Source: Terriglobia bacterium (GTDB lineage Bacteria > Acidobacteriota > Terriglobia > JAIQFV01). Taken from it: a stretch of 64,000 bases of DNA. Position numbers and translations under genes: made by a program. Positions 1 to 64,000 of the stretch are shown piece after piece; within the stretch, counting starts at the first letter, position 1; each line of letters opens with the position of its first letter. The DNA lies in the NCBI GenBank assembly GCA_020073085.1, contig JAIQFV010000007.1, forward strand, positions 120,375 through 184,374, written 5' to 3'. Below the pieces are notes generated by a model that did no database searches, was not told the origin of the DNA, and saw only the letters and a list, made by a program, of their open reading frames with translations.

Positions 1-396
1 GAGCTTACCTTTTACAAGACCGTCGAAGGAAAGTCAGCGGGAAATCCGAAGGTGAACCCCAAAGAGGAATCCAGTGCGGGGGACAAAGGGAAGAACCAGT
101 CCCCCAGCCGAGCGTCGAAAGAACCTCCAAAGACCGTGCCGGTCACAACGGCGACTGCCGCACCCAACACCATCATCTACCAGGTCGCCGCCTTGTCAAA
201 ATCAGACGATGCTCAAGCCCTGGTGCGCAAGTTGAAGGAAAAAGGATTTCAAGCGTTCCTGGTTTCCCCTCCCGGGGATTCCGGCTCCGACCGGCTGTTT
301 CGAGTTCAAGTGGGGCCATTTTCGGATTCAAATGTGGCGGAACAGATCAAGGCCAAGCTGGTGGCCAATGGGTACACGCCCATTACAAAGAAATAG
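1..396 (+). CDS. SPOR domain-containing protein (5' end lies outside the window)
   Basis: Frame 1 is open from base 1, upstream of the GTG used by the ORF track. The C-terminal segment IYQVAALSKSDDAQALVRKLKEKGFQAF...FRVQVGPFSDSNVAEQIKAKL fits the SPOR repeat pattern. Confidence 0.7.
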   Translation, partial: ELTFYKTVEGKSAGNPKVNPKEESSAGDKGKNQSPSRASKEPPKTVPVTTATAAPNTIIYQVAALSKSDDAQALVRKLKEKGFQAFLVSPPGDSGSDRLFRVQVGPFSDSNVAEQIKAKLVANGYTPITKK

Positions 397-458
397 GATT
401 CTCCGCTCCCGGAATTTTGGGAAGCGCGGCTGACCTGCCCCGTCGCGGGGCTCTCTCC

Positions 459-485
459 CGATCTCAAATTTGAAATTTGAGATCG
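459..485. repeat. Perfect 13+1+13 palindrome CGATCTCAAATTT-G-AAATTTGAGATCG
   Basis: Read directly from the sequence. It lies 63 nt after the SPOR gene stop and about 240 nt upstream of the sigma factor ATG. Confidence 0.9.
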
Positions 486-721
486 CTCAGTTCGATCACT
501 AATAAATTCCCCTGGCCCTGGCCTCCCCGTGTCCTGATTTCCCTCCTCCCTCTGAGGTGGGTTGAAACATTCCGTGGCCGCTGAGTGCTCAGGAGAGCTC
601 TTGCTTGTTTCTGAGGTTCCTGAGGACAAGCGAGGTTTTGCGTAGACGGGCACTGCCCCGTCTGTTGTCACCTCTCTCCATCGAGTATACAATACGAGGC
701 GTTTATCCTAATTCGTCCGAT

Positions 722-1606
722 ATGCCGAATCTGCCGACCGATCAGCAGCTCATCGAATTGCTAGAGCGCAAGCCGCGGGAGGGGTGGCCTCTTTTCCTGG
801 AGACCTACGCACGCCTGATTTATTCGTACTCCCTAAAGTCATTTCATGACATCGACATGGTTTCGGACTTCAATCTTTTTGTTTACGAATCCCTGGCCGC
901 CAACAATTTCAAGAAACTCAAGTCTTTCAAGTTCCGCTGCAAGCTGAGCTCCTATCTCGTGACCCTGCTGGGCAACCTGAAGTCCGATTTCACACGCACC
1001 AAATTCGGGAGGAAAACCCTTCCCGAGAAGATCAAGCAGCTTCCGCAGTTTGCCCAAACCTTGTTCAAATTCCGCTATTGGGAAAACCTGTCCCTCGAAG
1101 AGGCCGCGTTGAAAATGAAATCGGCATTGGGGGACCAGGCGAGCGACGAGGCCATTGAGGGGGCCATGGATCAAATCAATGAATGCCTCAGTATCAAGAT
1201 GCGGGGGCGGATCCAGAACATCAAGCAGCGTAAGGCGCTGGTCGATTACCAGGCGACCACCTCTGCCGCCGCATCTCCCGCCCTGGATCCCGACCCCATG
1301 ATGCAATTGCCGGACTTGTCGCTGAATCCGGAGGTTCTTCTTCATCAGTTCGAGAGAGAGGAGCGGTTTGTAAAGCTGGTGGGCGATTTTCAGGAGCTGG
1401 TCGACGCCCTCCCGTACCAGGAACGGCGACTTTTCATGTTGCGATTCGATCAGGGGCTCTCGGCCAAGGAAATCTCCCGAAAGATGAAAATCCACCCGTC
1501 CGAACGGGTATACACCCTGTTGAATCAGATTAAAGATCGCCTCGGGGCCGAATTGCGCCGACAGGGCTATAACGCAAAGATCCTGGAAGATACTTTTGGA
1601 GATTAG
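722..1606 (+). CDS. Sigma-70 family (ECF-like) RNA polymerase sigma factor with an unusually long inter-domain linker
   Basis: The first ATG of the 605..1606 ORF is at 722 (MPNLPTDQQLIELL). There is a region-2-like segment (WPLFLETYARLIYSYSL) and a C-terminal region-4 HTH (LFMLRFDQGLSAKEISRKMKIHPSERVYTLLNQIKDRL). An anti-sigma gene follows. Confidence 0.65.
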   Translation: MPNLPTDQQLIELLERKPREGWPLFLETYARLIYSYSLKSFHDIDMVSDFNLFVYESLAANNFKKLKSFKFRCKLSSYLVTLLGNLKSDFTRTKFGRKTLPEKIKQLPQFAQTLFKFRYWENLSLEEAALKMKSALGDQASDEAIEGAMDQINECLSIKMRGRIQNIKQRKALVDYQATTSAAASPALDPDPMMQLPDLSLNPEVLLHQFEREERFVKLVGDFQELVDALPYQERRLFMLRFDQGLSAKEISRKMKIHPSERVYTLLNQIKDRLGAELRRQGYNAKILEDTFGD

Positions 1607-1736
1607 GCCGAAAGTGCCAGAAATTTCCGTCTAAATGCTTTGGATTAGGAGTGGTACAGGAATTCTCGTGTTGGGGGCGGGCATTTGAAAGCATTGCGTT
1701 TGTCCTGAAGGAGTTAAACGAGAATCTTCACAATTT

Positions 1737-3986
1737 ATGAATTGCATTGACCTCGCGAAGATCGAAGGTTGGCTGAAGGGCGCGGATCCGGACGCCTTGG
1801 ACAGGGAGGCTCTCGCGCACCTGAAAAGCTGCCGAAACTGCCTCCAGAGCCTGAAGATTGCCGTTGCGCTTAAAGCTTCTGCCGCGATCCCCGCTGCGGA
1901 ATCCTATCTTAGCTCCTCTTTACCCTGTGTGGCGCACATCGAGGATGAAGTCCGCCTTGCCTATCTCGACGAGAGCATGGGGGAGGGGGAAAGAGTCGCC
2001 TTTGAAGATCACTTGGGGGGATGCGCAGCCTGCAAACAGGCGCTCCTTGAGTGGGAGTACGAAATAGCCGACCTTGAACAGAGTAAGGTGGAAGTGCCTG
2101 CCTCCCTCCTCGCCAAAGCCCGCCGCGTCGGGGAAACCGAGATCGCTCGGCATGAATCGGCCGGGTGGGTGGAATCATTTCTCAGAGGCTTGTCTGGGGT
2201 CAGTTCGAAAAGGCTGCAGCTACGCTGGGCTGCTGCGCTGGCAATCGTCGTGATTGTCGCCATGACCTCCATTTTCTACTTCCGGTCCCACAACGGAATC
2301 CACCCGAATCAAGTCGCCCGGGTGAATGTAAATGTTCCCCCCTCCACCGGTCAATCGCCGCAAACCCAGGGTTCTGGACAGACGACAGGGAAAGCCGGCG
2401 GAATCGATCCTGGTACGGTTGAACGGATCCAGAATATTCTGAATCAGGTGGAGCGAGCGGCGGATGCCCTGCCCCCGCGGCAGATCCGGCTGAATATCGT
2501 CGATTCCAACGAGTACATTGCCCAGGTTTCGCCCGCAGGGGAGTTGACCCTCTCGACCCAATATATTGCTGCCACCCAGAATGACGATGAATTGGCGTTC
2601 CTGCTGGCACATGAGGTGTCTCATCGCCAACATCCGACGACCTGTATCCTCTCCTTCTCCACTTCACGTGACCAGTCGGCGAAGACGCTCAATTCTTCGG
2701 TGCAGAAGCAGGGGGAACTTCAGGCCGATCGAATGGGGGTATTTCTCGCCTCCGTTGCCGGATACCAGGCGAATGCCGCTGAAAGCCTTCTTGGGCGAAT
2801 CCAGAATATTCCGAATATTTCCGACAATTCTCATCCCGAATTCAATGCTCGTTTGAAAGAAACCGCCGACGAACTGCGTTCCATTGTCCGGTCCGTCGAG
2901 CTTTTCCGGGCCGGTATTTCGTTTTTCAACACTGAGCAGTACAGCAGGTCGGTGGCGGTATTTGAAGCCGTAGCAGCGATATTTCCAAGTCGAGAGGCAC
3001 TCAATGATCTCGGGTTGGCGTATCACAAATTGGCCATGGAGTATTCGCCTCAGAACTGGGGCTTTAAGAAGTCTGTGATTCTTGATCCGGTGGCCCGGGC
3101 GATTGAACCGGTCCGGGAGGATTTGCCGGAGGCCAACTTGTTTACAGAGTTTTTGAACAAGGCGATCGAGAACTACCGACAGGCAATATCGCGGGATCCT
3201 TCCTACGTCGCGGTGCGTATCAACCTTGCGAGTGCGCTGGACGAGGAGGGGGATTATGCAGGGGCCCGCAGGGAACTTGAAGGGGCCCTGAAAATGAACG
3301 CCGCGTCCGAGGAACGGGCAAAGGTCCTGAATAACCTCGCCGTGATTGCAGCGAAGCAATCGCAGTGGGAGGAGGCGTCCGTGCTGTTGCGGCGCTCGGT
3401 CGATGCCGACAGCACATTTCCTGACCCTCACTTTAACCTGGCCCGTGTTTGGGAGTTGCAGGGCAATGCCAAGGATGCGAGCAGTGAATACGGCCGGTAC
3501 GCCCGATTGGCCGAGAACCAGCGGGACGGTTGGCTCCGGATGGCCTATAACAAGTTGAACAAACCCTGGGTGGGAATGGCAGCAGAACCTTCAGAGGTCC
3601 TTCCAAAGCTGGGACGGGTCCAACTGGGAGCTTCTCTGAGGGTGATCTCGAAGGCACTGGGAGCGCCCGCCGTGACCTGGCAGCTCAAGACCCCCACACA
3701 TTTTGACGTCTTTGTCAGCCTTTATGAGGCTTCTGGCCTGCTGGTTTCAGGCTCCGAGGACGTCATTGACTTTGTTCAAACCACGTCCGCCTATTCGGGG
3801 ACCGATCCTGCCAATCAGCTCTCCCTCGGCATGACCCGCGACGAGTTGGCCACCCGGCTTCGGAATGCGACGCGGGTGCCCGTCTCCACCACCCGCGAAG
3901 GCTACATCAACTTCGGACGTGGCTTGGGGATCAACTTTCGCAACGAGAAAGTTGATACCTGGTACATCTTCGAACCCATCGTCTGA
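1737..3986 (+). CDS. Membrane anti-sigma factor with tandem zf-HC2 motifs, fused to a periplasmic BepA-like M48 peptidase and TPR domain
   Basis: Two HxxxCxxC motifs are present (HLKSCRNC, HLGGCAAC). One TM helix (AAALAIVVIVAMTSIFYF) follows. Then come HEVSH plus ELQADRMG (M48 zinc site pattern) and several TPR-like repeats. Confidence 0.7.
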   Translation: MNCIDLAKIEGWLKGADPDALDREALAHLKSCRNCLQSLKIAVALKASAAIPAAESYLSSSLPCVAHIEDEVRLAYLDESMGEGERVAFEDHLGGCAACKQALLEWEYEIADLEQSKVEVPASLLAKARRVGETEIARHESAGWVESFLRGLSGVSSKRLQLRWAAALAIVVIVAMTSIFYFRSHNGIHPNQVARVNVNVPPSTGQSPQTQGSGQTTGKAGGIDPGTVERIQNILNQVERAADALPPRQIRLNIVDSNEYIAQVSPAGELTLSTQYIAATQNDDELAFLLAHEVSHRQHPTTCILSFSTSRDQSAKTLNSSVQKQGELQADRMGVFLASVAGYQANAAESLLGRIQNIPNISDNSHPEFNARLKETADELRSIVRSVELFRAGISFFNTEQYSRSVAVFEAVAAIFPSREALNDLGLAYHKLAMEYSPQNWGFKKSVILDPVARAIEPVREDLPEANLFTEFLNKAIENYRQAISRDPSYVAVRINLASALDEEGDYAGARRELEGALKMNAASEERAKVLNNLAVIAAKQSQWEEASVLLRRSVDADSTFPDPHFNLARVWELQGNAKDASSEYGRYARLAENQRDGWLRMAYNKLNKPWVGMAAEPSEVLPKLGRVQLGASLRVISKALGAPAVTWQLKTPTHFDVFVSLYEASGLLVSGSEDVIDFVQTTSAYSGTDPANQLSLGMTRDELATRLRNATRVPVSTTREGYINFGRGLGINFRNEKVDTWYIFEPIV

Positions 3987-4170
3987 TTTCAACCCTCAAA
4001 GCACGATTCGCCCGCCGCCCCTTGATGTGTGACCTCGGAAGTCCCCGCTTGCAGCCACCCCGGAGCAGCACGCGAGACGGCCCCGGCTCTCAGATCTGAG
4101 ATTTCAGCGGCAGACAGCGGCCCGACGTGAATGGTCACAAGCTTCTTCAGGGACGCGGGCCGCGCGTCGG

Positions 4171-4200
4171 TTGACACCCATCATTCCTCTAGGCTATAGT
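4171..4200 (+). promoter_or_regulatory. Candidate sigma-70 promoter (TTGACA-N18-TATAGT) upstream of pgsA
   Basis: TTGACA lies at 4171..4176 and TATAGT at 4195..4200, about 90 nt upstream of the pgsA ATG. Confidence 0.45.
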
Positions 4201-4291
4201 CAGGTTCGGCATAATTGAGCGGCGCGTCAACACTCGTCCCTGACTCAGCATTAAACCCCTTAAAGTTGCATTTTGCTCTGATTCGGCCAGC

Positions 4292-4927
4292 ATGAACCTT
4301 CCTATTGCACTAACACTCTCGCGAATTTTTCTGGTCCCCGTCGTGGTGGTGGTATTGCTCTCCAGCCGATTCCCGATCTTTCCGGACCTGTACGCCCAGT
4401 ATCAGGAGTTCATCGCGGTCACGCTTTTTCTGGCGGCGGCCATTACCGATTCTCTCGACGGCTATTTTGCGCGGAAGCGGGGCCAAGTCACGACGCTGGG
4501 AATTCTTCTCGATCCCATTGCGGACAAACTCCTGATCTCCGCCGCCCTCATCTCCCTGGTGAAGACGGTCCCGTGGGTCCCCGCCTGGTTGGTGGTATTG
4601 ATTATCGGTCGTGAATTTGTCGTGTCCGGCCTTAGGAACATCGCCTCCGCGGAAGGGTTCACGATTGATGCGTCGGAATTGGGGAAGATCAAAATGATCC
4701 TCCAGGTGATCGCGATTACGCTGATCATCATCGGGAGCAAGCACAAGAACTTTGAGCTGTTGGGACGGGTGGCGCTCTATCTGGTGGGGTTCTTTGCCGT
4801 GGTTTCCGCGGTCCAGTATTTCCGCCGGTTCTGGGGCAAAGTGGACAGCAGTATCAAGGAGCGTCAGCGTCGTCGCCGCTCGATCCTGCTTCGCCGAAAG
4901 ATGAGACGGGATGTGGAAGTTAAGTAA
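4292..4927 (+). CDS. pgsA: CDP-diacylglycerol--glycerol-3-phosphate 3-phosphatidyltransferase
   Basis: CDP-alcohol phosphatidyltransferase motif DSLDGYFARKRGQVTTLGILLDPIADKLL. The protein is multi-TM. Confidence 0.9.
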   Translation: MNLPIALTLSRIFLVPVVVVVLLSSRFPIFPDLYAQYQEFIAVTLFLAAAITDSLDGYFARKRGQVTTLGILLDPIADKLLISAALISLVKTVPWVPAWLVVLIIGREFVVSGLRNIASAEGFTIDASELGKIKMILQVIAITLIIIGSKHKNFELLGRVALYLVGFFAVVSAVQYFRRFWGKVDSSIKERQRRRRSILLRRKMRRDVEVK

Positions 4928-5471
4928 CGAAGATCAGGCTTTTCTGCTCAGGCTCGCGCGGAAGACGATTTCCGACCATCTTCACAATCAGCCCCTGTCC
5001 CCTCCCGAACCGCTCCCCGTCGGTCCCCTGCTCGAGAAGTGTGGTGCCTTTGTGACCCTGACCCAGCATAACGAGCTCCGCGGGTGCATCGGTTACACCG
5101 CTGCTCTGAAACCGCTCTTCGAGACGGTCATGGATTGTGCCATTTCCGCAGCCACCCGTGATCCGCGGTTCGTCCCGTTGAAGGCGGAGGACCTTGCGCG
5201 CACCCACATTGAGATTTCAGTGCTTTCACCCATGTTTGAGGTCAAGGACGTGAATGAAATTGAGGCGGGAAAGCACGGTCTTATGATTTCACGAGGCAAC
5301 CGGCGGGGCCTGCTCCTCCCGCAGGTCGCTACTGAATACAACCTCAACCGGGAGAAATTCCTGGACCAGACTTGCATGAAAGCAGGACTGCCTCCGAAGT
5401 CCTGGAAGGAGCCCGGGACACGCATCGAGGCGTTCACCGCGTTCGTATTCGGTGAACCCGGAATAGAATAA
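4911..5471 (+). CDS. AMMECR1 domain protein
   Basis: Contains the LRGCIGY motif and DPRFVPL. The ATG at 4911 overlaps the pgsA end by 17 nt. Confidence 0.85.
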   Translation: MWKLSNEDQAFLLRLARKTISDHLHNQPLSPPEPLPVGPLLEKCGAFVTLTQHNELRGCIGYTAALKPLFETVMDCAISAATRDPRFVPLKAEDLARTHIEISVLSPMFEVKDVNEIEAGKHGLMISRGNRRGLLLPQVATEYNLNREKFLDQTCMKAGLPPKSWKEPGTRIEAFTAFVFGEPGIE

Positions 5472-5654
5472 GTCTCGGGAATTTCACCCCCCTCCGCAAT
5501 TGCCCTGAATTCCGAAATCAAGAAACACGAGGTGGGTGTCTTCGATTACCTCGGTAATCCAAAATCCAGGCTTGAGGGGAGGCCACCCTTCCGAGGAAGG
5601 TCGCGGGGGTGGGTGGTTGTTTTGATGCAGGCAGAATGAGTCTGTTGCGATCGT

Positions 5655-7673
5655 TTATTTGAATTCATCGGCCGATTCCTTGTAAGGTTGGGCCATGTAC
5701 TTCCTCGCCTCCTCCTGAGCGCCTTGGGTATTGTCGTTGGTGTCGATGGCCTTTCGATATTCCTGGACGGCGCGTTCTCTCTGGCCCAGGGCATCATAGA
5801 CCTTCCCCAGGTTGATGTGGCTGAACACCTCTACCCACTTCGGATCCAAATCCCCATTGAGAGCCTCGCGGAAGGCATTGGCCGCAGAGTTGTAGTTTCG
5901 CTGGGCCAAAAATGCCTCACCGATCCGAAAATGTGCCAGGGAATTATGTTTGTCGAGGTCCAAGGCCTTTTTGTACGCATCCACAGCCTCGACGTACTCG
6001 CCCTGATCGTAGAGCTCCTTGCCCCGTTGAATCGCGGTCAGGATACGGGTCTTCGCATCGTAGCGGAGGAGGCGGTGATGAGGGTCGAGGTCCACTCGCA
6101 CCGGTTGGCCGAAGGTTTCGATTTCGAAGTCCGAGCTGGTGCCGGACAATTCCACGGTCTTTGACTCGGGTTTCCCTTGCGTTTCGATGGAGACTTCCAC
6201 CGGCATTCGCAGCGTGTCCATGTCCTGTTCCACGTGTCCTTGCACCCGGAATCCCTTCTGAGTCCGGAAGACCGTATATTTCAGTCGAAAATCCGGCGCC
6301 CCTGTCGAAAGGACCCATTCCGCGAAAAAGTAAGTCAGATCCTGGGCTGTCACCTGTTCAACCACCGATTTGAAATCGGCCGTGGTGACGGGCTGATAGG
6401 CAAATTTGGTTGCAAAGGTCTGGAGCGCCGTCGAGAACTTGGTGTCGCCAATAAGATAGCGCAGCATGTGCAGGACAACGGCGCCCTTGTATTGCACCAC
6501 CGAGCGATATTCGTCCGTCTCCTCGGTCAACCGGCCGGCATTCGAGATGGAAGCTGCACTCTCGTGCACCAGGGCCTTGATGCTGAGATCCTTCATCTCG
6601 TCCTCATAAGCGCCTTCGCCCGCATAGTTTTCCATGAACAAGGCCGCGGAATAGCTCGCAAACCCTTCGCTGAGCCAGTAGTCGCTCTTGAAGCGCGGGT
6701 TGAGCCGAAGACCCCACCACTGGTGCCCAATTTCATGGGCGAGGAGTCGGTAATTTACCTTCGTGCTCAAGGTCCGGCGGGCCAGCAAAGTCAGTCCCGG
6801 TGCCGAGTAGCCTCCCACCGTGGAGTCGTCAATCTCCGCAATGGAATAACTGGCGAACGGATACAGCGAGAAACGGGTGTTGTAAAACTCAATGATCTTG
6901 CCGGCCATTTCCCCGTAATCTTTCGCCAGTTTTGCGTTCGACTCGCTGAGGTAAAGGGTGACGGGAATGGATTCGGTTTGGACCGTAGTCTGCACGTATT
7001 TCCCTGCGGCCACGGTGAACGGGAACTGTTGCCCGTCTGCCTGCCAATGAAACACATCCTCCCGGGCTCCCTTATCCACTCCCGTCAACTTCCCCTGAGA
7101 AACCACGACGATCCCCTTGGGAACTGTCAGGTTCAGCTGAACCGCAGCACGATCAAAGTTGTAGCCGTTCATCGGCACCCAGAAGGAGCGCGCCAATAGA
7201 TACGAGCCCGCCTCATCGATGTTGGCAAGCTTCACGTCTTCGACCGGGCTGCGGTCGGATTTGTTCAAAGTGCCGTGATACTCAAAAACCAGTGAGCCTT
7301 CTTGCGGCTTGCTGAGCGGCGCGTCGAGATCGACTGACAGCTTGGAGGTATCGACATCCTGGTTGAATCGAACCGGTCGATTCTTTTCATCCAGGACATG
7401 GGCCGGCGAGAGATTGGCGTTAAAATCAAACTCCAGATGTGAGATATCGCTCTCGAGGGCGGCAAACTGTATTTTGACCTTCGCCTCGAGTTGGTGTGTG
7501 CCGGGGTTGAGCGAGGCATCGATGACGTAACTCTTGATGTCGATTCGCCCCCGCGGATCGGCCACCTCCTTGGCGTTCATCAGGGCGGCCCCCTGGAAAC
7601 AGAGGGAGAGACAGACTGCTGCCATCGCGCGCTCATGCCACAATCGATTCAAAAACATGGACCCTTCCTTCAT
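5655..7673 (-). CDS. M1 family metallopeptidase (aminopeptidase N-like) with C-terminal TPR repeats
   Basis: Contains HEIGHQWWG plus WLSEGFASY (gluzincin motif), an N-terminal signal-like segment and TPR-like repeats at the C-terminus. The start overlaps the lpxB stop by 4 nt. Confidence 0.85.
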   Translation of the reverse strand: MKEGSMFLNRLWHERAMAAVCLSLCFQGAALMNAKEVADPRGRIDIKSYVIDASLNPGTHQLEAKVKIQFAALESDISHLEFDFNANLSPAHVLDEKNRPVRFNQDVDTSKLSVDLDAPLSKPQEGSLVFEYHGTLNKSDRSPVEDVKLANIDEAGSYLLARSFWVPMNGYNFDRAAVQLNLTVPKGIVVVSQGKLTGVDKGAREDVFHWQADGQQFPFTVAAGKYVQTTVQTESIPVTLYLSESNAKLAKDYGEMAGKIIEFYNTRFSLYPFASYSIAEIDDSTVGGYSAPGLTLLARRTLSTKVNYRLLAHEIGHQWWGLRLNPRFKSDYWLSEGFASYSAALFMENYAGEGAYEDEMKDLSIKALVHESAASISNAGRLTEETDEYRSVVQYKGAVVLHMLRYLIGDTKFSTALQTFATKFAYQPVTTADFKSVVEQVTAQDLTYFFAEWVLSTGAPDFRLKYTVFRTQKGFRVQGHVEQDMDTLRMPVEVSIETQGKPESKTVELSGTSSDFEIETFGQPVRVDLDPHHRLLRYDAKTRILTAIQRGKELYDQGEYVEAVDAYKKALDLDKHNSLAHFRIGEAFLAQRNYNSAANAFREALNGDLDPKWVEVFSHINLGKVYDALGQRERAVQEYRKAIDTNDNTQGAQEEARKYMAQPYKESADEFK

Positions 7674-8902
7674 TCCGGAGGACCCGACACTACCACGGCC
7701 GGCTCCAGAGTCACCTGCTTGGATTCAACTTTACCCGTTTGAGTTTCCAGATGGGACAAAACAATTTGAGCCGCCTTCTCCATGGGTGAATGCCCCGTCG
7801 AAAGAATTGCCCTCAGGGCGGCTACCCCCTCAATCATGGTCTGGCGTGCGGCACGGTCATCGAGCAGCTTCAGAACTTCCCTTTCCAGGACCCGGGATGA
7901 AAAATCTGACTGGTAAAGCTCGGGGACCACCCCTCGCCTCAAAATCAAATTTACAAGACAGTAGTAATCGACGTCAATCAGCTTTTGCCCGAGCCACCAG
8001 CTCAGGGGGGCCACTTTGTACACGCAGATGAGGGGCACCTCCAGGAGCGCCGCCTCAAGGGTAGCTGTCCCCGAGGAGACCACCGCCATGTTGGAATACT
8101 TCATGATCTCGCGGGTGTACCCCTCGATCACTTTCACCGGGGCGACCTGATTCCCCGCGCGCTGCCATTTTTCGATTCCCCGCACAATGAACGATCTCCC
8201 CACCGTTGTTGAAGCGGCCAGAAAAAACTGGATTTCGGGCCGGTTCGAGTGAAGGCGCATTACCGTGTCCAGGATGGGAAAAAGATTATGCCGGATCTCG
8301 TTTTTGCGGCTCCCCGGCAACAGGGCCACGCGCGGACGGTCGGGATCAATTTCAAACCGTAAGAATAACTCCTCCTGCCCGCATACTACCTCCAGCATTT
8401 CGACCAGCGGATGGCCAACGTATTTGGCTGGAATGCCCATGTGGTCGTAGAACCGCTTCTCAAAAGGAAGAATGCAGATCATCTCGTCGATCAATTTTCG
8501 CAGGACTTTGAGCCGGCCTCGACGCCAGGCCCAGAATTGCGGGCTGATGAAATAAACGATGTGCACGCCGAGGGATTTCAGACGAGCGGCCAGCCGGATA
8601 TTGAAATCCGGGAAATCCACCAGTATCACCAGGTCGGGTTTCCTCCGTTCTGCCGCCGCTAGAATTTTCAGAAATCCGTCAAAAAGAAATTCCAAATGGG
8701 ATAGAACTTCAACAAAGCCGTGGACCGATATCTCTTCTACCGTGACGATTGCCTCCACCCCCGCCTGTCGCATCGCCTGCCCGGCGCAGCCAAAGAAAGA
8801 CACGGGCTCCTGCGCCTGCCTTTGAATCTGCCGGACCAGTTGGGCGGCATACATTTCGCCCGAGGCTTCCCCGGCCACGATCAAAATCCCGCGTTCCTTC
8901 AT
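7670..8902 (-). CDS. lpxB: Lipid-A-disaccharide synthase
   Basis: N-terminal ILIVAGEASGEMYAAQLVRQI and the overall GT19 pattern. I moved the start to the ATG at 8902 (MKERGILIV), which avoids overlap with the upstream gene. Confidence 0.9.
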   Translation of the reverse strand: MKERGILIVAGEASGEMYAAQLVRQIQRQAQEPVSFFGCAGQAMRQAGVEAIVTVEEISVHGFVEVLSHLEFLFDGFLKILAAAERRKPDLVILVDFPDFNIRLAARLKSLGVHIVYFISPQFWAWRRGRLKVLRKLIDEMICILPFEKRFYDHMGIPAKYVGHPLVEMLEVVCGQEELFLRFEIDPDRPRVALLPGSRKNEIRHNLFPILDTVMRLHSNRPEIQFFLAASTTVGRSFIVRGIEKWQRAGNQVAPVKVIEGYTREIMKYSNMAVVSSGTATLEAALLEVPLICVYKVAPLSWWLGQKLIDVDYYCLVNLILRRGVVPELYQSDFSSRVLEREVLKLLDDRAARQTMIEGVAALRAILSTGHSPMEKAAQIVLSHLETQTGKVESKQVTLEPAVVVSGPPE

Positions 8903-8958
8903 GAATCCAGCCTGTCTTTCCTGCTCTACTCCGGCGGGGGTCTTCCCCCGACTCCCCT

Positions 8959-9861
8959 TCAATTGTAGAGGGCCGGTTCGCCTTCCGGACGTGTCTTCCA
9001 CCGACGATGAACCCACAACCACTGGTCGGGATGCATCCGGATCTTCTCCTCGAGAATCCGATTGAAACGGGCAGTGTTGCTAACCACATCGGCCTGAAAA
9101 TCTCCCGTATCCTCCAAGGCCACCGGAGGCTCAAACCGGAGACGATGCTTCTTGATTTGGTCGTCCCAGATCAGCAGTCCGGGGACTACGGCAGCCCCGG
9201 TGCGCATTGCCAGGGTGGCCAGCCCGGCCGTGGTCGATGCGGGAATCCCGAAGAAATCCGCAAACACCCCCTCCTCACGGGAAGCATTCTGGTCGATCAG
9301 TATGCCCACCGCTTCGTTCTGACGCAACGCCCGAAGGACCTCGCGCATGGAATTGCGCTTGTCGATTCCGACGTTGCCCGCCAACTGACGGTAACCCATA
9401 ATCAGGGCGTCAACCCGCGGATTGTCGAGAGGCCGAACCAGGAACTTGAGAGGATGCCCATAGACCGAGTGCGCGAACGAAGCCAGTTCCCAGGCCCCAA
9501 AATGAGCCGTCATGATCAGGATACCCTTCCCTCGCTTCTTCGCCTCGGCAAAATTCTCAAATCCGTCGTAAACAACAATCCGATCAATGCCCTTCAGGGT
9601 AAACTTGGGAAACTGGCTGAATTCTGCAAGCAAACGGGAGAGATTCCTAAAGACACCCTTCACAATCCGGCGATGCTCAGCTCCGGAAAGGTGAGGAAGC
9701 GCAAGGCTCAGATTGTAATAAGCAATGTGCCGCAGCCGTCCGGCAAAACAATACCCCAGCCGCCCGATCATGCGGGTGACGAACTTTGCGCAAGGCCGAG
9801 GCATCCAGGTTAGGGACTTCAACAGCGTCGCGGCCAGAAAAAATTCGAGTCGTTCGCGCAA
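8959..9861 (-). CDS. Lipid A biosynthesis acyltransferase (LpxL/HtrB family)
   Basis: 300 aa with an N-terminal anchor. MTAHFGAWELA (HX4E-type acyltransferase motif) and GILIDQN are present. It lies directly upstream of lpxB. Confidence 0.8.
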   Translation of the reverse strand: MRERLEFFLAATLLKSLTWMPRPCAKFVTRMIGRLGYCFAGRLRHIAYYNLSLALPHLSGAEHRRIVKGVFRNLSRLLAEFSQFPKFTLKGIDRIVVYDGFENFAEAKKRGKGILIMTAHFGAWELASFAHSVYGHPLKFLVRPLDNPRVDALIMGYRQLAGNVGIDKRNSMREVLRALRQNEAVGILIDQNASREEGVFADFFGIPASTTAGLATLAMRTGAAVVPGLLIWDDQIKKHRLRFEPPVALEDTGDFQADVVSNTARFNRILEEKIRMHPDQWLWVHRRWKTRPEGEPALYN

Positions 9862-10061
9862 TGGGTACCCCGAACGAAGATGATCTTTCTGGATTAGGTC
9901 ACAGACTGCGGCTAGCGATTTGAGCGATATGTGATGACAGCATCCCCAAGTGTGGCGTTCAGTCTCGAGACAGGATAGTATAGTATCATTACTCCGCCCA
10001 TCGTGGCACGGATGAACGCTTCCCGAGAACCGCAGTCAACCGGCTTGATGAGAAACCGAAC

Positions 10062-11702
10062 ATGCTCAACCGTCCGACCCGCCTGATCTTCCTGACCATG
10101 GGGTTAGGGGTAATCCTCCTGCTCTGTTTTCTCCGGCTGGACGCCATGGGGCTGACGGGCCCTGATGAGCCACGCTACGCCGAAGTAGCCAAGGAGATGC
10201 TGCAATCGCACGATTTCATCACTCCACGGCTCCTGGGGCAGCCGTGGTTTGAAAAACCGGTGCTGTATTACTGGCTGGCGGCTTCGGCTTATTCCCTTTG
10301 GGGGGTGAATGAGACTGCGGCCCGGCTCCCCTCGGCGGCAGCCGCCCTCCTCTTGACCCTGACCTTGTTCCTGGGGACCCGGCCGATTCTTAACTTTGAA
10401 ACCCGGTGGCTGAGTTCCATCGTGTTTGCCACCAGCCTCGGCGCCATTGCTTTCTCCCGCGCTGCCTCGACGGACATGCTTCTGACCGCCACATTCAGCA
10501 TCGCCATGATCCTCTTTTGGGTGACGCTCTCGGACCCGTCCGCTACTCCATCGATCTCCAGGGCCACCCTGGCCTACCTGTCTCTCGGCTTATCAGTCCT
10601 GGCAAAGGGCCCGGTGGGCGTCGTGCTCGCCACGGCCATCCTGTTCGGCTATTTCTGTATCTCCGGGAGATGGAGGGAGATCGGGAAACTTCAGATCCCC
10701 CTGGGAATTGCACTGATGGCTGCCGTCGATCTTCCATGGTTTTTGCTGTGCTATCGGGCGAATGGATGGGCATTCGTCGATACCTTCCTTATCCACCATA
10801 ACCTCTTGCGGTTTGCGACCAACGAATTCCAGCACTCGCGCCCTTTCTGGTTCTATGTCCCCGTCATTCTGGGGGCGATGCTTCCGTGGACCTTTCTCCT
10901 GCTCTTGCCCGGGGGTCGAACCCGTGAACTCTTCAATTTCAATAGCTGGAGAAGCCATCCTCAAAGGGCCTTTCTATGTCTGTGGATGGCCATTCCCTTT
11001 GTATTTTTTACAGTCGCCCGATCCAAGCTCCCCGGATACATTCTTCCGGTGCTGATTCCCCTCTCCATCGTCCTGGGCAGTTCCCTCTTCTCCGTAAATC
11101 AGCAAGCCCCTGCTGCTGGGTTCAAAAGGCGAAACCCGTGGCCCCTTCGGGGCGCCCTGACGTTCGAAGGATTATTTTTCACAGCCCTCCTGATCTTTTC
11201 ACACCAGATCATCTCCCGGTTCGGGCTCGCCCTGAACAGCCTGAGGTGGACCATTGGAATCACCGCCGCCCTCATGATTGTCATCCTGACGGGCTGTCTT
11301 ATTCACAGACGCGGTCTGGCAATCGCAATCGGCGCCCATGTGCTGGTGATGACCATTCTGGTGATCGTCTCCACCTCCTACTTCCTACCCCGCCTTGATG
11401 GAGAGATCTCAACACGCCCCGCGGCACAAGCGATACATCAAGTCGCCCAATCGCCGCGTGTGTATGTCTTCGATGTTCCTCGGGCTGCCCGCTACGGACT
11501 TGATTTCTACCTGGCACCTCCGCCCGTACCGGCAACCTCGGTCGAAGAGGTCTTGCGCCAGAAGTCAGAGGATGCTGTATTCCTCGTTCTGCCGTCCCGA
11601 ACATCGAACAACCGCGGAGCCAATGTCTCGCCGCTTGTGGGTGACTTGATATATCAATCCAGAGAAATTACGGTCTTGAGGATCAGACGTCAATCGGAAT
11701 GA
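10062..11702 (+). CDS. ArnT/PMT-like glycosyltransferase (GT39/GT83 family), polytopic membrane protein
   Basis: N-terminal GLTGPDEPRYAEVAKEML...PWFEKPVLYYWL motif. About 12 predicted TM segments. Confidence 0.8.
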   Translation: MLNRPTRLIFLTMGLGVILLLCFLRLDAMGLTGPDEPRYAEVAKEMLQSHDFITPRLLGQPWFEKPVLYYWLAASAYSLWGVNETAARLPSAAAALLLTLTLFLGTRPILNFETRWLSSIVFATSLGAIAFSRAASTDMLLTATFSIAMILFWVTLSDPSATPSISRATLAYLSLGLSVLAKGPVGVVLATAILFGYFCISGRWREIGKLQIPLGIALMAAVDLPWFLLCYRANGWAFVDTFLIHHNLLRFATNEFQHSRPFWFYVPVILGAMLPWTFLLLLPGGRTRELFNFNSWRSHPQRAFLCLWMAIPFVFFTVARSKLPGYILPVLIPLSIVLGSSLFSVNQQAPAAGFKRRNPWPLRGALTFEGLFFTALLIFSHQIISRFGLALNSLRWTIGITAALMIVILTGCLIHRRGLAIAIGAHVLVMTILVIVSTSYFLPRLDGEISTRPAAQAIHQVAQSPRVYVFDVPRAARYGLDFYLAPPPVPATSVEEVLRQKSEDAVFLVLPSRTSNNRGANVSPLVGDLIYQSREITVLRIRRQSE

Positions 11703-11761
11703 GCGGGCATCACAAAATGAGTAAGGATGAGGGGGAGGGCTTCCTTGGGGACATCACGAGT

Positions 11762-12100
11762 TTAGTTAATTCTCATCCGCCCTGTAAAGCCGTCTTCATA
11801 GGTGTGGTAGTGGTCCAGCGCCTTTTCGGGATATTTCCAGCAATAATACCCCTTGCCATTATCAAAATCGACGAGCCAGAGCCCTTTGATTTCACACCCC
11901 AGCTTCTTCATCTGGTCCGCCCAGGAAGTGACGATCATTTCGTATCGTTCTTCCAGTTCGGTCCGATGCTCTTCGGCCGCAGCAGCGCGCAACTCCTCTG
12001 TAATTCCGTTGATCTGTTGGAAAGCATCGTGAGTTACCTTCCAGACGTACGGGATCAATTGCCTGGCTTCTTGATAGGTAAAGATCTTCTTTTCGGTCAT
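11762..12100 (-). CDS. DUF2203-like protein
   Basis: 112 aa. The pattern FTYQEARQLIPYV...GCEIKGLWLVDFDNGKGYYCWKYPE resembles the DUF2203 family as I recall it. Confidence 0.6.
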   Translation of the reverse strand: MTEKKIFTYQEARQLIPYVWKVTHDAFQQINGITEELRAAAAEEHRTELEERYEMIVTSWADQMKKLGCEIKGLWLVDFDNGKGYYCWKYPEKALDHYHTYEDGFTGRMRIN

Positions 12101-12207
12101 AGGGATGTAACGGCGGTTGGTCCTTCTTCTCGGGGCTGATGGATGATCGAAGGGAGCGCCCGGGAAGTTCCTCTTTCTCGGGCACGCAGGGTCTGTTCAG
12201 GAATACG

Positions 12208-12642
12208 TCACGATCCCGGCGACGGCCTTACCGCCGGCTTCTTTCGGAGAAAGGATTCAAAATAACAGGTCGATTGACGATGAATAATGGAATCGGAGTG
12301 CGGATTCTCGATCTGTCGGGTGGTAACGTTGAAGACCAATTCCCCGTGCATATAGGGTCGATGATTGTCTTCCAAAATGTAGCTGGCCACCATTCTTCCG
12401 TTCTTGTCATGAATCATCGCGAAGCGGACCGCCTGGTAGGGATGTCTTTCGGGGAAATGCGGGCATCCTCCAGGATAGCCAAAATTGCAGAACTCCTTCT
12501 GGATTGAATCCTCCGGAGTGAGGGCAGCCGCACTTTCGGCACGACACTCTCCCACAAATCCGTCTCCCAGGGGGGACTCCGGTCGGCCAGGCCATCGCCG
12601 GTGGTCCATCGGCTCCAAGGGGAAAAAAAAGGGACATGCCAT
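12208..12642 (-). CDS. Conserved hypothetical Cys-containing protein
   Basis: 144-aa ORF starting MACPFFFPLEP, with CNFGYPGGCPHFP. It sits upstream of the DUF2203 gene on the same strand. Confidence 0.5.
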   Translation of the reverse strand: MACPFFFPLEPMDHRRWPGRPESPLGDGFVGECRAESAAALTPEDSIQKEFCNFGYPGGCPHFPERHPYQAVRFAMIHDKNGRMVASYILEDNHRPYMHGELVFNVTTRQIENPHSDSIIHRQSTCYFESFLRKKPAVRPSPGS

Positions 12643-13057
12643 GTTTGCCTACCTTTTGACGCTTAAGGGCTGGTTTGGGCGTGTCAACGCACAGCTTCAC
12701 TGGGCCCACGAGGCATTATACCAAACTTGTAGAGGTCTTCCCCAGCCTTAAAGTCAGTGTGTAAACAGCAGAGGGGCCGTCGAGCGTCGCCCTGCAAAAA
12801 CCATTCTGAAAGAAAAAGCCTCAGGATCGGGGAATTGACAAAGGGCCCCTGGGATGGGGTGATTTTGGAAGGAATGGCGGGAATCTCTACCCTGGCGAAT
12901 GCGCCGGGAAGAAAACTTATCGACGGGAGGAGAGGCTCAGAAATCCCTTTCATGCCGCACTCCACCTGTGCCGAACTTACCCCGGTACAAACGGGGGAGA
13001 GATCCGTATCTTCCAAACAACACCCAGCTCTTCAGCTCTCCCCCCCTCGCACTGGTC

Positions 13058-13435
13058 CTATTGTGCAAAAACCAGAGCCTGTTTGGTTCCTCCAATGCGG
13101 ATTTCGAGAAGGGTTCGAGTTCCGTCGCTGTTGTTTTGATAAACAACCGCACTGGTGGAATACCTCTCATCGCGATCCACAAGGCGGGCATCCGCTGTGA
13201 CCGCAACCTTGTCGGAGTGCTTGAATGTCACAGTTGCATCCGGGCTGTGTGTCACCCAGCTTACCTTGTAATCCCCAGGAGCCACCTGACCGCCGTGAAA
13301 TGAGAGTGGATGGGTCACCGTTACCGTCACAGAATCCTTTGCTAAGGCTGGAACACTGGCCATCAAAAGAACAGCCAAGGTCAAAATTGAGATCTTCCAT
13401 TTCATTTGTTTTTTCATTTTTTTGTCTCCCTTCAC
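13058..13435 (-). CDS. Small secreted protein (hypothetical)
   Basis: Clear signal peptide KWKISILTLAVLLMASVPALA followed by a beta-rich mature part. An alternative ATG lies at 13417. Confidence 0.5.
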   Translation of the reverse strand: MKGDKKMKKQMKWKISILTLAVLLMASVPALAKDSVTVTVTHPLSFHGGQVAPGDYKVSWVTHSPDATVTFKHSDKVAVTADARLVDRDERYSTSAVVYQNNSDGTRTLLEIRIGGTKQALVFAQ

Positions 13436-14074
13436 ATCCAGTTAGCGATCCAAATGAGCAAGTTGGCAAAACGCCAGTCGTTCACTTTCTTAAACGGGAA
13501 TGTCTCGATTGACCACCCCCTTTATCTTGAGTTATTTCTCGCGCCATCGAACATACCAAGGTCTTTACCCGAGACGAATTTCAAACAGGGGATTCGCTTT
13601 CGACTCACACCGGCACCGGGACCACCCTTGGTTCCGGCCACCCGATTGACAGAGAAGAATCCGCATCGAGCCCACCCCATGGATTTCGTGTTCATTTGAT
13701 TAGACGAAATATCATTCCAATTGTTTCAAGAGGCAGGGAGATCTCGTGTAATTGTTTGTCTCCCGAGTGAACCTGGATCTTACCGGCCCATCCTCGCCGG
13801 AAAATATTGACTCCCCTCCTGAGTCGGGCCGGCACCGCTGGTGGGCGAGGCGTCCGGATTCGTCGGCGAATCAAAGCGTCGATCGGACTGAGGCGTTCAA
13901 TAAATTGGACCTGGCAGGATTGGCTGCTTCTCCTGATGGGACCTCTGCGGTTTCAAGTTTGAGGTCCGGGTTCATACGGCAGGAAAGCCGACTCGGGGAA
14001 CCCACGCTCGGACATAAGGACCGAGCGGAGCTGGTCCGGAGGAGGAGGTGAGTGGACACGGGGGAGGCAAAAAG

Positions 14075-14761
14075 CTAGCCGAGAAACTTGTAGCCGGTCC
14101 CGTGGATGGTGATGATGAATTTCGGTTCGGATGGCTTCTCTTCGATTTTCTGCCGAACCTTCGCCACATGGTTGTCCACCGTTCGCGTGGTCGGATACTG
14201 GTCATAACCCCACACATCGTCCAGAAGCCGATCGCGACTGAGTGTTTCGCCGCGATGTTGGACGAAGTATTTCAGGAGTTCAAATTCCTTTGTGGAAAGG
14301 TCGAGAGGGCGTTTGTTCCGGATGGCCTGGTGCTTCACGAAGTCGAGTTCGATATTACCAAAGCGATACTGTTCGATCCCCTGGTTGCGGCCCTCGATCC
14401 GGCGCAGGACTGCCTTCACCCGGGCCAGCAACTCCCGGATGCTGAACGGCTTCGTCACGTAGTCGTCGGCGCCCAGCTCGAGGCCGACGACCTTGTCGAT
14501 TTCCTGTCCGCGCGCCGTCAGCATCACCACCGGCATGGTATAGCCCTTGGCCCGCAGCTCTTTGCAGACGTCCAACCCGCTCTTTTTCGGCATCATGATG
14601 TCGAGAATGACCAGATCGGGTTTTTCACCCATGGCCTTACTCAGACCGGCTTCTCCATCGTTGGCGGAGATGACCTCGTAACCCTCCAGCTCAAAGTTGT
14701 CCGTAAGGCCCATCACCATGTTCGGTTCGTCTTCTACAATGAGGATTTTCGGTTTGGTCAC
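14075..14761 (-). CDS. OmpR/PhoB-family response regulator
   Basis: Receiver domain (ILIVEDEP...DLVILDIMMP) plus winged helix (TRTVDNHVAKVRQKIE...IHGTGYKF). The GTG start at 14761 forms a GTGA overlap with the kinase stop. Confidence 0.9.
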   Translation of the reverse strand: MTKPKILIVEDEPNMVMGLTDNFELEGYEVISANDGEAGLSKAMGEKPDLVILDIMMPKKSGLDVCKELRAKGYTMPVVMLTARGQEIDKVVGLELGADDYVTKPFSIRELLARVKAVLRRIEGRNQGIEQYRFGNIELDFVKHQAIRNKRPLDLSTKEFELLKYFVQHRGETLSRDRLLDDVWGYDQYPTTRTVDNHVAKVRQKIEEKPSEPKFIITIHGTGYKFLG

Positions 14762-16521
14762 GCTACATTCTCCGTGTGGGCTGCAGTTGTTGAATGCGAT
14801 TCCTCGCTCTCGTCCGAGGCGGACCACTCCCCTGTCCCGGGTTCCGGCAGGGGCAGTTGGATGACAAATCGGCTCCCCTCTCCGACCCGGCTCTCGACTT
14901 TGATCGTGCCCCCGTGGGCCTTGACAATATGATGAACCAGCGACAGGCCGAGACCGCTTCCCTTAGTGTCGTGCACTAGGCTGTTTGAAGCCCGATAGAA
15001 TTTCTCAAATATCTTCTTCTGGTCCGCTCGCGCAATGCCGATGCCGCGATCCGCGACCATGATCTTTGCCATCTGCCCTTCCCGGCTGACGGTCACGGTA
15101 ATCGATTTCTCATCCGTGGAGTATTTGAGGGAGTTGTTGAGAAGATTCAGCATCGCTTGCGAAATGGCATCCCGGTCGATTCGCATCGGGGGAAGGGTGT
15201 CGTCGGTGTCCATCTTGAGCGTAAATCCCTGCTGCTCCACATGGAAGCGGTAGGACTCAATGGTTTCGCGAACGACCTCAGAAATCGACTGCCGCACAAA
15301 CTTATATTCCTTCTTCCCCGCTTCGATTCGTGAAAAGTCCAGGATGTTGTTGATAAGCTGCGTCAGTCGCTCACTCTCTTTCCGGATAATGCTGAAATAC
15401 TCCCGCTGCCGTTCCGTGGACTTCACCCGGTCCAGTTCCAGAGTCTCCGCAAAGAGCCGGATCAAGGCAAGCGGCGTCTTAAACTCGTGAGAGACATTGG
15501 ACACGAAGTCAGATTTGAGTTGAGCCAGTTGCATCTCCCGGGCCATGTTCCGCAAGGTCAGGAGCATGCCTCCGATCAGCACCACCACGAGGAAGGTGAC
15601 CAGCAAAAAGTTCCAGCGGATATAGTGGTCCGCGATCCCCTCGATCGTGACCCCTTTGGGCTTGATGGCGGCGACGAAGAAGCGCCACGCGCCATAGCCC
15701 ATGATTCGTTTCACCTCAAAATTGTAGGAGTCAATCGGCTGGGAGCTGGCAATGATGTTCTGCTCTTCGTTGATATAATGGATGGCGATGATGGTCGATT
15801 TCAGGTTGCGGCGATCGCCCGAGGTCGACTCGCTTTCCATTTCCCGGAAGATCCGAGGGAAAAACTCGTTGGCCAAAAAGGGCGTATCCAGGATGTAGCC
15901 CCCGATTCGGTAGCTGTCATCGTCGTACGGAGGGAGGACAAAATACACCACAATATTGACGTCGTCATGCTCATTTCGCCGCACCGCCGTGGGGATGAGC
16001 TTGAACTCCCCCCTCAAGGCATACTCCTGCAGTTTTCGTACGCTCTCGTGAAATTGTTCGGTCCTCAACATCTCGACCATCAGGGCCTTCTTGTAACGCA
16101 GGAAATCGCATTCCATGTGCGTTTCCAGCGATTGCCGGTCATTCATCACCAGACCACGCCTGCTGTCAAAATAGAAGATTGCATCGGTAAACGGAAAATG
16201 TTCCAGGGTGGCATCGACCTTCGCATGGATCGCCGCATCGGGGGTCTGGCTTAAGTCCGTTGCCCCCAGCTCATCCGCCACGGAACGCGCATATATTTTC
16301 AACTCGGCCGACGACTTTCGCTCCACCACTTCCAGAGTCTGCATGAAATCCCGTTGAATCACGGCATCGATGGCGTGTGTGCTCTTGATGTTGGACAGGG
16401 AGATGTACTCAAAGACGATTAAAATGATGATGGGCAGGATGATAGCAAGGGTCCAGATGACGATGAGCTTTCGTTTTGGCGAGAATTGCCTTTTCATCGG
16501 ATGGCTACCCCTTGCCGTCAT
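14758..16521 (-). CDS. Sensor histidine kinase
   Basis: H-box SNVSHEFKTPLALI and HATPase_c boxes (LLNNSLKYS, DRGIGI, GSGLGLSLV). N-terminal TM helix. An alternative ATG lies at 16497. Confidence 0.9.
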   Translation of the reverse strand: MTARGSHPMKRQFSPKRKLIVIWTLAIILPIIILIVFEYISLSNIKSTHAIDAVIQRDFMQTLEVVERKSSAELKIYARSVADELGATDLSQTPDAAIHAKVDATLEHFPFTDAIFYFDSRRGLVMNDRQSLETHMECDFLRYKKALMVEMLRTEQFHESVRKLQEYALRGEFKLIPTAVRRNEHDDVNIVVYFVLPPYDDDSYRIGGYILDTPFLANEFFPRIFREMESESTSGDRRNLKSTIIAIHYINEEQNIIASSQPIDSYNFEVKRIMGYGAWRFFVAAIKPKGVTIEGIADHYIRWNFLLVTFLVVVLIGGMLLTLRNMAREMQLAQLKSDFVSNVSHEFKTPLALIRLFAETLELDRVKSTERQREYFSIIRKESERLTQLINNILDFSRIEAGKKEYKFVRQSISEVVRETIESYRFHVEQQGFTLKMDTDDTLPPMRIDRDAISQAMLNLLNNSLKYSTDEKSITVTVSREGQMAKIMVADRGIGIARADQKKIFEKFYRASNSLVHDTKGSGLGLSLVHHIVKAHGGTIKVESRVGEGSRFVIQLPLPEPGTGEWSASDESEESHSTTAAHTENVA

Positions 16522-16694
16522 TCGAGCATGAATCTAGCAGAGCCCTTCCGCTCACATGTCACCTGATTGTAAAAAAATGTAAAATGGAACAGGGAACCCG
16601 CCCCCAGAACCCCATTGTCGAGCGTTTCGCTCAAACCCTGCCCCCCCCCGAACGACACACCCCGAGGGCGACGACCCCAATGGTGCCCGCGAGG

Positions 16695-17324
16695 TCACAG
16701 CCGAATACCTTTTCCCAGAAAAGCGAAAATCGTATTGTAACCAATGAAGAGTGTGATGACAAAAATGACCATCGCCGCCCACGTCGTGACACGCTGGGCC
16801 CGCGGCCCGGACGCTATCCCCCAGGTGATCCCAAAGGTCCAAAGTCCGTTGGCAAAATGATATGTGACGCCCAAAATGCCCAACAAGTAAACAATGAGCG
16901 TTGCCGGTTCTTTCATCCCCTCGGTAAAATGATCATACTGGCTGGTGTAATGGTAAATGCGTGGCGCGATCTGGGTCATATATACATGGGCGAAGGCAAA
17001 CAAGAGCACCCCGATTCCGCTGATTCGTTGCAGGGCGTATCGCAAGTTGCTGAGATAGGGATTGCGGATGTTGTTGTATTTAGCACGAAGGCCCAGCCAC
17101 AAGCCCAGAAAGCCGTGAAACAGGATCGGTACATAAATAAAGACGATCTCAAAGGGAAAGACGTAAGGCAGGTTGTCGAGTTTCTTTAGATGCGCGTCAA
17201 AGGCTTCGCGCCCCGCAAACACATAGGAACCATTGTAGAAATGAACCAGCAGGAATAAACCGAGCGGCACAACGCCCAGCAAGGAATGCAGGCGTTTCCA
17301 ATAAAAATAGGATCGATCGCCCAT
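16695..17324 (-). CDS. sdhC: Succinate dehydrogenase/fumarate reductase cytochrome b subunit (b558 family-like)
   Basis: 209 aa with 5 TM helices. KRLHSLLGVVPLGLFLLVHFYNGS and PILFHGFLGL resemble the b558 SdhC family. No sdhA or sdhB is adjacent. Confidence 0.6.
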   Translation of the reverse strand: MGDRSYFYWKRLHSLLGVVPLGLFLLVHFYNGSYVFAGREAFDAHLKKLDNLPYVFPFEIVFIYVPILFHGFLGLWLGLRAKYNNIRNPYLSNLRYALQRISGIGVLLFAFAHVYMTQIAPRIYHYTSQYDHFTEGMKEPATLIVYLLGILGVTYHFANGLWTFGITWGIASGPRAQRVTTWAAMVIFVITLFIGYNTIFAFLGKGIRL

Positions 17325-17492
17325 ATGATGAACTCTCCGGAATCTGGTTTAATCATCCGAACGGGGATTTGTTCCCTGCGACCCGCGGGCCGGGAAGTGC
17401 GAAACAGCGAAGATTTCAGAATCAGTCTGTCATCATAGCACAAGGAAAAACGATATTGAACCCCGTTTCCATGGATCTCTGCCAGAAACCGT

Positions 17493-17521
17493 TTGACACC
17501 CCGCGGCAGCCTTCCTATGAT
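17493..17521 (+). promoter_or_regulatory. Candidate sigma-70 promoter (TTGACA-N17-TATGAT)
   Basis: TTGACA lies at 17493..17498 and TATGAT at 17516..17521, about 40 nt upstream of the ATG at 17560. Confidence 0.5.
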
Positions 17522-17559
17522 GTTGCTCTCCATCGGAACCCGCGATTCCGGAGGGAATC

Positions 17560-17859
17560 ATGAGCCCATCTTTCATGGAGAATTACCGGGCAAAACACCA
17601 GCACCCTCTCAATCGGCTGACCCACTATATCGGCATCCCGATGATTGTCGCCTCTCTCGTTTATCTCTTCTTTGACTGGAAGATCGGAATGATCCTCTTT
17701 ATCACCGGATGGATTTTCCAGTTTGTGGGCCACTTCATCGAAGGGAATCAGCCCGCTTTTTTCAAGAATCCCATTTATCTCCTGGTAGGGCCTCTGTTCG
17801 TGCTCAAAAAGGCCGGGTCAGCGCTCAGAAATCTCCTCACGCCACGGCCCTCCCCTTGA
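17560..17859 (+). CDS. DUF962 (Mpo1-like) membrane protein
   Basis: YRAKHQHPLNRLTHYIGIPMIV...GHFIEGNQPAFFKNP pattern. Confidence 0.7.
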   Translation: MSPSFMENYRAKHQHPLNRLTHYIGIPMIVASLVYLFFDWKIGMILFITGWIFQFVGHFIEGNQPAFFKNPIYLLVGPLFVLKKAGSALRNLLTPRPSP

Positions 17860-18873
17860 TCAGCGGTTGGCGGCCGGAAGATACCCCGCTGCCCTGAGCC
17901 ACTCTTCGGTCACTCTCATTCCTTTTTCCAGGGAAATCCGGGGTCGATAGCCGAGGTCCTGTTGCGCTTTTTCGATGCTGAATCGCGCGTGGCGGGTCAG
18001 AAACCGAATGGCCTCGCGACTAATCTTAGAGGGCTTCCCCGAGAGCTTTGAACCCATCTCCATACCGAGTGCGATGAGCCGGGCGACCCATTCGGGAACC
18101 GAGCGGATTCCCGACTTTCCAGCCATAGCGGCGTAATACCCAAAAAACTCTCTCCAGGTTACAGCCGTCCCGTCGCTGACCAAATAAACCTGACCCACCG
18201 AGTCGTCGCGCCTGGTCGCGGTCAAGGTGGCGTCAAGCAGGTTGTCAATGAACACGTAGTTACAGAGACCGCTCCCTCCGTTAATGAGGATCATTTGGCC
18301 CGAATTGATCATTTCGATGGGCCGGATGGTCCAGGGGTTCGAGTGCGGACCGTAAACATTGGCGGGCCGAATTACCACCACCGGCAATTTGGCCTCGCGA
18401 TAGGAATCCCAGACGGCCTCTTCGGCAGCAATCTTCGTGTCACAATAGAGATTGCCGCAGGGCTGGTACGGAGTGCTTTCATTGGCTCCGTCTGGCGGAT
18501 CGAGGCCATACACTGCAACGCTGCTGAAGTGGATGAACTTCTTCACTTCCGCCTCGGAAGACACCATGAGAATATTCTGGGTCCCTTCGACGTTGGTCCG
18601 CAGAAACTCGTTCCGTTCTCCTCCTTCCCGGACTACCGCCGCACAATGAAATACCAGGTCGCAATCTGCAGCGGTCCGGCGCAGCGACGGGACATCGAGG
18701 AGATCTCCTTCGACCGTTTCCAGGGGGAGTCCTCTCAGCCGGCCAGCTTTCCCGGGGCTCCGAACCAGGGCCCGAACGTGAACATCCTCCTCAATCGCCA
18801 GGCGCTCCGACAGCCGTCCCCCAATAAAACCCGACGCTCCTGTCACCAAGGCTCTTAGCCCGCGAATCTCCAT
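17860..18873 (-). CDS. NAD-dependent epimerase/dehydratase (extended SDR family)
   Basis: Rossmann motif ALVTGASGFIGG and the YCDTK active-site pattern. The start is set at ATG 18873 (MEIRGLRALVTG). Its stop directly abuts the stop of the convergent DUF962 gene. Confidence 0.85.
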   Translation of the reverse strand: MEIRGLRALVTGASGFIGGRLSERLAIEEDVHVRALVRSPGKAGRLRGLPLETVEGDLLDVPSLRRTAADCDLVFHCAAVVREGGERNEFLRTNVEGTQNILMVSSEAEVKKFIHFSSVAVYGLDPPDGANESTPYQPCGNLYCDTKIAAEEAVWDSYREAKLPVVVIRPANVYGPHSNPWTIRPIEMINSGQMILINGGSGLCNYVFIDNLLDATLTATRRDDSVGQVYLVSDGTAVTWREFFGYYAAMAGKSGIRSVPEWVARLIALGMEMGSKLSGKPSKISREAIRFLTRHARFSIEKAQQDLGYRPRISLEKGMRVTEEWLRAAGYLPAANR

Positions 18874-19075
18874 GACCCCTCCGGGCCCCCTCTTGCCCAG
18901 TGAAAATGAAGAACACCTGAGTCCAGCAAGTGTTCGTAAGCTTTTATCACGCCCGCCGGTCCTTTTCAATCTCTCCATGCGCACCCTCAAGGGAACGCTC
19001 CTGGGCATTGCTGGGACCACGCCGATTCACGAGCTTGCCACGGGTTCCGGCGAGGAGTAGCATACCCATCGAAGC

Positions 19076-20173
19076 GTGGACAACGGGTCGGAAAGGAAGC
19101 CTGGTGTGATGGCCGCGGTTGAAGCGCGATGGTGGACCCCTCTCAACGACCATAAGGTCGTCTGCACCTTGTGTCCCCGCTCCTGCAAGATCGGGGACAA
19201 TCAAGCCGGTTTTTGCTACATCCGCCGGAACGAAGGAGGGAGACTGCTCACCCTCGGCTATGGTCAACCCGCTGCGATCCATGTGGATCCAATTGAGAAG
19301 AAGCCCCTTAATCACTTCTTGCCCGGGACCCAGATCTTCTCCATGGGAACGGCGGGGTGTAACATGGGATGCTTTTTTTGCCAGAATTGGAATATCTCAA
19401 AAGCCAGATCCGACCAGGTGAACTCCTCCCTGCTGTCCGCGGAGGCCGTCGTGGAGTCCGCCCTGTACAGCGGCTGTTCATCCCTCGCGTTTACTTACAA
19501 CGAACCGACCATCTGGGCGGAGTATGTGATTGACATCGCCAAGGTCGCGCGCGAGCATGGCTTGAAAACAGTGATGGTGACCAATGGATACATCTCGCCC
19601 GAGGCGTTTGACGAGGTTTACCAGTGGATCGATGCGGCCAATGTGGACTTGAAAGCCTTCACAGAGCATTTTTACTCCCATCTCACCCTGACGCATCTCA
19701 ACCCCGTCCTGGAGACCCTGAAGCGGTTGAAACAGGACACATCGGTGTGGTTCGAGATCACCAACCTCATGATTCCCACGCTCAATGATTCTGAGGATGA
19801 AACGAAGAAGCTGGCAGACTGGATTCTGGAGAACCTGGGCGACCATGTGCCGCTGCATTTCACCGCATTCCATCCGGACTTCAAGCTGCGGGACAGACCC
19901 CGAACCCCTCATAGCACGCTCCATCGCGCCCGCCACCTGGCGATGGAGCGGGGGATGAAGTTCGTGTACGAGGGCAACGTCATGTGCGAGGAATCTCACA
20001 CTACGTATTGCCCACATTGTCGGAAGGCCTTGATTCGGCGCTCGTGGCACGATCTGAAGGCGTATGAGCTGACCCCTGAAGGGGCCTGCCGATACTGTGG
20101 GACCCAGATCCCCGGTCATTTCTCTCGAATCACAAGAGCGAGGAGGGCGACTTCTCGATTTGATGTCCAGTAA
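19076..20173 (+). CDS. AmmeMemoRadiSam-system radical SAM enzyme (PFL-activase-like)
   Basis: CNMGCFFC (CX3CX2C) plus an N-terminal Cys cluster (CTLCPRSCKI...FCYIR). GTG start at 19076, with an alternative ATG at 19109. Confidence 0.85.
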   Translation: MDNGSERKPGVMAAVEARWWTPLNDHKVVCTLCPRSCKIGDNQAGFCYIRRNEGGRLLTLGYGQPAAIHVDPIEKKPLNHFLPGTQIFSMGTAGCNMGCFFCQNWNISKARSDQVNSSLLSAEAVVESALYSGCSSLAFTYNEPTIWAEYVIDIAKVAREHGLKTVMVTNGYISPEAFDEVYQWIDAANVDLKAFTEHFYSHLTLTHLNPVLETLKRLKQDTSVWFEITNLMIPTLNDSEDETKKLADWILENLGDHVPLHFTAFHPDFKLRDRPRTPHSTLHRARHLAMERGMKFVYEGNVMCEESHTTYCPHCRKALIRRSWHDLKAYELTPEGACRYCGTQIPGHFSRITRARRATSRFDVQ

Positions 20174-21029
20174 TCTACCATCCACACTTCACCTGGGAAC
20201 GTCCAGTTGGTCATCCACCGACTGGGTCGGCGTATTCTATCCTGCAGGTACCCCATCTGCTGAGTTTATTGAAGAATATGCCCGGCATTTCCATACCGTT
20301 GAGATCGATTCCACCTGGCACCACATGCCGGGGCCGCGCATGATCGACTCCCTCAACCGCAGGACCCCCGAGGGGTTTATCTTTTCGGCCAAGGTGCCGG
20401 AGGTCATCACCCACAAGAAATATCTCGTGGATTGCGACGCGGAAATGAAGCAGTTTCTGGAGGTCATGGCCCCCCTGGGTGAAAAGCTCGGCCCGCTGGT
20501 GCTTCAGTTTGCGTATGTGGCCAAGGGAAAAGACGCCCACGAGTACAAGACCGGTGAGGACTTCATTGGACGGCTTCGGGATTTCCTGCCCAAGTTGTCA
20601 AAGGACTTCCGGTATGTCGTCGAGGTCCGCAATGGGAATTGGCTGAAGCCCCCGCTCCTGGACTGTCTCCGAATGCATGGGGTCGCCCTCGCCTTGACGG
20701 CGTATTACACCATGCCGGCGCTCGACGAGATCCTGAAGATGGGGATCGAGCCGCTCACCGCTGACTTTGCATTTGTCCGGTTTATTGGAAACCGCAAGGA
20801 GATTGATGATTTGATCAAAACGAAGATTGAAAGCGGCGAGAAAAAGAAGGAATTTGATGAACTCGTTCTCGATCGGACGGCCGAGATGCGGCGCTGGATT
20901 CCGCCGCTGGCGAGCCTGCTCCAGAAAGGAATTCCCGCCTATCTCTACTTCAATAACCACTATGCCGGGCACGCCCCGGCTTCGGTGAGATTGTTTGAGA
21001 AACTTTGGTTGGAGATGATGGGGGCCTGA
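20163..21029 (+). CDS. DUF72 family protein
   Basis: LGTSSWSSTDWVGVFYP...YARHFHTVEIDSTWHHMP pattern. The start is set at ATG 20163. Confidence 0.85.
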   Translation: MSSNLPSTLHLGTSSWSSTDWVGVFYPAGTPSAEFIEEYARHFHTVEIDSTWHHMPGPRMIDSLNRRTPEGFIFSAKVPEVITHKKYLVDCDAEMKQFLEVMAPLGEKLGPLVLQFAYVAKGKDAHEYKTGEDFIGRLRDFLPKLSKDFRYVVEVRNGNWLKPPLLDCLRMHGVALALTAYYTMPALDEILKMGIEPLTADFAFVRFIGNRKEIDDLIKTKIESGEKKKEFDELVLDRTAEMRRWIPPLASLLQKGIPAYLYFNNHYAGHAPASVRLFEKLWLEMMGA

Positions 21030-21044
21030 AAAACACTCGGCCCT

Positions 21045-21075
21045 TTCGGATTTCGGAGTGCAGAATTCGGAGTGC
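21045..21075. repeat. Short tandem direct repeat TTCGGAGTGC (two full copies and one partial copy)
   Basis: ttcggagtgc occurs at 21052..21061 and 21066..21075. A partial ttcgga copy lies at 21045. The repeat sits between convergent genes. Confidence 0.7.
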
Positions 21076-21117
21076 GGATTGACCTGCTCCTGAAAACTGA
21101 CGAGACAGCAGCTCGGT

Positions 21118-21378
21118 TTATTCCTTGATTCGCTTCAATTCATATACTGCCCGGTTGGTGGCGTCCGGACAGGCGACTACCGAGAGTTCCTTGTTTTCCG
21201 CCCAAGGAAGGGAACCGCCCGTCTGCATCATGACCAGGGTTGGATAAATTGTATGGAACGCCGAGGCACAGAAATTCGCCGGCGTTTTCCCCTCGCTGAT
21301 CGTCCAGCTGTCCCCCACTTTGAATTCTTGAGGGCATTTCCCTTCAATTGACTTGATACTCACAACAACCTTGTGCAT
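21118..21378 (-). CDS. TIGR04076-like small protein
   Basis: MHKVVVSIKSIEGKCPQEFKVGDSW...FCASAFHTIYP pattern. The start is set at ATG 21378. Confidence 0.55.
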   Translation of the reverse strand: MHKVVVSIKSIEGKCPQEFKVGDSWTISEGKTPANFCASAFHTIYPTLVMMQTGGSLPWAENKELSVVACPDATNRAVYELKRIKE

Positions 21379-21600
21379 AAATAGCCTCCTCCAAAAAGTA
21401 CACCTATTTTCTTCTATTTCAGAGGAGTCGTAAACCTGTTTGTGAGGAGGAGAGGGGACAGATCCCAAGAATCTGCAGGTGTCACTTTAGTGGAAGAGCC
21501 CTGCAAGGACTGGATGGCAAGTCATTCAAGGGGGCTTTCTTATGGAAATCAAGATCCTGCTTCAATCGAATGAGTGAGCAACGAGAACGAACCCAATCGA

Positions 21601-22476
21601 TCATTTTTCCTGAGCCTGAGTGGTTTTGTGAGGACCCATCTCCGTCTGCGGATGAGCTTCAGCGGCCCTGGAGTCGAACAGGTTCAGATCCATCAAATGT
21701 CTTGGATGTACGTTGCCCAAGGCCCCCAACAGACTCTTTTTAATCATCGGATATTCCCGTTCGAGATCCAGCAAAAGCTTCTTCATTCGCCGCCGCTTCA
21801 AGGAGTCATCTCCGCACACCGGACAATTACAGCACACGATGGGATACCGCGGCCGATGTGTCGCCGGGTCGACTTGATAAGCGTACGTGGCAAGGTCCTT
21901 TTCAGCGACGTAGATCAAGGGACGAATCACAACGGATTCGCCATTATCTGCGACGAGCCGGGGCGGCATGGAGGCCAGCCGCCCCTCAAAGAAGAGGTTG
22001 AGAAGCAGAGTTTCGACGGCATCGTCGGCGTGGTGTCCCAGGGCGATCTTATTGCAGCCCAGTTCCCGGGCTGCTCGATAAAGCACGCCGCGCCGGATCC
22101 TCGCACAGAAAGAGCAATAAGTGACTCCGGGCTCGATTTTTTCCTCGATCATTTGATACGAGTGGGAATGATAGACCTTATATTCAAAACCACGGGACTC
22201 CAAGTAATCAGCCACCCAGTCGTAACGAAAATCCTTGAACCCCTGGTCCACGTGGATGCACACCAATGAAAACTTCACGGGCGCACGCCGTCGGAGCAGT
22301 TCGAGGACCTCCAGCAGGGTCCAGCTGTCCTTGCCCCCGGAAACGGCCACGCCGATGCGATCGCCATCCTCAATCAACCGATAGTCCCCGATCGCCTTCC
22401 CGACCAGGTGGAGCAGTCGCTTCTCGAGTCTGCCCCGGTTCACGTTTCTTTCAGGACGAATGAGAGTGCAAGTCAT
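21601..22476 (-). CDS. ttcA: tRNA 2-thiocytidine biosynthesis protein
   Basis: PP-loop motif VSGGKDS plus the CSFCARIRRG and CCNCPVC motifs. Confidence 0.9.
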   Translation of the reverse strand: MTCTLIRPERNVNRGRLEKRLLHLVGKAIGDYRLIEDGDRIGVAVSGGKDSWTLLEVLELLRRRAPVKFSLVCIHVDQGFKDFRYDWVADYLESRGFEYKVYHSHSYQMIEEKIEPGVTYCSFCARIRRGVLYRAARELGCNKIALGHHADDAVETLLLNLFFEGRLASMPPRLVADNGESVVIRPLIYVAEKDLATYAYQVDPATHRPRYPIVCCNCPVCGDDSLKRRRMKKLLLDLEREYPMIKKSLLGALGNVHPRHLMDLNLFDSRAAEAHPQTEMGPHKTTQAQEK

Positions 22477-22698
22477 CGCTCTTCGTTCTCACAATCCACA
22501 GATTTATCCTCTTTCGGGGGGGCGCTCCTTTGCTCAATGGGTCAAGGGAGCGCCCGGACGAACCAAGGGCCTGAAGCCAACTCGATCGGTGCTTGCCGGC
22601 CCACCATCTGTATTCATCGAGCCGTTCGAGACATGACCCGGCGGACAGGGCCCCGAGACCACTGCGGTTCTCTTGGACGGACCTGATTGGGGCTGATC

Positions 22699-23646
22699 TC
22701 AGGCCGATGCAGTTTGGGCCTTCCCGGACTTTTCTTTCAGAGCACGGATCTCGTCGGCATGCGTCGAATCGTGGTCCGTGTGAACCTTTGCCAAGCCTTC
22801 GATTGTTATCTCGCCGCGCTCTGCATCGATCCCTGTCCGCTGCCAGCTCTTTTGTGGAAGAGCGCGGAGCAGGGTCAAGGTATCGGCTCGAAGGCGCTTG
22901 AACTCTTTCAGGGTGTTCGTCAGGTCACGTTCGTTGTATCGCAGCTTGACGGCCAGCTCTTGGCTGTCGACGGCCGCCAGCGCGGGCTTGTCAGCATTAG
23001 CGATCCTGACATAGCGAGTAAGAAAGACCTGCTCGGTGTCTGCCAGATGAGCGAGGAATTCCATAATCGACCATTCTCCGGGCGAGGGCTTGCGGCGGAG
23101 CACCTCCTCGGAGACGCCCCTAACTTCTGACTCGATACGCTTCCCGCCCTCTTCAAACTTCTGGAGAACCTGGTTGCGAACCTTGATGTGCTCAATCTGG
23201 CCCAGGTGCGCCTCATCATTCCCGACAGCCTGGCGCCGGAGAACGATCTCGAGGGTCAATGGGCCATCCGTCTCGTGGACTCCAGCCCGCTCCCATTGTT
23301 CATCCTTTACGGATTTCAGTAGTTTCAAGGTGTCCTTGCGCAACCGTTTCCAGTCCCGGAGCACATCGCTCAACTTCATCCTGCGATATTCCGACTCGAG
23401 GGCATAGGCATCGCCATCGATATTCTTGAGTGTCGGATTCTCCTCGTCCAGGATCCGTCGATACCGGGCAATATATGCGTCTCGCTCCATGTCGCGCATA
23501 TGGCAGACGATCTCCTGGATTGACCACTTGCCGGGGGAAGGGGTCCACAATAAGAGTTTCCGGGGAACCCCTTTCAGGCTCGCCGTGAGTCTTTCAGGGG
23601 TCTGCTTCACGATCTCAAAATAGCGTTCATGTTCACTGGTGTCCAT
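22699..23646 (-). CDS. DinB-family protein with two tandem DinB-like units
   Basis: Two repeats of about 150 aa, each with spaced His residues (HMRDMERD...HLGQIEH and HLADTEQV...HADEI). Confidence 0.75.
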   Translation of the reverse strand: MDTSEHERYFEIVKQTPERLTASLKGVPRKLLLWTPSPGKWSIQEIVCHMRDMERDAYIARYRRILDEENPTLKNIDGDAYALESEYRRMKLSDVLRDWKRLRKDTLKLLKSVKDEQWERAGVHETDGPLTLEIVLRRQAVGNDEAHLGQIEHIKVRNQVLQKFEEGGKRIESEVRGVSEEVLRRKPSPGEWSIMEFLAHLADTEQVFLTRYVRIANADKPALAAVDSQELAVKLRYNERDLTNTLKEFKRLRADTLTLLRALPQKSWQRTGIDAERGEITIEGLAKVHTDHDSTHADEIRALKEKSGKAQTASA

Positions 23647-23750
23647 GATGACCTCCGTTGATTAGTCTAAATTCCATGGCGGGGTACCTTAAGGGATTCA
23701 CACCTCAAGTGAAACCTTCAAGGATACGAACGTTGCCCCGCCCGGGCTCA

Positions 23751-24461
23751 CTAGATTCTGGCCTTCAGCCACTGGGCGATGTGTGGAATCGAGCGGACGG
23801 GGAACTTGTGTCCGCCTTTGTACACACTGAATTCCACTTCGGCTGCGCGCTCGGCAAGCATCGGCTCAAAAGTCCGGGACCGCTCCAGGGGATAAAAACG
23901 ATCATGCTCTGTGGCAATGTGCAGCACGTCCGTCCTCGATTTGTGATACCCCCCATCGACCCAGTTTCCCGGAATCCCGCCACACACAGCGACAATACCG
24001 CGCACGGTGTCAGGATTGGAAAAAGCAAAGCGATAGTTGAGAGACACGGGCTGGGAGAACCCCATCAAAAAGACCCTCGAACGATCCACAGGAACTTCGC
24101 TCGAAACGGTCTCGATCAATTTCCGCAAATTGCAATGATGCAGCGCGATGGATTCGACGTCCTTCCATCGGGTAGCCCAGCAGAAACCGGTTCTTAGTTC
24201 CCCGCTCGTTTCGACCGCAAACCCGTCCACCCCGAACGGATAACTGAATTGGTAGGGCCCCTGGAGGGAGGCGATTGCCACATCGCGGTCGTTAATCTGC
24301 TTCGCGATGTCCATCATGGACTCCTTGTTTCCGCCATACCCATGGAGTGCGATCAAGAGAGGCAAACCCCGGCCGTTCGATCGGGACTCTTGCTCCGGAA
24401 GATGAAGGTCATAGTAGATCCGGATCGATTGTTCAAAGGACTTTTCCAAAAGAGACCTCAA
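23751..24461 (-). CDS. Alpha/beta hydrolase (carboxylesterase/phospholipase family); start uncertain
   Basis: Contains LLIALHGYGGN and a nucleophile-elbow-like VFLMGFSQP. The ORF extends to 24695 but would then overlap the upstream E1 gene. I chose the TTG at 24461 tentatively. Confidence 0.65.
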   Translation of the reverse strand: MRSLLEKSFEQSIRIYYDLHLPEQESRSNGRGLPLLIALHGYGGNKESMMDIAKQINDRDVAIASLQGPYQFSYPFGVDGFAVETSGELRTGFCWATRWKDVESIALHHCNLRKLIETVSSEVPVDRSRVFLMGFSQPVSLNYRFAFSNPDTVRGIVAVCGGIPGNWVDGGYHKSRTDVLHIATEHDRFYPLERSRTFEPMLAERAAEVEFSVYKGGHKFPVRSIPHIAQWLKARI

Positions 24462-24486
24462 TCCGTCGGGCGCCCTCGGCCGGGGT

Positions 24487-26667
24487 TCAATACATCGCCA
24501 GCTCCATGATCTTCCTGTACAGGGTGTCGACTTGAGGAAGGATGACATCCTCGAGCGCCGGGTTATAAGCGACAAAGGTATCCATGGCGCCCACCCGCTG
24601 AACGGGGGCATCCAGGATCTCAAACAATTCCGTCCCGATGCGTGCGGCAATCTCCGCGCCATATCCAAACGAGAGGCAATCTTCATGGGCCACAATCACG
24701 CGGCTAGTCTTGGAGACTGAGGTGGCGATGGTTTCCCAATCATAGGGACTGAGGGACCGCAGGTCGATCACTTCCACGCTGACGCCGCTTTCTTCCGCCT
24801 TTCGTGCGGCCTGTACGGCGCGAACAACCAGAGCCCCATAGGTGATGAGGGACAGGTCGGAGCCCTCCCGAACAACCCGGGCCTTTCCCAGCGGGATCAT
24901 GTAGTCCGGGCCGGGATTGATTCCGCGGTTGTGGCCCTGCCGATAAAGATGCTTGTGTTCGAGGAAAAGCACGGGATCATCGCATCGAATCGACGTCCGT
25001 AGCAGCCCGTTGGCGTCCTCAGCGGTCGAGGGCATGACGACCCGCAGCCCCGGGATGTGCGTGTACAACACCTCGCCCGACTGGCTGTGATACACCGCCC
25101 CACCCTGCAGATACCCTCCGATAGTGACCCGGACAACGACGGGACACTTGAAACTGTTGTTGGACCGCCACCGGATCGTGGCCAGCTCGTTGCGAATCTG
25201 CATGTAAGCAGGCCAAATGTAATCAAAAAACTGGATCTCTACCACCGGCTTCAACCCTCGCGTCGCCATCCCGATCGCACGGCCGACGATGTTGGCTTCA
25301 GCGAGCGGTGAATTGAAAACTCGATCCCCCCCAAACTTGCGTTGAAGCCCGTAGGTCACTTTGAAGACACCGCCCTTGCCCTTCAACTGCTCCAGTTTTT
25401 CCTCGTGGCTGCAATCGGCCACATCCTCTCCGAAAACCACGATCCGTTCATCCCGGGACATTTCCGATTTCAGGCAGGAGTTGAGCAAATCGACCATGGT
25501 CTTGGGCTCACCTGAAGGGCGCGGTTCCGTGCTAAACACCTCGGATGTGGGATCGACATCCGGCGAATAAACGAAGGAATGGACGGAATCCCGGGAGGGC
25601 ATTTCCGCGGCCAGGGCCCGATCGACATCGGTTTGAATCAAGCTATCGACCTCGTCCCGGACCGCCTCAATCTCAGCTGCTACTAAAACGCCTTCATCGA
25701 TCAATCTCATAGCCAGCCGGGTAATGGGATCCCGTTGCGCCTCCTCGGAACGCTCCTGGGAAGTCTTGTAAGCTTGCTCGTCGTCTGAGAGCGAATGGGA
25801 GTATGGCCGGACGACGTGGGCGTGCACAAGCGAGGGCCCCCGGCGTTCCCGCGTATAAATGACCGCACGCCGCATGACGTCGTAACAGGCCGCTGCTTCA
25901 CTCCCGTCAACCTCCTCAACATAGAGGTTGGGAAAGTCACGAACCAGCCGCGAGATGGATCCGCCGGCGGTTTGTACATCCACCGGGACCGAGATCGCAT
26001 AGCCGTTGTCCTCAACCAGATAGAGGACCGGGAGCTTCAGATTGCAGGCTGTGTTCAACGATTCCCAGAACTCCCCCTCGCTGGTGGTTCCCTCGCCTAA
26101 TGAAACGTAAGTCACCTCATCAGAATGAAAGGTCTCCATGCGCGATTTTAAATCACCGATCCGGGGGATACGGTAACTCGCCTCGGCACAGCCGACGGCC
26201 TGCAGGCACTGGGTGCCGGTCGGGGAGGATTGGGAGACGATGTTCAGCCGATCGCTTCCCCAGTGGGATGGCATCTGCCGCCCCCCCGAATTCGGGTCGT
26301 CCGCCGCGCCGACGGCCCCCAAAAGCATTTCATAGGGGGTCATTCCCAACGCCAGACACAAGGCACGATCACGATAATAGGGATAGAACCAGTCGTAACC
26401 GGCACGCAAATGCAGGGCCGCCGCCACGAGGGGTGCTTCGTGCCCGGCGCCACTGATCTGAAAGTAAATCTTTTGCTGCCGCTTCAGCTGGATCTCCTTG
26501 TCATCCAGGCGCCGGGACAAAAGCATGGTCCGATAGAAGAAGAGCCACTGCTCCCTGTTCAATCCATTCCACGAGCCGCCGCGTGATTTGGCCTTCGACT
26601 GGGGTTCGATTGAGGCTTTCGACATTCCGCTCCTCACACCCGGGCGACCCGACAGGTCGCCCCTCAT
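24487..26667 (-). CDS. TPP-dependent 2-oxoacid dehydrogenase E1 component, fused alpha and beta subunits
   Basis: The N-terminal half is E1-alpha-like ([23 protein letters not shown]). The C-terminal half is E1-beta/transketolase-like ([18 protein letters not shown]). Confidence 0.85.
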
Positions 26668-26676
26668 TAGATTCCC

Positions 26677-28713
26677 TTACTTTGTCCTGTTGGAGATCTG
26701 ATATTCGACGATCCGACCCGCAATAGCACTGGCGGCGACCGTATAAGGACTCGCGAGGTACACTTGTCCGGGGCCACTGCGGCCCGGGAAATTCCGGTTC
26801 TGCGAACTCACACTGACCTCTTCCTTGGACTTTGACGCGCCGGGACCTGCATTGATGCAAGCCCCACAACTCGGTTCAATGATCTCGGCCCCGACCTCCT
26901 GAAAGAGCCGAGTGTAGCCCATCTGCTCGGCGTATCGCCGCGTCTCCTGGGAGCCAAATTGGATGTAACACCGTACTTCCGGGGCCACATGCCTGCCCTG
27001 AGCAAGCGCCTCTTTGAAAACCCTGGCATACATGTCCATGTCTTCGTTCTTACCGGCCGTACAGGAGCCGCCGTACGCAATGTCAATTCTCACTTCCTCC
27101 TGCAACTCATCAATAAAGATCCCGTTTCCGGGATCTCCCGGCAACGCCACCATCGGACGAAGCCGACTGGCCTCGATTTCGATGACGGTGGCATACTGAG
27201 CGCCCGGGTCACCGGACCAACCTTCACAGTACCTTTCAGCTTGCGAACGCGGCATTTCCCGCCGCTCCACCAGAAAGTCCACTACTTTTTGGTCAGGCGC
27301 TACGATTCCCGTGAAGCCTCCGACTTCCGCCGCCATGTTGGTCAATGTTGCCCGTTCGTCAACCGAGAGGGCCTCAATCGCCTCGCCCGCATACTCGATT
27401 ACTTTGCCCAGGGCTTCTCCGTTTTTCACATAGGGCATGCGGAGGATTTCGAGAATCATGTCCTTCGCCGTGACGTTGTCCGGTTTCCTGCCATGAATGA
27501 CGATCTTCACGGTTTCCGGGATGCGAACGCGAACATCCTTCGTAATCCAGGCGTTGAACACATCCGTCGTGCCGATCCCAAAAGCGATACACCCGATTGC
27601 CCCGCTGTGTGGAGTGTGACTGTCGCTGCCCACCACGACCTGACCGGGGAGGGCATAGCTCTCCAAAACCTTGCTGTGGCAAATCGCCTCGCTCCCCTTT
27701 CGATCACTTAATTCCCCATGGACGCGAATCCCCTGAACCTCAGCAAACAACTGTTGTTTCCGCTTCAACTCGAAGGCGAGGTCCAATAGCCCCATCTTGA
27801 CCCGTTCCACCGGCATCACATCATCCAGAAAGGTCAGATGATCACGAAAGAAAAGGATCGATGAAGGGTCGTTTACTCTTTCGTTTTTCCCGACCAACTG
27901 CTCAAAGAAGATTGCGGCCATGGGAGTGACATACTCATGGCTGAACCGCAAATCGGCTCTCACAAATCCCGAATCACCCGGCTTCACCGCAGGGACCCCA
28001 ATGTCATCCTTGGCCAGGTCGACAACCATGTGCCTTGCAAAAATCTTCTCAGCAAGCGTCATTGGCCTCGGCTGCGTTTCGAGGTTCGGAAGGCGCACCC
28101 GGCCCTGGATGCGCGCCACGTTAAAGTTAAAAAGCCCTCCGTATTCGACAATCTGGCGGGTGATCTCATCCTCACCGCGGGTGAACTCCTCGAGCGGAAT
28201 CTCCTCTCCCTGCCGGATCTTCTCAATGACATCAAAATTGGTGGTCACGTACAGTCCAAGGTTCTGACAATTCTGCTTGTAGATGCGCTCGATATTTTCC
28301 GCCACGATCACACGGATTCCTGCACACATCTCAGCATAAGGGGATTGCTCCCGGCTGGAGCCTTTTCCGCGGCGCTTCCCTGCCACTGCAGCGACAAATC
28401 CGCCTCCCTTTACAGAACCCCGGGTGACTGGAAATTCTTCACGATTGACGCCACCCTCCGTCGCAGTGCATTTCAAACCCAAATAGGGAAAATCTCCCAG
28501 GGTCTCGTCAAAGTAATAGCAGATATAGGCCGGAGTAATCTCATCGGTGGAGATGTTGTCTCGCAGCTTAATGGAAGGGTCCCAAGCCAGGTCACTGCCC
28601 CCCAGCTGCTTTTTCAAGAGCTTGGAGTCCTCAGTGAGGAAAAGAACTCGCCCGCTCAGCCGGACTCCTGGAGGGCGCCGGTTCACCTCACGGGTGAGTA
28701 ATGAGGAAATCAT
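26677..28713 (-). CDS. Aconitase-family Fe-S hydratase with an N-terminal swivel (LeuD-like) domain followed by the catalytic (LeuC-like) domains
   Basis: LRDNISTDEITP and GKGSSREQSPYAE are LeuD-type motifs. They are followed by AEKIFARH, GSDSHTP, GGSCTAG and CGACINAGPG, the LeuC/aconitase cluster ligand motifs. Confidence 0.8.
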   Translation of the reverse strand: MISSLLTREVNRRPPGVRLSGRVLFLTEDSKLLKKQLGGSDLAWDPSIKLRDNISTDEITPAYICYYFDETLGDFPYLGLKCTATEGGVNREEFPVTRGSVKGGGFVAAVAGKRRGKGSSREQSPYAEMCAGIRVIVAENIERIYKQNCQNLGLYVTTNFDVIEKIRQGEEIPLEEFTRGEDEITRQIVEYGGLFNFNVARIQGRVRLPNLETQPRPMTLAEKIFARHMVVDLAKDDIGVPAVKPGDSGFVRADLRFSHEYVTPMAAIFFEQLVGKNERVNDPSSILFFRDHLTFLDDVMPVERVKMGLLDLAFELKRKQQLFAEVQGIRVHGELSDRKGSEAICHSKVLESYALPGQVVVGSDSHTPHSGAIGCIAFGIGTTDVFNAWITKDVRVRIPETVKIVIHGRKPDNVTAKDMILEILRMPYVKNGEALGKVIEYAGEAIEALSVDERATLTNMAAEVGGFTGIVAPDQKVVDFLVERREMPRSQAERYCEGWSGDPGAQYATVIEIEASRLRPMVALPGDPGNGIFIDELQEEVRIDIAYGGSCTAGKNEDMDMYARVFKEALAQGRHVAPEVRCYIQFGSQETRRYAEQMGYTRLFQEVGAEIIEPSCGACINAGPGASKSKEEVSVSSQNRNFPGRSGPGQVYLASPYTVAASAIAGRIVEYQISNRTK

Positions 28714-28868
28714 CGTGATAACCCTTTAGATGGAAACCTGGTCTTTTCTCAAACCCCTATTATACCCAATCCGCTGAAAACCGGGATGATTTGCCGGGGC
28801 CCGCGCGGCGTAGCCGGCGAACAGAGACCGCTGGAGAGAACGGCAGGAACCGTGTCACGCCCGAACGA

Positions 28869-30137
28869 TTAACCGAAGGGATGGTCGAGGGACGGGCTCG
28901 GGGGTGTAAACATCCGGGCGCCTTCCGCGGTCACGAACATACAGTCTTCGAGTCGGATGCCAAACTCGCCCGGCAGGTAAATGCCGGGTTCATCGCTGAA
29001 CGTCATCCCTGCCTCGATCTTTCTCCGATTCCCGTTGACGAGGTAGAACCACTCATGACCATCCAGCCCGATGCCGTGTCCCACGCGGTGAGTGAATTCC
29101 TTATACCCCGGACCGAATCCCGCATCCACGATCACTTTGCGGGCGGCGGCGTCCACGGCCTGACATTCGACACCGGGTTTGGCCGCCTCGAGGGCTACCT
29201 GTTGGGCCTTCTGGACAATCCCCCAAACTGTTCTCTGCTTGTCGGAGGGCTTACCAAATACCACTGTCCGGGTGATGTCCGAGGAATAGCCTTCGACACG
29301 ACACCCGCCGTCGGCCAGGACCGTATCCCCCGGCTTCAACCTCTGGGGCGCTGAAGATCCGTGGGGGAAAGCTGAGCTTTCACCAAACAGAACTAATGCT
29401 CCTCCTGGTGCGCCCAGGGCTCGATGAGCTGCCGCAATGGCGGAGGATAGTTCGCCGGGCGTCATGCCTTCATGTAGTGTCTTGAATGCCGTTTCAAATG
29501 ACTTCAATGTGATCCGATTTGCCAGGGTCATCAGCTCCAGTTCATGCCGGGACTTAACACTGCGGCATCGAGCCGTCACCTCGGAGGAACAGGGGACGAG
29601 TCGAAGGGCCGGAGCTGCTTTCGATATCCCGTCGCTCTGAAAAAAACGCACCTGTTCTTCGATGCCAAGCGTTCCGATCGAGGCATTCCGTTCCTTCAAA
29701 ATCTGCACGATCAACGCATAGGGAGATTCGTCTTCCTGCCAGGAGCGGATGTCCTTCCCAAATCGAATGAGCTCCTCAGCCCGCGCCCGTTCAAATGCCG
29801 GTGTCACCCATGCGATCTCCCCTTTGGCGGGGATGATCAATCCAAACGTGCGTTCGCTTTGGCCCCATTCCATACCGGCGAAGTAGCGCATGGAAGATCC
29901 ACCGGCGATGTACATGGCGTCGATCTTGGATTCACGCATGTACTCCCGGGCCCGCTCGTGTCGAGCCAGATACTCTTCCGTATCAATACCCTTGACGTCT
30001 GTCGTCATTGGCTTGAGATTCTTAATTTCATCTTGGGCAGTCTGCGGCAAGGGGGAGGCTTCGAATTGACCACTCATCGAGGCCCAGGCGAAGGCGCCGG
30101 CACTCAACTTGAAGAAATCACGACGGTCCAGGCACAT
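28869..30137 (-). CDS. M24 family Xaa-Pro peptidase with a Tat signal peptide
   Basis: Twin-arginine signal MCLDRRDFFKLSAGAF. Pita-bread metal ligand motifs HRVGHGIGLDGHE, SDEPGIY and GIRLEDC. Confidence 0.85.
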   Translation of the reverse strand: MCLDRRDFFKLSAGAFAWASMSGQFEASPLPQTAQDEIKNLKPMTTDVKGIDTEEYLARHERAREYMRESKIDAMYIAGGSSMRYFAGMEWGQSERTFGLIIPAKGEIAWVTPAFERARAEELIRFGKDIRSWQEDESPYALIVQILKERNASIGTLGIEEQVRFFQSDGISKAAPALRLVPCSSEVTARCRSVKSRHELELMTLANRITLKSFETAFKTLHEGMTPGELSSAIAAAHRALGAPGGALVLFGESSAFPHGSSAPQRLKPGDTVLADGGCRVEGYSSDITRTVVFGKPSDKQRTVWGIVQKAQQVALEAAKPGVECQAVDAAARKVIVDAGFGPGYKEFTHRVGHGIGLDGHEWFYLVNGNRRKIEAGMTFSDEPGIYLPGEFGIRLEDCMFVTAEGARMFTPPSPSLDHPFG

Positions 30138-30318
30138 GTTTGGATGTCTCCTTGGAAGCCCTTCCGAATCCGGAGGAAATGCAAATGCAGGCCGACAATC
30201 AGGCCTCATCGATTGGCTCTTAACGTCTTGGTACCCGGGACAACCGTTACTTCCCTGCCAGCTCCGCCTCCGCACGGTGTAAACACCCCGGAGGAAGGCA
30301 AAATGGGAACACCATGGA

Positions 30319-31500
30319 TTATTCGCTCATCGCCAGCTTCGCTATGGTCTGAAGTTGCATGTTGGAGGTTCCCTCGTAAATCTGTCCAATCTTGGCGTCG
30401 CGATAGAATTTTTCAACCGGGTAATCCTTCGTGTATCCGTACCCTCCATAGAGTTGAACAGCCATCGAGGTGACCCGCTCGGCCATCATCGAAGAAAAAT
30501 ACTTCGCCATCGCGGCTTCTTTCACGAAGGGGATGCCTGCGTCGCGCATCCGGGCCGTGTTATAGGTCAGGGTGCGGGAACACTCGATGTCGATCGCCAT
30601 TTCGGCCAACTGAAACTGGACAGCCTGGAATTGTGAGATCGCCTTTCCGAAGGCGTTGCGCTCCTTGGTGTACGCCAATGCGGCCTCATACGCTCCCTGG
30701 GCCAACCCGGTCATCTGCGCACCAATTCCAATCCGCCCTTCATTCAAGGTCTCGATGGCTATCTTGTAGCCGATGCCCACCTTGCCCAACACGTTTTCCT
30801 TGGGAACGATGCAGTCGTCGAGCAACAACTCGCACGTCGACGAGGCCCGAATACCCAGCTTGTCCTCTTTCTTCCCCACGGAAAATCCCGGGAAACCCTT
30901 TTCAATGATAAAAGCAGTGATCCCTTTGTAGCCGGCGGCGGGATTCGCATTGGCAAAGAGGATGAAGACATCGGCCTCCTTGGCATTGGTAATCCAAAGC
31001 TTCCGCCCATTGAGGATGAAATGGTCGGGACGTTCCTCGGCCCTCGTGGTGAGGGCAAACGCATCGCTGCCTGAAGTGGCTTCACTCAGGGCATACGCGC
31101 CAACACTCCCTTTGGCCAACTGCGGAAAGTATTTCTTCCTTTGGGCCTCGGTGGCCCAGCGCAAAAAAACGTTATTCACCAGGGTGTTCTGAACATCAAC
31201 AATGACTCCGATGGACGGATCCACTCGAGACAGCTCTTCCACCGCCAGGACCGCCATGAAGAAGGACCCACCGGCGCCGCCATATTCTTCGGGAATCTCA
31301 ATTCCCATGATTCCAAGCTCAAAGAACTCTTTCAGCAGGTCCCTTTGGAATGCCCCTTCCTCGTCCATCTTTCTGGCCAAAGGCTTCAGGCGGGCTTCCG
31401 CAAAGTCTCTCACCGTGGAGCGGAACAGCGCCTCCTCCTCTGAAAACGAGGTCACTGGCGGCCGAGCTGAAATATTTTCCTTCATGGCATTGGTTGACAT
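30319..31500 (-). CDS. Acyl-CoA dehydrogenase (short/branched-chain type)
   Basis: ACAD pattern throughout, including the C-terminal IYEGTSNMQLQTIAK. The start is set at ATG 31500. Confidence 0.9.
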   Translation of the reverse strand: MSTNAMKENISARPPVTSFSEEEALFRSTVRDFAEARLKPLARKMDEEGAFQRDLLKEFFELGIMGIEIPEEYGGAGGSFFMAVLAVEELSRVDPSIGVIVDVQNTLVNNVFLRWATEAQRKKYFPQLAKGSVGAYALSEATSGSDAFALTTRAEERPDHFILNGRKLWITNAKEADVFILFANANPAAGYKGITAFIIEKGFPGFSVGKKEDKLGIRASSTCELLLDDCIVPKENVLGKVGIGYKIAIETLNEGRIGIGAQMTGLAQGAYEAALAYTKERNAFGKAISQFQAVQFQLAEMAIDIECSRTLTYNTARMRDAGIPFVKEAAMAKYFSSMMAERVTSMAVQLYGGYGYTKDYPVEKFYRDAKIGQIYEGTSNMQLQTIAKLAMSE

Positions 31501-31717
31501 AGGCTCTATCCTTTGAATGAATATCCTGGCACAAGCCGACGGCCGGTCTTTAACCAGGCGCTTGCACAAAATTAAGAAAATCTAATGGAAAGCATATCGA
31601 ATGGCAAGGCATTTCCGCGAACGATCCGCGTGATTCATGGCGCCTGCAATCTGTCCAAGGAAGCGCCGGCGCGGGAGGTGTCATACATCGGGAACCTTTT
31701 TCCGTTCTGCCAAGAGG

Positions 31718-32563
31718 CTAATTCATGCGCGCCATTCCATTCTCCGCAGAATACAACCAGAACACCAACTGGTCCCGGTCGGGTCCATCCGGTTCCAGCG
31801 CAAGACACTTTCGGAGGCCCTCCGCTGCCTTACGGTACTGTTTGAGTTGGAGGTGCATTAAAGAGAGATCGCGAATCTCGGTAGCGCTCTCCGGGGAGAT
31901 GACAAGCATTAATTCGATGATCGCCAGCGACTTCTCGGCGGCCCCGGTGCGGGAAAAGATGTGTTTCAGGTTGTTGAGCAGCCGGAAGAGAATCTGCTTC
32001 TTGCTGACCGGGTGAAGAAAGGCGGGGTGAAACTCTCCGGGTCCGCTGGACATCTCCGCCCAACGAGTCCGGCAGTCATCCACGGTCATGAATGTTCCTC
32101 CATGGTAGGGATCGATGAAGATCTCAGTCAGGGGATCGCCAAGTTTCACCACGAAATGGCCCGGTAAACCCACGCCCACCATATCCAAACCGACGCGCTG
32201 TGCTAGCTCCATGTAAACCAGGGAAAGGGTAATAGGAATTCCCGTTTTCCGGTCCAATACGTCGTTCAGATAACTGTTCCTCGGGTCATAGTAATCGTCC
32301 TCGTTTCCCGTGAAACCATTCTCATGGAAGATAAAGTGATTGAGGGCCTCGATGACCTTCACCGGGTGGGGGCATTCACGCGGAAGACGGCGACTGGCTC
32401 GAACGCCCATCTCGTCCAGGCGATTTAGATAGTCCTTTATCCGCAGTGCGGGATACTCGCTCTGGGCGATCGTCAGGGCTGCCAGCGCAAGGTCGATCGG
32501 CCCTTCATCGAGGGAGACTATGGATCGAAACGAATCGACCACATTTTGTTGTTGAAGAGACAT
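31718..32563 (-). CDS. SirB1/YchA-like protein (transglutaminase-like N-domain plus TPR)
   Basis: 281 aa. The GIPITLSLVYMELAQRVGL and LPGHFVV patterns are followed by a TPR-like C-terminus. Confidence 0.6.
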   Translation of the reverse strand: MSLQQQNVVDSFRSIVSLDEGPIDLALAALTIAQSEYPALRIKDYLNRLDEMGVRASRRLPRECPHPVKVIEALNHFIFHENGFTGNEDDYYDPRNSYLNDVLDRKTGIPITLSLVYMELAQRVGLDMVGVGLPGHFVVKLGDPLTEIFIDPYHGGTFMTVDDCRTRWAEMSSGPGEFHPAFLHPVSKKQILFRLLNNLKHIFSRTGAAEKSLAIIELMLVISPESATEIRDLSLMHLQLKQYRKAAEGLRKCLALEPDGPDRDQLVFWLYSAENGMARMN

Positions 32564-32677
32564 TCGCTGTTATTGTAACAAGTTTTCGAATTTCTTGCAG
32601 TGACCTCAGGAAATGAGACCTAAAGTGGCGTCACGGGATGCTCGGACTACCCGGCACTTCCCGCAAAGGCATCCCAG

Positions 32678-32707
32678 ATGACAAGAAAGGGAAACGGGGG
32701 ATATAAT
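32678..32707 (+). promoter_or_regulatory. Candidate promoter (ATGACA-N18-TATAAT) for the PDO selenoprotein gene
   Basis: ATGACA lies at 32678..32683 and TATAAT at 32702..32707, about 85 nt upstream of the ATG at 32793. Confidence 0.4.
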
Positions 32708-32792
32708 TGCGGACGAATCACATCTGAGAAACATCCGGGTGGACGACATCCACTGAACGCTCCAGAAACGAACTCAGGAGGGCTTCACCGAT

Positions 32793-33455
32793 ATGTCGAT
32801 GTTAGGTGAGAAGGAACGGGGAATCGTAAGCGAGCAATTTCAAAAGCTCGAGAGCCCTGTGAAGTTGATTCATTTTACCCAGGGCTTGATGTGTGATACA
32901 TGCCCCGAGACCCAGCGGCTCCTTGAAGAAGTAGCATCGCTGTCCGACAAAATCACCCTTGAAGTGCATAACTATGCGATTGAAGGAGATTTGGCGGCGC
33001 AGTATCGGGTGGCCCGTGTCCCTGCGACCGTAGTTCAGACGGAGAAGGATTTTGGAATCCGGCTCTACGGGATGCCTTCGGGTTACGAATTCGTCTCGCT
33101 ACTGAATGCTATCCTGGCCGTATCTCGCTCCACAACCGATTTGACAGAGGAATCCAGGATCCAGCTCCAGTCCATTACCGCTCCCACGCACATTCAGGTG
33201 TTTGTTACGCCCACTTGACCGTACTGCCCCGCGGCCGTGAAGCTCGCGCATGAAATGGCTATCGAGAACGATTTCATCACCTCAGACATGGTGGAAGTGA
33301 ACGAATATCCGGATCTGGTCCGCAGGTATCAGGTTCGAGGAGTTCCAAAAACCGTGGTGAACGATACCGTTGAGTTTGTTGGCGCTCTTCCGGAAGCGGA
33401 GTTTGTCGCGCAGGTCTTGAAGGGCATATCCCCCACCAGCTTGGAAATCAGGTAG
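32793..33455 (+). CDS. Two-domain glutaredoxin-like protein disulfide oxidoreductase, predicted selenoprotein (Sec at TGA 33216..33218)
   Basis: ORFs 32793..33218 and 33237..33455 are in the same frame. Readthrough gives VFVTPT-U-PYCPRAVKLAHEMAIEN, so TGA sits where PDO-type proteins carry the first Cys of CPYC. The first domain keeps CDTC. A hairpin follows the TGA. Confidence 0.8.
33230..33248 (+). promoter_or_regulatory. Candidate SECIS hairpin
   Basis: CGCGG (33230..33234) pairs with UCGCG (33244..33248), including one G-U pair. The loop is CCGUGAAGC. The stem starts 11 nt after the UGA. Confidence 0.5.
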
Positions 33456-33647
33456 AGGAAAGAGAGGGGAGCCCAGAGAATCAGGATCATCCCCCCCTGC
33501 TGCTGCCTTCATTTCCCAGTTCATGGAATGAGGCAGTCGACGATTCCCTCTCTGTCTTCCTGCTTCCTGTGCTGAATGTCCTTCCAGTCCCGCGCCCGGG
33601 AGGGCACAGGATAGCCCCCGGAAAAAAGGACATTTTCCAACCCCGTC

Positions 33648-35558
33648 TTATTCACTGGCCGGCGGTTGATCCTCTGAAAGGTGAGATTCATAGCCGGTCA
33701 TCAGCGGGAGGCCGGGAAGCGTCTCCAAAGGCACAACATCCGGCTTGACCTCGTAGTAGCCATCAGGGAGATCGCCATTGTCGGGACGAAAATACCGCCA
33801 AAGGCTGGGACGCACGGATGCGATCAGCTCTTTTCTCGTTTTGGTTTTGAGCGGCCTTCCGATGTAGATTTTGCCCATCCGCTCCAGGATCTTTTCCGGG
33901 ATGGCGCCGGCAAACATGAACAAAGGATATTTGAAATTCGGCCCGTTCAACCTCCTCAATTTGACTAGCCACATGATCAGCGCACCGAGGCGCCATGCCG
34001 TAGGGGCCCACCAACTGTAATTGCCCGGCCGTACGTTCATCTTCCAGCACTTCATCATGAGCTGCCATTGCAGGGGTGAAAGCTGACGTGTTTCAGTCAC
34101 GCCTTGCTTATCTGCCATCCGGGTGTCATGCAACGGGGTAAAGATCGAGGGGATGAGAAAGGCAAAGACGTGGCGTCGCTCCATCTCGTAAACCAGGTCG
34201 AGCGTTGCTTTGACATCATCGTCCGTTTCCCCCGGGTTACCCACGATTAAGGTCATGGCCGGAAACCAGTTGTTCTCGTTCAAGATCCGAAGTCCTTCCA
34301 GGATAATGCTCGGCCAGTCCTCAATGGCAAAAGGGACGGCCTTGCTCGGCATGATCTGTTTTGCCATGCGAACTGACCCTGTCTCCAGCCCAATCAAGGG
34401 GATCAATGCCTTCTTCTGAGGATGGCTGCTGAGGTACGGGAAATGGATGGGGCTCTTGGGGAGCAGGAGATTCGACAGTTCATTGATCAGGATCGGATCG
34501 ACAACCGCCGGGGCAATGGTGCTATGACTCAGCAGATGATACTCGACCCCAGGCGTGTTGACGACATCGCGATAGAGGCTGACCAGGGCTTCCCGATTCG
34601 GGAAGTAAAACGGGGTATCCGTGTGAACCTGCCCCCAGATGAACATATCCTCGGTGGCGAGCGAAATCTGCTTGTTCCCGTTGCGGACATTTGCCCGGAC
34701 TGCTTTCAGGAGATTCGCCTTGGGAACATCTATCTGCGGATTGAGATCGGGGACACAGAACTGGCATCTTCGGCCGCAGCCGGTGGTCATCTCGACCACA
34801 CCAAAAGTCGTCCGTTTGTCCGGAGCGAGAATTTCATCGCGTCCTCTCGGATGTGCGACCTCGATTTGTCGGGGGAGGGGATCTCCGCGCAAAGCCTTTC
34901 GGAACAACTCCATTGTGTCCATCGATTCGCTGCGCCCTTCGATAACGCAGTCCACCCCCAGGTCCTCGTAGGAATCGGTCTTTACGATTTGCCAACCGCC
35001 CGATCCGCCCACAATGACCTTGAAGTGGCCTCGATAGGGGTTTCCCTTGATCTTCGCAAAAAGGGCTCGCGCATAGTGGGAGTTGATGGGCATCTTTGAG
35101 GATCCGAACATGGAGGTATAAACCCCGGCTGCAAAGGTCACTCCCAGGGGATTGTGCGTGGAGACCGCGACGACACGGGTGTTCGGGCCGATGAATTTTT
35201 CCAGATCGTCAGGGTAGCATGCGACCACATCCTCCGGGCGGTAGCTGCGGAGCAATGCGGCCTCCACCAGCCTTACGCCTGCAGGCATAGTTCGGGCGGA
35301 TCCATCTTCGTTGTGCTCCACCTCGCGCCAATGGGGATATTTGTCGTTGAGGAACCGCTCCATCCAGATGGGTAAGGATGCCATCATCATCTGAATAAAG
35401 TAGCCGGCATGGTCAATGGTCTCAGACAGGGGTGCTGTCAGGACAATCAGCTTCCCTCCATCAACCGGGGCCGATGATTGAAGGGCCTGCGGCGATTTGT
35501 CCCCGACCGTTTCGCGTGGCACGCCACTTCCGTTGCTCTTCCCAGTCTTTCGATCCAT
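33648..35558 (-). CDS. B12-binding-domain radical SAM protein
   Basis: An N-terminal flavodoxin-like/B12-binding-type region is followed by CGRRCQFC (CX3CX2C). There is a long C-terminal extension. A strong RBS (GAAGGAG) lies 7 nt upstream of the ATG. Confidence 0.85.
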   Translation of the reverse strand: MDRKTGKSNGSGVPRETVGDKSPQALQSSAPVDGGKLIVLTAPLSETIDHAGYFIQMMMASLPIWMERFLNDKYPHWREVEHNEDGSARTMPAGVRLVEAALLRSYRPEDVVACYPDDLEKFIGPNTRVVAVSTHNPLGVTFAAGVYTSMFGSSKMPINSHYARALFAKIKGNPYRGHFKVIVGGSGGWQIVKTDSYEDLGVDCVIEGRSESMDTMELFRKALRGDPLPRQIEVAHPRGRDEILAPDKRTTFGVVEMTTGCGRRCQFCVPDLNPQIDVPKANLLKAVRANVRNGNKQISLATEDMFIWGQVHTDTPFYFPNREALVSLYRDVVNTPGVEYHLLSHSTIAPAVVDPILINELSNLLLPKSPIHFPYLSSHPQKKALIPLIGLETGSVRMAKQIMPSKAVPFAIEDWPSIILEGLRILNENNWFPAMTLIVGNPGETDDDVKATLDLVYEMERRHVFAFLIPSIFTPLHDTRMADKQGVTETRQLSPLQWQLMMKCWKMNVRPGNYSWWAPTAWRLGALIMWLVKLRRLNGPNFKYPLFMFAGAIPEKILERMGKIYIGRPLKTKTRKELIASVRPSLWRYFRPDNGDLPDGYYEVKPDVVPLETLPGLPLMTGYESHLSEDQPPASE

Positions 35559-36001
35559 TTCATCTCCTTCAAAGGCATGGATTTACAAGAGAACCCGGTT
35601 CACCGGTCGTAGGATAATAAGTAACCAGGAAACGGTAGAACTGGACTTCCCTCGAAGTTGCCAGAGGGAACGGCGTAATTCCCATTAAGAATTGGGGAAT
35701 CTTACCTTCTTTTCCACACGAAAGCACGGAAAATCATCACAAGGAGGGGCCAGTGCAAAGTATGTATTCCTGGGGACGAATTCCACACGGTCATGCGTCG
35801 CGTTTGATTTGAAGGATTCCTTCACGGCAACGTGGCCTTGACTCCCACTTGGATCTTTTGCTACCTTGGGCAACGGACAAGGGCATCCGGAGGCCCCCCC
35901 CAATACATTATTCTCGAGCGCGACACGCAGGATCTAAACGTGAAGAAATGCAAGCTCCCTTCAGCTTTGCTGGGTATTTACTATGATTTCAGGGTGGCCC
36001 A

Positions 36002-36688
36002 ATGAACCCATCTCATCGAAGGGTCTTCAGCCCTTATGCAGTCCCCTCTCCACAAACTCCTGGTCCACAGAGGTTTACTCAAAAGGAATGGGACATAATC
36101 CAAAGGTGTCGCACCCCTCGTCAGGTTCAGGGGTTCCTGAGGAATCTCCCTTACAATTGGGAGAAGAAAACCCTGCGCACCTTTCGACAGGTGGCTCGCC
36201 ATGGATCGGCCCATTGTCTGGAAGCCGCCTTGGCAGCGGCCACGATCATGGAACAGCACGGTTATCCTCCCTTGCTGCTCGATCTGGAGTCCAAGGACAA
36301 TCTGGATCACGTCTTGTTTTTGTACCACCAAAAGGGACGATGGGGGACGGTTGCCAAGTCTCGGGATGCCGGACTGCACGGACGCCGGCCGGTGTTCCGC
36401 TCGATCCGGGATTTGGTCATGAGTTACGTCGAACCTTATGTCGATTTCACGGGGCGTATCACGGGGTTCGGAGTGACGGATTTGAATGAATTGGTCCCCC
36501 GTTGCAATTGGCGCCTTTCAAGAAAGAACGTTTGGGTGGTGGAACGCGCGCTCATCGACATGCCCCATCAAAAGATCAAAACCTCCACGGCACGTTTCAG
36601 GCGCGCGTTGAAGCGCTATCTCAATTTCAAGAAGCGATTTCCTCACCGCCAAGCAACCTATTATAGGAACCGGCATCACTGGTTGTGA
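36002..36688 (+). CDS. Hypothetical protein with a possible papain-like Cys/His pattern
   Basis: 228-aa ORF. GSAHCLEAALAAATIM and LDHVLFLY are reminiscent of C39/transglutaminase-like thiol enzymes. I did not recognise a firm family. Confidence 0.45.
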   Translation: MNPSHRRVFSPYAVPSPQTPGPQRFTQKEWDIIQRCRTPRQVQGFLRNLPYNWEKKTLRTFRQVARHGSAHCLEAALAAATIMEQHGYPPLLLDLESKDNLDHVLFLYHQKGRWGTVAKSRDAGLHGRRPVFRSIRDLVMSYVEPYVDFTGRITGFGVTDLNELVPRCNWRLSRKNVWVVERALIDMPHQKIKTSTARFRRALKRYLNFKKRFPHRQATYYRNRHHWL

Positions 36689-36845
36689 GACGGGTGAACT
36701 GTCGTCCCGGAACAATTCGAGCCCCTCGCCAGAGCCCGGATCAGGAAAACCTCATGAGGAGCACGCTGTGATGGAGGATACCTTGACAGGTGGCCCAGTT
36801 CATGTAAAATATCACCCTATTTTTGAGGGGGGGCGTGCATACTGA

Positions 36846-37202
36846 ATGGAAAAGAAGCGTCTCGAGTATTACAAGAAGAAACTTGAAACCAAGTATTCAG
36901 AGCTGACCCAAACCGTCTCGAAAGTGGAGCATTACGGACGAGAAGTGGATGAAGAACCGAGCCAGGATATTGCTGACAAGGCATCCAATTCGTACGAGAA
37001 GGAATTTCTATTTAGTTTGACAAACAATGATCGTTACGTCCTCCAGCTTGTCCAGGAGGCGCTCGGGCGGATCCGCGAAGGATCCTACGGCCACTGCATT
37101 GTTTGTGAAGAGGAAGTGCAACAGAAACGCCTTGAGGCGGTCCCGTGGGCGCGTCACTGCATTGAATGTCAGGAAAAGCAGGAACAGGGACTCTTGAATT
37201 AA
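36846..37202 (+). CDS. dksA: DksA/TraR family C4-type zinc finger protein
   Basis: A coiled-coil N-terminus and the zinc finger CIVCEEEV...ARHCIECQ. Confidence 0.8.
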   Translation: MEKKRLEYYKKKLETKYSELTQTVSKVEHYGREVDEEPSQDIADKASNSYEKEFLFSLTNNDRYVLQLVQEALGRIREGSYGHCIVCEEEVQQKRLEAVPWARHCIECQEKQEQGLLN

Positions 37203-38092
37203 CCTCACTCAGCCTCAAGGTTGCACGTGGAGGTTGCCGGTTCACGGCAAAGGTAATTTGGAGGGTCGTCTTCGAATCCAGTCGTGTTTGGACTCAAGAT
37301 TCATTGCAAACCCCGCTTTGGAGGGCCACACTCTCCCCCATCCTCGATTCCCTCTTTTCGGTTCTACTCCCCGCACACTGCGACCTTTGTCACGAATTGA
37401 TCACCCGGGCCTTTGACTCTACGGTCTGCGCTCAGTGCTGGTCGACCCTGCGACCGCTGAATGATAATGTCTGCTCCCTTTGTGGCGATCCCATCATCAC
37501 ATCGAATGTGCCTCCCGGGTGGCGCTGTGGCCGATGCCGCCGCGGCCTCTACGAGTTTGATTTTTGTCGCTCCTACGCGCTGTACGAGAACAGGGTGCGG
37601 GAAGTGTTGCATCGGTTTAAGTACGGCAGGCGGGCGAGATTGGGGGCGCGACTGGCGCAGTTGCTTTCACAAATCTGGGCTCACTATCCCCTCCTTCAAG
37701 AGGCTGAAGTGATCGTCCCAATGCCCCTTCACCGGCGACGGGAGAAAGAGCGGGGTTTCAATCAATCCGGAATTCTGGCAAAATGTCTGTCTGGAATGGT
37801 CGGAAGGCCGCTGGCAGCCAAGGCGGTAGGCCGGGTTCGAAATACCCCCTCGCAGACGGGCTTAAGCCATCGACAGCGCCGCCTGAATGTGGCGCAATGC
37901 TTTGAGGTCAGACAACCCGCAGCCATCCAGGGAAAGGCATGCCTGGTCGTGGACGACGTCTTTACGACCGGGGCCACATTGAACTCACTGGCCCGGGTCT
38001 TGAAGGAAGAGGGGGCCGCCAAGGTTTTCGCCCTGACGCTGGCCCGAGTTTCACCGCTCGCGGCGATCGGGACGGCAGAGAGGGCGGCATGA
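37166..38092 (+). CDS. ComF family protein (phosphoribosyltransferase domain); start uncertain
   Basis: N-terminal Cys pairs (CDLC, CAQC, CSLC, CGRC) and the PRPP-binding motif [13 protein letters not shown]. The longest ORF overlaps dksA by 37 nt. Confidence 0.8.
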
Positions 38093-38180
38093 CCAGCGAT
38101 TTATGATGAACGCAAAACCCCATGACCGGGTCCATGGAGAAATTCACGCACCCCGGACCGAACCAACCCGTTCGACCTTT

Positions 38181-38690
38181 ATGCACACCCCTGTTCTGGT
38201 CCTGAATGCCACCTATGAACCCATCAATATCTGCGCCGCCCGGCGAGCGCTGGTGCTCGTCTTAAAAGGCGTGGCTCGAGCCGAGGAGGAACACCCTCGA
38301 TTCATCAAATCTCCAACCTTCAGTATCCGGGTTCCTTCTGTCATCCGGTTGTTGGAGTTTCGTCACATCCCCCGTCAGTCGCGCGCCTTGTCAAGAAAGA
38401 ACATCCTGCTGCGCGACCGGAACACCTGCCAATACTGTGGAGGCGTGTTTCCACCCAACGAACTGACTCTCGACCATGTGATCCCCCGATCGCGAGGCGG
38501 TGCGTCCACCTGGGAGAACCTGGTCGCCTGCTGCAAGGGATGCAATCATAAGAAAGGCAACTCAACCCCCGCGGAATCAAGCCTCCATCTGTTTCGTGAA
38601 CCCCGCTCCTTTAATCTCCACACGAGCCGCCAGCTGATGCGAATGATCGGTCCTTCGGATGAGCATTGGAGAAAATACCTGTTCTATTGA
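38181..38690 (+). CDS. HNH endonuclease
   Basis: CQYCGG...[31 protein letters not shown]. The start is set at ATG 38181. Confidence 0.85.
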
Positions 38691-38697
38691 CCGGCGA

Positions 38698-38725
38698 GGC
38701 CTGTGAGGTTCAATTCTCACCGGCC
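38698..38725. terminator. Hairpin between convergent genes (possible bidirectional terminator)
   Basis: GGCCTGTGAG (38698..38707) pairs with CTCACCGGCC (38716..38725) with one mismatch. The loop is GTTCAATT. There is no clear U-run. Confidence 0.35.
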
Positions 38726-38753
38726 GGCTAGCATTGGGGTCCTAAAGGTTCGG

Positions 38754-39782
38754 TCACTTGGCGGGTGAAGGCGCGGAGGTCTTTGACGCATTCTCAAGAA
38801 TACGTTTCGCGAAGTAATTTGTGATTTTCGCTTCGTCCCGAGTATCCTCGATGAAGGCATCCGTGAGCAGGCGATCCTTCTGCTCGAAGAGGTCATTTCG
38901 GACAGAGGTGGTCACCCGGGGATCCGACAAATCGTGTTGTCCTCCCTTTTCGATTTCGAACAGCTTGATGATCAGGTAACCCTGTTTTGTCCTGATCAAA
39001 TCGGAGGTTTCGCCCACCTTCAACGCCGTCATTGCGGCCTTGAATGCGGGATCGGTCTTCGCCAGGTCGGCATCGGACACAAAGGTAATCTGTCCGCCCG
39101 GGGAATTGGGCGTGGAGTCATCGGACCGCTGCTGAGCCACGGTGGTAAATTCCTCACCTGAACGGATGCGGCTGAGCACCGCTTGGGAAAGCTCTTTCAG
39201 CTTTCCTTCATCAGGCGCGTTCGCGATGAGGATGTGGGCAAAACGGTATCCCGGGGGAAAATTGAAGTTCGCTTTGTTCTTCTGATAGTAATCCGCGATT
39301 TGAGCATCGGTGATCGAAATCTTGGCGGTGATTTCCTTGTTCTTCAACTTATCGATGGTGATTTTCTTCTGCAAATCGTGCTTCAGCTCATCCATCGTGT
39401 AGTCCTGATCCTTCAGCGACTTTTGAAACTCCTCCTCGGTACTCCTGCTTTTGAGCTCGGTCAGGCGGTTTTCAACCTCGGTATCCGTGGCGTTCAACCC
39501 CAACTTGGCGGCCCGCTCCAGGAGGATCTGGTCATTGACCAGACTTGTCAGGATATTCAGTTTGAGACTGTTGATCTGATCTTCAGAGTATTGGACCGTC
39601 TGGCCTTTGATGCTCCGTTGATACACGCGATCGACTTCGTTCTCGCTGATTTCCTTTCCATTAACCGTGGCCAGCACTCCCCGGCCCGGACTGCTCTTTC
39701 GATTGCACGCAGGAATTAATATCATTAGGACAGCGACCAAGGCCGCCAAAATGAATTGCCACTTTAATCGATTCACAGGCAT
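38754..39782 (-). CDS. SurA-like peptidyl-prolyl isomerase / periplasmic chaperone (lipoprotein-type signal)
   Basis: Signal sequence with ...LMILIPAC, a SurA_N-like helical region, then a PpiC-type rotamase segment. The start is uncertain (39809, 39782 or 39776). Confidence 0.75.
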   Translation of the reverse strand: MPVNRLKWQFILAALVAVLMILIPACNRKSSPGRGVLATVNGKEISENEVDRVYQRSIKGQTVQYSEDQINSLKLNILTSLVNDQILLERAAKLGLNATDTEVENRLTELKSRSTEEEFQKSLKDQDYTMDELKHDLQKKITIDKLKNKEITAKISITDAQIADYYQKNKANFNFPPGYRFAHILIANAPDEGKLKELSQAVLSRIRSGEEFTTVAQQRSDDSTPNSPGGQITFVSDADLAKTDPAFKAAMTALKVGETSDLIRTKQGYLIIKLFEIEKGGQHDLSDPRVTTSVRNDLFEQKDRLLTDAFIEDTRDEAKITNYFAKRILENASKTSAPSPAK

Positions 39783-40118
39783 CTCCTTCGGAATTGAATC
39801 CCACACCACGATGGCGGCGTCTCATAACGCAAACAAACCTGCCGATGTTACCATGCGACATTCCATCCATAAAACAACTTTTTAGTCCGCAGTGGCTGGC
39901 CGGTCCGGTGATTGCCCGCTCCTGACGCAACGGTTAGCGGCAAGCACAAGCGAGTCTCCTGGGGGGAATCCAGATTCGAAGCGCCGCCGTGTCCGGGGAA
40001 TAACCCTCTGTCTCTTCAGAGCCAGCGGAACCCTTTCACGAAGCAGGGAACGAGAATTCTGGCCCTGTTTCGCAGGGGGCTTTTGCCCCTGTCTCCACTG
40101 AGGAATGCAAATTTCCGG

Positions 40119-40147
40119 TTGTCAAGGGACCTGCTTCTCGATATAAT
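40119..40147 (+). promoter_or_regulatory. Candidate sigma-70 promoter (TTGTCA-N17-TATAAT) for rpmB
   Basis: TTGTCA lies at 40119..40124 and TATAAT at 40142..40147. A GGAGG RBS precedes the ATG at 40183. Confidence 0.55.
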
Positions 40148-40182
40148 GGCGGGCTTTTGATGGTTCCTCGGAGGTTAGCTGT

Positions 40183-40374
40183 ATGGCCAGAGTTTGTGAT
40201 ATCTGCGGCAAGAAACCCGTGTCCGGGCATCGGGTCAGTCATGCCCACAATCTGACGAATCGACGGTGGTTGCCAAATCTGCACCGGGTCCACGCTGTTG
40301 TTAACGGGGCCCGTACCACGGTCCGGGCCTGCACCCGATGTATCCGCTCCAACCGTGTAGTCAAAGCAGCCTGA
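40183..40374 (+). CDS. rpmB: 50S ribosomal protein L28
   Basis: [33 protein letters not shown] is the canonical L28 N-terminus. Confidence 0.95.
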
Positions 40375-40553
40375 TTACATCCCGATTCTCCTGCCTCGTT
40401 TGAATCGGCTGCGACCCCGTCATTCTGAGAGTCAGCCTTGTCCCCCCTCAGTCAAGCAGGCGGGGATTCAATACCCGTTCAAGTCTTCATCCCACCCGGA
40501 CGAGCGCCTGTCACAGCTTCCCACCACACTGAAATCCAGGGTGCACCTCCCTG

Positions 40554-40931
40554 TCAGGCCAACGCAATGACATCAATCTCCACGCGCGCATCCTTGGGAA
40601 GGCGGGCCACTCCAACGGTTGAGCGAGCCGGTCGATTCTCCCTGAAAAACTTCCCGTAGACTTCATTCATCTTGGGAAACTCACCGATATCTGCCAGGAA
40701 AACGGTTGTCTTGATGACCTTATCCAGGCCGCTTCCCGCCGCTGCGAGGACCCCTTCCAGGTTTCGCAACACCCGTTCGGTCTGGGTGGAGATGTCCCCC
40801 TCGATCATCTGCTGCGTTTGGGGATCCAATGGAATTTGTCCGGAGGCGAAAACCATCCCGTTCACTTTTATGGCCTGGGAATAGGGGCCGATCGCCTGAG
40901 GAGCGTTCTTTGTTTGGATAACTTCTTTCAT
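40554..40931 (-). CDS. ridA: RidA family protein (YjgF/UK114 enamine/imine deaminase)
   Basis: GPYSQAIKVNGMVFASGQIPLDP...ARSTVGVARLPKDARVEIDVIA. Confidence 0.9.
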   Translation of the reverse strand: MKEVIQTKNAPQAIGPYSQAIKVNGMVFASGQIPLDPQTQQMIEGDISTQTERVLRNLEGVLAAAGSGLDKVIKTTVFLADIGEFPKMNEVYGKFFRENRPARSTVGVARLPKDARVEIDVIALA

Positions 40932-40993
40932 GCCCTGTCACTCCTTTGAAGGAAAATAGAATCCCTGAGAGGAAACCGCTTCAGCGTGCGGGA

Positions 40994-43186
40994 TCATCCG
41001 GAGGGCCGGTCGGAGGCGGCAAAACCGGGTTTCAGGATCCGTTCCACCTCAAAAACATTGTCAATCTTCTTCAGCGATCCAATCAGTTTCTCGAGATGGC
41101 GCTTGTCACTGATATCCAGGGTCACATCGATGGTGGCGTTCTGATCCGGATAGGTCCGGGCCTCGATGTTCCGAATATTGGATCTCGTATCGGAAATGAC
41201 GGAAGTGACTTCAGCCAGCAGGCCCTGTCGGTCTTCCCCGTGGATGGCCAGCCGGACGGTGTACGCTTCCTCGGCCGTCCCCCGCCACTCCACATCGATC
41301 TTCCGTTCCGCATCGTAGATCAGGTTCTGGACGTTCGGACAATTCTTGGCATGGACCGCAATTCCCTTCCCTCGCGTGATATATCCGACGATCTCTTCGC
41401 CGCGGATCGGATTGCAGCATCTCGCGCGATAGACCAGCAGGCCATCCACCCCCTTCACCTCAATTGAATCGGAGCTGGAAATCCCGAATACCTTCTTGAC
41501 CACGGAAGTGAGCTTGGAGTCTTTGACCGCGGTCTGTTCGTCAAAGGCACGGTTCGGGAGCAATTTCGCAAGCAGGTTCCGAGCCGAGATCTTTCCGAAC
41601 CCCATCCCCGAATAAAGGTCATCCACGGAGTGACATCCGTATTCCGCGGCAATGGGACCGATGTCGATTTCATCAATCGTCTTCTTGAGGTTCACGCTGA
41701 AATTGCGGGCCTCTTTTTCGAGAAGGCGCTTGCCGACGTCGATGGCCCGCTCGCGCTGCTGAACATTCAGCCAGTGGCGGATTTTGTTGCGCGCTTTGGA
41801 GGTCTTGACCCAGGAAAGCCAGTCCCGGCTCGGCATGTGTCCCGACTGAGTGAGGATTTCCACGATGTCTCCGTTGCGCAGCTTGTACCGCAACGGCACG
41901 ATCCGCCCATTGACCTTCGACTGGACGCACTGGTTTCCCACGTCGGTGTGGATCGCATAGGCGAAGTCGATGGGCGTGGCCTCGCGCGGGAGAATGACGA
42001 CCTTCCCTTTGGGGGTGAAGGTGTACACCTCCTCCGGGTAGAGATCGATTTTAAGGGTGGAGAGGAACTCGCCCGGATCCCGCATATCCTGCTGCCATTC
42101 CACCAGTTGACGCAGCCAGTTGATGCGCGAATCCTCGTCTTGATCTACCGTGCGCCCCTCTTTGTATTTCCAGTGGGCCGCAATTCCCATCTCCGCGATG
42201 CGATGCATCTCCTGCGTTCGAATCTGGACTTCGAAGGCCTGCCCGGTCGAACTGATGACCGAGGTGTGCAACGACTGATACAGGTTGGGCCGGGGCATGG
42301 CAATATAATCCTTGATCCGTCCCGGCACCGGCCGCCACGCGTTGTGAATGATACCGAGGGCGGCGTAACAGTTGCGAACGGAGTCGGTGATAATCCGGAC
42401 CGCCAGCAGATCGTAAACCTGATCCAACGTGATGCGTTGCCGCTTCATTTTTTGGTAGATACTGAAGATGCGTTTGATGCGGCCTTGCAGCTGAACGGGA
42501 ATGTCACTCTCCTTCATCTTCCCTGCCACCATCGATTGCACTTCCGCCAGAAACGCCTCATTCACCTTCCGTTTCTTCTCCACCTGATCTTTCAAATCCC
42601 CGTATATGCTGGGTTCGAGAAAGCAGAACGACAGGTCCTCCAACTCGCCGCGCATCTTCCCCATGCCCAGGCGATGGGCGATAGGACCATAGATTTCCAT
42701 CGTTTCCCGTGCGATACGCTCTTGTTTTTCCTGTGGAAGATGCTGCAAAGTGCGCATGTTGTGCAGACGGTCGGCGAGCTTGACCAGGATGACGCGGATG
42801 TCATCGACGATCGCGAGCATCATCTTCCGAAAATTCTCCGCCTGCCGTTCCTCGGCCGAGGTGAATTGGATCTTGCTCATCTTCGTGACCCCATCCACGA
42901 TGTGAGCCACCTCGGGGCCAAACTTCTCCTCGACGACCTTAAGAGGGGTCCCTGTATCCTCGACGATGTCGTGAAGCAGCCCGACACAAACGCTCTTGGG
43001 GTCCAGTTTCATCTCCGCAAGGATGGCGGCCACCGCCAGGGGGTGGGAAAGATAGGGGTCTCCTGAGGACCGCTTCTGGCCCTGATGCTGCGCGGCGGCA
43101 AACTCATAGGCCTTTTGAAGCAGGGAAAGGTCGTCGCCGGGACGATACTCCCGAACCTTGCCCAGAATGTCGTCGAAGGATGTCAT
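40994..43186 (-). CDS. rel: Bifunctional (p)ppGpp synthetase/hydrolase (RelA/SpoT homolog)
   Basis: HD hydrolase motif (HPLAVA...HDIVEDT), a synthetase domain, and TGS and ACT C-terminal domains. 730 aa. Confidence 0.95.
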   Translation of the reverse strand: MTSFDDILGKVREYRPGDDLSLLQKAYEFAAAQHQGQKRSSGDPYLSHPLAVAAILAEMKLDPKSVCVGLLHDIVEDTGTPLKVVEEKFGPEVAHIVDGVTKMSKIQFTSAEERQAENFRKMMLAIVDDIRVILVKLADRLHNMRTLQHLPQEKQERIARETMEIYGPIAHRLGMGKMRGELEDLSFCFLEPSIYGDLKDQVEKKRKVNEAFLAEVQSMVAGKMKESDIPVQLQGRIKRIFSIYQKMKRQRITLDQVYDLLAVRIITDSVRNCYAALGIIHNAWRPVPGRIKDYIAMPRPNLYQSLHTSVISSTGQAFEVQIRTQEMHRIAEMGIAAHWKYKEGRTVDQDEDSRINWLRQLVEWQQDMRDPGEFLSTLKIDLYPEEVYTFTPKGKVVILPREATPIDFAYAIHTDVGNQCVQSKVNGRIVPLRYKLRNGDIVEILTQSGHMPSRDWLSWVKTSKARNKIRHWLNVQQRERAIDVGKRLLEKEARNFSVNLKKTIDEIDIGPIAAEYGCHSVDDLYSGMGFGKISARNLLAKLLPNRAFDEQTAVKDSKLTSVVKKVFGISSSDSIEVKGVDGLLVYRARCCNPIRGEEIVGYITRGKGIAVHAKNCPNVQNLIYDAERKIDVEWRGTAEEAYTVRLAIHGEDRQGLLAEVTSVISDTRSNIRNIEARTYPDQNATIDVTLDISDKRHLEKLIGSLKKIDNVFEVERILKPGFAASDRPSG

Positions 43187-43192
43187 CTGTGA

Positions 43193-43198
43193 ATTATA
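43193..43198 (-). promoter_or_regulatory. Candidate -10 hexamer TATAAT located 6 nt upstream of the rel ATG
   Basis: The minus strand reads cgTATAATtcacagATG. No Shine-Dalgarno sequence is visible. Confidence 0.35.
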
Positions 43199-43455
43199 CG
43201 CAGTTTATCGAAGAAATTCCAAAATGCAAATACTTGGACCAAAATCCAATCGTCAAAATCCAAATTTCAAACAAAACCCTAATTCCAAAAGCCAAAGACA
43301 CAGAGAAGAGCGGATAAACGCACTAGTTGGACTGCAACAACGTTTGGTTTCCTTCAATCACACTTCGATGGCGCGAAGGCAAGTGCTCCATAACCCGGAG
43401 GATCTGGTTCTCGGCCTCCGTCTGAAATCATGTTCCTGCTTGGAAATTGTCCGAT

Positions 43456-43496
43456 AAAAAAAGCCCCGGTCCACTGCTCATGCTGTGGACCAGGGC
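43456..43496 (-). terminator. Rho-independent terminator downstream of the TPR lipoprotein gene
   Basis: A 12-bp stem (43463..43474 pairs with 43485..43496, one G-U pair) is followed on the minus strand by a 7-U run (43456..43462). Confidence 0.8.
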
Positions 43497-43520
43497 TCTC
43501 TTAAGTGCCGGGGTGTCTGA

Positions 43521-44324
43521 TTACTGTGCGGGTTGTGCGGGTGCTGTCTGCTGTTCTTTCTTGAACTTGATGTCCTTGGCTTTCTGAAACCATTTGTCGG
43601 CTTCATTCAAATCCGTTTCGCGTGCCGTCGCATCCGATTCCATGTCTGCTTTCTGCCGGTAGAGCAAGTTCAAATAGGCCATCGCGTCGTCGTATTCCGG
43701 ATTGATTTCCACGGCCTTTCTCAGTGCGGCGAGCCCATCATCCACCGCCGCTCCAAATTGCTCCCGGAAGGGATCGCGCTCCTTCGGGGGCAAGGGTTCT
43801 TTCGCAGGCAGGTTATTCAGCCGATTAACGCGGGCCTCCAGGTTTGCCTTATAAGTTAAGGTCCAGTCGACCACCCCGATTGAGTAGTAGGGTTCGGCAT
43901 TGCCGGGCTCGATTTCAGTCCGCTTCTTGTACCACTTCTTGGCCTCGTCAAACTTCCCCATATTGAAATAGATTGAGGCGATTCCGGCGATACTGCTGCC
44001 GTTCTGGGGGTCAGAGTTCAGCACCTCCTGAAAGGCTTTGATGGCCTCTTCGCCCGTCCGTTTATTCTCTTCCGACTCCACCCCGGGGACATACTGCGTG
44101 GCATAGGCCGTGGCGAGATAAAGCTTTGCGTTGGTCAAAGAGGGATCCAGCGCGACCGCCTCCTTGAAAAAATCGACCGCCGCCTGGTATCTCTGATCAC
44201 GATAAGCCCGGACACCCTTGTTCAGTCGATCGCGGGCCTTGAGCCGACTGCAGGCCATGGACCCGAACATGAGGGCAATAATTCCCAATAAGATTGCAGT
44301 TTTCTTCCAATTCCGAGAATTCAT
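43521..44324 (-). CDS. TPR-repeat lipoprotein
   Basis: Lipobox-like LMFGSMAC after the ATG at 44324. Multiple TPR repeats. It is the last gene of the tonB-exbBD cluster. Confidence 0.7.
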   Translation of the reverse strand: MNSRNWKKTAILLGIIALMFGSMACSRLKARDRLNKGVRAYRDQRYQAAVDFFKEAVALDPSLTNAKLYLATAYATQYVPGVESEENKRTGEEAIKAFQEVLNSDPQNGSSIAGIASIYFNMGKFDEAKKWYKKRTEIEPGNAEPYYSIGVVDWTLTYKANLEARVNRLNNLPAKEPLPPKERDPFREQFGAAVDDGLAALRKAVEINPEYDDAMAYLNLLYRQKADMESDATARETDLNEADKWFQKAKDIKFKKEQQTAPAQPAQ

Positions 44325-44451
44325 CCGACTGCCTCCGGTGTATGAATGGTTAGCCTTCAAAGAGGGCCGCATGGGCATTGATTTCGCCCTTCTGAACAGG
44401 AAGGTACAGGAGATTGGGAAGCACAAAAAATTGCACCTTCTTCCCTTTCTG

Positions 44452-44880
44452 CTACTGCCCCATCTGGATCTTCTCAGTGATCAACCCGATTTTGTCGACG
44501 CCCGCCCCCTTGGCGATATCAATGATGCGGATGATCTTGTCGAACAAGGTTGCGTCGTCGCCTTTGACAAACATGACGCGCTCACTGCGGGTCTTGAAAA
44601 TATCATCCAGCCGGGGACCCAGCGTATCCCAGGTCGTGGGCTCCTGATTGATTTTCAGCAACCCATCCTTGTCGATGACCACAATAATAGTCCGGATGTC
44701 CTTGGGATCCGCCGCGGGCTGGTCCTTCTTCGGCGGCTGGGGCACTAGCGCGTCTAACCCTTTCGAGATGATCGGCGTGATCACGAGAAAGATGATGATC
44801 AGGACCAGCAGAATGTCGATCATCGGCGTCATGTTGATATCCGACTTCGGGCCGTGGCCCGTTCCAACTCCCATTGCCAT
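44452..44880 (-). CDS. exbD: ExbD/TolR biopolymer transport protein
   Basis: INMTPMIDILLVLIIIFLV TM motif and an ExbD C-domain. Confidence 0.9.
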   Translation of the reverse strand: MAMGVGTGHGPKSDINMTPMIDILLVLIIIFLVITPIISKGLDALVPQPPKKDQPAADPKDIRTIIVVIDKDGLLKINQEPTTWDTLGPRLDDIFKTRSERVMFVKGDDATLFDKIIRIIDIAKGAGVDKIGLITEKIQMGQ

Positions 44881-45141
44881 GGCGTTTCCTCCAGCAAAAA
44901 TAAGTTCTGGTGGGCACCAAAGTCAGTGCATCTACTTGAACTGATCCCACTGACTGCCGGATGAGCCCTTTAACCTCTCCGGCATGCCCCCCTCATCAGC
45001 TCAGTCTATCGGGAGGCCCTTAATTCAACCTTGAGCGCTCACCTCATTGATTATTACGGTCTCAAAGCTGTCCCTGACTGCTTTAGGATAACCTGAAAGA
45101 GGGACCGCGCCGTAACAGCAAAAAAACGATCATCCTGCCCT

Positions 45142-45603
45142 TCACTGACCTCCGGAAGGTGGTTTACTCTTTCTCTCTTCTTCCTTCTCCGTTATCAATC
45201 CCAGCGAATCGACACCCGCCGCACGCACTTCATCGACGACGGCAGCCACATCTCCATACTTTGCGCGGCGGTCGCTCTTCACATAAACGGTCTTGTCGCC
45301 CGCTTTTCGCTCGAGCAGGTCTTTGACTTTCTGCGTGATGGCATCTTTCTTGACCTCATCCGAGCCCAGGAAATAACGCCCGTCGCGCTGGACCGCGATG
45401 AGAATGGCGTCGTCCTTGTCGCCCTCCTTCATTTCGCGGGGATTCTTGGCCTTTGCTAAATCGACCGACACGCCGTGTTGCAACATGGGCGTCACCACCA
45501 TGAAGATGATCAGCAGCACGAGCATGATGTCAACCATCGGGGTGACGTTGATATCGCTCTTGACCGAGCTCTCCCTTGTTTCTGCACCACCCAGGAAAGG
45601 CAT
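45142..45603 (-). CDS. exbD: ExbD/TolR biopolymer transport protein (second paralog)
   Basis: INVTPMVDIMLVLLIIFMV motif. The start is set at ATG 45603. Confidence 0.9.
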   Translation of the reverse strand: MPFLGGAETRESSVKSDINVTPMVDIMLVLLIIFMVVTPMLQHGVSVDLAKAKNPREMKEGDKDDAILIAVQRDGRYFLGSDEVKKDAITQKVKDLLERKAGDKTVYVKSDRRAKYGDVAAVVDEVRAAGVDSLGLITEKEEERKSKPPSGGQ

Positions 45604-45663
45604 AGTTAACCTCCTCAAAAAGATGTCAATTCAAAGCCTATGCTGCATCATCTTCCGAGAGGC

Positions 45664-46395
45664 CTAATGCTTCCCGCCGCGACGCTTCAGGAAAAAGTCA
45701 ACGAGTTCGGATGAGGAATTGTCCATCTCAACCGCGAAGGCTTCCACCTTGCCAGTGAAGTAATTGAAGGCCATTACGGCCGGAATCGCAACCAGCAGAC
45801 CGAATGCGGTGGTCACGAGGGCTTCGGAAATTCCTCCGGCGACTGCCGACAGACCCGTTGCCTTTTCCGTCGAAATCCCCTTGAAGGCGTTGATGATGCC
45901 GACGACCGTTCCGAACAAGCCGACGAAGGGAGAGACCGAACCGATGGTCGCCAGGCCGGACAGTCCACGCTTCAACTCCGCATTCACAATGGCGGCCGAG
46001 CGCTGGAGGGCCCGCTTTGACGCATCAATTTCCTCTCCCGGGATTTCTGTACTGGCCTGATGGGCCTCGAATTCCTGCAACCCGGTAATGAGCACCTTGG
46101 CCAGGTGGCTCTTCTTGTTCTGCTCGCAGACACTGATCGCCTCTTCGATTTTGCCTTCCTTCAGACAGCCTGCCACGGCCGGCGCAAAATCACGCGACTG
46201 CTTGCGCGCCGAGGAATACGTAAACCAGCGGTCAATCATTACCCCAATCGACCATGCCGACATGATAAAGAGGATCACAACGACGGCCTTTGCGGGAACC
46301 CCCATCTGCTTCCACATACTGACCAGATCAAAGCCTACCTCACCCTGCATGAGCAGGAGCGCTAACAGATTAAGTTTGGAAAAGACGAAAAGCAT
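45664..46395 (-). CDS. exbB: MotA/TolQ/ExbB proton channel protein
   Basis: Three TM helices and SPFVGLFGTVVGIINAF...GGISEALVTTAFGL. Confidence 0.9.
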   Translation of the reverse strand: MLFVFSKLNLLALLLMQGEVGFDLVSMWKQMGVPAKAVVVILFIMSAWSIGVMIDRWFTYSSARKQSRDFAPAVAGCLKEGKIEEAISVCEQNKKSHLAKVLITGLQEFEAHQASTEIPGEEIDASKRALQRSAAIVNAELKRGLSGLATIGSVSPFVGLFGTVVGIINAFKGISTEKATGLSAVAGGISEALVTTAFGLLVAIPAVMAFNYFTGKVEAFAVEMDNSSSELVDFFLKRRGGKH

Positions 46396-46504
46396 AAATT
46401 AACCTTCCTCCTAAAGATGTTGAGAACGATTGGTTGTTGGCGCCGGCTCCGCGCATTGCCCTAGTATGGGTCCCGATGCGCCGGGCCGGCAACGATTTCT
46501 TTTT

Positions 46505-47263
46505 CTAACCACCGGTCAGGGAGAAATTCACAGTAATCGTCGTGATGACCTCGACCGGCTCTCCATTCAACAGGGTGGGTCGGTACCGCCACTGTTTGAC
46601 GGCATCCAAGGCCGACTGAACCAGCAAGGGGTGTCCCTGGATCACAGTCAAATTCTCGACCGTCCCCTGCTTGGAGATGACGGCTTCCAAGACCACTGAT
46701 CCCTGGATGCGGGCCGATTTCGCCAGCGGGGGATAAGCCGGCCTCGGCGAAGAAATCAAATTCGCCTGCTGGACATTTCCACCTACCCGAATCCGCTGCA
46801 CCGGCTTGGGAGCCTCGATCCTGGGAGGCGGCGGGGGAGGGGCTGCGGCGCTCTTGGAGATCAATCCTCCGATCACGCCTCCAACCGAACCGCCAACCAT
46901 ACCTCCTTCAACACCCCCGACTACACCGCCCGTGGACGGCGGGGGCGGGGCATCTTCCATGATTTTTGCAATTTCTTTTGGAATTTCTTTTGGCGTCTGA
47001 AGCTGTCCCTCAACAATCTGGGAAACGACCTTCTGCACCTTCACCATCGTGGCAGCCGGTGGTGGCGGTGGCGGTGGTGGCGGCGGTGGGGCCGTCAACA
47101 GGAAGGTCAGCAGTTGTTGTTTAGGGAGCGCTTCGGTGTAAATCAGTGGGATCAGGATCAAGATCGCAATCACCACTGTGTGGATAACCATCGACAGGAC
47201 AACCGTAACAGGTTTTTTCGTCGCCTCAGCGGTCCCTCCCGATTCGACGAGATGCTCAAACAT
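46505..47263 (-). CDS. tonB: TonB family energy transducer
   Basis: N-terminal TM helix, a poly-Pro spacer and a TonB_C domain (ARIQGSVVLEAVISKQGTVENLTVIQG...NGEPVEV). Confidence 0.9.
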   Translation of the reverse strand: MFEHLVESGGTAEATKKPVTVVLSMVIHTVVIAILILIPLIYTEALPKQQLLTFLLTAPPPPPPPPPPPAATMVKVQKVVSQIVEGQLQTPKEIPKEIAKIMEDAPPPPSTGGVVGGVEGGMVGGSVGGVIGGLISKSAAAPPPPPPRIEAPKPVQRIRVGGNVQQANLISSPRPAYPPLAKSARIQGSVVLEAVISKQGTVENLTVIQGHPLLVQSALDAVKQWRYRPTLLNGEPVEVITTITVNFSLTGG

Positions 47264-47423
47264 GCGCTCTCCCTCCCTTCAAATCAAAAAATACACGCAA
47301 AAAAATGTGTCAATCCAAAAAAGTTCAAAAACAGCGCCCGCCTCGGGCCTGACGACGGGAGATGCATCGAACGGCGAAACCTATGATTACACGCGTACCG
47401 AGTCTCTTCTAAACCTTGGAAAA

Positions 47424-47509
47424 CAAATCGTATGGGTATACTTCGAGGAAACCTGGCTTCGCGAATGAATAAGATGCTGGAACTACGCCCTCAGATTTCA
47501 AATCGTATG
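47424..47509. repeat. Direct repeat CAAATCGTATG (two copies, 75 nt apart) upstream of tonB
   Basis: Identical 11-mers occur at 47424..47434 and 47499..47509, in the 375-nt secF-tonB intergenic region. Confidence 0.6.
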
Positions 47510-47638
47510 CCTTTCAATTTGGCTTGTCAATCGTGTTCTCCACCGGTCGGGCAGCCACTCCGACCTGATCCTTTTCGCCCCCTCCGGCCCTCTCGGCTCC
47601 TCCCGAAGGGAGATGCCTATGGGGCGCTCATTCCCGAA

Positions 47639-48844
47639 TCACCGGGCCGCCGCGGCCGCCTTGACGGCTTGCTTCCTGCCCGCACGATACTCCACCCACC
47701 CCAAGACAATAGGGGCCGCAATGGCGATGGAGGAGTATGTCCCAATCAAGATGCCCACCACGAGGCAGAATGCAAAACCGTGAATCACTTCCCCTCCAAA
47801 CAGGAACAACGACATCACCGTCAGGAAGGTCAGCCCGGAGGTCAGAATCGTCCGGCTCAGCGTCTGATTAATCGACAGATTGACAATCCGCGCCAGCGGC
47901 TCGCGCCTCATGAGTTTCACGTTTTCACGGATCCGGTCAAAAACCACGATGGTGTCGTTCATGGAATAGCCAATCAGGGTCAAGAACCCCGCGATCACCG
48001 TCAGGGTAATTTCCTTGTTAAACAGGGAAAAGAACCCGATGGTGATGATGACATCATGAAATGTTGCAATGACTGCGGCCACCCCATAAATGGTTTCAAA
48101 CCGGAATGCAATATAGATCAGCATTCCTGCCAAGGCGTACAAGGAAGCCTGTAATGCTTGCCGTCGCAGGTCCTTGCCTACCTTGGGACCCACCACCTCC
48201 GAGTTCTTGATGGCGTAGTCAGAAAGGTAGAAGCTGTTGCTGAGGACCCCGGCCAGTTCCCTGGTGATGCCGGCTCCTGCCACCAGCTCATCCACCGAAG
48301 CAATCAACCCGCCATGCAAATCCCGGTACTTGACGATCCGATCAGCCGCATCCTTATAAAAATCTTGCGCCTGGGTCTGTCCCTTGGAAGGCGCCAGCTT
48401 CAGCGGATCCAGGGCGATCATCCGGTCGGCGAAGGTGGCCGGTCCCACATTGTTCAAATCCAGCTTACCTTCTCCCGCGGCAGTACTCGGGTAAACCACT
48501 TTCAAAGTCGCCAGTATGTCCTGCCTGCCGGTATCGAGATCCTGTTGAGACTCACCCGAGAGGTCGAGTCCAATCATTACCTCATGGTTTGATTGCAAGC
48601 CGAACTGCTGTATCGAATTCTCTCCCGACACCCGCCTTTTCAATTCAGCACGGATACGTTCGATGGGCGGCTTATCCTTGAATTTGACATAGACATTTGT
48701 TCCGCCCCGAAAATCGATGCCGTACCGGGGGCCGCCCTTCGCGATGAGGGAAATGATCCCGGCCACACTCAAGACCAACGAGAGACCGATCAAGACCCAC
48801 TTGTACTTGAGAAAATCAAAATTTGGATTATGAAAAAATTCCAT
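47639..48844 (-). CDS. secF: Protein translocase subunit SecF (with N-terminal/periplasmic extension)
   Basis: GIDFRGGT motif and a 6-TM C-terminal SecD/SecF domain. Confidence 0.9.
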   Translation of the reverse strand: MEFFHNPNFDFLKYKWVLIGLSLVLSVAGIISLIAKGGPRYGIDFRGGTNVYVKFKDKPPIERIRAELKRRVSGENSIQQFGLQSNHEVMIGLDLSGESQQDLDTGRQDILATLKVVYPSTAAGEGKLDLNNVGPATFADRMIALDPLKLAPSKGQTQAQDFYKDAADRIVKYRDLHGGLIASVDELVAGAGITRELAGVLSNSFYLSDYAIKNSEVVGPKVGKDLRRQALQASLYALAGMLIYIAFRFETIYGVAAVIATFHDVIITIGFFSLFNKEITLTVIAGFLTLIGYSMNDTIVVFDRIRENVKLMRREPLARIVNLSINQTLSRTILTSGLTFLTVMSLFLFGGEVIHGFAFCLVVGILIGTYSSIAIAAPIVLGWVEYRAGRKQAVKAAAAAR

Positions 48845-48951
48845 CGAGCCTGAGACTCCTTCGCCGGTCGAGCTTCCAAACTTCGATCATCTCACTGAAT
48901 ATAGACACCGATCGAAATCTGGAAGTTCCAAAATTTTCAAAGATTAAGAAT

Positions 48952-50568
48952 CTAAATACTCAAAGTGGCACTGCGCGGCTGGTTACTGACATGCCAGTCA
49001 AAAATCAATCGGGACACATAAACTGCCGTAAAAACGTTTGCGGCCAGACCAACGGTAAGGGTCACGGCGAATCCCTTGACCGGGCCGGTCCCGAACAGAA
49101 ACAGGAAAAGAGCAGAAACAATGGTAGTTACATGGGTATCGATGATCGTCCGAAATGCGTTGGAAAAGCCGCGATCGATGGCGGAAACCACGTTCTTTCC
49201 CAAGCGGAGCTCCTCACGGATCCGTTCAAAAACAAGAACATTCGAGTCCACCGCCATACCGATGGTCAAAATAACTCCTGCGATCCCGGGCAGGGTCAGG
49301 GTCGCCCCAAAATAAGCCAGGGCGGCAAGAAGGATAATCAGATTGAAGAGCAAAGCTGTCACCGCGTTCACACCAGATAACTTGTAATAAATCACCATGA
49401 AGACCACCACCATGGCAAGCCCCACGATCGAGGCCAGGATACCCTCGCGGATAGAATCGTTGCCGAGTGATGGTCCAACTGTGACTTTTTGCAGGTACTT
49501 GAGGCTTGCCGGCAGAGCTCCGGAACGAAGCACCAAGGCCAACTCCTCAGCCTGGACCTGGCTGAAGTTGCCGGTAATCTGACCCGAATCGCTAATCTGG
49601 CTTTGAATCTCAGGAGCGGATTGAATCTTGTGGTCAAGAACAATGGCAAGCTGTTTGTGGAGGTTTTGCTGGGTGACTTGAGAGAATCGAACCGCCCCGG
49701 CATTGTTGAGGGTGAATCCCACTGCGGGCCGGCCATTTTCGTCCAGTTGGGGTCGGGCTCCCTTCAAATCGCGGCCCGTGATCGAGGCCACGCGGTCGAC
49801 GAAGTACCATTGTTCTGTGGAAGGCTGGCCGGGTGCAGATTTCTCCACTGATTTCAAGAGTTCCAAATCGGGGGGGACCGTGTTTCCGTGACCCGCCAAA
49901 GCGGCTTGTTGAGTCGGGAAGGGACCATCCTTGACGATTTTCAATTCCAGGATCGCGGGTTGGCCGATCACGCGGTCGACCTTTTCGGGATCATCCATCC
50001 CAGGCAGTTGTACCAGAACTTCATATGAACCTGCAGACCGTTCTTGAATGACGGGTTCGGTGACTCCCAAGGCATCGATCCGGTTGCGAAGCGTCTGGAC
50101 CGTCTGCTTTACGGCTTCCGTGCGCAACTCGGATTCCACCGACGGCTTCATCCCCAGGGTAAAGCCACTGACATCGCCCGCCAATGAAGAGAGGTCCCAC
50201 GAGCCGGTAAACTTGTCGTTGAACATCTCCCGGAAATCGGCGGCACGCGAAGAATCAATCCCCCGGACCTCGACGTGGTCCAGATCGCGCTTTCGCAGGT
50301 CGGCCGAGGTGATTTGCCGGTTCAACAGTTCCGTCCGAATCAATTCAATGGTCTGATCCGTCTCAGCATTGATCGCATCATCCGTCATGACCTGGATGAT
50401 GAGATAAGTGCCCCCTTTCAGATCCAGGCCGAGCTGAATGCGCTCGGAGAAATTCTGCTTAATCGCGCTCCATGACCCCGGGACGTGGGGATACCCAATA
50501 AAGCCATAGAGGCAGCCGATAATGATCAAGCCGTAAATAAGGGCTTTCCATTTCAAATTCTTGTCCAT
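48952..50568 (-). CDS. secD: Protein translocase subunit SecD
   Basis: LGLDLKGGTYL motif, a large periplasmic domain and a 6-TM C-terminus. Confidence 0.9.
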   Translation of the reverse strand: MDKNLKWKALIYGLIIIGCLYGFIGYPHVPGSWSAIKQNFSERIQLGLDLKGGTYLIIQVMTDDAINAETDQTIELIRTELLNRQITSADLRKRDLDHVEVRGIDSSRAADFREMFNDKFTGSWDLSSLAGDVSGFTLGMKPSVESELRTEAVKQTVQTLRNRIDALGVTEPVIQERSAGSYEVLVQLPGMDDPEKVDRVIGQPAILELKIVKDGPFPTQQAALAGHGNTVPPDLELLKSVEKSAPGQPSTEQWYFVDRVASITGRDLKGARPQLDENGRPAVGFTLNNAGAVRFSQVTQQNLHKQLAIVLDHKIQSAPEIQSQISDSGQITGNFSQVQAEELALVLRSGALPASLKYLQKVTVGPSLGNDSIREGILASIVGLAMVVVFMVIYYKLSGVNAVTALLFNLIILLAALAYFGATLTLPGIAGVILTIGMAVDSNVLVFERIREELRLGKNVVSAIDRGFSNAFRTIIDTHVTTIVSALFLFLFGTGPVKGFAVTLTVGLAANVFTAVYVSRLIFDWHVSNQPRSATLSI

Positions 50569-50733
50569 GGGGCAATTCTACCTTCCCTTAACAATCTCTC
50601 GAAGTTCAACCTCTGACTTGCTTTGTCCTTCTGTAAACACAACTCCGCCGTTTTTGACTTCGGCTGTCTTGCGAGTCGGAGGGGGTCACTCGTGAAGTCT
50701 GCCACCCGGTGCTGTGGACCTTCCACTGTCCCA

Positions 50734-51057
50734 CTACGACTCTTTGGCATCCTCGGGAGATTGCATGCCCACGACCGCACTCTTGAGCATGCGCACTTTG
50801 ACCTGATCGGCCACGCGAAGCGACACCGTGCTATCGTCCAGGCTCACAATGGTCCCGAGCATTCCGCCCGAAGTGACCACCTTATCGCCCGACTTGAGGT
50901 TTGTGAGCATTTCGCGGGTTTTCTTTTGTCGTCGCTGCGCGGGAAGGATGAGGAGGAAATAGAAAATAAAGCCAATTGCGATCAGTGGAAGAAAACCGAC
51001 TAGCGTAGAACTGCCCCCTGACGCCTGGGCCAGTAAATTCAAGGTCGCACTACTCAA
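50734..51057 (-). CDS. yajC: Preprotein translocase subunit YajC
   Basis: Single TM helix followed by RRQKKTREMLTNLKSGDKVVTSGGMLGTIVSL. Confidence 0.9.
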   Translation of the reverse strand: MSSATLNLLAQASGGSSTLVGFLPLIAIGFIFYFLLILPAQRRQKKTREMLTNLKSGDKVVTSGGMLGTIVSLDDSTVSLRVADQVKVRMLKSAVVGMQSPEDAKES

Positions 51058-51189
51058 TGGGCATTCCTCAAATCAGATGGGTGTTGGGATTTCAAACAGG
51101 ACTGTTTCGGGTCGTGTGCGGGCAATGCGCTTCGCAGCCAATCCCTGGGCGGAACCTGTCGTCTCCCCCGAAACGGAAACAGCGGAACC

Positions 51190-52335
51190 TCAATCCGATG
51201 TTCCTGATTGTCTCCACTCCGACAGGAATTTCATCGCAAACTCTGCGAAGCGAGAAGACGCAATAGATTGCCTGATTCGCTCCATAGTGTCAAGATAAAA
51301 GTAGAGGTTATGGTAGGTGTTGAGGACCGCGGAGAGCACTTCATTTTGATGAAACAGGTGGCGCAAATAGGCCCGAGAATATCTTTTGCAGACGAAGCAC
51401 TCACACCGGTCATCGATCGGCTTTTCGCTCTCTTTATGAACCTCATTCTTGATGACAATATGCCCGTCGTGGGTGAACAGCCATCCGTTCCGGGCATTCC
51501 GCGTGGGAAGGACACAATCGAACATATCAATGCCACGGCGGACGCCCTCGACCAAGTCGGCCGGAGTCCCCACCCCCATCAGGTACCGGGGGCGGTCCGA
51601 CGGCAGCAGCGGAGCAGTGGCCTCGACCATTTCAAACATCTTCTCTTTTGATTCTCCGACGCTGAGCCCCCCGAGGGCGTATCCGGGGAATTCCATTGCG
51701 AGCAAGTGGTCCACGCAATCCTTGCGCAAATCGGCATAAACGCTGCCTTGCACAATGCCGAACAGCGCCTGGTCTGCCCTCTCATCCGACCGCTGACGCT
51801 GCTCGAGGTAATTCTTGCATCGTTCCGCCCAACGCACCGTCATCAACATCGACTGGTTAGCATGTTCGTGAGAGCAGGGAAAGGGGGTGCAGTCATCAAA
51901 ACACATGATGATGTCGGCGCCGAGGTTCATCTGGACTTCCACGGAACGCTCCGGCGAAAAGAAATGCGAAGAGCCGTCATAATGGGACCGGAAACGAACT
52001 CCCTCTTCCGTGATTTCACGCAAGTCGCTCATGGAAAAAACCTGGAATCCCCCGCTGTCGGTCAGCAGGGCTCGCGGCCAGGAAATGAACCGGTGGAGGC
52101 CTCCTAACTGGCGGATGAGCTCGTCGCCGGGCCGCAGATACAGATGGTAGGTGTTGGCCAGAATGACCCGGACATCCAGGTCCTCGAGCTGTTCCTGCGT
52201 GAGCGACTTCACGGTCCCCGCCGTACCCACCGGCATGAACACGGGCGTCTCGATCTCCCCGTGAGGCGTGACAAGTCTCCCCAGGCGCGAGGCCCCGTCG
52301 GTATGAAGAATCTGAAACTGGAGGGGTGAAGTCAT
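51190..52335 (-). CDS. tgt: tRNA-guanine transglycosylase (queuine tRNA-ribosyltransferase)
   Basis: LTDSGGFQV, GGLSVGE, DCVLPTRNARNG and the zinc site CECFVCKRYSRAYLRHL. The tgt-yajC-secDF synteny supports the call. Confidence 0.95.
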   Translation of the reverse strand: MTSPLQFQILHTDGASRLGRLVTPHGEIETPVFMPVGTAGTVKSLTQEQLEDLDVRVILANTYHLYLRPGDELIRQLGGLHRFISWPRALLTDSGGFQVFSMSDLREITEEGVRFRSHYDGSSHFFSPERSVEVQMNLGADIIMCFDDCTPFPCSHEHANQSMLMTVRWAERCKNYLEQRQRSDERADQALFGIVQGSVYADLRKDCVDHLLAMEFPGYALGGLSVGESKEKMFEMVEATAPLLPSDRPRYLMGVGTPADLVEGVRRGIDMFDCVLPTRNARNGWLFTHDGHIVIKNEVHKESEKPIDDRCECFVCKRYSRAYLRHLFHQNEVLSAVLNTYHNLYFYLDTMERIRQSIASSRFAEFAMKFLSEWRQSGTSD

Positions 52336-52398
52336 GGGAGCGAGGATACTTGAGCCAAATCAAAGAAGGGCCACCCATCCGGGCGCCCGGCGTTCCAG

Positions 52399-52438
52399 AA
52401 AAAAGCGCCCCGACTCGCCGTCGCGAATCCAGAGCGCT
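52399..52438 (-). terminator. Possible rho-independent terminator downstream of the Yip1/ABC operon
   Basis: On the minus strand a GC-rich imperfect hairpin is followed by a U6 run (52399..52404). Confidence 0.35.
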
Positions 52439-52474
52439 CCCTCGGAATACAATTGTACACGAGCCGAGATAGTT

Positions 52475-53254
52475 CTATTTCCTTATCGCCGCCCATCCAA
52501 CCACACACGCGATCACGATAAGCCAGAGAATGATGATGGTCGTGAGCGACTTCTTAAAGGTCAGGTTCTTCGAGACCCCCGCGACACCCATCGCCAGCAC
52601 AACAAGGGACCAGATGGTAAAAATATCGATCGATTTCCCGAAGGCGTACAACGCCTTGTTGCTCGGATCGAATAAGATCGATAAATTGGACTGGACGACA
52701 TCGGCCGGGTTGCCAAACTCGGTGGGCTGTTTGACAAACAAAATGGGAATCGCGATGATCGACTTCAGCAGACTCGGCATGGAGGCATAGGCGTTCGCCG
52801 CAAATATCTTCTTAAACGTCGTCTCCGCCCCCATGATAAAACTGAATACAGCGAAAAGAACCCCCGAAACCACTACCAGAGCGAGGGGAACGACCACCAG
52901 GACCGAGACGTAACTGATGATAACACTGAACTTTAGTCCAGACTGCAGGGCTTCATCAGACGGCACCGGACGTCCCGATTTTTCAATCTGAGCCCGGATC
53001 AACTCAAGCATGTCCGCGTGGGATAGAAAGACATACGTGACGGCCAAGGCCACAAACACAATCAAAATCGCGGGCACAAGCCAGTCCGGCTTGCGGTTGA
53101 TGTCTTCAAAAGTGGCCTTCGGCGAGACGAACACCCCGATGATTCGCTCCAGGGGGCTCTTGGTTGGTTCCACTGAAACAGGTGATGTGCTGCCCGGCAT
53201 TTCCTGACTCATAGAACTCTCCTTTTGAGAATTGTGATTCACGGAACTCTTCAC
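52475..53254 (-). CDS. Yip1-domain family membrane protein
   Basis: 259 aa with five TM helices. The start overlaps the upstream ABC ATPase stop by 4 nt. Confidence 0.6.
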   Translation of the reverse strand: MKSSVNHNSQKESSMSQEMPGSTSPVSVEPTKSPLERIIGVFVSPKATFEDINRKPDWLVPAILIVFVALAVTYVFLSHADMLELIRAQIEKSGRPVPSDEALQSGLKFSVIISYVSVLVVVPLALVVVSGVLFAVFSFIMGAETTFKKIFAANAYASMPSLLKSIIAIPILFVKQPTEFGNPADVVQSNLSILFDPSNKALYAFGKSIDIFTIWSLVVLAMGVAGVSKNLTFKKSLTTIIILWLIVIACVVGWAAIRK

Positions 53255-54252
53255 TTAATTGCAAGTTGGGTGGCATCTTTGAATTTAAAGCAGGCCGACC
53301 AGTGGCTTGTCGAAATGGTTTCCCGGGGAGGCTCTGCCGCCGCACAGGCTGCATCGGCAATCGGGCAACGCGGATGAAATCGACAACCACTGGGAACTCT
53401 GACCGCGGAAGGTATCTCTCCCCGTAATACGAGCCGGCTCGATTTTGGTTTCGGGTCGGGTTCCGGGACGGCCGAGAGCAGGGCCCGTGTGTAAGGATGG
53501 GCGCTGCGGGTAAAGACCTCCTCGGTGGTTCCTTCTTCGACGATCTTCCCGAGATACATGACGGCGATCCGGTCACACAGGTGCGCCACCACCGGCAGGC
53601 TGTGAGAGATGAAGAGAAAGGTGAGTTGAAACTGGTCTCTCAAATCAGCCAGCAGATTGATGATTTGTGCCTGGACCGAGACATCCAGAGAGGAGACCGG
53701 CTCGTCGGCGACAACAAACTTCGGCTTGAGCGCAATGGCGCGCGCAATGGCAATGCGCTGCCGCTGCCCCCCGCTGAATTCGTGCGGAAAACGATCCAGC
53801 ACCTCCGGCTCAAATCCCACCGTCTCGAGCAACGACCTCAAGCGCCCTTCGATTTCCGTCTTCTTGCAGATACGATGGACAATGAAAGGCTCGGCCAGCG
53901 TGGTCCGAATGCGCAGGCGCGGATTGAGTGAGGAGTAAGGGTCCTGAAAGACAATCTGCATGGACCGGCGTTTTCGGCGGAGGCTCTCGCGATCGAGATG
54001 GAACAGATTCTCTTGATCGAAAATGACCTCCCCCGAGGTGGGCTCAATCAAACGCAACACAAGCCGACCCGTGGTCGATTTCCCGCATCCCGACTCCCCC
54101 ACCAGCCCCAAAACTCCTCCGCTCCGGATGAAGAAGTCGATGTCGTCGACCGCATGGACAAATTCCTTCCCCCTTCCGAAGAGCAGGCGATTGTCCGCAG
54201 GAAAGTATTTCTTTAGATGATTGACCTGGAGCAAGACGTTATTTTCTGCCAT
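53251..54252 (-). CDS. Oligopeptide/dipeptide-type ABC transporter ATP-binding protein (OppF/DppF-like)
   Basis: Walker A GESGCGKST, signature FSGGQRQR, Walker B VADEPVSSLD and the C-terminal oligopeptide-type extension. Confidence 0.9.
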   Translation of the reverse strand: MAENNVLLQVNHLKKYFPADNRLLFGRGKEFVHAVDDIDFFIRSGGVLGLVGESGCGKSTTGRLVLRLIEPTSGEVIFDQENLFHLDRESLRRKRRSMQIVFQDPYSSLNPRLRIRTTLAEPFIVHRICKKTEIEGRLRSLLETVGFEPEVLDRFPHEFSGGQRQRIAIARAIALKPKFVVADEPVSSLDVSVQAQIINLLADLRDQFQLTFLFISHSLPVVAHLCDRIAVMYLGKIVEEGTTEEVFTRSAHPYTRALLSAVPEPDPKPKSSRLVLRGEIPSAVRVPSGCRFHPRCPIADAACAAAEPPRETISTSHWSACFKFKDATQLAIK

Positions 54253-54395
54253 CGAGTTAGTCGTCGTGAATCATTCCGTTTGTTGCACTTCTGACAATCT
54301 GTTTTTGACTCACGCTGAGTCGCGAAGAAGCCAGAGGGTCAGCTCCGGCTCATCCTGGCCCCTGACACCCGACACCTGGCACCGGATCTCCTCGC

Positions 54396-54423
54396 TGCCC
54401 ACTGCCCACCGCCCACTGCCCAC
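54396..54423 (-). repeat. Four tandem heptamers GTGGGCR (G3-N4 x4, G-quadruplex-type motif on the mRNA-sense strand)
   Basis: The minus strand reads GTGGGCAGTGGGCGGTGGGCAGTGGGCA. It starts 5 nt after the stop of the OppD-like gene, within a 175-nt inter-cistronic gap. Confidence 0.8.
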
Positions 54424-54427
54424 TCTT

Positions 54428-55462
54428 CTACCGGCACAAGACACACCGCGCCCGATGTCCTTGTCCAACCGGATAGAGGGGGGGATCAAGCTCCTTACAT
54501 TCCTCCAATCGAACCGAGCATCGGGGCTCGAATTTGCAGCCCCGGGGCAGTGCCAGCAGATTCGGAACGGTCCCGGGAATAGCATCCAATTTCCGTGTCG
54601 GCAGCGTGCCCGGCCGGATCGTGGGGAGCGAGCGCAACAGCCCCTGCGTGTAAGGGTGACGCGGATTCGAGAAAATCTCCGACACGGGGGCCTGTTCCAC
54701 AATCTTCCCTGCATACATCACGGCCACATCATCCGCCACCGCGGCGATGACTCCCAAATCATGCGAGATGAAGAGCATTGAAAGGGCGAACCGCTCGCGC
54801 ATGGATCGAAGCAATTCCAGGATCTGCGCCTGGACCGTGACGTCCAGCGCCGTGGTGGGTTCGTCGGCGATCAACAGTTGAGGATGGCACACCAGGGCCA
54901 TCGCGATCATGACGCGCTGGCGCAACCCTCCGGAAAGCTGGTGCGGATACTCCCGGGCGCGACGAGCAGCATCGGGAATAGAAACGGCTTCCATGGCTCC
55001 GATGGCCTGGTCCCAAGCCTCACGGCGCCGCACCCTCGCATGGGCCCGTACAGTTTCTGCGATCTGCTCGCCCACCGTGAAGACCGGATCCAAGGCCGTC
55101 GAGGGCTCCTGAAACACCATAGCAATTTCAGCACCCCGGACCTTGCGCATCGCTCGCTCCGGGATCGAGAGCAACTCCACGGCCCGTGATGGCGCGCCTT
55201 CTGTGGATTCGGCGGCGTCGGAATCTCCCCCCAGCTTTCTGGAATGAAATAGAATCTTTCCACCCTCGATGCGCGCCGGCGGCTGCAACAATCGCAGAAT
55301 GGATAGAGCCGTTACCGTCTTGCCGCATCCCGATTCTCCCACCAGTCCGAGCGTCCGTTGGGCGGCGATTGTAAAGGACACGTCATCCACCGCCCGCACC
55401 GTTCCCTCCGGGGTGTCAAACACCGAGCGCAGATTTTCCACGGCAAGCAGATCGGAATTCAT
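54428..55462 (-). CDS. Oligopeptide/dipeptide-type ABC transporter ATP-binding protein (OppD/DppD-like)
   Basis: Walker A GESGCGKTV, signature LSGGLRQR and Walker B IADEPTTALD. Confidence 0.9.
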   Translation of the reverse strand: MNSDLLAVENLRSVFDTPEGTVRAVDDVSFTIAAQRTLGLVGESGCGKTVTALSILRLLQPPARIEGGKILFHSRKLGGDSDAAESTEGAPSRAVELLSIPERAMRKVRGAEIAMVFQEPSTALDPVFTVGEQIAETVRAHARVRRREAWDQAIGAMEAVSIPDAARRAREYPHQLSGGLRQRVMIAMALVCHPQLLIADEPTTALDVTVQAQILELLRSMRERFALSMLFISHDLGVIAAVADDVAVMYAGKIVEQAPVSEIFSNPRHPYTQGLLRSLPTIRPGTLPTRKLDAIPGTVPNLLALPRGCKFEPRCSVRLEECKELDPPLYPVGQGHRARCVLCR

Positions 55463-55619
55463 TCAATAATTGGAAGTATCCTGTCACCCCTTCGAGCGCA
55501 GGAGGCACGCGTTATCTTATCGCGAATTGGAAGCCCTGCAAGGGAAATCTCGCCAGCAATTGAATCCGGGATAGCTTATCAACCGAGTCTGTGCCGACAA
55601 GCGCAGGAAAGGATCCATC

Positions 55620-55734
55620 ATTAGGAGGCCAGGAATACAGGAAGGTGAAAACCTTAAATCAGAACAGAATTTGAGATCCCGCAGGGAAAGGAACTCTGTC
55701 GGCGTCCATTTTCATGGTTTCCTGGCTTCCTAAT
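55620..55734. repeat. 16-nt inverted repeat (one G-U/mismatch position) enclosing 83 nt
   Basis: ATTAGGAGGCCAGGAA (55620..55635) is complementary to TTCCTGGCTTCCTAAT (55719..55734). It lies in the divergent region between the ABC operon and nuoB. Confidence 0.7.
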
Positions 55735-55860
55735 AAATTCTGGTCTTGGTTCCGGCTTGTCTGGAGAATGGTAATCTCTTCTGCATTTCCCGTAGTTTTT
55801 CTGTCTTCATGAGTGAATCTTTGGTAGAATCACCCTTCACTCAGGAAAGAAAAAGAGGAA

Positions 55861-56412
55861 ATGGCAACAATAACAACGCAAGAAAAGAAAATCGTGCCCG
55901 CAGGAAATCCGTTTGTCGAGCAAAACACGGAGTTTGGGGCCGGGGTGGTCACCACTTCGTTTGACAAGGTGGTCAATTGGGCGCGCAAGTCCTCCATTTG
56001 GCCGATGACTTTCGGCCTGGCCTGTTGTGCAATCGAAATGATGGCGATGGGCGCATCCCGTTATGACATTGCACGATTTGGCGCCGAGGTCTTTCGCGGC
56101 TCACCACGACAATCGGACCTGATGATCGTGGCCGGCCGGGTCTCAAAGAAAATGGCACCGATCGTGCGCCAGCTGTATGATCAAATGCCGGAGCCCAAGT
56201 GGGTCATCTCCATGGGAGTGTGCGCCACAGCGGGCGGCATCTTCAACAATTACGCCATCGTGCAGGGAGTCAACCAGGTAGTGCCAGTGGATGTGTATAT
56301 CCCCGGCTGTCCTCCACGACCTGAACAGCTTATTTATGGCATCATGAAGTTGCAGGAAAAGATCGATCGCCAGCGAGGAAGCTTCAAAGGGGTTCTTCCT
56401 TTTGGGCAGTGA
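55861..56412 (+). CDS. nuoB: NADH-quinone oxidoreductase subunit B (NuoB-like, orphan)
   Basis: [18 protein letters not shown] and IPGCPPRPE are the N2 cluster ligand motifs. No nuoA or nuoC flanks it. Confidence 0.85.
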
Positions 56413-56521
56413 GCCCCTCAGTTGATTGCTCAGGCCGTAGGCGCCGCGGCGACTCCTCGTTTATGGCTGCTCTCCCTTGTCCGATCTTAAGTAGAATCCC
56501 TCCTTCCGATCGATTCCCATC

Positions 56522-56530
56522 TGTTATAAT
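56522..56530 (+). promoter_or_regulatory. Candidate extended -10 promoter (TGtTATAAT) for the Bcp-type selenoprotein gene
   Basis: TGTTATAAT lies at 56522..56530. An AGGAGG RBS lies at about 56576, ahead of the ATG at 56589. Confidence 0.4.
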
Positions 56531-56588
56531 CCGTTCGCGTTCTCACTACCATTTCCAGTTCTGACCAGAAAACCCAGGAGGGATTTCT

Positions 56589-57026
56589 ATGCTGTCACCC
56601 GGAGAGAAGGCACCTGACTTCACTGTGAAGACCCATGAGGGAAAAGAAGTTTCGTTGAGCCAGTTTGGGGGGAGCAAAGTGGTCCTGTGGTTCTACCCCA
56701 AGGCGGACACCCCCGGTTGAACCAACGAAGGCAAAGGATTCCGTGACCGAATCCGAGAGTACGAAGCAAAAAACGTGAAGATCCTTGGCATCAGCTTTGA
56801 TACGGTCGAAGAGAACGCTGCATTTGCCAGGAAGTTTCAGTTTCCGTTCCCCCTCTTGTGTGACACTGACCGCAAGATCGGCCTGGCGTATGGAGCTTGC
56901 GAATCGCCCCAGGATGTATACGCCAAGCGGATTAGTTACGTGATCGGCGAAGATGGGAAAATTCTTCTGGCCTATCCGAAGGTCGATGCCGCGCGCCATC
57001 CCCAGGAAGTGCTGGAGAAGGTCTAG
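56589..57026 (+). CDS. Bcp/PrxQ-type peroxiredoxin, predicted selenoprotein (Sec at TGA 56718..56720)
   Basis: The ATG at 56589 gives MLSPGEKAPDFTVKTHEGKEVSLSQFGGSKVVLWFYPKADTPG-U-TNEGKGFRD, in frame with ORF 56775..57026. The TGA aligns with the peroxidatic Cys of the FYPKxxTPGCT motif. A hairpin follows. Confidence 0.85.
56736..56754 (+). promoter_or_regulatory. Candidate SECIS hairpin
   Basis: GGAUUC (56736..56741) pairs perfectly with GAAUCC (56749..56754). The loop is CGUGACC. The stem starts 15 nt after the UGA. Confidence 0.55.
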
Positions 57027-57871
57027 TAGAATACCTTTTCGAGGAACAAACCGAACGGGGGCGCTGTCCATTCGGCCGGCTTTGGAGAGGGTTTGTAGAA
57101 GAAAGAACTGAATTCATCCCGGGTGCAATTCCCTGCCCCCAATTCCACCATGCTTCCGACCAGGCGCCGGACCATTTTCCACAGAAATCGATCGGCACGG
57201 ATGTGAAAGGTCAATAGCCGGGCGTAACAGGGCCGCGTAATGCGGATTTCCCGCCATTCACACTCTTCCACAATACATTGGAAGGAACGTTCTTCCTCCT
57301 CATCCGGATCACAAAAAGAGCGGAAACTGTGTCTCCCGACGACAAGTCTTGCGGCCTCCTGGAGGAGGGGGAGTTTGATCTCGCGCCTCGGGCACCAGAC
57401 GTGACGCCGCAGGAAGGGCGAGTAAGTTTCAACGATCTGATAGCGGTAGCTGCGGGAGTGCGCATCATGGCGGGCATGAAAATTCAGAGGAACGAAAGCG
57501 GCCTGAGAGACCGTCAGGTCAGCAGAGAGTCCGTTGTTCAGCTCCCGCATGATCTTCTCCGCTGACCACAGGCGCGGATCTTCCGCGTGATCCCCTGCAT
57601 GAAAGGGGGCTTTCAAAAGCGGGATATCGCGGGAGGCGGTCCTGTCCACCGGAGGATCCCCGTGGATGACCGCATTCACAACCTGCGCCTCGGCGTGAAC
57701 CCCGCGGTCGGTACGTCCCGCCGCAATGATCCGCGGCTTTTCTTTCAGGACATCAATCATTGCCGACAGCAATTGGCCCTGGACCGTGCGAACGTCCTTC
57801 TGGATCTGCCAACCATAGAACCGCGTGCCTTCATAGGCGATCGTGAGCTTCAGGTTTCTCATTGCATGCAA
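57023..57871 (-). CDS. truA: tRNA pseudouridine(38-40) synthase
   Basis: AAGRTDRGVHAEAQV catalytic Asp motif. Its stop overlaps the stop of the convergent peroxiredoxin gene. Confidence 0.9.
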   Translation of the reverse strand: MHAMRNLKLTIAYEGTRFYGWQIQKDVRTVQGQLLSAMIDVLKEKPRIIAAGRTDRGVHAEAQVVNAVIHGDPPVDRTASRDIPLLKAPFHAGDHAEDPRLWSAEKIMRELNNGLSADLTVSQAAFVPLNFHARHDAHSRSYRYQIVETYSPFLRRHVWCPRREIKLPLLQEAARLVVGRHSFRSFCDPDEEEERSFQCIVEECEWREIRITRPCYARLLTFHIRADRFLWKMVRRLVGSMVELGAGNCTRDEFSSFFYKPSPKPAEWTAPPFGLFLEKVFY

Positions 57872-57923
57872 ACTTTCCGTTTCACTGGTGCGTCCGCCAT
57901 AGCGGACCCCCCTGCGGTCCCAT

Positions 57924-57940
57924 CTCCGGCTTCCGACTTC
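57924..57940. repeat. Dispersed copy of a 17-mer (CTCCGGCTTCCGACTTC)
   Basis: It is identical to 58322..58338. It lies in the truA-Smr intergenic space. Confidence 0.8.
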
Positions 57941-57967
57941 TGGGCTCTGACCTCGTTTTCCAATGCT

Positions 57968-58384
57968 CTAAATTCGTGATCCCCCGATCAACACCGCCCA
58001 CGTCGCCCCCCAACCTCCTGCTTCCGGCCTGGCATCCTTAAACGACACGACCAGCGGATGCTTGGAGAGCACCGATCGGACAATCTCGCGCTGCACCCCC
58101 ATCCCGCGCCCGTGGATGATTCGTACTGTCTGAAAACCCCTTTCGTGAGCCTCACGGAGATATTCTTCAAGGACGACTTTTGTTTCTTTCGACGAAAAGG
58201 TATGCAGATCGATGGAATCTTCGATAGGAATGTGGACAGGTTCTCCCGAGGACAAGACCTCATCCTCATGATTTCGGAGTTCTGCATTCCCGCCTCCGGC
58301 CTCCGGCTTCTGACTTCCGACCTCCGGCTTCCGACTTCCCCTTTCAGTGGGAGGAGAACTTTGCGGTCCGGGTTTCCTGTCCAA
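57968..58384 (-). CDS. Smr domain protein; start uncertain
   Basis: IDLHTFSSKE...VRIIHGRGMGVQREIVRSVL is the Smr pattern. The longest ORF begins with TTG, and its N-terminus is encoded by a tandem repeat. Confidence 0.7.
   Translation of the reverse strand: MDRKPGPQSSPPTERGSRKPEVGSQKPEAGGGNAELRNHEDEVLSSGEPVHIPIEDSIDLHTFSSKETKVVLEEYLREAHERGFQTVRIIHGRGMGVQREIVRSVLSKHPLVVSFKDARPEAGGWGATWAVLIGGSRI
58293..58340. repeat. Tandem array of about 21 nt units (CTCCGGCTTC[C/T]GACTTCCGAC) related to the 57924 copy
   Basis: The sequence is cctccggc ctccggcttctgacttccgac ctccggcttccgacttcc. It falls in the putative 5' end of the Smr ORF. Confidence 0.75.
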
Positions 58385-58393
58385 AAGCGCTCC

Positions 58394-60025
58394 TTAAATC
58401 ACAATCGCTTCCTGGTACTCACCGAACACGCACCGCATGGCGTCGGAGATCTCCCCCACGGTGGCGTAAGCTTCCACGGCATTGAGGATCGGTGGCAGCA
58501 GGTTCTTCAGGGGATCACGGGCAGAGGTCTCGATTTCCCGCAAAGCGCCTTCCACCTTTCTTGCGTCCCGCTCCGCTCTCAAGGTGGCGAGGCTCTTCTT
58601 CTGCTGCTCTTCCAGGGCGGGGTCGATCCGGAGGAGGGGAATCGGCTTTTCGTGCTCCGCCACAAAGGCATTGATGCCCACCACCGTCTGGTCCTTCGAT
58701 TCGATGGCTCGCTGGTACTGGTATGCCGATTCCTGAATTTCCTTCTGGATAAATCCCGATTCAATGGCCCGAAGCATGCCTCCCATCTTCTCGATCCTCG
58801 CGATATATTCTTCTGCGCGCCGTTCGATCTCATTGGTCATTGACTCGATGAAATAAGACCCGCCCAGGGGATCGACGACATCGGCGACGCCGCTCTCCTG
58901 GGCGATGACCTGCTGGGTGCGCAGGGCCAGCAAAGCGGATTCTTCCGTGGGCAGGGCCAGCGCTTCATCGCGGGAATTGGTATGCAGGGATTGCGTGCCT
59001 CCGAGCACGGCGGCCAGCGCCTGCAACGCCACTCGGACCACGTTCACCTCGGGTTGCTGTGCCGTTAGCGTCGCTCCCGACGTCTGAGTGTGGAATCGCA
59101 GCATCCAGGATTTTGGCTTGCGAGCCCCAAAGCGGTCGCGCATGATCCTCGCCCACATCCGGCGTGCCGCCCTGAACTTCGCCACCTCCTCCAGAAGATT
59201 ATTGTGGGCGTTAAAGAAAAAGGAAAGCCGGGGAGCAAACAGGTCCACGTCCAGACCCGCCTCGACCGCCGCTCCCACATAAGTGATCCCGTTCATCAGG
59301 GTGAAGGCCACCTCCTGAACCGCCGACGAGCCGGCCTCGCGGATATGGTACCCGCTGATGGAAATCGTGTTCCATTCCGGCAAGTGCCTGGCACAATATT
59401 CAAAAATGTTGGCGACCACCCGCAGCGAATGCCGGGGTGGATAGATATAAGTCCCGCGGGCGATATATTCCTTCAGGATATCATTCTGGACCGTGCCGGA
59501 AAGTCTTGCGGGCGCCACGCCTTGTTCCTTTGCCACCCCGATGTAGAGCGCCAGCAGGATTGCCGCCGTGGAATTAATGGTCATGGAGGTCGAGACCTTG
59601 TCGAGCGGGATGCCATCAAACAAGATCTCCATGTCGCGCAGCGAATCGATCGCCACTCCCACCTTCCCCACCTCGCCGGACGCGAGGGGATGATCCGAAT
59701 CGAGCCCGATCTGAGTGGGAAGATCGAAAGCCACCGACAGGCCCATCTGACCCTGCGAAAGGAGAAACTTATACCGCCGGTTGGATTCAGCGGCCGAGCC
59801 GAATCCGGCGTACTGGCGCATGGTCCAGAATCGCCCCCGGTAAAGGTTGGGTTGGATGCCACGGGTGAACGGAAACTCGCCCGGCGGTGCCAGGGATTGC
59901 CCGACATCGAATCCTGACACATCGTCCTCGGAATAGAACCGTTTCAGCTCGATGTGGGAAGTGGTCTCAAATTTGGGTTTGCGTTCAGTCATTGCTGGTC
60001 CCAGGTCAAAATGAGAAGACGTCAA
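58394..60025 (-). CDS. Methylmalonyl-CoA mutase family protein, catalytic (TIM-barrel) subunit without a B12-binding domain
   Basis: [53 protein letters not shown] and colinear MCM motifs. 543 aa. Confidence 0.9.
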
Positions 60026-60085
60026 ATCCTTACTCTTCCAAAGTGCCCCCCGGAGCGTCCGGAATGTCCAGCGGCGAAGGGCGGA

Positions 60086-60343
60086 CTACTGTTTCTTCCT
60101 CACGGCCCGAGCCCGCAAAAGTGAGCTCACCGCAAAGGTCAGTAAGAGGACGGCAAATCCCGCGGAGGTGTAAAACCGAATCCCGGACGAGGGGATTTCC
60201 GGAGTGTAGTCCTTGTATTCTTTCCATGCCGCAATGGCGGCGCTGAACCCCAGCATGAAAAAGAAGAGGCTCATGAACTGATGAAAAATGACCTTGAGCG
60301 AGCGGATGAAGCCGGCAAAGGAGTGCTTGAGTATCCTCCACAT
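60086..60343 (-). CDS. Small membrane protein (hypothetical)
   Basis: Two hydrophobic helices. The start is set at ATG 60343. Confidence 0.4.
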   Translation of the reverse strand: MWRILKHSFAGFIRSLKVIFHQFMSLFFFMLGFSAAIAAWKEYKDYTPEIPSSGIRFYTSAGFAVLLLTFAVSSLLRARAVRKKQ

Positions 60344-60505
60344 AATCCCGCGTATGTTAGGGAGAAAGCGGAGGGAAGTCAAATAGCGACATCGGGAGGG
60401 CAATTGCCGCCACGAGCCTGACCGGCCTGTCCAAATGCTCGCATGGACAATTCAGATCTTGGTGAGATCGACGATGACCGCTACAGGGCTGCCTGCCGAC
60501 AAGGC

Positions 60506-62053
60506 TTATTTTTCAGGTCGCAGCTTTTCCCCAAAAGGCTTATCGAGCCCGCGCTTGGCGGCGGCGAGGGCGCCACGGGTATCCTCGCCTAACTGAACCG
60601 CGGCGGCATACTCCCGGAGAGCGCTCTCACGCTCTCCCTCCAAGTCAAAGAGGCGCCCCAGGTACACGTGCGACCAGGCCTTGGTGGCACTGTCGGCATT
60701 CTTGTCCGCAATCGCCTGCTCAAAATAAGACCTGGCGTCTTCAGGATTTCGCTGCAAGCTGCATGCGACACCCAAACCGTAGAGCGCTTTCGACCGCAAA
60801 TCCGCATCCGAGTCGGCAATCTGTCTAAAGATCTTCTTGGCCAACTCGTACTTTTCTTCGCTGATCAGGTCTTCCGCTTCATCCAGCTTCTTTTCATTCT
60901 CGGTCCGGGGACGCTTGGGAGGGGCCGGCGTGGGGGGGACGGTGACCAGGGGGAGGGAGGCCGCATACTTCTTCTCGGCTTCCATGTCGATGGACTCCAC
61001 CATATCTCCCAACGCCTCCCGGATCCCTTGTTCCCCCTTTTCAAATTCTTGCAACTGATTATAGAAGTGTTTGATCAGAAAGAAACCCGTGGCTGCATTC
61101 CGGGTGAGCTCGTCGTCGGCTTTGGCCGTCGGCAGTTTCCGCATACGGAGCTCCGCCGCACGAATGACGCACTCGATCGCATAAAGCATGAAATCTTTCC
61201 TGAATTGGGGATCGAGGTTGGGATTCTTCGCCGCCACCTCCATCAGGGCCTGCTTGTGATAAAACCGATTGGCGTACTTCAAGCTCAGAGGATCGAGGAC
61301 AAAATGGAGGAACTGATGGCGGATTTCATCCAGATTCGCTCGTGGCGCGGGACTAATGACCAGATAGTAATCCTCACCGTAATTGCGCGCCAAAGCCGCT
61401 GAGCTCGCGCCGAGCATATCAATCGCGATCGAGTAGCGGCGCCCCAGGTAGGAGGAAGACGGCAACCGGAGGTAGGCCTCGGTCTGCTGAATGGTCCGCA
61501 TGATGGGAACCTGTTGCGTCTCGATATAAGATTCCAACGCCGGCTGGGTTTGTCCCCAGAGCTTCTCCAGGTGGGTCGCTTCGTAGAATTCCTTTACCAG
61601 AGGCTGGAATTCCTCGATGGGCAAGACATCGGGAGGCAGCTTATCATGGCTCCACACGAACCCCCATTTCGGAGGCTGGTCCAACACCAGCGCCAGCGAC
61701 ATGTACTTGGACAGCTCCGCACTGCGGTCGGTCCCCTCCTGATGCGACGCATAAAACTGTTTCAGCTTCTCACGCAGCTCGCTCGGAACGTCCTTGTCGA
61801 TCGCGTCTTGTACCCGCTGACGGACCGCGTCGACGCCGGGGGAGGCTGCCGGGCCGAAGCTCAACCCCGCGGCGTGGAGTGCAGAGAGCACCGCAAACAG
61901 ACGGACATCGCCGTCCAGGGTAATCATCGACTGCTGCGCCCAAAGCGGAGAAACCAGCAGCAATCCGAAACAAGCCATCCTCCCGATCAATCGAGTGGTC
62001 CGTTTAAAGGTTCGTGAAGTCATTCGAGCTTTCCATCCCCCCCAGGCATTCAT
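60506..62053 (-). CDS. Secreted hypothetical protein with C-terminal TPR repeats
   Basis: Signal-like CFGLLLVSPLWAQ and C-terminal TPR-like repeats (ALYGLGVACSLQRNPEDARSYFEQAI...). An alternative ATG lies at 62023. Confidence 0.6.
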   Translation of the reverse strand: MNAWGGWKARMTSRTFKRTTRLIGRMACFGLLLVSPLWAQQSMITLDGDVRLFAVLSALHAAGLSFGPAASPGVDAVRQRVQDAIDKDVPSELREKLKQFYASHQEGTDRSAELSKYMSLALVLDQPPKWGFVWSHDKLPPDVLPIEEFQPLVKEFYEATHLEKLWGQTQPALESYIETQQVPIMRTIQQTEAYLRLPSSSYLGRRYSIAIDMLGASSAALARNYGEDYYLVISPAPRANLDEIRHQFLHFVLDPLSLKYANRFYHKQALMEVAAKNPNLDPQFRKDFMLYAIECVIRAAELRMRKLPTAKADDELTRNAATGFFLIKHFYNQLQEFEKGEQGIREALGDMVESIDMEAEKKYAASLPLVTVPPTPAPPKRPRTENEKKLDEAEDLISEEKYELAKKIFRQIADSDADLRSKALYGLGVACSLQRNPEDARSYFEQAIADKNADSATKAWSHVYLGRLFDLEGERESALREYAAAVQLGEDTRGALAAAKRGLDKPFGEKLRPEK

Positions 62054-62182
62054 TCAATATCTTGTGGCGACGATTACAATCTGAACAGCCTCGCAAATAT
62101 TCCATGAAATTGCAAGCCTCGCCTCCACCCCATCTATTCCAGAAGTCGAACGCAAGGTCCGATATGGTAAGATAACCCGGGT

Positions 62183-62758
62183 ATGCCAAACGTCTTAAAA
62201 CCCACGCTGGTCCTACTCGCCCTCACCCTGCTCATCTCATGTGGAGGGAGGCAGGAGAAAAGGCTCGCCCAAAACCTTGACAACCTCCAAATCGCTAACC
62301 TGGCAGCCGAAGACCTGAAAGTCAGTTCGTTCCATCCACACGGAAAAGACGAAGCCATCCTGGTGGCCGATGTTCACACGGCTTTTCTCATGAAGAAGAA
62401 TTCGCGGGGGGAATGGGAGATTCAATCTGTCCGTCTGGGCGATCGCAACTGGGAAGATGCGAAGGATTTTGCCCGGGCACTTCACCAGGTGAGGCTTGAA
62501 CGCGTCAAAAGTGATTTCGAGAAAATCGCGAATGCCCTTGAAAAATATCAGGCCCAAACGAAGGCCTTGCCGGCCGTCGTAGGGATCGGCCCTCTAGTGG
62601 ATCTCTTGTTCCCGACCTACCTGGCGGAAGCCGTGCGGGTCGATCCCTGGTCATCCGAATATAACTACCGCCTCAGCACCCCCACTTCCTACATCCTGAT
62701 TTCCGCCGGGCCGGACCGCAAGTTCGGGACGGGCGACGACATCCGGTTCGAGCGTTGA
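62183..62758 (+). CDS. Lipoprotein with a GspG-C-terminal-like (type II secretion pseudopilin-like) domain
   Basis: Lipobox LTLLISCGG. The C-terminal DPWSSEYNYRL...ISAGPDRKFGTGDDI resembles the T2SS G domain. Confidence 0.55.
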   Translation: MPNVLKPTLVLLALTLLISCGGRQEKRLAQNLDNLQIANLAAEDLKVSSFHPHGKDEAILVADVHTAFLMKKNSRGEWEIQSVRLGDRNWEDAKDFARALHQVRLERVKSDFEKIANALEKYQAQTKALPAVVGIGPLVDLLFPTYLAEAVRVDPWSSEYNYRLSTPTSYILISAGPDRKFGTGDDIRFER

Positions 62759-62841
62759 TGGGACACGGACAAACACGGACGACACAGAGACCTAACAAAT
62801 GGCGTCCATGGATTTGAACCTCGTCCTCGCAAGGACCAGCC

Positions 62842-62889
62842 AAAATGAAAACCGGCTGGCAATGACAAGACTCTTGTCAGGCCAGCCGG
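62842..62889 (-). terminator. Rho-independent terminator of the secreted peroxiredoxin gene
   Basis: A compound hairpin: CCGGCTGGC pairs with GCCAGCCGG, enclosing TGACAAG paired with CTTGTCA (62852..62889). On the minus strand it is followed by UUUUCAUUUU. Confidence 0.8.
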
Positions 62890-62917
62890 AAAAACGTTCT
62901 CAATCCCCGCCAGAATC

Positions 62918-63493
62918 TCAAGGAAACTTCGTCACGGCATCCACGACCTGCTGATCCGGCAACAGCTTCCCTTCCACGTTTTCCCAGAGGATTTTCCCGT
63001 CTGTCCCCACTAGAAAGTAAGTCCTCTTGGCCACCACCGAATGGATGCCCGGGACGTTGACTTCCAGTTCAATGTGATAGTCCTTGATCACCTTGCGTTC
63101 CATATCACTCAGCAAGGGAAAAGGCAGACTGAGGCTTGCCTTGAATTTATCCTGGGAAAAGGGCGTATCGGTGCTGATTCCCCACACTTCGATGTTCTTG
63201 GCCTTTAACTTTTCATAGTTCTCTCTGAACCCAGAGAGCTCGGTCGTTCAACCGCCGGTGAAATCGAAAACATAGAAGGCCAAAAGGACCTTTTTCTTGC
63301 CGCGCATGTCACTCAATTTCATTGGAGCGAGTTTGGGTCCCGAGGGGAGGGTAAAGTCCGGAGCTGTGTCCCCCACCTTGGGGGGTTGCACCCCGGCACC
63401 CGCGGGAGGAGAGGTACTTTGAGCTGTCAAGGAAACTGTGCCCATGAGCAGTAGCGCCACAAAAAGGGACAGAACAAGAAACGTTTTATTCAT
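62918..63493 (-). CDS. Signal-peptide-bearing AhpC/TSA-family peroxiredoxin, predicted selenoprotein (Sec at TGA 63248..63250)
   Basis: The ATG at 63493 gives MNKTFLVLSLFVALLLMGTVSLTAQ...KKKVLLAFYVFDFTGG-U-TTELSGFRENYEKLKAKNIEVWGISTD, in frame with ORF 62918..63187. The TGA aligns with the peroxidatic Cys. A near-ideal hairpin follows. Confidence 0.85.
63221..63238 (-). promoter_or_regulatory. Candidate SECIS hairpin
   Basis: On the minus strand, CUCUCUG-GGUU-CAGAGAG forms a perfect 7-bp stem with a GGUU loop. The stem starts 9 nt after the UGA. Confidence 0.65.
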
Positions 63494-63547
63494 CGCTTCC
63501 TTCCTCAAAAAATGAGATTTCGGACCGATTTCAGTTTGGGTCACCGC

Positions 63548-63576
63548 ACTATAGCCAATCTCCCCGCAACATGCAA
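63548..63576 (-). promoter_or_regulatory. Candidate sigma-70 promoter (TTGCAT-N17-TATAGT) for the secreted peroxiredoxin gene
   Basis: On the minus strand, TTGCAT lies at 63576..63571 and TATAGT at 63553..63548. Confidence 0.45.
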
Positions 63577-63603
63577 GAGACGAATGTGAGGCGTCCTTCT
63601 CCT

Positions 63604-64000
63604 TCATCCTTTGGTGGCGATGCCTTCGAGCCTTCTGAGGTTGGAGGGATCTCCCATCGCAATCAGGCAGTCGCCGGCCCCGATGCGGGTCTCCGAAGTG
63701 GGGTTGAACACCATGTTTCCATCCGCCTTCTTCATCGCCAGCACAATGACATTCATTTCCTGGCGGATTCCGGAATCCTGCAAGGTTCGATTGGAGAGAG
63801 GGCAACCCTTGCCGATGGGAATCTCTTCAATCGCCAGGTTCAACTTCTCGGCACCCATGGTCGAGGTCGCCACGTCGAGGAAATCATAGACGTTGGGTCG
63901 GAGCATCGCCTGGGCAATACGGTGGCCTGTGAAAATGTAAGGGGAAATGACCTCAGTCGCGCCGGCTCGCCGCAATTTCTCCTCGGCGTCTTCTTCGCTC
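63604..64000 (-). CDS. RCK/TrkA-C domain protein (K+ transport/channel regulatory domain), N-terminus outside the window
   Basis: The frame is open to the window edge. The TrkA_C-like segment is LAIEEIPIGKGCPLSNRTLQDSGIRQEMNVIVLAMKK...RIGAGDCLIAMG. Confidence 0.7.
   Translation of the reverse strand, partial: SEEDAEEKLRRAGATEVISPYIFTGHRIAQAMLRPNVYDFLDVATSTMGAEKLNLAIEEIPIGKGCPLSNRTLQDSGIRQEMNVIVLAMKKADGNMVFNPTSETRIGAGDCLIAMGDPSNLRRLEGIATKG

Follow-up and report, generated by a model that had tools for sequence, protein, structure and literature searches.

Does the in-frame TGA at the catalytic Cys position of a peroxiredoxin gene from an uncultured Terriglobia bacterium encode selenocysteine (Sec), and is the product exported? 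The window, by which we mean the whole 64,000-nucleotide stretch of DNA that was analysed, carries this gene on its minus strand. An initial annotation had placed its start at ATG 63493 and a TGA at 63250..63248, with read-through into the ORF 62918..63187; we re-read these positions from the sequence and they agree. The ORF opened by ATG 63493 reads MNKTFLVLSLFVALLLMGTVSLTAQ... and meets an in-frame TGA at codon 82, the only one before the terminal stop. Past TGA-82 the frame, which is that of the listed ORF, runs to the TGA stop at 62920..62918. The choice of ATG 63493 as the start is supported by a Shine-Dalgarno-like GAGGAAGGAAG directly upstream. The elements of the gene are as follows.

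62918..63493, minus strand: complete coding sequence of the putative selenoperoxiredoxin, 191 codons plus the TGA stop (62918..62920), predicted Sec as codon 82
63248..63250, minus strand: UGA codon 82, predicted Sec at the peroxidatic position, FDFTGG-U-TTE, a TxxU motif
63496..63506, minus strand: Shine-Dalgarno-like sequence just 5' of the ATG, read from the sequence

Under the standard code, gene calls divided the gene into two fragments (81 or 83 aa and 57 or 89 aa) in every assembly we looked up. Treating the split ORFs as two separate genes was considered and rejected. The Pfam AhpC-TSA domain PF00578 (E = 1.6e-33; score 115.8, cutoff 26 bits) covers residues 40-169 and spans the TGA. 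Alignment A1, which includes 19 database homologs, places the TGA where the FTxxC motif has its peroxidatic Cys; 16 homologs have C in this column and 3 have "W". The earlier proposal that the TGA replaces the peroxidatic Cys of an AhpC/TSA peroxiredoxin, and the alignment to Cys homologs suggested for checking it, are thus borne out. We conclude that the window gene is very probably a functional selenoprotein gene of uncultured Terriglobia (Acidobacteriota), encoding a PrxQ/BCP-type peroxiredoxin with Sec at the peroxidatic position. That UGA-82 actually directs Sec insertion, and that the protein acts as a peroxidase, are predictions from the sequence.

Assignment to the PrxQ/BCP type rests on profile and structure matches. 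Among NCBIfam models, the E. coli-type Bcp (NF006960, 74.6 bits against a cutoff of 140) and the Deinococcus PrxQ (NF053650, 69.4 against 260) score best but below their equivalog cutoffs, which places the protein in the BCP/PrxQ class at large without making it an equivalog of either. Identity with PrxU was rejected: the PrxU model NF040737 gives 57.1 bits, below its cutoff of 270. The best PDB matches are BCP/PrxQ structures from Sulfolobus tokodaii (2ywn/4g2e), Aeropyrum pernix (2cx3/2cx4) and Burkholderia (5enu), with E values from 4e-24 to 2e-20. The alignment to these structures extends from KVGDxAPDF through the beta-strand after the conserved Arg. Unlike the window protein, all of them are Cys enzymes with no signal peptide, and all keep the active-site Pro.

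If the TGA is a codon, it should be kept in relatives. The first protein search gave a best match of 45% identity and no close relatives, because Sec-forms are fragmented in protein databases. The three best protein matches (P0001-P0003) show W at the Cys column, where the DNA has TGA; in all, 13 of the top 120 protein matches, these three included, carry TGA there. A family-profile scan of GTDB genomes and JGI metagenomes yielded 160 related loci, in which the equivalent of codon 82 is TGA in 152 and TGC in 8. The named records among these loci are almost all from Acidobacteriota (Terriglobia, Acidobacteriaceae, Sulfotelmatobacter, Acidiferrales and others). A search with SecD (93% to an NCBI MAG) assigns the window, too, to uncultured Terriglobia.

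On short metagenome contigs, public gene calls render the Sec-UGA as Trp ("FTGGWT") in P0001-P0003 and in 10 further matches, presumably because an alternative genetic code had been chosen. Such a rendering conceals selenoproteins as apparent Trp variants.

To bypass the fragmented protein records of Sec-forms, we anchored an ortholog search on the adjacent K+-channel gene. Four loci have a peroxiredoxin gene with TGA at the equal codon in the syntenic slot: L172 and L173 (channel protein 92% identical), L174 (86%) and L179 (72%). These orthologs are colinear with the window gene over its full length, share 74-80% nucleotide identity with it, and keep the TGA in 4/4 cases. Downstream of the TGA, synonymous and nonsynonymous codon differences from the window gene number 32/8, 34/8 and 47/13, with no frameshifts and no further stops. 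These data indicate that both halves are under purifying selection and that the post-TGA half is constrained more strongly.

The order of genes around the slot is MoaD/E, K+ channel, peroxiredoxin, a T2SS-pseudopilin-like gene and a TPR protein gene, with the window slot at 62758..63604. Two further loci, L175 and L176, whose channel proteins are 77-78% identical, have an otherwise conserved slot without the peroxiredoxin gene (3008..3210 and 2969..3173, respectively). The gene is therefore subject to presence/absence polymorphism within the lineage.

Bacterial Sec insertion depends on a hairpin (SECIS) close to the UGA, and a candidate lies at the expected place.

63221..63238, minus strand: SECIS-like hairpin CUCUCUG/CAGAGAG, perfect 7-bp stem with a GGUU loop, 9 nt past the UGA

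The position, perfect 7-bp stem and GGUU loop given in the initial annotation all agree with our reading. Counted from the U of the UGA, the stem begins at +13 and the loop occupies +20..+23. Within 36 nt of sequence the hairpin has a folding energy of -10.4 kcal/mol (z = -2.05), and 6/200 shuffled sequences fold equally well; it is not the most stable segment of its own coding sequence. Each strand of the 64 kb contains 25 perfect hairpins with stems of 7 bp or longer, which corresponds to an expectation of about 0.01 in the 27 nt that follow any one site. Searches of Rfam with the whole window at the gathering threshold, and with 62800-63600 at E<=10, returned chance matches only and nothing SECIS-like.

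Evidence from the orthologs points to selection on the hairpin itself. Across the four distinct orthologs, synonymous variation is seen at 79% of the codons whose degenerate amino acid is conserved (84% where degeneracy is at least 4-fold). The longest invariant nucleotide run in the coding sequence, 17 nt at CDS positions 256-272, falls on the hairpin, and the next longest is 8 nt. Five hairpin codons (CTC TCT GGG TTC AGA) are invariant among the orthologs, and two of these fixed codons, AGA (6% usage) and TCT (10%), are rare in the genome. In L174 and L179 a G-to-C change disrupts the outermost hairpin pair. Since the window-type hairpin is invariant among the orthologs, the evidence is one of conservation, without compensatory changes of its own. 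Together, these patterns indicate that the hairpin is constrained at the nucleotide level, beyond what coding would impose.

SECIS elements of other bacteria consist of a 5/6-bp "apical" hairpin with an invariant loop G a few nucleotides downstream of the UGA (PMC4607533), and the window hairpin likewise combines a short stem a few nucleotides 3' of the UGA with a loop G. The initial annotation had likened it to the E. coli fdhF SECIS, and the likeness holds for the loop geometry: the minimal fdhF element (AUCGGUUGCAGGUCUGCACC; PMC10945757) is also a short hairpin a few nucleotides 3' of the UGA, and both have a 4-nt loop starting with GGU (GGUU in the window, GGUC in fdhF). The two differ in that the fdhF stem has a bulged U whereas the window stem is a perfect 7 bp without a bulge, and the window hairpin is more stable (-10.4 versus -4.5 kcal/mol). 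By our own count, the fdhF loop lies at +22..25, compared with +20..23 in the window, where the spacer is 2 nt shorter. The window hairpin is a putative SelB-binding site.

Structure directly after the UGA is a property of the family. In 40-nt windows across 145 distinct members, folding is strongest directly 3' of the UGA, with a mean of -12 compared with about -6 kcal/mol. Two classes of hairpin occur among the homologs. Class A has an 8-bp stem and a 13-nt loop at +21..49, with 95% pairing. Class B has a stem with a GGC/GUC triloop at +27..29 and shows covariation (pair 24-32, UA:28/CG:22, none broken; pair 23-33, AU:39/UA:10). The window hairpin is placed differently from both. Close Cys-forms of the exported clade lack the hairpin, folding at -4.7 and -6.3 kcal/mol versus a mean of -12.9. 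Three hairpin designs after one homologous UGA make a compact data set on the drift of bacterial SECIS elements inside coding sequence.

The family also has a second folding minimum, +36..+94 nt after the UGA and 3' of the first hairpin, mainly in class A homologs (e.g., L019 and L044). Here, 40-nt windows starting at +42..+54 have a mean of about -12.5 and a median of about -14.8 kcal/mol.

We then asked what can be said of Sec decoding in the host. NCBIfam scans of about 30 of the roughly 60 window genes found no selA, selB or selD, and about 9 kb of extra flank contained no selA, selB, selD or tRNA-Sec. ARAGORN searches of the window and of 8 related loci returned no tRNA, and hence no selC. 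The window does hold two further genes with TGA at a catalytic Cys.

32793..33455, plus strand: candidate 2, two-domain protein disulfide oxidoreductase (CDTC ... TPT-U-PYC), TGA 33216..33218 at the catalytic Cys
56589..57026, plus strand: candidate 3, leaderless BCP/PrxQ (YPKADTPG-U-TNEGKGFRD), TGA 56718..56720 at the catalytic Cys

With Cys substituted, candidate 2 passes the cutoff of 185 of the NCBIfam model TIGR02187 (PDO_seleno_TRX) with 264.7 bits; minimum-free-energy folding gave no convincing hairpin after its UGA (z = +0.6). Candidate 3 is 40% identical to the reference Sec-peroxiredoxin WP_011365628.1 with the Sec columns aligned, and its UGA is followed by a 6-bp hairpin, GGAUUC-CGUGACC-GAAUCC, that begins 19 nt past the U; as called, the gene is split into ORFs of 43 and 83 aa. 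Sec users are documented in Terriglobia, for example Occallatibacter riparius (PMC12013277). The two additional genes, along with catalogued selenoproteins in Terriglobia, provide strong indirect evidence that the organism uses Sec.

The N-terminus of the read-through protein resembles a signal peptide.

63419..63493, minus strand: predicted Sec-type signal peptide, residues 1-25, MNKTFLVLSLFVALLLMGTVSLTA|Q, read from the sequence

The segment MNK-TFLVLSLFVALLLMGTV-SLTA|Q has an n/h/c layout: the n-region is basic, the hydrophobic core is 17 residues long, and the c-region follows the small-x-small|Q pattern. A Ser/Pro-rich linker separates this segment from the start of the domain at KVGDTAPDF. 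Inspection of the window N-terminus revealed no twin-Arg motif and no lipobox Cys. The signal segments of the orthologs diverge (synonymous/nonsynonymous about 25/22) and keep the K/R residues, the hydrophobic core and the small-x-small|Q pattern (SVA|Q, ASA|Q, VLG|Q); homologs likewise keep the pattern (AAA|Q, VQA|Q). Even with naive start calls, 115/145 homologs have a strongly hydrophobic N-terminal 10-mer. Judged by eye and by hydrophobicity, the signal peptide described in the initial annotation is thus present as a predicted pattern and is family-wide. We predict that the Sec-type signal peptide is removed, probably by a cut after Ala25, and that the protein is periplasmic in this diderm phylum.

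How else might the locus be explained? One alternative is that an ordinary exported peroxiredoxin gene suffered a nonsense mutation at its catalytic Cys and decayed, leaving the downstream frame as a remnant. The splitting of the gene by callers into ORFs of 81 and 89 aa would fit such a pseudogene, and its absence from the syntenic slot of L175 and L176 suggests that it is dispensable. A remnant, however, would not be expected to hold TGA at the exact codon in 152/160 homologous loci and all four orthologs, nor a hairpin conserved at synonymous sites. The initial annotation had named differing conservation of the two halves as the sign of a decayed pseudogene; the post-TGA ratios of 32/8 to 47/13, in a frame free of frameshifts and further stops, argue against decay, and we regard this explanation as highly improbable. 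Somewhat less remote, though still very unlikely, is that the UGA is read through but not as Sec, by a near-cognate Trp or Cys tRNA or by lineage-wide reassignment, with the hairpin merely stimulating read-through. This idea draws on the failure to find Sec machinery in the scanned window genes and flank, and on JGI gene calls that gave W in some homologs. Reassignment is excluded by the use of TGA as an ordinary stop: it is the commonest stop codon in the window, ending 13/28 well-supported genes, and it also ends the peroxiredoxin gene itself. Trp at the peroxidatic position would kill a peroxiredoxin. Moreover, the codon sits at a redox-active Cys for which Cys-forms exist, the classic Sec/Cys signature, and three independent window genes have TGA exactly at the catalytic Cys of known selenoprotein families.

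A third alternative accepts the selenoprotein but not its export: the hydrophobic segment could be an uncleaved membrane anchor, or translation could begin downstream, giving a membrane-tethered or cytoplasmic enzyme. This gains some weight from the Leu at -3 of the window protein (SLTA|Q), a less canonical site than AxA. Against it, the stretch from the hydrophobic segment to the domain offers no in-frame ATG, GTG or TTG with a Shine-Dalgarno sequence, whereas ATG 63493 has GAGGAAGGAAG in front of it. In addition, the n/h/c layout is kept in orthologs and homologs with small residues at -1 and -3 (SVA|Q, ASA|Q, AAA|Q) and then a Ser/Thr/Pro linker. The separate leaderless Sec-BCP in the window (candidate 3) also fits a division of labor between compartments. 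We therefore consider a non-exported enzyme unlikely, and favor an exported selenoperoxiredoxin.

What kind of active site would this exported enzyme have? Thr79 and Arg157 are conserved, in invariant and near-invariant columns of A1. The Pro of PxxxTxxC is replaced by Val at window codon 75 (63271..63269). This position is Val or Ile in 147/153 Sec-forms of the exported clade; Pro is found in 91/99 Cys-form database matches. The change from Pro to Val/Ile seems to be a remodelling of the active site that goes together with Sec. Five residues after Sec, at the resolving-Cys site of many BCPs, the window protein has Ser. Most family members (124/145) have exactly one Cys after residue 25, in a conserved C-terminal VDxC, and this could be the resolving Cys in most of them. 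In the window gene and the four orthologs, that site is Val (window Val187, VDAV, 62942..62940) and the mature protein contains no Cys; for the window's clade we infer a peroxidase cycle of the "1-Sec" kind that uses an external reductant.

These observations suggest the following scheme. The 18-nt hairpin 9 nt past UGA-82 would recruit SelB with Sec-tRNA(Sec), and the UGA would be read as Sec; the terminal UGA, which has no such hairpin, would direct normal termination. The Sec-type signal peptide would then send the protein through the general secretory pathway to the periplasm, with cleavage probably after Ala25. There, the selenolate would reduce H2O2 or organic hydroperoxides via a selenenic-acid intermediate. 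In most family members the single C-terminal Cys could resolve this intermediate as a selenenylsulfide, while the "1-Sec" enzyme of the window's clade would depend for its recycling on an external donor in the periplasm, a thiol or dithiol.

The surroundings of the gene were examined for transcription signals and for partners.

62842..62889, minus strand: intrinsic terminator, a compound hairpin (62889..62852) followed by UUUUCAUUUU (62851..62842), found by direct folding
63548..63576, minus strand: weak candidate promoter, TTGCAT-17 nt-TATAGT, with 3/6 and 5/6 consensus matches

The strong terminator named in the initial annotation stands: it folds at -27.4 kcal/mol (z = -4.26; 0/200 shuffles fold as well), with a U-tract on the peroxiredoxin strand only. 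The terminator scan missed it because its loop is a nested hairpin, and direct folding recovered it. Two other statements from that annotation fared less well. The promoter described as consensus-like matches at only 3/6 and 5/6 positions, and a sigma-70 promoter scan reported no promoter-like site. The gene had been called monocistronic; that call is weak, since the K+-channel gene lies 110 nt upstream on the same strand and the two may be co-transcribed. A search of the neighbors of homologs at 67 loci found no conserved redox partner gene. The commonest neighbor, at 29/67 loci, is a divergent gene for a protein with an AMP-binding-like TSGTTG motif, and the window lacks it.

How much of this is new? 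Sec-peroxiredoxin (Prx; COG1225/Bcp, TxxU) is a catalogued selenoprotein family, with WP_011365628.1 as its representative (PMC9312934, PMC1794560). A 2006 census counted 12 members and also listed selenoproteins in Acidobacteria (PMC1794560), and 57,630 bacterial selenoproteins from GTDB species are by now recorded in BSepDB (PMC13326102); the exported Acidobacteriota clade may well be among them. A literature search combining Sec-peroxiredoxin, signal peptide and periplasm found nothing specific, and so this exported, Pro-less and mostly Sec-containing clade may not have been singled out before. We tentatively suggest, as a possibility with less than even chances of holding in full, that the window gene belongs to an Acidobacteriota-wide clade of at least 150 loci from soil and peat MAGs, exported by the Sec translocon, nearly all Sec-containing, with Pro changed to Val/Ile and clade-specific SECIS elements, which has not been singled out as a class of periplasmic selenoenzymes. 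Its window sub-clade would comprise Cys-free "1-Sec" peroxidases that need a periplasmic reductant.

The mis-annotation of such genes, whether split or given a spurious Trp, also affects two other genes of the window and at least 150 homologs. Recognition of these genes sets right the selenoproteome of a dominant soil phylum. An exported peroxidase with Sec in place of Cys in almost all cases suggests that the oxidative-stress defence of the envelope in Terriglobia is influenced by selenium supply. This idea extends a known theme (Sec-peroxiredoxins and periplasmic thiol-oxidoreductase selenoproteins) and opens no new one.

Among known systems, two Sec-peroxiredoxin types can be compared with the window protein. 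PrxU, the Sec-peroxiredoxin of Eubacterium acidaminophilum, was characterised biochemically (Sohling et al. 2001, as cited in PMC9312934). Its Sec replaces the peroxidatic Cys as in the window protein, which makes it a proof of principle for an active Sec-peroxiredoxin. It differs in subfamily and location: PrxU is AhpC/Prx1-like with an FTFVU motif and is cytoplasmic, whereas the window protein is BCP/PrxQ-type and predicted to be exported. The COG1225/TxxU family is closer. Both have an AhpC/TSA fold of BCP/PrxQ type, Cys homologs, a hairpin directly 3' of the UGA and Sec in the peroxidatic T-x-x-U, which is T-G-G-U in the window. The representative WP_011365628.1 is 33% identical to the window protein with the Sec columns aligned, but is leaderless, whereas the window protein has a predicted Sec-type signal peptide and a linker and would be periplasmic. 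The window protein also departs from this family in having Val for the universally conserved Pro of PxxxTxxC and in lacking a Cys five residues after Sec, in a clade with no Cys in the mature protein. Because COG1225/TxxU Sec-peroxiredoxins are already catalogued, the window gene is best placed as an added member of that family.
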